Below the pieces are notes generated by a model. That model was given only the letters and a program-made list of their open reading frames with translations, had not been told where the DNA came from and searched no databases. From Escherichia phage SR04: DNA of 40,594 nucleotides. The stretch lies in the sequence record OQ870567.1; one strand, given 5' to 3'. Below, one piece after another: positions 1-40,594 of the stretch (its first letter is position 1; each line of letters starts with the position of its first letter). Made by a program: the position numbers and the translations under genes.

Positions 1-2762
1 ACTACCGGCTCTGTTTTCTTCTCCCCATTAGAAGTAACAATAGGGTTGCTTCCGAGATATGCAGTTGTGAAACGGTTACTTGGTCCACCAAGCGCAATGA
101 CGTTATCGTGATAAGGCTTAACGTCAGCAGTCTGGAACAGATGCTCATCACCATTGTAAACTATTCGCTTTGAGTCGGTGTTATTTGCACCATAAAGCGT
201 AATCTGTGCGCCAGTCGTTGAACTGGTTCCTTCACCTCCGCAAAATATGGTGCGCTGCCCTGCCGGGTTATCAGTCGGTATAGACTTCCCGATAAACCCA
301 TATTCACCTTCCATTAAAACTTCAGAGCGAATGTTACTACTGGTGCTGGCTCTAATGGTCACATGACCTAAACCCAAATCCCCTGTAAATTCCATTGGCG
401 CAGGAACAGTGCGAATCCCATTCGTATCAAAAAACACGGGAACAGCTCTGTTAGGTACAGCACCATACCTGAAATCACGGGAGACATGATTACTTGGGCC
501 AATCTTCATTTTGTAGCAATACAAATCTGAGGGATGACCATCCGCTTTGAATGGGTCCTTCGCTGAGTTATCTCCATAGGTCCATGGGTTAAAATGGTCC
601 TCTCCACCAAACATGTAGTAGATGTAATTATCCTTCACAACTACCGAACCAACACCTACACCTGAGTTAACTATTCCGCCCTGATAAATCTGGTCAGTGA
701 TGTTAACCCATTCAATATCATCTGCATTCCAATTGTTTACATTCAAGCGCGCATAGAAGGTGCGAGGATAAGATGCCTTGTAACGATCATCTGGTGCACC
801 TGCTTCCCATTCATTTTCTGCACGTTCTGAACCAAACATAATAAGGTCATCCCCTACTTTAGCAAAAGGTAATGTAGTATGATGAACATTATGTGGAAAT
901 CTCAGTGACTCCCAAGTCTGACCTATGTCTCTACTACGATGCAAAGAGCTACCTAGTCTATCCCCACGAGTGCCACGAGTGATAAGGTATAATACACCGT
1001 CATAGTACTTGATGCACGGCTCTGCCGCATCTGGTTCATACTCAGATGGTATCTGACGACGAACATAACTAGATGGGCTATTGAAAGCGTCAGGGAAATA
1101 GAAAAGTCCAACTTCGCGTGGAGCTACATCGCCTTGATGATAACCCATAACAAAGCCATTGTTATCAATAGTAGCAAAGCTATGCACCTCTGTGACACGA
1201 GGGATTAGACCAAGGTCTGTCTTACGCCATGGAGACTTATGGAAAGAAGTACCCATGTGCCAATTCTTTCCAGCGTTATTCAAATCTGAAGTCTGCTGGT
1301 TGGGTGTAAGAACCGTGAAGTTGTCCTTATCTATTACGGTTGCAACAGTCATATCACCGGAGACACCTGTTACCGCAGAATTAGAGAAGTTAACAAAATC
1401 ACCCACGAATAGTCCGTGGTCTGGTACATGTATTGTTGCATATTGCTGATTTGCAGCTTTAGTGATACCACCAGTAAGATGCAGGCTACGAGGCATGGGG
1501 CGATCCCACAATGCACAATTGGTTAATGCGTTCTTGGCTAAAGTACGTGTTTCAATCATGGCAAACAGACGGTTGCGACATACACCCATACTCATACAGT
1601 GATAGTTCACTGTAGGGTAATCTGGATGCAGATCAGTTAACCACTCTGGAGTAGACCATGTTTGACCATCATCACCAGACTTAACCCATGATACATGCAG
1701 ACGACTAACACCATGACGATCACTACCCATGTAAGGTGCATATATCACATTATCATATACGAACGCTTTATCCTGAGGCCACGCATTGTAATAAGGGGTG
1801 TCCGTTATTTTGAACAACTCACCCTGAACAAATTCCTCAGAGGCATAATAAAGAGGTTGTCCGGGAATGCGCTCATAAACGAAACGAGTGTTGATGAAGC
1901 GACTAATGTCAGGCAGGGATGTGACCTTATATGTCTTCCCATTGCCATTAATCTTTTGTCCAACCGGTATGTCGTTTAATGCGCTCGTTAACGCTGCTGT
2001 ATCATCAGTGACACCATCACCTTTAGCACCCCAACCACGAACATCTTTTTCATCAAGCCAGCGTGCTCTATGTAATTCAGGGTAGAGTATTGCCCCTTCA
2101 GGATTTGAAATCTGACTTCTTAAAGCAGCATCACCAACACTAACCCACGCACCTAATCCAATCCCACCGGAAGTTTCAGGAGTTGAACCAGCAGGAACGT
2201 TCTTTGGAAGCGTACCATCCCAGCGGTAATAATCACCATCCTCTTCCCATAGCAGGACCTCGCTCCATGTTGTAACGTTGTAGCCTTTCTCGAAGGAGCG
2301 ACGGGTAATATAGCCAATTAGACCAGCTTCCCTGATACTCTCAGCGATTCGTCGTGCTTCGTCCTCGCTATCCTTAGCGTTGCCAGCAGAGCTACTAGCA
2401 GCATCGGCATATTCCTTCGCTAAGTCAACCGTTTGGTCTCGACCTTCTTCTGCAATATGGATAGCCTGAAGCTCTGAATTGGTCAGGTCACTAGCTGTCA
2501 ACACTGAGCCATTCCTGAAGTCTACCACTAAGTCAGTTCCAGTCTGACGGTGAATACGAACGATGTCGAAACCTGATTGGTCAACCAACATCTCAATCAT
2601 CGTTGGATTAAGGAATCGGTAATCTCGACCAACTTCCAGTACACGGTTCAGGGTAGGGTTAGAGCTATTCACCAGCGTAACAACAACAAACGTTCTGGCT
2701 AGGTAGTCGAACTCAATCCTGTACTGAGTGTTTCCTGAAGGGAATTGTGTAATCGTGGACAT
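1..2762 (-). CDS. Tail spike / endosialidase (T7 gene 17 position), 5' part; ATG at 2760-2762, continues across the circular junction into 40085-40517
   Basis: Hand translation gives MSTITQFPSGNTQYRIEFDYLARTFVVVTL..., matching the T7 gp17 N-terminal tail-attachment domain (EYLARKFVVVTL, DYRF, HVAEEARD). Downstream are sialidase Asp-boxes SGDDGQTW and SRDIGQTW. AGGAGG RBS at about 2767-2772. Confidence 0.85.
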   Translation of the reverse strand, partial: MSTITQFPSGNTQYRIEFDYLARTFVVVTLVNSSNPTLNRVLEVGRDYRFLNPTMIEMLVDQSGFDIVRIHRQTGTDLVVDFRNGSVLTASDLTNSELQAIHIAEEGRDQTVDLAKEYADAASSSAGNAKDSEDEARRIAESIREAGLIGYITRRSFEKGYNVTTWSEVLLWEEDGDYYRWDGTLPKNVPAGSTPETSGGIGLGAWVSVGDAALRSQISNPEGAILYPELHRARWLDEKDVRGWGAKGDGVTDDTAALTSALNDIPVGQKINGNGKTYKVTSLPDISRFINTRFVYERIPGQPLYYASEEFVQGELFKITDTPYYNAWPQDKAFVYDNVIYAPYMGSDRHGVSRLHVSWVKSGDDGQTWSTPEWLTDLHPDYPTVNYHCMSMGVCRNRLFAMIETRTLAKNALTNCALWDRPMPRSLHLTGGITKAANQQYATIHVPDHGLFVGDFVNFSNSAVTGVSGDMTVATVIDKDNFTVLTPNQQTSDLNNAGKNWHMGTSFHKSPWRKTDLGLIPRVTEVHSFATIDNNGFVMGYHQGDVAPREVGLFYFPDAFNSPSSYVRRQIPSEYEPDAAEPCIKYYDGVLYLITRGTRGDRLGSSLHRSRDIGQTWESLRFPHNVHHTTLPFAKVGDDLIMFGSERAENEWEAGAPDDRYKASYPRTFYARLNVNNWNADDIEWVNITDQIYQGGIVNSGVGVGSVVVKDNYIYYMFGGEDHFNPWTYGDNSAKDPFKADGHPSDLYCYKMKIGPSNHVSRDFRYGAVPNRAVPVFFDTNGIRTVPAPMEFTGDLGLGHVTIRASTSSNIRSEVLMEGEYGFIGKSIPTDNPAGQRTIFCGGEGTSSTTGAQITLYGANNTDSKRIVYNGDEHLFQTADVKPYHDNVIALGGPSNRFTTAYLGSNPIVTSNGEKKTEPV

Positions 2763-2808
2763 TATGCCTCCTTTGTTATTTAAACGGAGACCTATGGTAG
2801 CGCCTCCA

Positions 2809-2831
2809 GTTTCCTATAGTGATAGTTTAGT
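2809..2831 (-). promoter_or_regulatory. Phage RNAP promoter (phi17-like), overlaps the gp16 stop codon
   Basis: Minus strand reads ACTAAACTATCACTATAGGAAAC; the CACTATAGG core is shared with ten other sites and resembles the T7 class III consensus at -7 to +2. Confidence 0.7.
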
Positions 2832-5800
2832 CCTTGATGTGGATACCTTGCTCCTCAAACATTCCCAGTAACAACTTCTGAGTAATCGGGTCGTTCGGTA
2901 CCAGTTCACGGAAGGTGTTGTACATCCCGGTCATGTAGTCTCGTTCGTTAACACGGGTGTCTGACTTCAGGTATCCCGCCAAGTTGTAAGCCGTAGCACC
3001 AACGTTAGCAGCATAGCCGAAAGCCGGGACCTGCTCAAGGAAGTTGCCGACCACATTCATTACCGGACCACTGGAAGCAGCACCAAAGGCGATTGGCTTC
3101 TCCGTCTTCTCTGTAGGCGAACGAGGTAGGATAGACGAACGGAGCATCTTAGTGTCCTCATATCCAGCGATTCCACCTAGAATGTTAGCTACCCCAAGTG
3201 GGCCACCCAGATGTGAACTACGGGACAGAGCCGCATAACCAATCATCGTCGGGTCCAGAGCTTGCTTAAGGTAGTCACGGTCTCGACCATCCTGCATAGC
3301 ATAAGCCTTGACGTGCACCTGAGCTATGTAGTAGATACCAGCCAGACCCATAGACATCACGGTCGATAATGCAGCGTCAATCGCTCGGTTGTTCTTCGTG
3401 GCGTTATAGAAGGTACGCATGGTTCGCCCATTGATGGACTTGATGACGAAGTTCTTAAACTGAAGGACAGTCTTAGCGATAGGGCCATAAGCCTTGGCGT
3501 CCATGTTGGACAGCTTGTGGGGCCGGAGTAACGTTTCGTCAGCGATGGTGTCACCCATACGCCATAGGTCCATAGCCCTTGGGTCCTGACTGAACGCCTT
3601 CTTATCCTTGATGGTGTACTTCCCGTCTGGACCACGAGTCACTGACTCACGGATTAGGGACTTAATGCCATTCCACTGCTCGTCAGATATACCAGCGGTC
3701 TTCAGCCAGCGGTCATCGAACTTACGCTTACTACCAGTCAGGCTATGCTCCACGATGTCAGATAGGAAGCCTTGACGTCCAGCATCTAACAGGTAGTTGG
3801 TCGTACCGTTGAGGACTTTAGTGAACGGAGAGCGTACTGCAAGTTCGCCAGTGTAATACTTGGCAGTCCCCAGAGCTGTAGCTGTACCACGACCAAGGTC
3901 ACTGTAAGATCGCAGACGGTCAATGACATCCTGTTTAGACGGACGGATTGAGTCATCCAGTTCCTTACCGAAGATAACATTGTGCAGGTCCTTAATCTCT
4001 GAGGCCCCAACCTTCTTGTTACGGAAGGCTAGGTCACGGAAAATCGGGACTCCATGCAGCATTGCACGAACGTTGCCACGAGCCAGCATACCACCAATCT
4101 CCGTTAAGTTCTGAACACCCATGTAGGCATTCTTAGCGAAGAACGATAGGTCTGTCATTGTTCGCATCACGGTAGCGAAGGCTGCATCGTCAGCACCATC
4201 ACGTCGAGCACGACCTGTTAGAATCTTCAAGGTGTCACGTAAGGTAGATACTTCACCTTTCAACTTACCGTCATCCCCAGCCTTGTTCATCATGGTCTCA
4301 ACCAAGTCCTTCATGTCCTTCGTTGTTTTGCCTGTACCAGCCATGATAGCAATATCGCCATTAACTCGACGGTTGTAGGCCGGGACAATCTTGTCCATGT
4401 CCCACTCACGCAGGTTGTTGACACTGAAGGTCTGACCGTTAGGTAGGACGATTGACATATCGCTATCGAACAGGTTACGAGCCTCAAGGAAGCTGTTGTT
4501 CTCCAGACCAACCAGACCGTTGATGTTCTCTTCCATTACGGATGAACGTTCGAACTGCTCGGTGTGGGAGATGCCGTAAGCCTTATCGTTGGCGTACTTA
4601 TCGACCGCAGCAGCAAGCCCCTCTGGAGTCAACGTAGGGTCAGACTCTAAGAGTGCCTCGTCCACGCGTTTCTTGACTTCAGGTCGAGACGCATAGCTGG
4701 TCAACCATGACTTCTTGATGGCCTCCTGCAACGCCTCTGGACTCCCAAGCTCCTTGATGTACAGCTCCTTCATCTGTTTGCTATACACATGAGGGACGTA
4801 GGTTCCCTTGAAGCGGCTACCCGGAAAGATAGACTGAGCGTCTGGACGACCAAACATCGCCGGGTTCTCCATCATCTCACGCTTGGCGTCAAACTGGTTC
4901 TTCAGTAGGTCATAGACTTTAAGTTCTCCCGGAGTCAGTTCAGCCTTCAGGTTCCCACTTCCGTCTTCAATAGCCATAGACACACGCTGGTAGATGTCCT
5001 GACGGAATGCGCCAGAGTCTCGCCAGAATGCTGTCTGGAAGTACGGGTCCTTCAGTGCCTCAGTAACCGCATCGTCGATGTCGTTGTAGAACCGATGGTC
5101 CACAGCACGAAGTCTCTCGAATACGTCAGACGCAGTGGTCCCGATTTTACCTGAGGCCCCAGACTGCATACCAGTTGGTGAACGCACTAAGTCAGAAGCT
5201 ACTCCACGAATCTCAGGGTTCTCAGACCGAAGCAGCTTCAGGCCAATCTCAGTCAGACCACCAAGGTTCACACCCGCAGCGGCCCGTTCAGGCTCAATCA
5301 CTTCGTCAAAGACTTGACGTGTCTTAGGGTTCAGAGGGTTTTCACCAATCAGGATTGAACCATCTTCCAGTCGTACACTACCCGGCTCATTCGGAACGTC
5401 AGCGAACTTAACGCCTTGATGACTAAAGGTCTCCTCACCTTCTTGAATAGGAAGACGAGACAGGTCCTGACCATCAACGTTACGAGCGGTCTCACGAGCT
5501 TCCAGACGTGTGGCTGGACCAGCAAACTCATTAGTGTTGCGACCTAAGGCTCTGCCTAACCCATCAGCGATGGCAGTCATACCACCACCAAAGAGAGCAC
5601 CACCAAGGATAGCTTCAGCCACATGAGCATCACCGCCAGCCACTGAGGTACGGGCCATCTCTGATACACCAGCAAGTGCTCCAGATTGAGCAGCCACGGT
5701 GAACATCTTGTTGACCAGCTTCGCACCTTTGCCAACCTGTCCAGCGATAGGAACGTAGGTCAGCGGGTCTACACCAGCACCAATCACACCAGCTGCTAAC

Positions 5801-6714
5801 TGAGCACCAGTCCCAGCCTTGGCCTTCTCTTGGTCCAACTTCTGGTTCTCAAGCGCTAAGTTAATAAGCTCGGTCAGGTTCTGAGGGGAGCCGCCAGTAA
5901 TGACACCGTAATACTGAGGGAGAACTCCAGCGTTACGAATCTGGTCCAGCTCCTCACGAGACCACTTATGGTTGTTCCAGCGGGTAGGGTTGAACACATC
6001 GCCAATGACATCAAGTGAGTCCTCGGTCTGACCAGCGCGGATAGCCACGCCGACCATAGAGTTCTTCACTTCAGCTTCTGTAGCCGATCCGAAACCGAAC
6101 CACGTAGAGCGATCCTCTCGTTCCTGCATGGTCTCGCCAGTAGACTTATAGAACATCTCACCGAACGATTCGTTGGGAGCTTCAGGTGCTTGACCCTCAA
6201 TGTTTAGACCAGCAGCGGTCGGAAGGTTCTCGCCCAGAGCTACTTTAGGTTTAGCCTTGAGTCCTTCCGTGAGTGCGTCAAATACGTTAGCGCTTACTGG
6301 TGGAGTCTTTGGGCTAATGCCATTGAGTGCCCGTGCGACTCCCTTCTGATAGACTTCAGGATTGTACCGGGAGCCTGTCTCCTGGAAGCTAATAGCTTGC
6401 GCCAGAGCAGACAGGGTGTCCGGGTTCGATAGGTCGAGACTCTGGGTAGCTGGAATACCGGTTGCAGCCACCACTGAGTCAATATAAGCCTTAGTGTCGT
6501 TCTCGTTAGGAGGTGCCCATCGGTTGATAATCTTCTCGATGGAGTCATAACCTCGGCGACCGTAGGACAGCAGGTTTTTACCTAAAGCTCGGACGCCAGA
6601 CTCTGGACTATCGAAGGTGACGAATGCGCCATCATCTCCAGTCATTCCTTCCCATTGGTCCTTACTTACCCGGATGTTACCCGGATTGTTATTGCGAATA
6701 CCACGAGTCGCCAT
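2827..6714 (-). CDS. Internal virion protein D (gp16-like, 1295 aa) with an atypical N-terminal domain
   Basis: The C-terminal two thirds align by eye with T7 gp16 (LRSPTGMQSGASGK, AYGISH, NGDIAIMG, KILTGRARR, PNDPITQKLL). The N-terminus carries an NNPGNIR motif rather than the T7 transglycosylase motif. Confidence 0.85.
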   Translation of the reverse strand: MATRGIRNNNPGNIRVSKDQWEGMTGDDGAFVTFDSPESGVRALGKNLLSYGRRGYDSIEKIINRWAPPNENDTKAYIDSVVAATGIPATQSLDLSNPDTLSALAQAISFQETGSRYNPEVYQKGVARALNGISPKTPPVSANVFDALTEGLKAKPKVALGENLPTAAGLNIEGQAPEAPNESFGEMFYKSTGETMQEREDRSTWFGFGSATEAEVKNSMVGVAIRAGQTEDSLDVIGDVFNPTRWNNHKWSREELDQIRNAGVLPQYYGVITGGSPQNLTELINLALENQKLDQEKAKAGTGAQLAAGVIGAGVDPLTYVPIAGQVGKGAKLVNKMFTVAAQSGALAGVSEMARTSVAGGDAHVAEAILGGALFGGGMTAIADGLGRALGRNTNEFAGPATRLEARETARNVDGQDLSRLPIQEGEETFSHQGVKFADVPNEPGSVRLEDGSILIGENPLNPKTRQVFDEVIEPERAAAGVNLGGLTEIGLKLLRSENPEIRGVASDLVRSPTGMQSGASGKIGTTASDVFERLRAVDHRFYNDIDDAVTEALKDPYFQTAFWRDSGAFRQDIYQRVSMAIEDGSGNLKAELTPGELKVYDLLKNQFDAKREMMENPAMFGRPDAQSIFPGSRFKGTYVPHVYSKQMKELYIKELGSPEALQEAIKKSWLTSYASRPEVKKRVDEALLESDPTLTPEGLAAAVDKYANDKAYGISHTEQFERSSVMEENINGLVGLENNSFLEARNLFDSDMSIVLPNGQTFSVNNLREWDMDKIVPAYNRRVNGDIAIMAGTGKTTKDMKDLVETMMNKAGDDGKLKGEVSTLRDTLKILTGRARRDGADDAAFATVMRTMTDLSFFAKNAYMGVQNLTEIGGMLARGNVRAMLHGVPIFRDLAFRNKKVGASEIKDLHNVIFGKELDDSIRPSKQDVIDRLRSYSDLGRGTATALGTAKYYTGELAVRSPFTKVLNGTTNYLLDAGRQGFLSDIVEHSLTGSKRKFDDRWLKTAGISDEQWNGIKSLIRESVTRGPDGKYTIKDKKAFSQDPRAMDLWRMGDTIADETLLRPHKLSNMDAKAYGPIAKTVLQFKNFVIKSINGRTMRTFYNATKNNRAIDAALSTVMSMGLAGIYYIAQVHVKAYAMQDGRDRDYLKQALDPTMIGYAALSRSSHLGGPLGVANILGGIAGYEDTKMLRSSILPRSPTEKTEKPIAFGAASSGPVMNVVGNFLEQVPAFGYAANVGATAYNLAGYLKSDTRVNERDYMTGMYNTFRELVPNDPITQKLLLGMFEEQGIHIKD

Positions 6715-6719
6715 TATTA

Positions 6720-9002
6720 TTACTCCTTACCGATTAAGGTGTTTGCGATACCCTCCAGTGAGACGTCATTGTACATCCCACCGCGCTTCTCGATGTTGGC
6801 CTCTCGGTCAGCTCGACGTTTGTCACCAGCAGCTTTAGTCCCGACGATACGCGCTCGCTTGTTAGCGTCACGTTCTGCCTGAGCGTATGCGGCATCTTGT
6901 GCCTTCTGCTGTTGTTCGCGGTAGAGTTTACCTACAAGTTCTTTATCGTAGCGAATACGAATAGTCCCTGTAGCGTCTTGGAGGAAGATAGAGCCGTTCT
7001 GTTCAACAACGGACAACTGAGAGTTAACTACCCAAGGGTTAGCCTTAATGAGCTGCTTACGAGCGGTGTCGATAATGTCTCGACCTACCTGCCACGACTC
7101 TGGGTTATCCCCGACCATAAGCTGGTGCTTGGACACCATGCCGATGGACTTACCGTCAGAACCTTCAGACTGGAACGTTATGGTGTTCTCATTCAGCCAG
7201 CGTTGAGTCTGCTGCGTTGCAGCGTCAGCGTTACCTGTACGATAGTACCATGAGTCCCAGACCTTACGAGCACTTGCGTCCAGAGACGTAGGAAGACGCG
7301 AAAGGTCCTTATTCCGAGAGTCGTTCTTCAACTCCTGCCACGCCTTGTCTGACTCCATGCGCATCTCACGGCTTTGACTTGCAGCTTGCTTATCAGCTTC
7401 AATCATCGTCTGAGGGTCCAGACCCATCTTGTCCATCTGGTCGAACGTAGAGAACAACTGAGCTTGGTCAGGATACAGAGCAGCAAAACTTGAAGGGTCC
7501 TGAGTGTAGGCACGACGAAGAGATTCGAAGCGTTGCATCTTGTCTGGGTCGTACTGCCCACGGATGACCGCAGCTTGCCACTCACCAGCAGCGTCCTGAG
7601 TCAGCGTCTGGAAGGCATTACGGAACGGACCATTGTTAGTGTCAGCCCTTAACAATGCCACCTTCTGTGCGTCTTTAGCAGCCTCAGGGATGTCCATCTG
7701 GTCAATCTGCTGCAGCTTGGCAGACGCATAGTTGTTCATGTCTGAACGCTTGAACTCTCCTGTGGATTCAGAGACCGGAAGGTCCTCATAGTTGGTGGAC
7801 ACGTTGTCTCCAGCCAGACGTCGCTGATACACTTGGTCGATGACAAGTTGCTTGTTCTGGGTCTGGATTAACTTAGTGTTCTCCTTAGCCTGTTCAGCGG
7901 ACTTACGCTTGACCGCTTCCAGTAAGCTGGCTTCGGCATTAATAAGCATCTGACGCTGAGGCGTTAGTTCTTCACCCGGCTGAAGCAGGTTGTTCTGCTC
8001 CTTGAGTTTCTGAATCTGGGCCAGACCGATGGTTGGGTCATCCTGAAGAATCGCAGACTGAACGCCTAACGACAAGTCTTCCTGATACTTAGCCACCAGT
8101 TTATACTCAGTACCTTGGGCCTCAACCATAGCAGCATTGAAGACGTCAGGTCCTACAATCTCTTCGATGGTAGCGTCAACACCGTTAAGGGTGATACGCT
8201 CGCCACGGACTTGCTGTAGGAAGTTTGAGCCGCCTGACTTCTGGATTGCGTCACGGACCGTCTGGGTAATGACCTCCCGCGCTCGCTGGTCCGAGGGTAT
8301 AGCAGCAGTAGTCAGTCCATCACGAAGGTAGGCCGTGAATGTCTTGCCAGACTCAGGTGAACGCATCAGGTCGCCATCGTTCAGGAATGAGTTCATCTCA
8401 ATACGAGTGTTCAACATTGCTGTCTCTTCAGACTGCTTGCTGAAATACTTATTGAAAGACCCATAGATAGCGATGTTGCGGTCTGTGATGTTATCGTTGA
8501 ACCCACGCTGGAAGAACTCGTCTGTAGGGTTGATACCCGCCTCTTCAGCATAGGACTTAGCGGCGTCCTGAAGTCGCTGGTGGCGATACTCTTCCATGTC
8601 CTGACGTGTACGGAACTCACCGTTCTGAATCTTAACGTTAATCTCGTCGTCTACAGCAAAGGCAGCATTACGACCAGTCTTGACTCGAAGCGCTTCCATA
8701 GCGTAAGGGTCATCCTGATACAGCAATGTGCCGTTCTGGATAGCCTCGCGTCTTTGCTGAGGTGTCAGTTTACGGATAATCTCGTTAGACCGCTCGTCGG
8801 CCCGTGTCTTCTCCTCGTCCTTGAACTGCTTGTACAATCCAGTCCCAGACTCAACGAAGTTGGTTAACGCACGAGCAAGACCGGAGTCCCCAGTCGGAGC
8901 CTGAACGCTGGCTGCTTGATAGTTGACGGCGATAGTTTTACCCGGCGCTCTGCCACGACCCATAGTCCGATTAGCCAGAGCTGATTCAATATTACTAGCC
9001 AT
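6720..9002 (-). CDS. Internal virion protein C (gp15-like, 760 aa)
   Basis: Position between gp14 and gp16, size and T7 synteny; ATG start confirmed. Confidence 0.8.
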   Translation of the reverse strand: MASNIESALANRTMGRGRAPGKTIAVNYQAASVQAPTGDSGLARALTNFVESGTGLYKQFKDEEKTRADERSNEIIRKLTPQQRREAIQNGTLLYQDDPYAMEALRVKTGRNAAFAVDDEINVKIQNGEFRTRQDMEEYRHQRLQDAAKSYAEEAGINPTDEFFQRGFNDNITDRNIAIYGSFNKYFSKQSEETAMLNTRIEMNSFLNDGDLMRSPESGKTFTAYLRDGLTTAAIPSDQRAREVITQTVRDAIQKSGGSNFLQQVRGERITLNGVDATIEEIVGPDVFNAAMVEAQGTEYKLVAKYQEDLSLGVQSAILQDDPTIGLAQIQKLKEQNNLLQPGEELTPQRQMLINAEASLLEAVKRKSAEQAKENTKLIQTQNKQLVIDQVYQRRLAGDNVSTNYEDLPVSESTGEFKRSDMNNYASAKLQQIDQMDIPEAAKDAQKVALLRADTNNGPFRNAFQTLTQDAAGEWQAAVIRGQYDPDKMQRFESLRRAYTQDPSSFAALYPDQAQLFSTFDQMDKMGLDPQTMIEADKQAASQSREMRMESDKAWQELKNDSRNKDLSRLPTSLDASARKVWDSWYYRTGNADAATQQTQRWLNENTITFQSEGSDGKSIGMVSKHQLMVGDNPESWQVGRDIIDTARKQLIKANPWVVNSQLSVVEQNGSIFLQDATGTIRIRYDKELVGKLYREQQQKAQDAAYAQAERDANKRARIVGTKAAGDKRRADREANIEKRGGMYNDVSLEGIANTLIGKE

Positions 9003-9013
9003 TAGTCCTCCTC

Positions 9014-9601
9014 TTAGCTATGACCTGTAGGTGTGCCTTTAGCAGCACTAATTGGTGCAGCACCACCAGAGCTGGACGCTCCAGAGATTGACTTACCAGC
9101 GGCGTAACCTTGCATCCCGGCGTTAGCAACATTAAGTGCATGAGCCAGTGGGCTGGTCTTGATGATTTTACCTTGACCACGGATAGCAGACTTGGTGTTC
9201 TCGATGTTGGCGATACGGTTCCCGAAGATAGCCGCATAGTCGCGGTTGTAACTTTCGGTAATCCCTGCTCGCTCCTTGACTGTATCTCCTGCGACCTGAC
9301 GTTCAATCCTGTCCATAGAGTTACCTTCCAGACCGGACTCAGCCACCGCAGCTCGGACCATACCCTGATTGCGGATACCGTTGAGCGTGGTCTCTGTCAG
9401 TTCAGCCATCTGCTGCTCCTTCAGGTCGCGCTCCTGCATCCTCAGGTTGGCGTCAGAGTAGTTCATCTGCTTAACCATTTCCTGAGCCTGTCGGTTCTGA
9501 GCGTCAATTGCCGCTCCTTCAGCCTTGGCCTGTTGGGATGCGGACATAGTGGCACCAGCTACAGCCATAATACCCATGCCGATACTTACTGGCTCGCACA
9601 T
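9014..9601 (-). CDS. Internal virion protein B (gp14-like, 195 aa)
   Basis: Starts MC..., has SMDRI and a C-terminal AAKGT motif as in T7 gp14; synteny. Confidence 0.8.
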   Translation of the reverse strand: MCEPVSIGMGIMAVAGATMSASQQAKAEGAAIDAQNRQAQEMVKQMNYSDANLRMQERDLKEQQMAELTETTLNGIRNQGMVRAAVAESGLEGNSMDRIERQVAGDTVKERAGITESYNRDYAAIFGNRIANIENTKSAIRGQGKIIKTSPLAHALNVANAGMQGYAAGKSISGASSSGGAAPISAAKGTPTGHS

Positions 9602-10056
9602 ACGTCCTCCTTAGAGATAGTGAATAGTTGAAAACGCTCACCAGTTACTAGGCTTACAGTCCAATCATCATGGAATTTAGCCCCAAGCAACTTCAAGAAT
9701 TTAATGTGAGACTTATTGCCTGACCACACGTAGTTCCAGATGGTCCCGTATTGGTCTAACATTAAGTCCCTGTATTCAGAGATACGCTTTATGAACTCTC
9801 GCTTCTCTTTAGGTCTCATCTTATAGACAAGACCGGAAGTCAAGAACCATACATTATCCCCTTGGTTTCCACCATAGGCAAACACTTCGCCTACACCGTT
9901 CGTTAAAACCACAGATGACGGAGATAGGTGCTTAAGCAGTCTTTCAGAGAGACCAACGGTTGACCCATAGTTTGCTTTGCACTCATTAACATCATCTGCT
10001 GAAAGATGCCACAGAAAGTAGTGGACATCTGGTTCCGTAGCCTTGCGAATATACAT
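9586..10056 (-). CDS. Internal virion protein A (gp13-like, 156 aa)
   Basis: Positional homologue between the phi13 promoter and gp14; ATG start, AGGAG RBS. Confidence 0.6.
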   Translation of the reverse strand: MYIRKATEPDVHYFLWHLSADDVNECKANYGSTVGLSERLLKHLSPSSVVLTNGVGEVFAYGGNQGDNVWFLTSGLVYKMRPKEKREFIKRISEYRDLMLDQYGTIWNYVWSGNKSHIKFLKLLGAKFHDDWTVSLVTGERFQLFTISKEDVCASQ

Positions 10057-10085
10057 AAAGTCTCCTTATAACCTTAAGGGCCTAT

Positions 10086-10108
10086 AGTCCCTATAGTGAT
10101 AGTTAAGG
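10086..10108 (-). promoter_or_regulatory. Phage RNAP promoter (phi13-like)
   Basis: Minus strand TTAACTATCACTATAGGGACT about 35 nt upstream of the gene 13 ATG. Confidence 0.7.
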
Positions 10109-10132
10109 TAAATCTATAGGCCCTTCAATAAG

Positions 10133-12490
10133 TTAGACGGAACGAGCTTTCTTAGCGTATGACGCCTCCCAGCCACACCCAACGATGGACACTGGGGTAG
10201 GATAGTCGGACTCTAAGGTTAGACTCGTGGTTAATGCGTTACCATTCATAGCGAAGCGATACTGCCCGTCACCAATGTTAGTAGTCCCTATGGTTTGCTG
10301 ACCAAGGGTGTACCCATTAAAGGTGTTAACGAACTCTCGCTCACCGTTTCTGACAATGAGTCTCAGAGCGCCAGTGTCCTTGTAGTTGACCCAAGCCCGA
10401 CGAAGCTGTAGACGACCAGTGTCTTCAGACTGGGTGCCACTATCATCTTCAATCTTAATCAGGAACCGTGAGAACTTGTAGGACATCAGATAGGGCCGCC
10501 CGATGAAAACTGTACGTCCTGACCAATCGCCGTTGAGGGTAATCACAGTAGAGATACTGGTCAAGTCCCCAAGGTCCAAATAAGCACCCTGACTGTCAAT
10601 CAGATAGTACCGACCGGGAGACGGAGCATTACCACCATAAGCAGCACCAATGTCAACCGTAGTCTTATATGTGTCAGCATTAAACGAGCCAATTGGGATG
10701 ACCATAGACACCTTGGAGTCAACGTGGAGTCTATATGGCTCTGACGGAAAGTCAGTTGCCTCCTTGATGAACTTAAGGTGCTCAAGGTCCACGCCGCCTT
10801 GGTGCTGACGAACAATGAACATGGTAGAGCCAATCGACGCAGACGCCAGAATCTTATCAGCTTTAGGGAACTCCCAGTGAGACCAAGAGGCTTGAAGCTG
10901 TACGCCGTCTTTAAACAAGAACTTGTAGAGGTAGATTCGGTTGTATGCACCTGTAGAGTTGACGCAGATGTAGTTCTCAGTCCCTGTTCCCTGAATGTCA
11001 AACACCCCGTTAGGGATATAGGATAGTACGTGACCAGTGGTATCATCGGCATCCTTCACGTCAGACACATCTGCTACAGCGAAGTATCGCTTAATGCTGG
11101 TGAATGACCCACGAGGCGCTGAGAAGAAGACTGAGCGTCCTACAGCGAACGGTCTGGCATTATCTCCTAAGGCAAACTCTGAGCCTACATCAAGCTGGAT
11201 AGACTTCGAGGTAAGGACCCCTGAGCTTGTCATCACGAACTGAACCTCATCAGACCAAAGTAGTAGCTGCTCGCTAAACGGAACGGCATACTTAAGGATT
11301 GAGATTCGAGGGTGACTTACAGCTACATCAATAGGGTCATCATCACTCAGTGTCGCCACACTCTTAGGGAAGAACGCAAAGTAGCTGGCTGAACGGCTCA
11401 TGATTAGGTTCTCACCCGACAAGAACCCTAGCCTGTTCCTGTAGAAGAACACATCATTAATCGCAGCATCCACGAAGCTAGGCATAGGGTTTGTGTCATC
11501 GTTACCAGCACCACGCTTGGACCAATCCAGAGTCTTGAACTCAAAGGAGCCATCAGATTGTCGTACCAGAGCGTGTGGCATTGTGGTGTTATCGAACCCA
11601 GTGACAACTCCCGGCTCCACTGTCTCCTTCCACGTCTTAGTGTTGGAGTCATACATCACGTAGTATTCATCGGCGCTACTGTTTGTCTCACCTTGAATCT
11701 TAATGATATACCCATTAGGAGCGGCAAGAGGTAGTTTAGAGATTGTCTGCACAGTGTCTAGGACTGGGCTTATTAGCTGGTTAGCGTAGCCATCCTCCGT
11801 CTCCACTGAGTTAATGTCTGTCCCTGAAGGAGCTGTGATTAGCAGGAAGCCAGACCCAAGGTCAAACGTGAAGGTAGGATAGGAAGCAACAAGAAGGTCT
11901 CTCAGAGCTGCACCAATGGCTTGAGCGTCCACCTTAGGTGGGTCATTCTCGGCATCATTACCTGCTGGTAGCTTATGCGAGACCTTAACGCCACCGTTGA
12001 TTCCCACCTTAAGGGTTCGACCATACTGTCCACCACGTAGGTTAATTAAAGCTCGTGCTTTGCGGTTATAACCAGAGTGTGACTTCTCGCTTCCACCTTT
12101 GACGACAACCTTACGGTTAACGACGAACGTATAGTCTGCCACGGTAACGACACGGATGTCATCTCGTGGGTTGGAGGACTTAACGTAGTCTACCGAACCT
12201 GACACTGAGTATTGATTACCACTCAAGTCAACTACCTGAATGTTTGACCCATTGAACACGATGTAATACTGCTCCTGCTCATCACGGTTAATCAGGTGGA
12301 ACTTAGGGTTGCTTCCAACGTCGATGTTAAGACGTCGCTTGAAGACTGTAGGTGGGCGCTTCTGGAGGCCATCACTCTCTGATGACCAGCAGTTAACCTG
12401 TTCCTCGCCTTGGTCTGAGAACCTAAGTATATCAGGCTGTTGGCTAATGCCACCTTTAAGGTTCTTGATTGATTGAGTAATAAGCGGCAT
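10133..12490 (-). CDS. Tail tubular protein B (gp12-like, 785 aa)
   Basis: N-terminus M.LI.QSIKNLKGGISQQPDILR and RLQLRRAWVNY, IVGCGWE are near-identical to T7 gp12. Confidence 0.9.
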   Translation of the reverse strand: MPLITQSIKNLKGGISQQPDILRFSDQGEEQVNCWSSESDGLQKRPPTVFKRRLNIDVGSNPKFHLINRDEQEQYYIVFNGSNIQVVDLSGNQYSVSGSVDYVKSSNPRDDIRVVTVADYTFVVNRKVVVKGGSEKSHSGYNRKARALINLRGGQYGRTLKVGINGGVKVSHKLPAGNDAENDPPKVDAQAIGAALRDLLVASYPTFTFDLGSGFLLITAPSGTDINSVETEDGYANQLISPVLDTVQTISKLPLAAPNGYIIKIQGETNSSADEYYVMYDSNTKTWKETVEPGVVTGFDNTTMPHALVRQSDGSFEFKTLDWSKRGAGNDDTNPMPSFVDAAINDVFFYRNRLGFLSGENLIMSRSASYFAFFPKSVATLSDDDPIDVAVSHPRISILKYAVPFSEQLLLWSDEVQFVMTSSGVLTSKSIQLDVGSEFALGDNARPFAVGRSVFFSAPRGSFTSIKRYFAVADVSDVKDADDTTGHVLSYIPNGVFDIQGTGTENYICVNSTGAYNRIYLYKFLFKDGVQLQASWSHWEFPKADKILASASIGSTMFIVRQHQGGVDLEHLKFIKEATDFPSEPYRLHVDSKVSMVIPIGSFNADTYKTTVDIGAAYGGNAPSPGRYYLIDSQGAYLDLGDLTSISTVITLNGDWSGRTVFIGRPYLMSYKFSRFLIKIEDDSGTQSEDTGRLQLRRAWVNYKDTGALRLIVRNGEREFVNTFNGYTLGQQTIGTTNIGDGQYRFAMNGNALTTSLTLESDYPTPVSIVGCGWEASYAKKARSV

Positions 12491-13056
12491 TAGTCCCTCC
12501 CAATGTCGGACATCATGTTGTAGCGACCAGTATCCATCTCGTATTCCATGACCTGCTGATAGAGTTCTGCTTCCTGCTCACGAAGGTACAGTTCAGACTC
12601 TGGGCTACCGAAGAACTTAGCGTTGAACTCACGGCTAGCTTTAGTGACGATGTAGTCCCTGAAGACCACAGGCATCTCGGAGAATGGCTTCATCTCCACA
12701 AGCTCTACCGTGATAGGGTCGGTGAAAGTGGTGGACTGAGTGGATAAGTCGTACAGGTATCCACCCATGTTGCTGTAGTAGCTGGTGGCCCCGGCAGTCA
12801 TTACACGAAGGTATGACGGTAGGAATCGAATCCTGTTGTCTTGGACATCAGGTGTCAGGACGGCAGCTTCATTAATGTTAAAGTTCCATCCTTTAGCTTG
12901 TACCTGACGATTGACACGATGCAGGATACGTTGAGCGTTCGATACGTCAGCGTTCCCCTCGTCAAGCTGTAGGACTGCTGGTTCACCGATAGCTGCTAAC
13001 ATATCGTTGATGGCGTCTAAGTCATCGTTAGCATTCAGTGGAATGTACTGAGCCAT
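12490..13056 (-). CDS. Tail tubular protein A (gp11-like, 188 aa)
   Basis: IVTKASR.FN..FFG.PE and MEYEMD motifs as in T7 gp11; TAATG coupling with gene 12. Confidence 0.85.
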   Translation of the reverse strand: MAQYIPLNANDDLDAINDMLAAIGEPAVLQLDEGNADVSNAQRILHRVNRQVQAKGWNFNINEAAVLTPDVQDNRIRFLPSYLRVMTAGATSYYSNMGGYLYDLSTQSTTFTDPITVELVEMKPFSEMPVVFRDYIVTKASREFNAKFFGSPESELYLREQEAELYQQVMEYEMDTGRYNMMSDIGRD

Positions 13057-13067
13057 AGGTTTACTCC

Positions 13068-13157
13068 TTAATGGTCATAGGGGCTAGACGGCGAGCTGGA
13101 CAGCAGGTACGCCCAGAATAAGACGAATAGTGCTAACCCTGTGTAAATAAGGACCAT
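13068..13157 (-). CDS. Small hydrophobic ORF (29 aa, MVLIYTGLALFVLFWAYLLSSSPSSPYDH) between Tphi and gene 11
   Basis: Hand translation; AAGGAGG four nt upstream of the ATG; single predicted transmembrane segment. Not in the ORF track because it is under 60 aa. Confidence 0.3.
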   Translation of the reverse strand: MVLIYTGLALFVLFWAYLLSSSPSSPYDH

Positions 13158-13171
13158 AGTCCCTCCTTAAG

Positions 13172-13212
13172 CAAAAACCCCTCAAGCACCCGAAGGCACC
13201 CAAGGGGTTTCA
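13172..13212 (-). terminator. Tphi-like late terminator for phage RNAP
   Basis: Minus strand AAACCCCTTGGGTGCCTTCGGGTGCTTGAGGGGTTTTTGC forms a G-U-rich hairpin followed by a U-run, closely resembling T7 Tphi; it sits right after the 10B stop. Confidence 0.75.
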
Positions 13213-13213
13213 A

Positions 13214-14526
13214 TTAGTTTGTGAAAGATACGTTGAAGGAACGCACAGGCGAACCGTCATACCCAACAATCACCAGACCTTCCACGCCAGAGGTGGCCTT
13301 GAAGTAGAGACTGTTGGTTCTACGGGAGTAGCTAACACCATCAGGCGTAGTCACCTCAAGCAGCGACCAATCGGTCACGTCTGAAAGCTCAGGGAAGTCA
13401 ACCTTCAAGCTGGTTCCCACCGTAGAACTGTATGTCTCTAAGGTAGGACCCTCTGTAGAGAGGGCCTTAAAGGTCGTTAACCCGCTGACGCCGCTGTGAA
13501 AACCAGTGCGCCTGCCGCTTCTGGACGCAGACCGCCGTGACCCATAGCGTATTTACCAACAATCAGGTCGCCCTGAGCATCGACGTCACGGTCACGTTCC
13601 AGCGCCAAGTCACGCAGCTTCACAGTACCCACAGCAGAACGGTGAGAGAACAGACCCACAACGTTGTCCATAGCAACTTTAACGTCGCCAGTAGCAGTTG
13701 CCGGGAATGCGTGTTTCTGGCCGGAAGCGATAGTGACACCATCAGCACCACGGGTCTCACCAGCACCACCCTGTACCAGATGCGGAACTTCAACAACAAC
13801 GAAGCCCATCACGTTACGGATGTTACCAGTCTCTGGGTCAATCAGCGCAGCATAGTTAGCAGCGTTAGGCATCAGAGCCGCAAGGATTGCAGAGTAGTTG
13901 TCCGGCGTGGTGTAGAAGTAACGGTCGCCAGCAGGAACGTAGTTGGAGGTCAGCTTCGCACGAGCAATGGTCAGTTGACCGATGATTGCTTCGCCCAGTT
14001 TAGCCGGGGTGTCGAGGTCAGCTTTCTTACCAACTTGTAGGACGGACGCAGTACCCAGACCAGCGATGTTCTCGTTGGATGCAGCCGGGAGGTTACACAG
14101 GATCGCCATTTCAGCCAGCACCGCACCATCAGCAGCGATAGCCAGAGCTTCGCCCAACTGGTTGGAATACTCGCCAGCCACGTCGTAGTGGTTCATCGCG
14201 TCTTCAATGTCGAAAATCATCACATCGGCAGTCAGCAGACCATCAATGGTAATCACTTTCTCGGTATGTTTGATACCTTTACGCTTATCGGACAGTCGCT
14301 CACCAGGAGCCAGATACACACCAGATGTGCGACCCATGACCGGGAACTGAGCAGACTTACCGTTCTGAATGGTACGTACAATATGCTTGTCAGCAGTTAC
14401 AGAGCGGCGAGTGAATGCGGTCAGGACTTCACCAGCAAATACCTTCAGGAACAACGCCAGAGCGTCGGAACTGGATTTACCTTTACCTTGGTCTGTACCA
14501 ATTTTCTGACCCGGAACGTTTGCCAT
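13214..14526 (-). CDS. Minor capsid protein 10B, made by -1 ribosomal frameshift at G_GTT_TTC (about 13498-13504); roughly 437 aa
   Basis: The -1 frame is open from the slippery site to the stop at 13214 (track ORF 13214-13420 is in that frame); the heptamer lies 7 codons before the 10A stop, paralleling T7 10A/10B. Confidence 0.55.
13477..14526 (-). CDS. Major capsid protein 10A (349 aa)
   Basis: Sits immediately downstream of the phi10 promoter with a strong RBS; size and position as T7 gp10A. Confidence 0.9.
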   Translation of the reverse strand: MANVPGQKIGTDQGKGKSSSDALALFLKVFAGEVLTAFTRRSVTADKHIVRTIQNGKSAQFPVMGRTSGVYLAPGERLSDKRKGIKHTEKVITIDGLLTADVMIFDIEDAMNHYDVAGEYSNQLGEALAIAADGAVLAEMAILCNLPAASNENIAGLGTASVLQVGKKADLDTPAKLGEAIIGQLTIARAKLTSNYVPAGDRYFYTTPDNYSAILAALMPNAANYAALIDPETGNIRNVMGFVVVEVPHLVQGGAGETRGADGVTIASGQKHAFPATATGDVKVAMDNVVGLFSHRSAVGTVKLRDLALERDRDVDAQGDLIVGKYAMGHGGLRPEAAGALVFTAASAG

Positions 14527-14628
14527 ATGATAATTCTCCTATTCAATTGAAAGATAAAGTTTATTACTTACTGTATGCCCAATCCGTATGGACTGAAGTA
14601 ATAGGGAAACCTTTAGTCTATCTCTTGG

Positions 14629-14651
14629 TCTCCCTATAGTGATAGTTTAGT
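14629..14651 (-). promoter_or_regulatory. Phage RNAP promoter phi10-like (strong late promoter)
   Basis: Minus strand CTAAACTATCACTATAGGGAGACC; the TATAGGGAGACC start region is as at T7 phi10. Confidence 0.8.
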
Positions 14652-14652
14652 C

Positions 14653-15537
14653 CTACAGGCTTGAGGCAGCTACCTTAGCGCGAACTTCCATCGTGTACTT
14701 AGCGTCACGCAGGTATCGCGGGTCACTCATAGCCTTAATCATGTCAGCCTTGGAGCTGAATGCTTCGGTCTGAGGAGCCTTAGGTGCGACCACAGGTTTA
14801 GCCTGAGTGGTGATGGTACGCTGAGGTTTAACACCAACAGCTTTACCCAGAGTCTTGCCAGCCAGATTCAGCAGAGCTTTGGTAGTCGCAATGTCCTTAC
14901 GAACGATGGCAGCTTCCAGTGCTTCACGAGTTGACGGGTCGTTGGACTCAAGGTGAGACAGGATGCGATTAAACTGTTCAGCACCACCAGCGTAGCGAAC
15001 CACACCAGCAGCATACTGTTCAGCCAGAGCTTCCTGACCACGTACAAACGAATCTACGAAACGCTTGGTGTAACCTGCTTCCTGCAGCTTAGCGTAGGAT
15101 GCGTCAGACAGCTTACCGTCCTTGGCGTATTCAGCCTTGATAGCGATAATTTCATCAGCAGTGACCTTTCCAGCTTCCACAGCAGAAGACACCATGTCGT
15201 CAAATGCAGCTTCGTTTTCATCCAGAGCGGTGACACTTTCAGTCAGCTCTTTCGGTGCATCACCTAGTTCGATGAACTCAGGCTGCTCACCATCGGTCTC
15301 AGACTCTTCGTCATCGGACTCGTGGTCTTCTTCACCTTCAGTCTCTTCGACGTTCTCGTCTTCTTCGGTCGCCTCTTCATTTTCAGCTTCCAGTTGCTTG
15401 AAGGTAATAGCGTCATCGCCATCACGAACAGCTACGTCCTGTTCAAGCATAGACTTCTGGTGTTCGTTCAGGTCCTCAACGGAACCAGTGATTGCATTAG
15501 AGCTAACGCCGAACTCGGCATAAACTGATTGAGACAT
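14653..15537 (-). CDS. Scaffolding protein (gp9-like, 294 aa)
   Basis: Highly acidic, between portal and capsid; C-terminus resembles T7 gp9. Confidence 0.8.
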   Translation of the reverse strand: MSQSVYAEFGVSSNAITGSVEDLNEHQKSMLEQDVAVRDGDDAITFKQLEAENEEATEEDENVEETEGEEDHESDDEESETDGEQPEFIELGDAPKELTESVTALDENEAAFDDMVSSAVEAGKVTADEIIAIKAEYAKDGKLSDASYAKLQEAGYTKRFVDSFVRGQEALAEQYAAGVVRYAGGAEQFNRILSHLESNDPSTREALEAAIVRKDIATTKALLNLAGKTLGKAVGVKPQRTITTQAKPVVAPKAPQTEAFSSKADMIKAMSDPRYLRDAKYTMEVRAKVAASSL

Positions 15538-15615
15538 TGAGTCATTCTCCTTTAAGTTGATGATAGGAACCGACCGGGAGTCTCACCCGGCCTAATGCTT
15601 TGTGAATCTTGTCTA

Positions 15616-15638
15616 AGTTCCTATAGTGATAGTTTAGG
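15616..15638 (-). promoter_or_regulatory. Phage RNAP promoter (phi9-like), overlaps the portal stop codon
   Basis: Minus strand CCTAAACTATCACTATAGGAAC. Confidence 0.7.
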
Positions 15639-17202
15639 CTTGAGCCATGTCCTCACCAGCTCCCTGACCTACAGCAGCGCCCATATTAGCACCAGCAGCA
15701 GACGCACCGTTGACCACAGCTCCTTGAGCGGATTGTTCAGCAATACGTTGCATCTTCTCGTCCTGAGTCAGCAGAAGACCAGCAGTATCAATGCCTAAGG
15801 CATTCAGCAGTCGCAGCTTAAGGGTGGGCAAGTTAATGTCTGGGTCCTGTTGCAGAGGCTGTAGCCCGGTCATCATGTTGACTGCCTGAGTTAGCTTCTC
15901 CAAGTCCTGACCACGACCTAACGCTTCCAGACCAGTGGATACCGTAGGCTCAACCGCTTCTTTCGGAAGGTCAGGAATCATGCCAGCAGACTGAAGTTGG
16001 TTCATCAGCACACGGACGATAGGTAACTGAAGCTCTTGTGACTGTACAGAGTACACGCCACCTAAGGTCGCCTCCAGTTCACCAGCAACGTAACGAATCT
16101 CTTCAGCAGTGACTCGCTCGGCATTACGCTGAACAGCACTATTAAGAAGGAAGGCCCAGCCTAAACGTTGCTCGATAGCATCAGCCACCGACTTGGCAAT
16201 CGTAAAGTCCTGACCTTTCGTCAGTTGCAGGAAGTTGATGTCCTCAACGCGACCAGCCACGAACTCACCTGTAGCCGCCTTGTTCAGACGACGAGGTTGC
16301 GTGATACCGTTCGGGTTAACGAGGCCCACCACCTTGGAGGCTACCTTAGCCATTTTGGTGATAGCTTCTGTAATCGTCTCCAGCGAGTTCAGGTCTCCCA
16401 GATACTCCTCGCAATAAGAGCGACCATAGTCTTCACCGTCCAGTCGAACCATTCGTACCGGGATGTATGGACAGGCAGTCAGTGGGTAAGAACCATCGGT
16501 CCCTGCTACCTCAATGCCTTCCACTTCCTCGTAGCGTAGATATTCGTCGTCCTGACGGTAAATGTGCGTATACACTTCCAGCTCGGTGTCAGGCTCATAG
16601 TCGTCTGCGTTGAGTTGAGACTTCACGTCTTCCGGTAGAGCACTAAACGCTACCTTGTCGAGAGTCACAATCTGCAAGATGTTACCGAACGCATCACGTT
16701 GAACAACGTAAGACACTAAGCGGTACATTCGCATGGGACTGTAGGTTCCCTGTTCAGGCTCTGGAATGTAGAGCAGACAGTTACCGGAGACTATAAGCTG
16801 CTTCAGAGCTTCGAACAATGGCACACGGAAACTGTTTGTCTCCATGTAGGCCATCAACACACGCTCGACCATAGCAAGCCCCTCGTCAACACGAGCAGCA
16901 GCCTCTGAGTCCTGACTCAAGGTCTTAGCCTCATATTCGGAGACTGTAAGTCGCATCCACGGTGACTGGGGGAATAATGCCAACATCAGCTTTGCAGCCA
17001 AGTTGTTCAAACATCGAGCACCTACAGCTTGCCACGGAGTGGTGTACTCAGTAGACGAGTTGTCGGACTCCTTAGGAAACAGTGACGGGATAGTGACAGC
17101 AGCACAATTCTGAGCGCGTGTCTCATATGGCTGTCTACCGTTCTTCAGGCGGTCATAGACCGCTTTGGCTCCTTCAGCAGCGAACCCTTCACGTTCAGCC
17201 AT
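15634..17202 (-). CDS. Portal (head-tail connector) protein (gp8-like, 522 aa)
   Basis: LKN.R.PYETRAQNCA...IPSLFPK, PWQAVGAR, VTAEEIRYVA.ELE.TLGGVYS are near-identical to T7 gp8. Confidence 0.9.
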   Translation of the reverse strand: MAEREGFAAEGAKAVYDRLKNGRQPYETRAQNCAAVTIPSLFPKESDNSSTEYTTPWQAVGARCLNNLAAKLMLALFPQSPWMRLTVSEYEAKTLSQDSEAAARVDEGLAMVERVLMAYMETNSFRVPLFEALKQLIVSGNCLLYIPEPEQGTYSPMRMYRLVSYVVQRDAFGNILQIVTLDKVAFSALPEDVKSQLNADDYEPDTELEVYTHIYRQDDEYLRYEEVEGIEVAGTDGSYPLTACPYIPVRMVRLDGEDYGRSYCEEYLGDLNSLETITEAITKMAKVASKVVGLVNPNGITQPRRLNKAATGEFVAGRVEDINFLQLTKGQDFTIAKSVADAIEQRLGWAFLLNSAVQRNAERVTAEEIRYVAGELEATLGGVYSVQSQELQLPIVRVLMNQLQSAGMIPDLPKEAVEPTVSTGLEALGRGQDLEKLTQAVNMMTGLQPLQQDPDINLPTLKLRLLNALGIDTAGLLLTQDEKMQRIAEQSAQGAVVNGASAAGANMGAAVGQGAGEDMAQA

Positions 17203-17213
17203 TAGTCACCTCC

Positions 17214-17462
17214 TTAAATAGAAATACCGCCACCAGAGGTGCGAGAGACCTGAAGGCTACGCTTACCTGAACGCTTCACTTTCTTCTCGTCAGATGCGGT
17301 TGCTTCGGTATCCACATCTTCCACTTTATCGTTCGGTACTTCCACTGGTGCTGCTGGGGTCTGGGCCTCAACAACCTTAGGTGCATCGTCAGAGCCAAGA
17401 CCTACTGTCCCTAACGTACTTTTCACCACTTTCTTGAAAGCCTTACTGATTGATTTACCCAC
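17214..17462 (-). CDS. Tail assembly / virion protein gp7.3-like (82 aa); GTG start
   Basis: Begins (M)GKS...KKV and ends SGGGISI, as T7 gp7.3; AAGGAG seven nt upstream of the GTG. Confidence 0.7.
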   Translation of the reverse strand: MGKSISKAFKKVVKSTLGTVGLGSDDAPKVVEAQTPAAPVEVPNDKVEDVDTEATASDEKKVKRSGKRSLQVSRTSGGGISI

Positions 17463-17859
17463 GGTTAATCTCCTTAGTTGTTACGATGTCTACCGACCCA
17501 GAAACATGCTTGACACGAGAATACCAGCCAAGACACCAACGCTTGCACTCTTCGTCTATGATGTGTCTGACAGTCTCAAGAACCTTGCGGGAGGACTGCG
17601 AGTCACGACGAATAGCGACGATTGAAAGGTCAAGACCGGGAGTCGGTCTGTGCCAAGATGCGGTAGCCAGCATGTAGAGATACGCTACTGGTTGACCTGA
17701 TACATCGTAGATTGTGTATTCTTCACCGTCGAACTCGTCAGCCATACGGTAAGTATGAGCCTTGAAGTCCTCGAATGACTTGAAGTTAGACTGCCCGTCT
17801 TCCCAGAGGCGACAAGCGCACATGTGGCGACCTTCGCGTGAGTTGAGATATGGTAGCAT
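17455..17859 (-). CDS. gp7-like protein (134 aa), positional homologue
   Basis: Synteny between gp6.7 and gp7.3. Confidence 0.5.
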   Translation of the reverse strand: MLPYLNSREGRHMCACRLWEDGQSNFKSFEDFKAHTYRMADEFDGEEYTIYDVSGQPVAYLYMLATASWHRPTPGLDLSIVAIRRDSQSSRKVLETVRHIIDEECKRWCLGWYSRVKHVSGSVDIVTTKEINRG

Positions 17860-17863
17860 TGTC

Positions 17864-18088
17864 TTACCCCATGTTGACGCCAGAGGCTCGCATAGCGCGG
17901 CTAACTGACGATTTATCTTTATGTGCAGACTCCTTCTTGACCTTCAGGTCTTTGATACCTTTGGTCTCGTTGGTGTCAACATCCGATTCAGCCCCGATGT
18001 CAACTGACGCAACTTCCTCACTCAGAGGTGCTGGTTCAGGTGCTTGGACCGAAGGCTTCGGAGTGCTAATCTTTGGACTGAAACACAT
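17864..18088 (-). CDS. gp6.7-like virion protein (74 aa)
   Basis: Starts MCFSPKI and contains EPAPL, as T7 gp6.7. Confidence 0.75.
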   Translation of the reverse strand: MCFSPKISTPKPSVQAPEPAPLSEEVASVDIGAESDVDTNETKGIKDLKVKKESAHKDKSSVSRAMRASGVNMG

Positions 18089-18102
18089 AGTCCCTCCTAC
18101 AG

Positions 18103-18375
18103 TTAATCGAACTGAACGGTATCTTTCAGCTCACGACGCATAGCAATCGCAGAGTCGAGAGTGTCAGAACAATACTGGAGACCCTTGATGAACCCGGCAA
18201 TGAACGCATCGCTGTAGCCCTGCTGCTTGAGGAGACTGATAACTCCCATCTTCTCAGCGTAGCTTGCGTTGAACAATACGTGCAGGAACTGGATAGCAGA
18301 CTGGGAGATGTTAGGGACATCAAGTCTTTCTTCCTGTAACTGCTTAACAACGTTTTCAATAGCATTAATAGCCAT
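18103..18375 (-). CDS. gp6.5-like protein (90 aa)
   Basis: First gene after the phi6.5-like promoter; synteny. Confidence 0.5.
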   Translation of the reverse strand: MAINAIENVVKQLQEERLDVPNISQSAIQFLHVLFNASYAEKMGVISLLKQQGYSDAFIAGFIKGLQYCSDTLDSAIAMRRELKDTVQFD

Positions 18376-18436
18376 CTTGAATCTCCTCTTTAAGTTAAGA
18401 CTAAAGTCTATCTTATAGTCATATCTTAGGTCCTAA

Positions 18437-18459
18437 AGTCCCTATAGTGATAGTTTAGT
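18437..18459 (-). promoter_or_regulatory. Phage RNAP promoter (phi6.5-like)
   Basis: Minus strand CTAAACTATCACTATAGGGACT. Confidence 0.7.
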
Positions 18460-18511
18460 GTTTCACCTATGGATGACTGTTGGATTGATAGGATATGACT
18501 ATCGGCTAGAC

Positions 18512-18604
18512 TCAGTGTTTAGGGCGGTTGTTCGACCCGAACCACTTGTACATGCAGTAAAGGGCCAGAAGTCCGACCCAGTAAATTACATGGATGGTGT
18601 CCAT
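18512..18604 (-). CDS. Small membrane ORF (30 aa, MDTIHVIYWVGLLALYCMYKWFGSNNRPKH), gp6.3 position
   Basis: Hand translation; AAGGAGG seven nt upstream; overlaps the exonuclease 3' end by 19 nt. Confidence 0.45.
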   Translation of the reverse strand: MDTIHVIYWVGLLALYCMYKWFGSNNRPKH

Positions 18605-19455
18605 AGGATGACCTCCTTGGACTTAGGGTCATAGTCAGAGGCTCGACAAATACGAGCGACCTGAGCTTGTACCAGAAGTTCCTCCTCGGTCATGCCAGCC
18701 TTAGCAGCCAGTGTAACCATGCAGTCCCACAGCGTCATGTCTTCACGCTTCGGATACTTCTTCCACTCAGTCTTAATCTGGCCTTTGTTCTTGCCAGTCT
18801 TAAGCTCGCGGCTCTCCTGCACGAAGTAATACGGTTCGTCAAGGAATGCACGAGTGGTGTCCTCACCCATCCCAGGAATACCGCCGTAGCCATCTGTAGT
18901 GTCACCCTTGATGGTCTGCTCCATGTGCCAGTAGTCTGCCTCGGAAGTCGTATGACTCAGGATTTCACCAGTGGTTAACCAGAAGAACTCACAGTTCGGG
19001 ATGGTCTTGAAGTCCTTATCGCAGGACACCAGCACCGCATGGTCGCATCCGACAATCTGAGGTCTGGTCCCGATGATACCCATACAATCGTCACCCTCAA
19101 GCGTTGGACGCAGGAAGCTGTTGAACCGTGGGTCAGCCATCACTTCGGCTACGAACTTCTTGTAACCTACAGGCTTGCGAGAACCCTTACGGTTAGCCTT
19201 ATAGGTAGGCAAAACGTCCTTACGCCAGTTGTTATCATCAGTAAAGCACATCACAATCTTAGCGTCTTTCCACGCCTTGCGCTTCTTAACGATTTCAGCG
19301 ATGGTGTTCTCAAGGATACGGCGAGCCTTCTCGTGGTCGCAGATAAGGGTCCAGATGTCATCACCCCAGTCTGTCTCTTCCTCGGCAGCAGCCATAGAAG
19401 AGAATACTAGGTAATCGCCATCAAGAACAAGAGCTATCTTCTTCTCAGCACCCAT
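18586..19455 (-). CDS. 5'-3' exonuclease (gp6-like); probable start at internal Met (MGAEKK, 289 aa)
   Basis: PVGY, EGDD.MG, CDKDFKTIPNC, TIKGD.TDGY and LWDC are shared with T7 gp6. AGGAGG lies 8 nt before the 19455 ATG; the track start at 19488 has no RBS. Confidence 0.85.
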   Translation of the reverse strand: MGAEKKIALVLDGDYLVFSSMAAAEEETDWGDDIWTLICDHEKARRILENTIAEIVKKRKAWKDAKIVMCFTDDNNWRKDVLPTYKANRKGSRKPVGYKKFVAEVMADPRFNSFLRPTLEGDDCMGIIGTRPQIVGCDHAVLVSCDKDFKTIPNCEFFWLTTGEILSHTTSEADYWHMEQTIKGDTTDGYGGIPGMGEDTTRAFLDEPYYFVQESRELKTGKNKGQIKTEWKKYPKREDMTLWDCMVTLAAKAGMTEEELLVQAQVARICRASDYDPKSKEVILWTPSM

Positions 19456-19894
19456 CGTCCAGACCTCCTGTAGCCATAGCGACTGCATATGGCATCAAGG
19501 GAACTTTAGGCTCCTCAATACGTTCCAGAGTCACCTCAGGCTTCAGCCATTTGTTGGCGAACTCATGTGCCATGTCGTTGTCCTCTGAGTTGAGGTGGGA
19601 CATCAGGTTCCAGAAGTTTGAAGACATCTCAGTCTCCTTCTCAACCCGGCGATATACTCCCCAGTCATTTACCTCTGAACCGTAGCTGTCATTCCACATA
19701 CCACTGGCTACGATGGTCAGCCCGATGAACTGACGCCACTCATAGGCCTCAGCGGGAGACTCGGTATATGAATCAACGTCCTTCTCTGTCAAGGTGTATG
19801 ACCAAGATGCGTAGAACTCAGCGTACTTGCGGTGCTCCTTCTCACACTCACCTATGTCAAGGACCAGCTCTTTCAGACTTTCAGGTATCTTCAT
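19445..19894 (-). CDS. Hypothetical acidic protein (149 aa) at the gp5.9 position
   Basis: Long ORF between gp5.7 and exonuclease; no recognisable motif. Confidence 0.5.
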   Translation of the reverse strand: MKIPESLKELVLDIGECEKEHRKYAEFYASWSYTLTEKDVDSYTESPAEAYEWRQFIGLTIVASGMWNDSYGSEVNDWGVYRRVEKETEMSSNFWNLMSHLNSEDNDMAHEFANKWLKPEVTLERIEEPKVPLMPYAVAMATGGLDDGC

Positions 19895-20100
19895 AGACAG
19901 CCTCCGTGTTGGTTCAGGAACTTGGTGCCTTCAGCGGTAATCTCCCACGCACCGTTGTTACGCCCATCCATAGACAGGCAGCTTAGATGTCCACGACTCG
20001 CAGCCTCAGCCACAAGTGCAGCGTTGTTGCGCACATAGTTGGACTGGAAGGTCTTCGGACAGGACTTAAGGGCCGCTAGGACCCGTAAGTATTCACTCAT
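19891..20100 (-). CDS. gp5.7-like protein (69 aa)
   Basis: LKSCPKTFQSNYVRNNA.LVAEAASRGH.SCLS...GAWEITA.GT.FL is near-identical to T7 gp5.7. Confidence 0.85.
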   Translation of the reverse strand: MSEYLRVLAALKSCPKTFQSNYVRNNAALVAEAASRGHLSCLSMDGRNNGAWEITAEGTKFLNQHGGCL

Positions 20101-20381
20101 TGCTTGACCTCGAATCGCAGGTTGGACACACCGGACTGACCCTCACCAAAGGCGTCTACCAGCTCCTCCTTGATGATCTTCTTGGTGACAATTTCAATGG
20201 CAGACTCAGGGCCTGACTCTATTGCTGCTTTGACCATAGCCATCTGAAGCCCATCCAGCTTCTCACCATCAGCGTAGGCTTTAGTCATCTCAGCCAGTTG
20301 GCGACACACTGTCTCTTCTCTCTTTGAGCTAACAACCATCTTCAGGTCAAAACTCACACGAATACGTTTAGTAATAGCCAT
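20097..20381 (-). CDS. gp5.5-like protein (94 aa), positional
   Basis: Synteny; overlapping start and stop codons with neighbours. Confidence 0.5.
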   Translation of the reverse strand: MAITKRIRVSFDLKMVVSSKREETVCRQLAEMTKAYADGEKLDGLQMAMVKAAIESGPESAIEIVTKKIIKEELVDAFGEGQSGVSNLRFEVKQ

Positions 20382-20539
20382 TAGTCTTCTCCTTCTTCGT
20401 TATGTTCTTTCAGAATTTCACGAATGTCTCGACTGCACTGTCCACTGAGGTTTGGACTATAACGAGACTCCTCGTGTCCACACCACCAAGCTGACCGCAT
20501 CAGGTCTTTGACCTCCTGCTCACTATAAGTTTTAGCCAT
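20381..20539 (-). CDS. Small ORF (52 aa, MAKTYSEQEVKDLMRSAWWCGHEESRYSPNLSGQCSRDIREILKEHNEEGED), gp5.3 position
   Basis: Hand translation; TAATG overlaps with the DNA polymerase stop and the next gene start. Confidence 0.45.
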   Translation of the reverse strand: MAKTYSEQEVKDLMRSAWWCGHEESRYSPNLSGQCSRDIREILKEHNEEGED

Positions 20540-22710
20540 TAGTGACACTCCTTCCACGTTGGTCCAATCTTACCTTCGGTATCAAGGACACATTTAAAGT
20601 TATAGAACTCACCCACCTTACGCATAGCAAGTTGAGCAATCTTGACTACTTCTTCGGCAATCTCCTGAGTACGGCACGCAATCTGCAATTCGTCGTGAAC
20701 CCATGCCATGTACGCAAAGTCTCCTTCCCAGCCGTGAACATACCCTGCCTCTTCAAGCATACGTTCAGTCTCGACAATCCAGTGCTTACAGACAACCGCA
20801 CCATCGCCTTGAAGTAATGCGTTTAGTGCTGAGTGTGGAGACCGGATGTGGATACGGCGACCGTCAAGTCCACGCAGCCAACGGCGTTTCCACTTCACGA
20901 TGTTCTCTCCATCCACCCACTTAGAGTCTGAGATTAACGTACTACTCACAGCTTCCCTGAGGTCTTTGATGGCTGGTGTACCCTCAATGAATTTCTTCAT
21001 GAGAGCTGAACCTTCCTTCTTCCCACCGCCTACTATAAGTCCAATCTTAGCGGCCCCTGCACCATACAGGAACGCATAGATGAACCTCTTAGCGTTGTTA
21101 CGGAAAGCATCATGGTCATGGTTCGACTTATCGCGTGGGACGTTAGGTGCTAACCCAGCGTTTACTGCGTTGGCCCAGTGTATGTCCCCTTCGACCACAG
21201 TCTTCGCATAGTCTCCACCATCAAACGGAGCCGCTCGGTTCCCCAGACAACGAAGCTCAAGACCTGAAGCATCCACACCTACTTGAATCCAAGGGTCTGG
21301 CTTACCATCCGTCTTGTTCCAAGCTGCACCGAAAGCACCACGGCAAGTCTCACCGTATGGAGCACCATTAGCCGGGACTTGAGCCATGTTTGGTGAACTG
21401 TGAGTCGCACGTCCGGTTACTGCCCCGCATGGGTTTATTGAACCGTGCATACGTCCGTCTGGACCTACAAGTTTCAACCATGCGTTCTTACCTTCAGCCA
21501 CCTGACCGATGCGCTTCTGGACTACCAGATACTCACGGACCAGCTCTACGCAAGCCTGAGCCTCTGCGTCTGGTAACTTAACGTGTTCCAACGTCTCGTC
21601 ATCGACTACAGGTTTCCCAGTGTCAGTGAAGTCCACAGGCTCCCAACCACGCTCCATCAAGACTTTCGCTAAGTGGTCTCCGCTTCCCGGATTAAACTCA
21701 ACGTAAGTGATTGGCGTGAACGGTGCTCCTTCCATCGTGTCTCGTGAGTCGAACTCGCAAGGCTCCATACCTAAGCGTTGAGCTTTGTTCTTCGGCTTCT
21801 TGAATACTGACCCGACCTTAGGATACACGACTCGCGGATACTTCGGAAGGTCCTTGCCTGTCCGTGGGTGCTTGAAGAACTCCTTGCCTCCCTTTGGTGC
21901 GTACCAGCTGCCGAAAGTCGAACGCAGCTTGTCCAGCAGCTCCGCACGTTTGACGGTGAGTTCACGATATAAGCCTTCGACCATCTCGGTGTTCATCGGA
22001 TAGCCGTTACGCTCCATCTTCGCACAGGTCCACGCAGCATCGTGTTCCAGACGCAACGCATAAATCTGTTCGAAAGCGAACTGTTCAGACTGGAAGTAAT
22101 ACTTGTCAGTCAGGAACTTCTTGAACAACGCCAGTGTGACCACAACGTCTTGAACGTTATAGTCTAGCATCTCCTGAGATGGGAACAACCATTCGTCCCC
22201 AGCCTTATATTCGATACCTTCAGCCTTGCACTTGGCAACGTAATCGTGTTTGTACTCACCTTTCATCTCACCGAGACGATAGCCCCAAGCCTCAAGAGAC
22301 TGGCGTCCCATCATCTTAGGTGGCAGACGACCAGCTTTCACTGCGCCCATGTCTGAGAACTTAATGTTTGGATACATCAAGCGTCCCAGTACCAAGGTAT
22401 CAATCATCTTATGTTTCGGGAAGTTAAAGCGTTTCCCAAAGTACAAACGCTTCAGCTTGTCTATAGCCGGGACGTCATAGTTGATACCGTTGTGGAATAC
22501 CAGCATACCATCAGGTGATGCGGCAATCTCTTCCACTTTATGAACATACTCTTTGAAGCCACCGACGATACCGACCATCGGAGCTACCCCGTACTTAAGG
22601 GTCTCATTCGACTCGGCGTTAATCAGGACCCCACAGTGGAACTGGGAGACTGTATCAAGGAGACCGTTGGTCTCGATGTCAGAACCCCAGATACTCTTAA
22701 GGTCAAACAT
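20539..22710 (-). CDS. DNA polymerase (gp5-like); start at the third Met of the track ORF (MFDLKS, 723 aa)
   Basis: DIETNGLL, KFHCGV, VFHNG..YDVPA, YNVQDVVVT, GAVTGRATH, DASGLELR, AYMAWVHDE match T7 gp5. GGAGG lies 7 nt before the 22710 ATG. Confidence 0.9.
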   Translation of the reverse strand: MFDLKSIWGSDIETNGLLDTVSQFHCGVLINAESNETLKYGVAPMVGIVGGFKEYVHKVEEIAASPDGMLVFHNGINYDVPAIDKLKRLYFGKRFNFPKHKMIDTLVLGRLMYPNIKFSDMGAVKAGRLPPKMMGRQSLEAWGYRLGEMKGEYKHDYVAKCKAEGIEYKAGDEWLFPSQEMLDYNVQDVVVTLALFKKFLTDKYYFQSEQFAFEQIYALRLEHDAAWTCAKMERNGYPMNTEMVEGLYRELTVKRAELLDKLRSTFGSWYAPKGGKEFFKHPRTGKDLPKYPRVVYPKVGSVFKKPKNKAQRLGMEPCEFDSRDTMEGAPFTPITYVEFNPGSGDHLAKVLMERGWEPVDFTDTGKPVVDDETLEHVKLPDAEAQACVELVREYLVVQKRIGQVAEGKNAWLKLVGPDGRMHGSINPCGAVTGRATHSSPNMAQVPANGAPYGETCRGAFGAAWNKTDGKPDPWIQVGVDASGLELRCLGNRAAPFDGGDYAKTVVEGDIHWANAVNAGLAPNVPRDKSNHDHDAFRNNAKRFIYAFLYGAGAAKIGLIVGGGKKEGSALMKKFIEGTPAIKDLREAVSSTLISDSKWVDGENIVKWKRRWLRGLDGRRIHIRSPHSALNALLQGDGAVVCKHWIVETERMLEEAGYVHGWEGDFAYMAWVHDELQIACRTQEIAEEVVKIAQLAMRKVGEFYNFKCVLDTEGKIGPTWKECH

Positions 22711-22730
22711 GGTTAATCCTCCGTTTAGTC

Positions 22731-22770
22731 TAATCATAAAGGCCACTCGATGTGAATGACCTTGAGTCTA
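22731..22770 (-). promoter_or_regulatory. RNase III-type processing hairpin upstream of gene 5
   Basis: Minus strand AAGGUCAUUC-ACAUC-GAGUGGCCUU, a 10-bp stem with G-U pairs; same motif as at 30281 and 39451 and like the T7 R1.1 upper stem. Confidence 0.45.
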
Positions 22771-22773
22771 TAC

Positions 22774-22938
22774 CTAGAAGTCTGTACGCAAGAAGTGATA
22801 CATAAACTTCCGGTTAGCTTTCTTCCATGCCTTAGAGTCGAACCTCTGGTCTCCCAGAATGTTTGACAGGAAGGTTGCTTCGTCACTCCACCATTTGTAC
22901 ATGAACCGATGGTAGCGAGCTTTAAGTTTCTTTAACAC
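22774..22938 (-). CDS. Hypothetical protein between gene 4 and gene 5 (gp4.x position); probable GTG start at 22938 (54 aa)
   Basis: Track ORF 22774-22974 also begins at GTG but has no RBS; GGAGG lies 9 nt before the internal GTG. Confidence 0.35.
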   Translation of the reverse strand: MLKKLKARYHRFMYKWWSDEATFLSNILGDQRFDSKAWKKANRKFMYHFLRTDF

Positions 22939-22989
22939 TAATGATGTCCTCCGTATGGTGACTTCCAGTCGCACTCAGGGCATTGACAT

Positions 22990-24693
<1,704 letters not shown>

Positions 24694-24700
24694 TCACTCC

Positions 24701-24880
24701 TTAAATACACTCATACCCTGCTGCAACGTTTGAGACATCACCAAACTTGTCGGCCCACTTTGAGCCGGACTGGTCACATATTGTGAATGCGTCCTGTAAT
24801 GTTGGTGCTGTTATAGGTACTTGGCTGATAGTTTGCCCACTACCACTGATCAGCGTTAGAACTAGAATAACTGTAACCAT
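24701..24880 (-). CDS. Small protein with signal-peptide-like N-terminus (59 aa, MVTVILVLTLISGSGQ...), just upstream of gene 4
   Basis: Hand translation; preceded by TTAAGGAGTGACCA, the same 14 nt that precede the gene 4 ATG. Confidence 0.5.
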   Translation of the reverse strand: MVTVILVLTLISGSGQTISQVPITAPTLQDAFTICDQSGSKWADKFGDVSNVAAGYECI

Positions 24881-24930
24881 TGGTCACTCCTTAATCACGA
24901 ATGCGAACAAAGGGACAGGACTCATGGTCC

Positions 24931-24953
24931 CATCCCTAAGGTGATAGTTTAGG
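24931..24953 (-). promoter_or_regulatory. Variant phage RNAP promoter (CACCTTAGGG in place of CACTATAGGG)
   Basis: Minus strand CTAAACTATCACCTTAGGGATG; the -17 to -5 region matches the other promoters but -4 and -3 differ. Confidence 0.5.
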
Positions 24954-25164
24954 CTTTGAAGAACTGAGCCAACTGGTCAGCTTTGGTGTCAGCTTGACGT
25001 GCATTCATGCCAGCTTCCAGTGACGCGATGGTCAGCTTGTCAGCCAGAGCAGCAGCATCAGCCGCGCCGGTCGCAGTCTTCTTTTCTACCTTTCGTTCCA
25101 GTACCGCAGCACGACGATAACCACGCACCACCAGACGACCAAGAAATTCGATAAGTTTAATCAT
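24949..25164 (-). CDS. Hypothetical protein (71 aa), gp3.8 position
   Basis: ATG start with RBS; between the amidase gene and the variant promoter. Confidence 0.45.
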   Translation of the reverse strand: MIKLIEFLGRLVVRGYRRAAVLERKVEKKTATGAADAAALADKLTIASLEAGMNARQADTKADQLAQFFKA

Positions 25165-25188
25165 TTGGTTGTTCTCCCTTAGAGTTTA

Positions 25189-25650
25189 TTAACCACGGTC
25201 GGAAGTGACCAGTTCATTGGTAGACAGCCAGCGTTGCAAGTCAAAACTTGGACACGCCTTAGGTGCTACGTCATGGTGTGCTTTGATTTCTGCCTGAGGA
25301 TACAGGACCTTCAGGTCAGCCAGCTTGTTTCGCAGGGAGTTCATCTGGGCTGGAGTGAAGTTAGCTTCAAACTGACCCTTAGCGTCAATTCCCCCTACAA
25401 GGCAGACGCCTACGGACCGGGAGTTCCAATCCTTAACGTGTGACCCTACGACATTTACCGGGCGACCCTCTTCCACAGTACCATCACGCTTGATGATAAA
25501 GTGGTAGCCTACATCCAGCCAACCTTGCTGCTTGTGCCACATACGGATGGTCTCTACCCCGATGTCCATCTCTGGCTTGGTAGCCGAACAGTGGACGAAG
25601 ATAGCGTCAGTCCGGGACCGTGGGTTGAATTGCACCTTACTCACCATCAT
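25189..25650 (-). CDS. N-acetylmuramoyl-L-alanine amidase / T7 lysozyme (gp3.5-like, 153 aa)
   Basis: TDAIFVHCSATKP, WLDVGYHFIIKRDGTVE.GR, GVCLVGGID.KG.F.ANFTPAQM, AHH.VAPKACPSFDL.RW...NELVTSDRG are near-identical to T7 gp3.5. Confidence 0.95.
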   Translation of the reverse strand: MMVSKVQFNPRSRTDAIFVHCSATKPEMDIGVETIRMWHKQQGWLDVGYHFIIKRDGTVEEGRPVNVVGSHVKDWNSRSVGVCLVGGIDAKGQFEANFTPAQMNSLRNKLADLKVLYPQAEIKAHHDVAPKACPSFDLQRWLSTNELVTSDRG

Positions 25651-25861
25651 ACACCACCAGCTCTACAGCTACTAGGTTCAGATGACGTTGGAAGCGGTTA
25701 GCATCCGTGGTGTGCATCTGGAGCAACTTATGGTTGAAGACGTGAGAGTTACTAATCTTCACGTACACTTCACCCGGCTTACCGTGGACGATAAACGCAT
25801 AGCCTACCGGGATTTTATCAATGGTCAGACGCTGACGAACGACCTTAACTTCTTGGGTCAT
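25637..25861 (-). CDS. Hypothetical protein (about 74 aa) between endonuclease I and amidase; no T7 counterpart at this position
   Basis: The track ORF begins at GTG 25864; an ATG at 25861 has AAGGAG 7 nt upstream. Overlaps both neighbours. Confidence 0.45.
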   Translation of the reverse strand: MTQEVKVVRQRLTIDKIPVGYAFIVHGKPGEVYVKISNSHVFNHKLLQMHTTDANRFQRHLNLVAVELVVYDGE

Positions 25862-26315
25862 CACTTAACTCCTTTCTTTTTTTTGGAATGAGTACACCTG
25901 AAGGCAGACGTACAGTCGTCTCTCGCAGCCACTCAACCGGGATGAACTTATCGGCATACTTAAAGCCGTTCTTTTCGCACCATGCGCCATACGTGGTCGG
26001 AGACCCTTTGTATAACTTGGAGCGGGAACTTGAGAACACGAACCGGATGTCTAACTCTGGGTGCTGTTCTCGTACCAGAAGGTGCTTCTTACGGTCATCA
26101 CTATCGAAGATACCTTTGGTCTCCACGATGATACCGTTAGGAAGAATAAAATCTGGTGTGTACTTGTGGTCGGAAGCCGGAATCACATAGTTGATATAAT
26201 GGCTTTCGTACTCCGCTTTGACGCCGTTCTGTTCCAGCCACTGCTGGTTCTTGGCTTCAAGTCCAGAGCGGTAGGCACCCACAGAGTGCCCCCGTTTTGC
26301 AGACCATTGGGCCAT
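25845..26315 (-). CDS. Endonuclease I (gp3-like, Holliday junction resolvase, 156 aa)
   Basis: AFRSGLE, YVIPAS.H.YTPDF.LPNGI.VETKG...SDDRKKHLL.REQHPELDIR.VFSSSR.KLYKGSPT.YG is near-identical to T7 gp3. Confidence 0.95.
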   Translation of the reverse strand: MAQWSAKRGHSVGAYRSGLEAKNQQWLEQNGVKAEYESHYINYVIPASDHKYTPDFILPNGIIVETKGIFDSDDRKKHLLVREQHPELDIRFVFSSSRSKLYKGSPTTYGAWCEKNGFKYADKFIPVEWLRETTVRLPSGVLIPKKRKELSDDPRS

Positions 26316-27028
26316 TAGAAGTCGTAATCGCCACCAGAGTTGGACTCGGAACCACCTTCGGAACCATCGTCACCGAAGTCATCGTCACCGAAGTCATCGT
26401 CACCGAAGTCACCATCGGTTGACGCTTTGTATCCAGTACCGAGGTCTTCATCATCACCCCAGCCACCATCGCCACCAGCACCATCACCTTTCCACTCCTT
26501 CAGTTCTACCAGAAGGCAGGACTCAAGCTGGAGCTTAACGCTTGCACCAGTCGCAGCGTTCCACTTGAACGGCAGGACTTTAAACTTGACCTTCAGCTTT
26601 GAGCCAGCACCAATATTCGGGACGTCACGGATTAACTTAGCATCGGTGTCGTAGAACCGTAATACGATAGGCTCTGACTTGCCATCTTTAAGGTAAGACG
26701 CAAAGCATTTAAACTTCAGGGTAACAGTACCATCACCATTCTCAATCCACGGCATATCACCTTCACGCGGCTCGATAGGCTTCTTGCCACGCTGAACCTG
26801 AGGTGGGTTCTTCTCGTGGTCTGCGAGTGCTTTTGCATACGCATCGTCGTGAATCTTCTGTAAGACATCAATCATCTTACGGACCTTCGGGTTGCTCAGG
26901 TCGAATGTCAGGTTAACCTTATGCTCACCACGCTCGTTAAACTTGGTGTCTGCTTTGTTCAGCCATGCGTAAGGCTCAACGATACCAGATACCGGAGTGG
27001 TGAAAGTCTTCAGTTGCTCTTTAGCCAT
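26315..27028 (-). CDS. Single-stranded DNA-binding protein (gp2.5-like, 237 aa)
   Basis: AEPYA, GDMP...NGDGT, GASVKLQLES, and an acidic C-terminal tail ending DF, as in T7 gp2.5. Confidence 0.9.
   Translation of the reverse strand: MAKEQLKTFTTPVSGIVEPYAWLNKADTKFNERGEHKVNLTFDLSNPKVRKMIDVLQKIHDDAYAKALADHEKNPPQVQRGKKPIEPREGDMPWIENGDGTVTLKFKCFASYLKDGKSEPIVLRFYDTDAKLIRDVPNIGAGSKLKVKFKVLPFKWNAATGASVKLQLESCLLVELKEWKGDGAGGDGGWGDDEDLGTGYKASTDGDFGDDDFGDDDFGDDGSEGGSESNSGGDYDF
26364..26408. repeat. Perfect 3 x 15-bp tandem repeat (CATCGTCACCGAAGT) inside the SSB acidic tail
   Basis: Read directly from the sequence; encodes the repeated FGDDD units in the gp2.5 C-terminus. Confidence 0.85.
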
Positions 27029-27067
27029 TGGTGTAAATCTCCTAATTTAAAGTTACTAACTGGACGT

Positions 27068-27090
27068 CTGTCCTACAGTGATAGTTTAGG
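27068..27090 (-). promoter_or_regulatory. Phage RNAP promoter (phi2.5-like; CACTGTAGG variant)
   Basis: Minus strand CCTAAACTATCACTGTAGGACAG upstream of the SSB gene. Confidence 0.6.
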
Positions 27091-27244
27091 TCTCAGGACG
27101 AATCCGTCCGACCACAAAACCAGCGTCCTCATACTCTTGGGACTTCAGGGTAGCCTCTTCAAGAGACTTTGCGTACACCGGAACCTCGAATGACTGAACG
27201 CGACCCTCAAGCTCCACGATGTATTTCTTTTCTACGTCAGTCAT
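27086..27244 (-). CDS. Host RNA polymerase inhibitor (gp2-like); probable start at MTDVEKK (52 aa)
   Basis: [11 protein letters not shown] and AGF.V.R.RP align with T7 gp2. AAGGAG lies 8 nt before the 27244 ATG; the track start at 27322 is a GTG without RBS. Confidence 0.7.
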
Positions 27245-27331
27245 AGACCACGCTCCTTCCATTGGTTGTATAACGTAATGTAGTCCGGGTTGAGAGTCTT
27301 CTCGTACATCTCCCGGCACCACTCACTCGGT

Positions 27332-27559
27332 TTAAGCATATCGGTTCACCATTACACAGTCGTCAGAATGGTCATACTCCTCCACCCTAATAATAATACT
27401 AGGAGTCTTCATATAAGCAAACGGTAGGAGGTCATAGTCACAATACTCACTGTGTCCTAATGAGAACGCTAACATACCCTTACGTAGCGCCTTGTATGCT
27501 CGGTAAAAACTGAGCGCTCTACGCTTCACCTCTACAGCTTTAAGTCCTTCATACGTCAT
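27332..27559 (-). CDS. Hypothetical protein (75 aa), gp1.8 position
   Basis: Synteny only. Confidence 0.4.
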   Translation of the reverse strand: MTYEGLKAVEVKRRALSFYRAYKALRKGMLAFSLGHSEYCDYDLLPFAYMKTPSIIIRVEEYDHSDDCVMVNRYA

Positions 27560-27989
27560 AACACTTACCTTTATGCAGGTCGAACAGCTCCTGGTAGAAG
27601 GCTGCTTTGTTTAGGTCCTTCTCCATAGTAGCCAGCTCGGACTTCTTACCAGCTCGGAGTCGATACTTCAGGACGTTACCCATGCAGAACCCACGGAACT
27701 CGCTGACAGTCATTGACCGAGCGATAATCTCAATGGATTCCACACCGTCAAAGACCTGATAGTGAGATGGCTTACGGACGCTATCTTCCTGACCTATGGT
27801 TGTCGGCTCGGACTGCGCCTGCTTGGTAATACTTAAGGAGCTAATGGAGTGACTGCGTGGTTCAGATAAACCGGGCCACTTAACAACAGCTACATGCTCA
27901 TTCTTAACCACTATCACCTTGCCACAGGAGCGTCCCGTGTAGGCTTCAACTGGTCCAACATATTCAACTGTATCCCCCACCTTAACCAT
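27549..27989 (-). CDS. gp1.7-like protein (146 aa), possible nucleotide kinase family
   Basis: Position; the HYQ...NVLKY motif is recalled from the T7 gene 1.7 family, but this is uncertain. Confidence 0.4.
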   Translation of the reverse strand: MVKVGDTVEYVGPVEAYTGRSCGKVIVVKNEHVAVVKWPGLSEPRSHSISSLSITKQAQSEPTTIGQEDSVRKPSHYQVFDGVESIEIIARSMTVSEFRGFCMGNVLKYRLRAGKKSELATMEKDLNKAAFYQELFDLHKGKCYDV

Positions 27990-28242
27990 TGATCACCTCC
28001 TTCACGAACTCAACGAACAGACGAACGCGAGGCCACTTAGTGTAGACCACGGGTACGTTGGTCTCACGCTTCTGGCGAGCCTCTTCAGCTTTGCCTGGAG
28101 TAACCAGAGCGAAGACTGTAGGTGACAGCTTAACGGCCTTCCCGAAGTAGCCCAGCTTCTCGTTGCGCTTAATGCAAGCGAACGGGTTGTTGGACAGGTG
28201 GAAGGTATTTGAATAACGGTTGAACATTAAGTTCTTAAACAT
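27982..28242 (-). CDS. Hypothetical protein (86 aa), gp1.6 position
   Basis: First ORF after the TE terminator and the phi1.5/1.6-like promoter; GGAGG RBS. Confidence 0.45.
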   Translation of the reverse strand: MFKNLMFNRYSNTFHLSNNPFACIKRNEKLGYFGKAVKLSPTVFALVTPGKAEEARQKRETNVPVVYTKWPRVRLFVEFVKEVING

Positions 28243-28270
28243 GGTCGGCCTCCTTAGGTCGAAGTTATGG

Positions 28271-28293
28271 TTGTCCTATAGTGATAGCTTAGG
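28271..28293 (-). promoter_or_regulatory. Phage RNAP promoter (phi1.5/1.6-like)
   Basis: Minus strand CCCTAAGCTATCACTATAGGACA. Confidence 0.65.
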
Positions 28294-28310
28294 GTCAGGC
28301 TTGTGGCCCA

Positions 28311-28349
28311 GACGCAAAGAAACCCAGCAGTCCGAAGACCACTGGGTTG
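28311..28349 (-). terminator. TE-like early terminator for host RNAP
   Basis: Minus strand AACCCAGUGGUC-UUCG-GACUGCUGGGUUUCUUUGCG: 10-bp stem, UUCG tetraloop and U-tract, closely like T7 TE. Confidence 0.7.
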
Positions 28350-28352
28350 ACG

Positions 28353-28814
28353 TTATAATGAATCTCTTAAGGCTACTGCCTCGGCTATGGTATCGAACGT
28401 ACCGTATGACTTACGCTTTATCCGCAGTTGCCAGCGACCAGTTGATTTCTGGTATTGAACGTATTTCTCTCCAGATTGGCAGTGACTACGGGTTGGAACG
28501 TTAGTTAGGTTCACCGCCTGAGTCACACACCTGAGGTTCTCAATCCTGTTATCCGAAGGGTCCCGGTTGATATGGTCAATCACCATCCCTTCTGGTATAG
28601 GACCGTTGGTTAGTTCCCAGACTACTCGGTGGGCCAGCAGTTGGCCCTTTGTCGTACTTAGAATCCAGTACCCATCCTTTCGTCTATAACCAAGATGTCT
28701 ACCGTTTAGGTTGGAGACTCCAGAGGGAGCCGCCCTGTCTGCTTTAAATCTTGACCGTAGGGTCGTCCTCAGTTCCACGCCACTGGTCGAACGAGGGATG
28801 CCGTAGTAAGCCAC
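28353..28814 (-). CDS. HNH homing endonuclease 1 (153 aa), inserted between the ligase gene and TE
   Basis: HNH-type motif [34 protein letters not shown]...N; GTG start with GGAGGAG RBS inside the ligase 3' end. Confidence 0.8.
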   Translation of the reverse strand: MAYYGIPRSTSGVELRTTLRSRFKADRAAPSGVSNLNGRHLGYRRKDGYWILSTTKGQLLAHRVVWELTNGPIPEGMVIDHINRDPSDNRIENLRCVTQAVNLTNVPTRSHCQSGEKYVQYQKSTGRWQLRIKRKSYGTFDTIAEAVALRDSL

Positions 28815-29814
28815 TTGGTGTCTCCTCCATGTAGGTAATCTGGCAGGCCCAGCCTTTATAATAATCAGGGTCGGACTTAACGTTTTCGGTGAACTCTGAC
28901 ATTAGGGCGCGACTAATGTTAGTTGCGGAGACCTCCATCCCGTTCTCAAGCATAACGTCAAAGCCGATGACCATACCTTCGTTGGCTAGACCTTCTGTTC
29001 CCCATATAGGCCGTACAACGTGACCGTCTGCCTCTTCGCTTGGTTTCATCTTGAACATACCTGACTTCTTGCCACGCTTCCAGCGTCCCAGTGGGTCTTT
29101 AACTACCAGACCCTCATGGCCCTCTTCTCTCTTCTTCTCATACAAGTCAGTAAGCTCGTCTAAGCTAAACACTGTATGACTCTCAGATAGCACCCAGTCG
29201 ATTTCCGGGAAGTATTTCTGGAGGAGAGGGACGACAGCTTCGGCCTTCAGTCGCGTTACGCTGTGGATAGGCCCTTCAGCTTTTGGGTCGAGGATGACGT
29301 TAAGGTCAATAATCCCGTATACAACCACTTGGATGTGCTCGGCTGCCAGTAGGAACGGAAGTTTAGACTTAGCGCCTGTAGACTTACGAGGCATCTCGTC
29401 AAACTTTACGTCATTGAACTTTAGGTTATCAGGCTTCAGCCACTTCGTGCGAATAAGTCCTGAGGATGTGTTGAAGTCTACACCCTTTACCATCACCTCG
29501 CCGTCAATCATCAGGCCAGTACCTTCGTATCCAGCCTGTTTAAGGAACCATCGCCAGTCGCTAGCCTTGGCAGCACCGATGTCGTCACCGGATGTGCCCA
29601 GCCAGCTTAGGGCCGGAAGCTCTTTAGACTCACGGCTCAACCATTGAGTCTCACCAGTAGGGAAGACCGGAAGGTTCAACCGCACACCGTCATACTTCAC
29701 TTCAGCTTCCAGTGACCCAGCAGCTTCCAAAGCCTTCTTAACGCCAGACTCAGAGTAATCTACAGCGCGGTGCGGGTTAGTTTTAATAGTCGTAGTCATT
29801 ATGATTTGCTCCAT
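28744..29814 (-). CDS. ATP-dependent DNA ligase (gp1.3-like, 356 aa; start may be the second Met at 29799)
   Basis: IKTNP, adenylation motif KYDGVR, DGE.MVKGVDFNT.SGL.RTKW, EGHEGL.VKDP, RHPSF align with T7 ligase. Confidence 0.95.
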   Translation of the reverse strand: MEQIIMTTTIKTNPHRAVDYSESGVKKALEAAGSLEAEVKYDGVRLNLPVFPTGETQWLSRESKELPALSWLGTSGDDIGAAKASDWRWFLKQAGYEGTGLMIDGEVMVKGVDFNTSSGLIRTKWLKPDNLKFNDVKFDEMPRKSTGAKSKLPFLLAAEHIQVVVYGIIDLNVILDPKAEGPIHSVTRLKAEAVVPLLQKYFPEIDWVLSESHTVFSLDELTDLYEKKREEGHEGLVVKDPLGRWKRGKKSGMFKMKPSEEADGHVVRPIWGTEGLANEGMVIGFDVMLENGMEVSATNISRALMSEFTENVKSDPDYYKGWACQITYMEETPSGLLRHPSFDQWRGTEDDPTVKI

Positions 29815-30062
29815 GTGTCGAGTCGGTCAGCGAGACCGTTAAGGAAGTCGGTTGCAGTGTTGTACAGTACGTCTTCATCGTAGCGTGCGAAGGTTACAAG
29901 CGCGAAGATGTTACCAGCTCGGTCCTCGACCCTGAGTCTCATACACTCTTGGCGTGACGAAAGGTCTTGAAACTCCTGAGATATAACAGCGAAGTCTAAC
30001 TGATAAAGCCTGTTACATGCTGCTCTGAAAGCGTTGAGGTTGCCGCTATAAAGTCGGCCCAT
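29799..30062 (-). CDS. gp1.2-like protein (host dGTPase inhibitor homologue, 87 aa)
   Basis: MGRLYSGNL.AF.AA.N.L.QLD.AVI, C.RLR.EDR.GN and DEDVL.N..TD.LN align with T7 gp1.2. Confidence 0.85.
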   Translation of the reverse strand: MGRLYSGNLNAFRAACNRLYQLDFAVISQEFQDLSSRQECMRLRVEDRAGNIFALVTFARYDEDVLYNTATDFLNGLADRLDTWSKS

Positions 30063-30066
30063 AGCG

Positions 30067-30246
30067 TTATGCTCCTACGAAGTATTTCTCTTGGTTGACC
30101 ATAGAGTCTTTTCCTTCAGCGTTACGGAAAGCACCCTTGACACCACCGCCACGCTTGGTCTTGTTCAGCTTGCGGCCCTTCGGAATATAATCTTCAGTCT
30201 GCTGACGTTCACGGATGCGCTCGAAGTTGATAGTGTTCTGATACAT
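30067..30246 (-). CDS. gp1.1-like small basic protein (59 aa, MYQNTINFERIRERQQTEDYIPKGRKLNKTKRGGGVKGAFRNAEGKDSMVNQEKYFVGA)
   Basis: Hand translation; KGRKLNKTKR is shared with T7 gp1.1; AGGAG 7 nt upstream. Confidence 0.6.
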   Translation of the reverse strand: MYQNTINFERIRERQQTEDYIPKGRKLNKTKRGGGVKGAFRNAEGKDSMVNQEKYFVGA

Positions 30247-30280
30247 GGTGTAGCTCCTGATTGAATGAGTTAGGGTTAAT

Positions 30281-30320
30281 CATGAAGGCCACGACTTTGA
30301 GTCATGACCTTGAGTCTAAT
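30281..30320 (-). promoter_or_regulatory. RNase III-type processing hairpin (R1.1-like)
   Basis: Minus strand AAGGUCAUGAC-UCAAA-GUCGUGGCCUU, an 11-bp stem; same position and stem sequence as T7 R1.1. Confidence 0.5.
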
Positions 30321-30339
30321 CCTATAGTGATAGTTTAGG
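30317..30339 (-). promoter_or_regulatory. Phage RNAP promoter (phi1.1-like)
   Basis: Minus strand CCCTAAACTATCACTATAGGATTAG. Confidence 0.7.
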
Positions 30340-30414
30340 GTTAACCTCTTCTGCGTTGGATTAAAGTGAATACTGCGAGTGCTCCTAGCCACAAGGCCAG
30401 TGACTGTAGGTCTG

Positions 30415-30615
30415 TCATTTGGTTGCCTCTTCCCGTAGGGCCTTCTCGTGTGACCACTGGATTACCTGAATCAGCTCCTTTTGGCTGATACCCTTGGCAT
30501 TAGCTGTTCCAGTCGGGACCATAGTAACCTTTACCAGACCCTTGCCAGCCACCGTGGTTACGGTCACTACCTTGTTGCCGCCAGATACGTTTGATACACG
30601 GTGTGCGAATTGCAT
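30415..30615 (-). CDS. Hypothetical protein (66 aa) immediately downstream of the RNAP gene
   Basis: ATG start with AGGAG RBS; before the phi1.1-like promoter. Confidence 0.5.
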   Translation of the reverse strand: MQFAHRVSNVSGGNKVVTVTTVAGKGLVKVTMVPTGTANAKGISQKELIQVIQWSHEKALREEATK

Positions 30616-30633
30616 GTTGTCTCTCCTGTGTTA

Positions 30634-33315
30634 TTAAGCGAATGCAAAGTCTGAAGACAAGATGTCCTCAATATTCAGTTTACCTTTCTTCGGAAGCTCA
30701 GGCAACTTGTCGCGCTGGCTCTCATGAAGCTGGTATTCAAACTGCTCGTAGAAGTCAAGCAGCACATCGTTGTCGCGGTAGGTCTCGACCATCGTCTCAC
30801 GGATACCACGGAACAGATACTCAGCGTCAGCCGGGATGGTCCCGAAGCTATCATGAATCACTGCGAATGACATCACGCCATACTTTCGGTGCGTGTGGAC
30901 TACAGTCTTGCGGAGGTGGCTACCATCTTGTGAGTGGACGAAGTTCGGGCTAATGCCTGACTCCTGCTTGTGCTTGTCAAGCTCTTTCTTCGTGCCTTTG
31001 TTGACCGTAGGTTGAAGGTTGAATGACCCTAAGAACATCAGATTCAGACGAGTGGTATCCTTCTTGCGGTATTCCTGCCAGACCGGGAAACCATCAGGTG
31101 TTACCCAATGTACCGGAAGGCAAGGCTTCAGGATTTCTCCAGTCTTCTTGTCCTTCACTTCAGCAGCCAGCAGCTTGGCAGCACCCTGAAGCCACTTCAT
31201 CGCGTCAACCGCAGCAACTACGGTCACGCTCACAGCTTCCCAAATCATCTTAGCCATGAAGCGGGACGCTTGGCTTGGTTCGGTGAACATAGCGCCAGAC
31301 CCTGAGTCAATCGCCGGCATCACGATGTCCTCGTAAACTTGGTCAGCGAAGCCGTACTCTTTCGACCCGTATGCCAGAGTCATGACTGAACGCTTAGTGA
31401 CCTTGCGTGACATACCGTATGTCAACCACTGACGGGCCAGCTCTCGTGTCCCCAGCTTGATACGTTCGGTAATCTCACCAGTTTTCTTATCCTCGTGAGT
31501 GACCATCTCGTTGTCAGTACCGGTAATCAGCAGGACTTTAAGCTCCTCCTCAATGCGGTCAGACACAATGCGGTAGATGTCTTGTACCATGCCGGATGGC
31601 GTCAGGTTTACTGCATGTCCACCGATGTGGTCACGAAGCATCGCACTGAAGTGCTGAATACCAGAGCATGACCCATCGAACGCTATCGGCAGTGAGCAGG
31701 AGTAAGACAATCCGTGGCGCATTACACCAGCATACTCGAAGCAGAACGCAAGGAAGCAGAACGGAGAGTCTAACTTGCCCCACCACTCAATACTATCCAT
31801 CGGTGCCTTAGCAGCAGCCATGATGTTTTCGTGGTTGTCTTCCACCCACTTGATGCGCTCCTCGAAGGTGACTTTATCAACACCCGCGCAGTTTGCACCA
31901 TGGACCTTCAGCCATTTGAAACCGTCAGCACCAATAGGCTTACCGACTGCCAGAGTCAGGAGACCCTTCTGCATGTCGTTACCCTGAGGGTTGAACATCG
32001 GCACAGCGTAGACTCGACCGCGCCAGTCCATGTTGTATGGAAACCAGATGGCCTTGAACTGAGAGAACTTATTCGCTTGGTTGATGATAAAGCTCAGTGA
32101 TAATCTGCGTGACTGTCGGGCCTTCTCGCGGCGATAGATACCAGCAGCAGCCTTCTTCCATGCCTTGAGTTCCTCCTCGGTCTCACCAGCATAGTCCTCA
32201 GGCTTCAGCGGTTCCATCTGAGGGATGTCATCAATAGGCGTGTTGTTCAGCTTCTCGACCATGTTCACCACGTTCAATACCTTCTTGTTCACTTTCCAAG
32301 GTGTATTTTGAATGATGTTCACAGCGTCATAGACTTCAGGCATGTACACGTCTTCATAACGTGCTACCGCAGACTTAGACCCTAAGCGAATCAATGGTAA
32401 CGGTCTGCGACCTTTGGCCCAGTACCCACCGCCTACTACACCAGTCCACGGTTTAGGTGGAACGACGCAAGGCTGATAGACTGGCGCAATACCCGCAAGG
32501 CTGAATCCACGTTGTGCCATCTTCTTTACCCAGAAGTCTGACAGGTGGACCATCTCAACGTCAGCCGCCGCATTGCCAGCACCATAACGCTTAAGCTCGA
32601 CCAGTTGTGTGGACTGGATGACAATCTCGAGCATCTTGATGCCAACGTGTACCGCTTCGGTCGGACTCCAAGTCCCCCACGCATCTTCCAGTTGGCCTTG
32701 CTCCAGCATGGATGCCTCTACAGCTTGCATGTAGGCTTTCTTGTAGGATGCCCCAGCTCGCTTGTTCAGGTTCTCAGCTATCGCCTTCTTGAAGTGCTCC
32801 TTCTCCTTGTCACGGATGCGACCGAAGCGGATTTCGTCCTCAAGTGTGCGACCTAACGCTGAGGCCATAGGTGTAATCGGTATCCCTTCAGGCTTGACCA
32901 GCTTGGAGAGTATGACCTTCAGTATGATAACCGCAGCGGACTCACAGGAGATGCGCATAGAGCGGTCCTTGACGGCCTTCTCTTCAGTGCTCAACGTGGT
33001 GAACGCTACGCTAGGACGAGAGGTTGACAGCTTCCCGTCTTGGCCTTCGTGCCACTCCTTGACTGCTTGCGCAATCTTAGGCACCAGAGTCTGCATCAAA
33101 GGCTTGGCGACCTGATTGTCTGCCAGTTCCCCGCGCTCGGTCTGGCGCTCAAGGTTCTTGATGAAACGTCGCTCGCCTTCTGTGTAGGCCTCATGCTCAA
33201 GCTGAAGCTGTTTGACTGCAAGGTCTTGCCCGTAGTGGTCTGCCAGCAGGTTAAACGGCTCAATGGCGTTCGACACATCAGAGAAGTCGTGTTTATCAAT
33301 AGAGATGACGCTCAT
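30634..33315 (-). CDS. DNA-directed RNA polymerase, single-subunit (gp1-like, 893 aa)
   Basis: Near-collinear with T7 RNAP: DFSD, PFN.LADHYG, FQPCVVPPKPWTG, WFPYNMDWRGRVYA, FDGSCSGIQHFSAMLRD, HDSFGTIPADA, C-terminal FAFA. Confidence 0.97.
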   Translation of the reverse strand: MSVISIDKHDFSDVSNAIEPFNLLADHYGQDLAVKQLQLEHEAYTEGERRFIKNLERQTERGELADNQVAKPLMQTLVPKIAQAVKEWHEGQDGKLSTSRPSVAFTTLSTEEKAVKDRSMRISCESAAVIILKVILSKLVKPEGIPITPMASALGRTLEDEIRFGRIRDKEKEHFKKAIAENLNKRAGASYKKAYMQAVEASMLEQGQLEDAWGTWSPTEAVHVGIKMLEIVIQSTQLVELKRYGAGNAAADVEMVHLSDFWVKKMAQRGFSLAGIAPVYQPCVVPPKPWTGVVGGGYWAKGRRPLPLIRLGSKSAVARYEDVYMPEVYDAVNIIQNTPWKVNKKVLNVVNMVEKLNNTPIDDIPQMEPLKPEDYAGETEEELKAWKKAAAGIYRREKARQSRRLSLSFIINQANKFSQFKAIWFPYNMDWRGRVYAVPMFNPQGNDMQKGLLTLAVGKPIGADGFKWLKVHGANCAGVDKVTFEERIKWVEDNHENIMAAAKAPMDSIEWWGKLDSPFCFLAFCFEYAGVMRHGLSYSCSLPIAFDGSCSGIQHFSAMLRDHIGGHAVNLTPSGMVQDIYRIVSDRIEEELKVLLITGTDNEMVTHEDKKTGEITERIKLGTRELARQWLTYGMSRKVTKRSVMTLAYGSKEYGFADQVYEDIVMPAIDSGSGAMFTEPSQASRFMAKMIWEAVSVTVVAAVDAMKWLQGAAKLLAAEVKDKKTGEILKPCLPVHWVTPDGFPVWQEYRKKDTTRLNLMFLGSFNLQPTVNKGTKKELDKHKQESGISPNFVHSQDGSHLRKTVVHTHRKYGVMSFAVIHDSFGTIPADAEYLFRGIRETMVETYRDNDVLLDFYEQFEYQLHESQRDKLPELPKKGKLNIEDILSSDFAFA

Positions 33316-33384
33316 ACTTAAAGTCCTTGTTATTAGTCTTTCACTTAAAGTCTCTTTGGTCTTTCACTTGGAGTCTTAGACCTT

Positions 33385-33407
33385 GAGTCCTATAGTGATA
33401 GTTAAGT
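33385..33407 (-). promoter_or_regulatory. Phage RNAP promoter about 75 nt upstream of the RNAP gene
   Basis: Minus strand ACTTAACTATCACTATAGGACTC; full match to the promoter core. Confidence 0.6.
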
Positions 33408-33412
33408 CATAA

Positions 33413-33673
33413 TTACTTGCATATCAGTGGGTTAGCGTGAAGATGACTGAAGTCACCGTGAGTCGTGTGCTTGATGTCTGACCGTTGGTCTATCGCCTTC
33501 CAGCCTGAGACTAAAAGTTTACCATCGTCAGTGATCGGTCGTCCACCAAACGCCAGACTCATCAGTTCGTACTTATTGCCCTCAGCCCTCATGCGGCGAT
33601 GTAAGAACACGTCACGCTCTATTTGCTCTACACGGCTACGGATAGATGGTTTGTTAATGTATACGGTTTTCAT
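33413..33673 (-). CDS. Hypothetical early protein (86 aa), at the position of the T7 gene 0.7 kinase but not a kinase
   Basis: ORF with a TAATG overlap to the upstream gene; no kinase motifs. Confidence 0.5.
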   Translation of the reverse strand: MKTVYINKPSIRSRVEQIERDVFLHRRMRAEGNKYELMSLAFGGRPITDDGKLLVSGWKAIDQRSDIKHTTHGDFSHLHANPLICK

Positions 33674-33870
33674 TACAGTTTGCTCCCAATAGTTGCTATA
33701 TCCCAGACGTTCGCTAAGTTGCGCATGAATCGTCCGTTAGGTTGACGTACAGTCCAGCGGACCATACGTACATAGTTGAATTTATAGACTTTACGCGCTT
33801 TGTTGATGTCTCTCACCAGCACGTAGGCGATAAGTCCATAGCCTATGGCTATCAATAATGAAGATATCAT
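33673..33870 (-). CDS. Small early membrane protein (65 aa, MISSLLIAIGYGLIAYVLV...)
   Basis: N-terminal transmembrane segment; ATGA overlap with the preceding small ORF. Confidence 0.5.
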   Translation of the reverse strand: MISSLLIAIGYGLIAYVLVRDINKARKVYKFNYVRMVRWTVRQPNGRFMRNLANVWDIATIGSKL

Positions 33871-33956
33871 AGTGATTTCCGTTTAATACAATCGTATACC
33901 CCATAACCTATCATCAAGATAACTGGCGCTAGACATACCCAGTAACCGATGTTCAT
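33867..33956 (-). CDS. Small early membrane peptide (29 aa, MNIGYWVCLAPVILMIGYGVYDCIKRKSL)
   Basis: Hand translation; GGAG 6 nt upstream; shares an IGYG motif with the next ORF. Confidence 0.4.
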   Translation of the reverse strand: MNIGYWVCLAPVILMIGYGVYDCIKRKSL

Positions 33957-33984
33957 AATTAACTCCTATCAATTTAAGTGATAA

Positions 33985-34015
33985 TCTTTGAGGCCACCTA
34001 TCAGTCGTGACCTCT
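33985..34015 (-). promoter_or_regulatory. Hairpin GAGGUCAC-loop-GGUGGCCUC, possible RNase III site in the early transcript
   Basis: Related to the AAGGUCA...UGGCCUU hairpin family; intergenic. Confidence 0.3.
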
Positions 34016-34021
34016 CGTCTA

Positions 34022-34171
34022 TCACTCAGTGTGTAAGCTGTCGTGCATACGTTTGCGGCGCTTATAGACCACCTTCAGGAGACGCATAGACTCCTCGTGG
34101 TTTAATCGCCCGGTCTTGACCATAAGCCGGGCGGTGGTGACGTGGTGCTGGCAGAGACCATAAGTTACCAT
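34022..34171 (-). CDS. Small basic early protein (49 aa, MVTYGLCQHHVTTARLMVKTGRLNHEESMRLLKVVYKRRKRMHDSLHTE)
   Basis: Hand translation; TGATG overlap with the ocr stop; GAGGAGG 8 nt upstream. Confidence 0.45.
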   Translation of the reverse strand: MVTYGLCQHHVTTARLMVKTGRLNHEESMRLLKVVYKRRKRMHDSLHTE

Positions 34172-34506
34172 CACTCGCAGTCCTCCTCTTCAGCCTCAAA
34201 CCAGACCACCTCAGAGCTATTAGACACATCGTTATACAATGCCTCATAGATGCGAGCTTGTAGTATACGCGTTATGTCCTTGGTCTCAGGCATCAGCCCA
34301 GAGTCTTCGAACTCATGGTCAATACCATCAGCAGCCATCACCGTGAAAATCTCGTGGTAATAGTGCGGAACATTACCGTCTACGACCTCATGTAGCGCAT
34401 CGCTGTAGTCATCGCCTTCAGCTATTTCGTCGCACTGAATACGCTCATTGAACAGCTCAACGGTTGCAGCCAGCAGCTCATAGTATGCGTTAGCGTTACG
34501 TTCCAT
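34171..34506 (-). CDS. ocr: Ocr-like anti-restriction protein (gp0.3 homologue, DNA mimic, 111 aa)
   Basis: D...A.H...D..VPHYY..IF.VMA..GID.EFEDSGLMP.TKD..RILQARIYE and an acidic C-terminus align with T7 Ocr. Confidence 0.85.
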   Translation of the reverse strand: MERNANAYYELLAATVELFNERIQCDEIAEGDDYSDALHEVVDGNVPHYYHEIFTVMAADGIDHEFEDSGLMPETKDITRILQARIYEALYNDVSNSSEVVWFEAEEEDCE

Positions 34507-34579
34507 AGTTATATCCTCTCAGTTGTTAGTGACTATCAGTCAGGCCGCTATGAGTCTAACGACCTGTAGTTAATCACTC

Positions 34580-34834
34580 TCAGTTAGCGAAATAAGGAGC
34601 TGAGACGCCAGCTGTAGGACTCACGGCTATCTGCGCGTCTATCAGGTAGGTCTCGTTATCTATACGCACAGTATCTACGCTGTAGTTGCTGAACGGCTTG
34701 CTTGAGACCTTGCGCACTACCACACGGTGACGCGCTCCTGTCATCTCTTTAAGCTGAATCCACGCATAACCTTTAGTGTTCACGAATACTTCATTACGAT
34801 TAGTGATTGTGCTTAAGTGTTTCATAGTGTCCAT
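34580..34834 (-). CDS. Hypothetical early protein (84 aa; start possibly the second Met), first gene after the early promoter
   Basis: ORF upstream of ocr, preceded by a repeated hairpin element. Confidence 0.45.
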   Translation of the reverse strand: MDTMKHLSTITNRNEVFVNTKGYAWIQLKEMTGARHRVVVRKVSSKPFSNYSVDTVRIDNETYLIDAQIAVSPTAGVSAPYFAN

Positions 34835-35012
34835 CCGTTAAGTTAGTGACTATCAGTCAGGGCCTTTGAGTCTACATCTGAAGGCCCTGTAGTTAGTCGC
34901 TATCGGCGTACATTAAGAGTTTATCCAGATTGTTAAAGAGCATTCCCTTCAGTCAGAGGACTTCAGGTAGACCATTTCAGTGTTGGTCATCACCGTTGTT
35001 TCGATGTGGTAC

Positions 35013-35042
35013 AGCTTACATCGTATCGTTACATCTTGTCAA
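35013..35042 (-). promoter_or_regulatory. Sigma70 early promoter (A3-like): -35 TTGACA, 18-nt spacer, -10 TAAGCT
   Basis: Minus strand GTAGTTGACAAGATGTAACGATACGATGTAAGCTGTACCACATCG resembles the T7 A3 promoter region. Confidence 0.45.
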
Positions 35043-35399
35043 CTACTTTCTGTCATCTGCCTGTTGTTCGTATGACTGATCAGGCTGTCTACTTAACCGG
35101 GATGATCCGGCGTCTTCACTATCCGGTTGTTGCCGTGTCGTGTTGACGGAAGCTATTAAGCCATAGCCTAGACCTATAGTCAATAGGTAATTTGAAATAA
35201 TATTGATTAAGCTATCGTCGGCCTCATGGTTTAAGAGGATATAGTCTTTGACTAACATGTCTTTGACCTTAAGTCTATAGCTTTGTGTCTATTAACTGTT
35301 GGTATCTGACTGTAGGTGTTGGTGTCTTATGGTTGAGACTGTAGGTTAGTGAGACTGTAGGTTAGTTAGACTGTAGGTGTAGGACGTAATGTTATACTA

Positions 35400-35619
35400 T
35401 AACACTATACAGATAGAGACTCAGAGACAGACCTATAGCCCCTACCTATCGTCCTTCCCTAAGCCATAGCCTAGACCTATCGTTGACCTGAAGTCCTGAC
35501 CATCGGTCCAACCTTATGACAGACTGGCTGTGACTGCAAGGAGCAGTAACTGGGGTAGGGCCTTTTGTCTGGACTGAAAGAGGGCCTATGGGGAGACTTG
35601 AGGTTCTTGAACTGTGAGA
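35400..35619. repeat. Predicted genome terminus and direct terminal repeat (collapsed to one copy in this circular assembly)
   Basis: Minus strand from about 35619 reads TCTCACAGTTCAAGAACCTCAAGTCTCCCCATAGG, like the T7 left end TCTCACAGTGTACGGACCTAAAGTTCCCCCATAGG. It is flanked by CCTACAG repeat clusters (35308-35382 and 35655-35703), analogous to the T7 CCTAAAG arrays. Confidence 0.4.
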
Positions 35620-35856
35620 TGTGGTCTCAAACTTTTGGTCCAAAACTCATCGTCACTACTGTAGGCCACAGCCACTGTAGGTCAAGGACCGTAGGTCAGG
35701 CGACACTAGGATAGACCAATAAGTAGGATGACCCTAAGTGAGCTTCTCTTAAGGTGTTACCTAAAGTCCTTGACTGCAGTAGCTAAGGTCAGTAGAGTAG
35801 CGTCAGCTATGAACTGACCTTAGGTCTTCCGCTCATGAATCGTTACCATGATTGCG

Positions 35857-36015
35857 TTAATTACACTGAGAGACCAGAGAGCATACGAGAGTCTCGACCC
35901 ACCCGACCCACTGACTTCCAGCAGTAACGCCAGCAGCAAGTAGAACAGCAGCAAGAAACCTGTATGTAGCTCGATTGGTCGCCAGAGCTTTAAGTACAGC
36001 TTTGGTCTTTGCCAT
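35857..36015 (-). CDS. gp19.5-like small protein (52 aa, MAKTKAVLKALATNRATYRFLAAVLLAAGVTAGSQWVGWVETLVCSLVSQCN)
   Basis: Hand translation; the TYRFL motif and position after the phiOR-like promoter match T7 gp19.5. Confidence 0.55.
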   Translation of the reverse strand: MAKTKAVLKALATNRATYRFLAAVLLAAGVTAGSQWVGWVETLVCSLVSQCN

Positions 36016-36160
36016 ATGCTACATACCTCCTGTATCTATGGTCGGTGACTATCTGTATTGGAGGGATTATGATTAATATCACCTCCTCTATAGGGAGACT
36101 TAGAGTCTTATCTATATGCTAACTTTTAGTCGGCATACTATAAGGTCCCCCTAGGTCCCC

Positions 36161-36183
36161 CATCCCTATAGTGATAGTTAAGT
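36161..36183 (-). promoter_or_regulatory. Phage RNAP promoter (phiOR-like) between the terminase/HNH genes and gene 19.5
   Basis: Minus strand TTAACTATCACTATAGGGATGGG. Confidence 0.7.
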
Positions 36184-36196
36184 TAACCTATTGAAT

Positions 36197-36739
36197 TTAC
36201 TTGTGGTTTCTCTTGGCCCTATCACGCTTAGGGGACCGTAGGGAAACAGCGTACTCCTTGTGCTTCTCTTCACGTAGTGCTGTCAGCCATGCTTCAAGTT
36301 CTATCACAGAGTCGGAAGTCTTTGTGTAGCACTTACCCTTAAGTCGCAACTGAGCGCGATACTTTCCGGTAGGCTTGAAGAAGCTGATACCCTTAGGGAG
36401 ACCATTAGTCTCGCCACCTCCTGAGTTCCATCTGTTCTCCAATGCTGTTACTAACCTGTAGTTATCCGGCCTGTCATCAAGCCTATCACCATTGATATGG
36501 TCAACCATCATGCCAGAAGGTATTCGACCAACGGCTAGGCTGTAGATGATTCTGGCACGTCTATAGCGACTACCAAGGACCTTCACGATTGCGTACCCAG
36601 ACGGATGGACTGAATGTCCCATGACCTCGCCTGGCTTCTTGTTAGAGCCTTTATAGGGCTTCTTGCACACCAACTCACCATCTACATAAGCATAGTGATT
36701 AAAGAGGGCCACCCTGTCGATGGCCTTCTGTTTACTCAT
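36197..36739 (-). CDS. HNH homing endonuclease 2 (180 aa)
   Basis: HNH motif MVDHINGDRLDDRPDNYRLVTALEN; GGAGG RBS 6 nt before the ATG. Confidence 0.8.
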   Translation of the reverse strand: MSKQKAIDRVALFNHYAYVDGELVCKKPYKGSNKKPGEVMGHSVHPSGYAIVKVLGSRYRRARIIYSLAVGRIPSGMMVDHINGDRLDDRPDNYRLVTALENRWNSGGGETNGLPKGISFFKPTGKYRAQLRLKGKCYTKTSDSVIELEAWLTALREEKHKEYAVSLRSPKRDRAKRNHK

Positions 36740-36752
36740 ATTTCTCCTCCTA

Positions 36753-38519
36753 TTAGTGGAACGTAACGTATGACCCTAGTCCCAGCTCGTCGTCCGTATC
36801 GTGAGTTACCCGGACCCCATTGTCCCAGAACTCAGTGTGGATGGACTCGAAGCCTTTCCGTGGGTTCTCCATCTGTTCCTCCAGCCACTCCTCAGTGACT
36901 TCACGTTCGCCTTTGTTGGCATCCTTAGCCATCGACTCAACGAAGAACTGTACACCGATAGCCAGCGCATCAAGTCGGTCATCGTGTGCCAAGGCTCCAC
37001 GCTCACGAGAGATACGGGTCATCTGGTAGAAGAGAGAGTAGATAGGGTTACGAACACCATCCTTATCAGAGGCTGACTGGTAGTCTTGGACGATAGCAGC
37101 AGCGTTAACGATAAGTCTGTGAGACCCCATGATAGGCTCCAGAACGTCACAGATGCGGAGTTCTTTCTGACCCTTACTCTTCACTTCAGTTACAGCAGCA
37201 GGATGGATACGGGCAGCTACAGGCTTGAATAGCTCAAGGTACATACCATCGCCGAAGTTACCCTCAATAACGTATTCGTTGACCTTCCACTTACGACCAA
37301 TCTTAGCCAAGGCTTCCAGCGTAGAGTCTTCATAGCCACCGCGCATACCACCAACTTCCATAGCGAAGATGTAGCCGTTGAGCTGGTACAGTACCGCATA
37401 ACCAGTTTCATCCTTACCACGACCACTAGGGTCAATGACCAGAATCTTCTGGGTGTACGAACTGAAGGCAGAACCTACAGTCTGATACGTGTGGTACGAG
37501 TCACCCATGAGTCCAACGTTAGGAACGTCCTCACGCTTGTTCTGAGGGTTCGGCAACCATTGGTAGACCATTGGGCTAGACTCTGGGTCCAAGTCTGCTA
37601 CGATAAGGTCACGGAGCTTCAGAGGGTACTTCTCTGCATCACTCAGGTTCGGGTTAAGCATGAACTGTAGAGCGAAGCCAGCTTTACCATAGGACAGTTC
37701 ACGTTCCTTCAGGTCCGTATCATCGAATCGTACTTCATCGGTAGGACGCCAGTAGAAGGACTCAGGGTCCTCTTCAAGCTCTGCCTGAAGCATAGGAGCC
37801 AGACGGTCGCCGTAAGACTGCCAGTCCTTCTTATCGCGTGGGTAGCGAGCGGGCCAGATGGTAGTGGTATATCCACGACCTTCCAGCTCACGATACAAGG
37901 TCATCTCGTTCTGAGGAGTACCCAGATAGATGATTGTACCTCCCGGCTTCAGGATAGCGTCGAACTCTTTCACAAGCTCTGACAGACGGTCTCGTGCAGC
38001 CTGAGTCGCTGAGTTGTTCGGAACCTCCACGTCATCGGCAATCAGGATGTCAGCACGACTACCAGTCAACTGACCAGTGATACCAACGGACTTAACTGAA
38101 GGTGAGTGGTCTGGCTTGGCTGGTCCAACGTCGAAGCTGATAACCGCATCTCGCTGCCCCTGCTTAGGTTTGAGTTCCTGAAGCTGAGGCATGAGGTCGA
38201 TGATTCGCTTGATGAAGATGGAGTTCGCATCGGCTCGTTCCTTTGAGGCCGACACAATCATGAACTTCAAGTCTGGGTTGTTCCATAGCTTCCAGACCAC
38301 GAAACCACAGGTCAGAAACGACTTGCCAATACCACGGAACGCCTGAAGTATGAATCGGCGATTATCCCCCGCAGCCAGCTTCTTACACATATCTATCTGG
38401 CAGCGGGTTGGAACCGGAAGGCTAAGAGCTTTCCAGAGAACGAAGATGAAGAACACGAAGTCGTCCCTCATCCTTTGGGTCATTTCTGCCTGTCTTTCAA
38501 CAGGTGTTTTCTTAGACAT
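36753..38519 (-). CDS. Terminase large subunit (gp19-like, 588 aa)
   Basis: Size, position and general similarity to T7 gp19. Confidence 0.9.
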
Positions 38520-38952
38520 AGAGTCCCTCCAGCATTAGGTCCCGGACAGAGATAGCCTCCTCTAAAGTAGGACGTGTTGTTCGCATACGGACTCCCTTAC
38601 GCATGACCTCGATAGCGTAGCCATTCTGATGGAACGATATGTTCTTAACTCCAGTCTTTGAGTCAGAATGTCCTGAGGTGTTGCAGGAGTTCTCGCTTGA
38701 AGTAACTAGCCGGAGGTTGTCCAGCCTGTTGTTAGTCCGGCAGCGGTCAATATGGTCAATCTCCATACCTTCTGGTATAGGACCGTGGGTTAGTTCCCAG
38801 ACGACTCTATGGGCCAGCAGGAGTCCATGACGTCGAGTTCCTACCTGATAATACCCGTGGTTTCCCACACACCCAACATCCTTACCAGAACGCATGGACT
38901 TCAGGCCAGACTTACTGGACTCATTATAGATATACGAATCACTGAGCATCAT
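38512..38952 (-). CDS. HNH homing endonuclease 3 (146 aa), inserted between Rz and the large terminase gene
   Basis: HNH motif [34 protein letters not shown]; about 85% nucleotide identity to HNH1 over the core; ATGA overlap with the Rz stop. Confidence 0.8.
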
Positions 38953-39392
38953 TGCTCCTTATCTTGCTGCAAGGCTCTCACAGTGTCCTGAAGGGCCTTA
39001 ATCCACTTGTCTCCTTTCACTCCGATGGCGATAAGACGTTTAGCATCTCGTTCGTCAAGTTCGGCGTAACCATCAATGACGCATCTACCGTCACTTTGCG
39101 TGGTTCCACTCGTTGACTTGACTCGGATGCGCAGCCGCTTATTGTCAGACTGAAGGTCAGCAATAATCCTATCAGTGCTGCCTTCCAGCGAGGACATTTC
39201 GTCCTGAAACCGTTTGGACACTTTGTTGACTTCAGCTTGGACAGCAAGCCTTGTATCTTCCGATGCCTTAAGATTCGAGGTGTATTCCTCATTGACCTTA
39301 GCCTCCCACTTATTGTTAGCGGTGTTGTAGCCACCAGCAAACATCACTGCTGCAAGTAACCACGGAGCCGCTCTCTTTAAAAATTCGAGCAT
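38949..39392 (-). CDS. Rz-like i-spanin (gp18.5-like, 147 aa)
   Basis: MLEFL N-terminal transmembrane segment, EGSTDRII.DL.SDNKRLR.RVK and RDAKR.L align with T7 gp18.5. Confidence 0.85.
   Translation of the reverse strand: MLEFLKRAAPWLLAAVMFAGGYNTANNKWEAKVNEEYTSNLKASEDTRLAVQAEVNKVSKRFQDEMSSLEGSTDRIIADLQSDNKRLRIRVKSTSGTTQSDGRCVIDGYAELDERDAKRLIAIGVKGDKWIKALQDTVRALQQDKEQ
39017..39292 (-). CDS. Rz1-like o-spanin lipoprotein embedded in the +1 frame of Rz (about 91 aa from MRNTPR)
   Basis: PRWK.ALIGL...ISGCASES lipobox and D.SLMV.PNLT.EMLNV match T7 gp18.7. Confidence 0.7.
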   Translation of the reverse strand: MRNTPRILRHRKIQGLLSKLKSTKCPNGFRTKCPRWKAALIGLLLTFSLTISGCASESSQRVEPRKVTVDASLMVTPNLTNEMLNVLSPSE

Positions 39393-39450
39393 AGTTGCCC
39401 TCCCGGTTTATCAGATTTCACGTAGAGTCGCCTCCACTAGTTAGTGTTAA

Positions 39451-39490
39451 CCATAAAGGCCACTACATATAGTAATGACCTTGAGTCTAA
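39451..39490 (-). promoter_or_regulatory. RNase III-type processing hairpin (R18.5-like)
   Basis: Minus strand AAGGUCAUUAC-UAUAU-GUAGUGGCCUU; third copy of the conserved hairpin, upstream of the Rz gene as T7 R18.5. Confidence 0.45.
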
Positions 39491-39493
39491 CAC

Positions 39494-39757
39494 TTATTGA
39501 ATACCATACCCTGTGTCATTATCCTCAGTCGCTGAAAGCACCTTATCGTACTCTGCGTTCAGGGCCTCCATATCAGCCAGCGTCTTCTCGTCCACAGACA
39601 CCTTACTTAACACAAAGTTGTGACGAGCAAGCAGCTTCTCAATGGCGTTGTAGAGCTGAGGTGAACGCTTAGTGTCATCCCGCAGGTCTTGCAGCATGAG
39701 TCGAGCACGTTCAGTATCTAGCATTAAGAGGAACTTCTCTAAGTCCATCTGCGTCAT
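39494..39757 (-). CDS. Terminase small subunit (gp18-like, 87 aa)
   Basis: FL.MLDT, RSPQLYNAI.KLL.RH.F align with T7 gp18. Confidence 0.85.
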   Translation of the reverse strand: MTQMDLEKFLLMLDTERARLMLQDLRDDTKRSPQLYNAIEKLLARHNFVLSKVSVDEKTLADMEALNAEYDKVLSATEDNDTGYGIQ

Positions 39758-39951
39758 GTTTTACCACCGCCTCCTTTAATCGTTTTGTAGACTAGCACAC
39801 CAATCTGGACAACGGTGTACGCGATAGCTGCAACGTAGAACCATTCGTTCAGCGTAAGTCCGAAGAAGAACCGACTGGCACCATCAGCCGCAGCGGTCCC
39901 GACGATAGGAGAGGCTTTAAGGACCTCATTCTTGAAGTCTAACTCAATCAT
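39754..39951 (-). CDS. Class II holin (gp17.5-like, 65 aa)
   Basis: KA.PIVGT..AD.SAR.FFGL.LNEWFYVAAIAYTVVQIG is near-identical to T7 gp17.5. Confidence 0.9.
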   Translation of the reverse strand: MIELDFKNEVLKASPIVGTAAADGASRFFFGLTLNEWFYVAAIAYTVVQIGVLVYKTIKGGGGKT

Positions 39952-40084
39952 AAAACCTCCAGTTTAAAGCGGGTCGTCCGTGACCCAAAGTTGTTACCTT
40001 ATGTTGTTTAGCGTGTAGTTAGCCTCTACCTACACAACCTTCTAACATCTACCCCACCAACTTAATGGCAAAGGGTTTTGTTTA

Positions 40085-40517
40085 TTACTTCTGTTCAAGG
40101 GCAGAAAGTCTGGCTTCGATTCTTTCCAGTTTTCTTCTCTGATAAGCGGCTTCAGCAAAGAAAATTCCGTCAGGCCGAACACCCCACTCCTCACCCCCTT
40201 CATGGATAACCACCTCAGTGAATACAGGCTCTTCCGTAGTAGTGACATTACCCTCCTCGTCAGTGTGTTCAATGATTTCATTGTGCGAAAATACCGTATC
40301 GGTCATCCGTGGATACTTGTCATAGCACAGAACGGCATAACGACAATTCGTACTGTTTTCATCCATCAGACCGTGTGCAATGAATACATCACGAATTTGC
40401 TGAGCAATAACCCCGAAGTGAATACGAGCATCAGTGCCTTTCAGTTGAACAGCATCTAACCATTGATACATGATGTAGTGAACGTCACCCCAGGCATCTA
40501 GGAAAGCATCATCAAAA
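40085..40517 (-). CDS. Tail spike / endosialidase, 3' part: C-terminal intramolecular chaperone domain and stop; joins 1-2762 across the junction for 1064 aa in total
   Basis: Frame continuity across the junction: 2762 + 433 nt = 1065 codons. The C-terminus ...RKLERIEARLSALEQK is the tail of a chaperone-type domain recalled from endosialidase tail spikes. Confidence 0.8.
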
Positions 40518-40594
40518 ACTACCGGCTCTGTTTTCTTCTCCCCATTAGAAGTAACAATAGGGTTGCTTCCGAGATATGCAGTTGTGAAACGGTT
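40518..40594. repeat. 77-bp exact duplicate of window positions 1-77 (circular assembly overlap)
   Basis: Direct comparison of both window ends; typical k-mer-length overlap of a circularised contig. Confidence 0.9.

Follow-up and report, generated by a model that had tools for sequence, protein, structure and literature searches.

The region between positions 35300 and 35710 of the Escherichia phage SR04 sequence (OQ870567.1) very probably (we put it at about 90%) represents a concatemer junction in which the two copies of a direct terminal repeat have been collapsed into one, the remaining copy running from 35619 to 35415 on the minus strand over 205 bp. Throughout, the window is the whole stretch of DNA that was analysed, 40,594 nt in length, and all coordinates refer to it (Table 1). 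Judged by homology, the virion DNA is predicted to be a linear molecule of 40,722 bp whose left end is minus-strand position 35619 and which has the 205-bp repeat at either end. Read on the minus strand, this predicted mature DNA would follow the window from 35619 down to 1, continue from 40517 down to 35620, and close with the repeat from 35619 to 35415, beginning with TCTCACAG at 35619 and ending with ...GAGTCTCT at 35415.

Table 1. Features of the SR04 window at and around the predicted concatemer junction
Feature	Coordinates	Strand	Basis
Small terminase subunit	39494..39757	-	phrog_1351, E = 1e-34; 52% identical to T7 gp18 over 62 aa
Large terminase subunit	36753..38519	-	phrog_38, E = 2e-131; 64% identical to T7 gp19 over 579 aa
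Perfect phage-RNA-polymerase promoter, TAACTATCACTATAGGGA	36163..36180	-	Position after the large terminase gene matches T7 phiOR
gp19.5-like 52-aa ORF, last gene before the right end	35857..36015	-	phrog_2193, E = 6e-25
Perfect 11-bp inverted repeat, 19-nt loop	35783-35793 / 35813-35823	.	Identical in K1F
Heptamer array upstream of the repeat: CCTACGG, CCTACAG, CCTACAG, 14-16 nt spacing	35659..35695	-	Motif search
Predicted direct terminal repeat, single collapsed copy, 205 bp	35415..35619	-	End-to-end alignment with the terminal repeats of relatives
ATCTGTA directly after the right repeat boundary	35408..35414	-	Alignment
Heptamer array after the repeat: ACCTACAGTC in four copies	35310..35377	-	Motif search
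71-aa ORF over the A1-like promoter and leader	35043-35258	-	phrog_30192
Putative A1-like host (sigma-70 type) promoter: TTGACT, 17 nt, CTTAAT	35155..35183	-	Alignment with T7 A1
Putative A3-like host promoter: TTGACA, 18 nt, TAAGCT, then GTACCACATCGAAAC as in T7 A3	35013..35042	-	Alignment
Exact 77-nt duplicate of window 1-77	40518..40594	.	Circular closure by the assembler

The SR04 contig is a circularly closed Kayfunavirus genome

SR04 is the complete genome of a K1F-like coliphage of the genus Kayfunavirus, a relative of T7. Over a 25-kb segment it shares 95-97% identity with Kayfunavirus coliphages, phiHAO1-1, phiYIO1-1, Zappy and Mt1B1_P3 among them, and every long open reading frame (ORF) lies on the minus strand, including those for a T7-like RNA polymerase, ocr, gp2.5, the terminase subunits and the tail spike. 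The first 77 bases of the window recur exactly as its last 77, this being the maximum extent of the overlap, and the unique length is 40,517 bp. Such an end overlap is the circular-closure signature of a k-mer assembler, and the start of the contig is therefore arbitrary; the tail spike ORF is probably split across the contig ends. When phage genomes are terminally repeated, assemblers merge both repeat copies and put the first base at random (PMC5557969); because both genome ends carry the same sequence, they are joined in the assembly and base 1 can fall anywhere. The single repeat copy and the 77-nt closure of the SR04 contig are consistent with the state expected when an assembler merges two repeat copies.

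The predicted terminal repeat and its boundaries

The repeat was first placed at 35619 to 35415 by comparison with the T7 boundaries and was then searched against phage records, 231 of which match the 205-bp segment. In many Kayfunavirus records, base 1 of the segment is position 1 of the record and its last base is the end of the deposited repeat. Records that carry the segment at position 1 include four of K1F (1-179) and those of HC12 (1-201), phiYIO1-1 (1-204) and Mt1B1_P3 (1-202), and further matches from position 1 were found in PR_Kaz2018, Penshu1, Peacock, LS2, LS3 and three OX46... records. The initial annotation had put the start of the linear genome at about 35619 on the minus strand and had proposed that a direct terminal repeat of 180-220 bp was collapsed in the assembly. 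The alignment of this position with the first base of so many Kayfunavirus records supports the predicted start, and homology refines the length of the putative repeat, present as a single copy in the assembly, to 205 bp. Several of the matching phage records hold two copies of the segment and the SR04 window one; other than the assembly overlap, the window has no second repeat of similar length. End to end, the repeat aligns with the record ends of K1F, Mt1B1_P3, SH4, Penshu1, phiYIO1-1, HC12 and T7. Homologous repeats, 83-96% identical over their whole length, are carried by K1F and other Kayfunavirus phages (Mt1B1_P3, phiYIO1-1, Penshu1 and the Citrobacter phages SH3-SH5), with a coverage of 100% in comparisons with the record-end repeats of K1F, Mt1B1_P3, Penshu1, SH3 and SH4.

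At the left end, the repeat starts with TCTCACAG, as in T7. The 35 nt read on the minus strand from 35619 to 35585, TCTCACAGTTCAAGAACCTCAAGTCTCCCCATAGG, occur once in the window and 0 times in shuffled sequences; they are identical in K1F, and the first bases of the terminal duplications in the K1F and Mt1B1_P3 records are likewise identical to the start of the window repeat. At the right end, the boundary lies between 35415 and 35414 on the minus strand, where ...CTCT is followed by ATCTGT. In a multiple alignment, the right boundaries of T7, K1F, Mt1B1_P3, Penshu1 and SH4 coincide in a single column, with ...C(T/C)CT on the repeat side and ATCTGT beyond it, and at this shared column the repeats measure 160 bp in T7, 179 bp in K1F and in Penshu1, 191 bp in SH4 and 202 bp in Mt1B1_P3. 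Only the annotated repeat of SH3 runs past it, by 4 nt.

The ends of these relatives have been established in different ways. Those of the Citrobacter Kayfunavirus phages SH3-SH5 were found by run-off sequencing of virion DNA (PMC4925675), the source of the 191-bp repeat annotated in the SH4 record. The Penshu1 and Peacock records annotate a "direct terminal repeat predicted by PhageTerm", 179 bp long in Penshu1. The Mt1B1_P3 record is exactly duplicated at both ends over 202 nt, and the K1F record over 178 nt, compared with the 179 bp cited for K1F in PMC4925675. Repeat length in the genus ranges from 179 to 205 bp through internal indels; the SR04 repeat has 205 bp where that of K1F has 179 bp because of a 26-nt internal insertion, common to Mt1B1_P3 (202 bp) and phiYIO1-1 (204), give or take 2 nt. 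The Kayfunavirus relatives share with SR04 the right boundary, the flanking CCTACAG arrays, the neighbouring genes and the promoters, with a few point differences, and both sides of the junction are collinear with the joined right and left ends of K1F, Mt1B1_P3 and T7. Small ORFs called across the junction, such as 35446-35643, and the one over the promoter region (35043-35258) should be regarded as suspect.

The right-end side of the junction

On the minus strand, the order of features leading up to the repeat is the small terminase gene, an Rz-like spanin gene, an HNH endonuclease gene, the large terminase gene, a second HNH gene, a phiOR-like promoter and a gp19.5-like ORF, the last of these in a position that matches T7 gene 19.5. 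Cleavage at the repeat boundaries is expected to fall to the large terminase subunit, and terminases of the K1F group cluster with those of phages that package short terminal repeats (PMC5582158). The phage-RNA-polymerase promoter is present in nine copies in the window, against 0.03 expected by chance. A promoter-like site for the phage polymerase, with two mismatches, lies at 33387-33404 on the minus strand, just upstream of the RNA polymerase gene (30634-33315).

Three paralogous HNH endonuclease genes were identified in SR04 (28353-28814, 36197-36739 and 38512-38952, all on the minus strand; phrog_99, E = 1e-39 to 6e-45). They share repeats at the DNA level: 28521-28640 and 38701-38820 are 79-89% identical, and a copy at 36492-36538 is 72% identical. 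Two of these genes bracket the large terminase gene, which suggests that they are homing endonuclease insertions.

Between the gp19.5-like ORF and the repeat lies a perfect 11-bp inverted repeat, followed by the upstream heptamers. Folded as DNA, the inverted repeat has a free energy of -12.9 kcal/mol (z = -3.4), and its centre lies 184 bp before the left repeat boundary. T7 may form a hairpin intermediate at an inverted repeat situated left of the junction. We looked for the T7 equivalent of the 11-bp element and, in the literature, for the T7 hairpin claim, and could confirm neither. The inverted repeat of SR04 might serve in concatemer processing or as a site at which RNA is processed.

The left-end side of the junction

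After the repeat, again on the minus strand, come the second heptamer array, an A1-like promoter, a conserved leader, an A3-like promoter, an 84-aa ORF and ocr; the gene for the T7-like RNA polymerase also lies on this side. The initial annotation had pointed to a weaker A1-like promoter, with TTGACT at 35178-35183, between the repeat and the A3-like promoter. In keeping with this, TTGACT (35183-35178 on the minus strand) matches the -35 hexamer of T7 A1 column for column, TTGAC is conserved in 7/7 genomes aligned, and the 17-nt spacing also aligns with that of T7 A1; the -10 hexamer, CTTAAT (35160-35155), is weak, lacking the A at position 2. The assignments of the A1-like and A3-like sites as promoters are putative and were made by positional homology to T7. 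A generic sigma-70 consensus scan called neither site, and over the window it returned no excess of promoter-like sites (4 found, 3.0 expected). The leader that follows the A1-like promoter is conserved even in T7.

A 71-aa ORF overlaps the A1-like promoter and the leader and, as a real gene, would argue against the promoter. Its labels in relatives are gp0.1 in one K1F record, "hypothetical protein" and, once, "alpha,alpha-trehalase". The ORF is split in two, truncated or frameshifted in several relatives, and in SH4 its upstream half has been replaced, with the promoter and the leader retained. Its DNA is partly conserved in T7, which has no gene annotated there. Since the ORF is broken in relatives and half replaced in SH4, and since the leader is kept in T7, which has no such gene, we judge it to be probably non-coding.

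Several other repeats were seen in this part of the genome and beyond it. A 24-nt direct repeat, 23/24 identical (35157-35180 and 35460-35483), places a copy of the A1-like spacer and -10 hexamer inside the terminal repeat, and the two copies resemble each other more closely in SR04 than in K1F or Mt1B1_P3. Another direct repeat, exact over 20 nt, is CCTGACTGATAGTCACTAAC on the minus strand (34842-34861 and 34525-34544), with its copies just upstream of two early ORFs, the 84-aa ORF (phrog_10124) and ocr; because TAACTACAGG precedes each copy, it looks like a duplicated leader or an RNase III-type processing element. In the gene for the gp2.5-like single-strand DNA-binding protein (26315-27028, minus strand), three perfect 15-nt tandem units are found in the 3' part (26365-26411).

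Heptamer arrays and the ATCTGT motif

The heptamer CCTACAG occurs 25 times in the 40.6-kb window, compared with 6.1 +/- 2.5 times in shuffled sequences. At the junction, six copies and one variant, all on the minus strand, lie within 386 bp, the six falling in 35310-35681. The initial annotation had noted that heptamer arrays flank a block of roughly 200 bp on both sides; four copies stand after it and two, together with CCTACGG, before it. The block between the arrays extends from 35658 to 35378, and the repeat proper accounts for 205 bp. In the upstream array, the two CCTACAG copies lie at 35681-35659 and the CCTACGG variant at 35695-35689; this array is identical in K1F and Mt1B1_P3 and corresponds to the CCTAAAG repeats that T7 has at its right end. 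Three of the four downstream copies belong to a tandem with a 16-nt period (35334-35378). The downstream copy number varies among relatives, in which the tandem has five units or two where that of SR04 has three, and this array corresponds to the CCTAAAG repeats of the T7 left end.

Immediately beyond the right boundary, T7 and the six Kayfunavirus sequences aligned with the window all have the hexamer ATCTGT unchanged. At the seventh position the window, like every aligned Kayfunavirus sequence, has A, whereas T7 has T (ATCTGTT). The class II pause signal of T7 consists of ATCTGTT preceded by A, C or T, and T7 RNA polymerase is reported to depend strictly on ATCTGTT, termination being lost when any of its bases is changed (bioRxiv 10.1101/2021.01.11.426313). 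With T-ATCTGTA, the window has 6/7 bases of this signal, and from its position ATCTGTA may be the counterpart of the class II pause signal ATCTGTT at the T7 concatemer junction. The differing seventh base counts against the reading of the region as a concatemer junction. The window shows no enrichment of HATCTGTW (10 sites against 8.5 expected), and only the position of the motif is therefore informative. The idea that K1F-type RNA polymerases use another pause signal in concatemer maturation, or that the duplicated 24-nt element is a protein-binding site that couples end recognition to early transcription, is speculative and in our estimation rather improbable.

Comparison with T7

A short direct terminal repeat with heptamer arrays is an ordinary and already well-known feature, and the SR04 junction very probably belongs to the Kayfunavirus type of this class by its homology, its boundaries, its location, its heptamer arrays and its T7-type terminase. 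The architecture and order of elements are the same as in T7, which has a 160-bp repeat with CCTAAAG arrays, phiOR and A1-A3. The two phages share TCTCACAG as left terminus and CCT/TCT followed by ATCTGT at the right boundary, the A1-like and A3-like sites align with A1 and A3, and the terminases are homologous. The initial annotation had remarked that the minus-strand sequence starting near 35619 mirrors the first 40 nt of T7, and 29/40 positions do match, including the first 9 nt and CCCCATAGG. Over their whole length, the T7 and SR04 repeats have only 114 identical columns in a 210-column alignment. Other differences are the heptamer itself (CCTAAAG in T7, CCTACAG in SR04), the last base of the ATCTGTT motif, and the HNH endonuclease gene that in SR04 is inserted between the large terminase gene and phiOR. 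T7 also has A2 and phiOL, whereas in SR04 the position of A2 is a gap in the alignment and no phiOL-like promoter was found within three mismatches.

Alternative explanations

The junction could be a genuine concatemer junction with boundaries a few to tens of bases away from 35619 and 35415 and a repeat of a length other than 205 bp. Transfer by homology could indeed place the boundaries a few bases off, because the annotated SH3 repeat ends 4 nt past the common boundary, and the one-base discrepancy between the K1F record and the length cited in PMC4925675, as well as the spread of repeat lengths in the genus from 179 to 205 bp through internal indels, point the same way. However, both TCTCACAG and CTCT followed by ATCTGT are identical in relatives whose ends were obtained by three methods, and both are conserved in T7, which leaves a shift of the boundaries with only a small probability.

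A more radical proposal is that SR04 has no fixed ends, being packaged by a headful mechanism with circular permutation or being truly circular, and that the region is simply a conserved non-coding stretch. It would account for a contig that closes on itself and for the deposition of a close relative, phiYIO1-1, as "circular", but circular closure is an expected artefact of terminally repeated genomes (PMC5557969), the SR04 terminase subunits are closely homologous to T7 gp18 and gp19, K1F-group terminases cluster with those of short-terminal-repeat packagers (PMC5582158), and the experimentally determined ends of relatives lie at exactly this sequence. We regard the absence of fixed ends as very unlikely. 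The idea that SR04 resembles the T7 end by coincidence, with its true ends at some other place in the window, has nothing found in its favour and is scarcely credible, given that the 35-nt end motif was never seen in shuffles, that 231 phage records match the segment, that the flanking gene order is that of the T7 and K1F ends on both sides, and that the assembly overlap is the only other repeat of comparable length in the window.

Predicted concatemer processing and implications

A concatemer junction with one collapsed repeat copy, our preferred reading, would have the right-end unique sequence (the gp19.5-like ORF and heptamers) followed by one copy of the repeat and then by the left-end unique sequence (heptamers, the A1/A3-like promoters and ocr). 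By analogy with T7, replication would generate head-to-tail concatemers with one repeat copy per junction, a terminase of the gp18/gp19 type would cut these concatemers at fixed boundaries, the repeat would be duplicated by DNA synthesis during maturation, and each virion would receive linear DNA that starts and finishes with the repeat. Concatemer processing and repeat duplication of the T7 type are summarised in PMC5557969 and PMC5923468. Injection would then proceed left end first, and host RNA polymerase would start at the A1/A3-like promoters just inside the left end.

The genome of SR04 is about 96% identical to deposited ones, and the value of the finding is purely practical, namely correct orientation and annotation: the contig needs to be turned so that minus-strand position 35619 comes first, and completed at its right end with a second copy of the 205-bp repeat, for a total of 40,722 bp. 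SR04 brings nothing new on packaging; what it contributes is another Kayfunavirus end, in which the repeat is of the variant with the 26-nt insertion.
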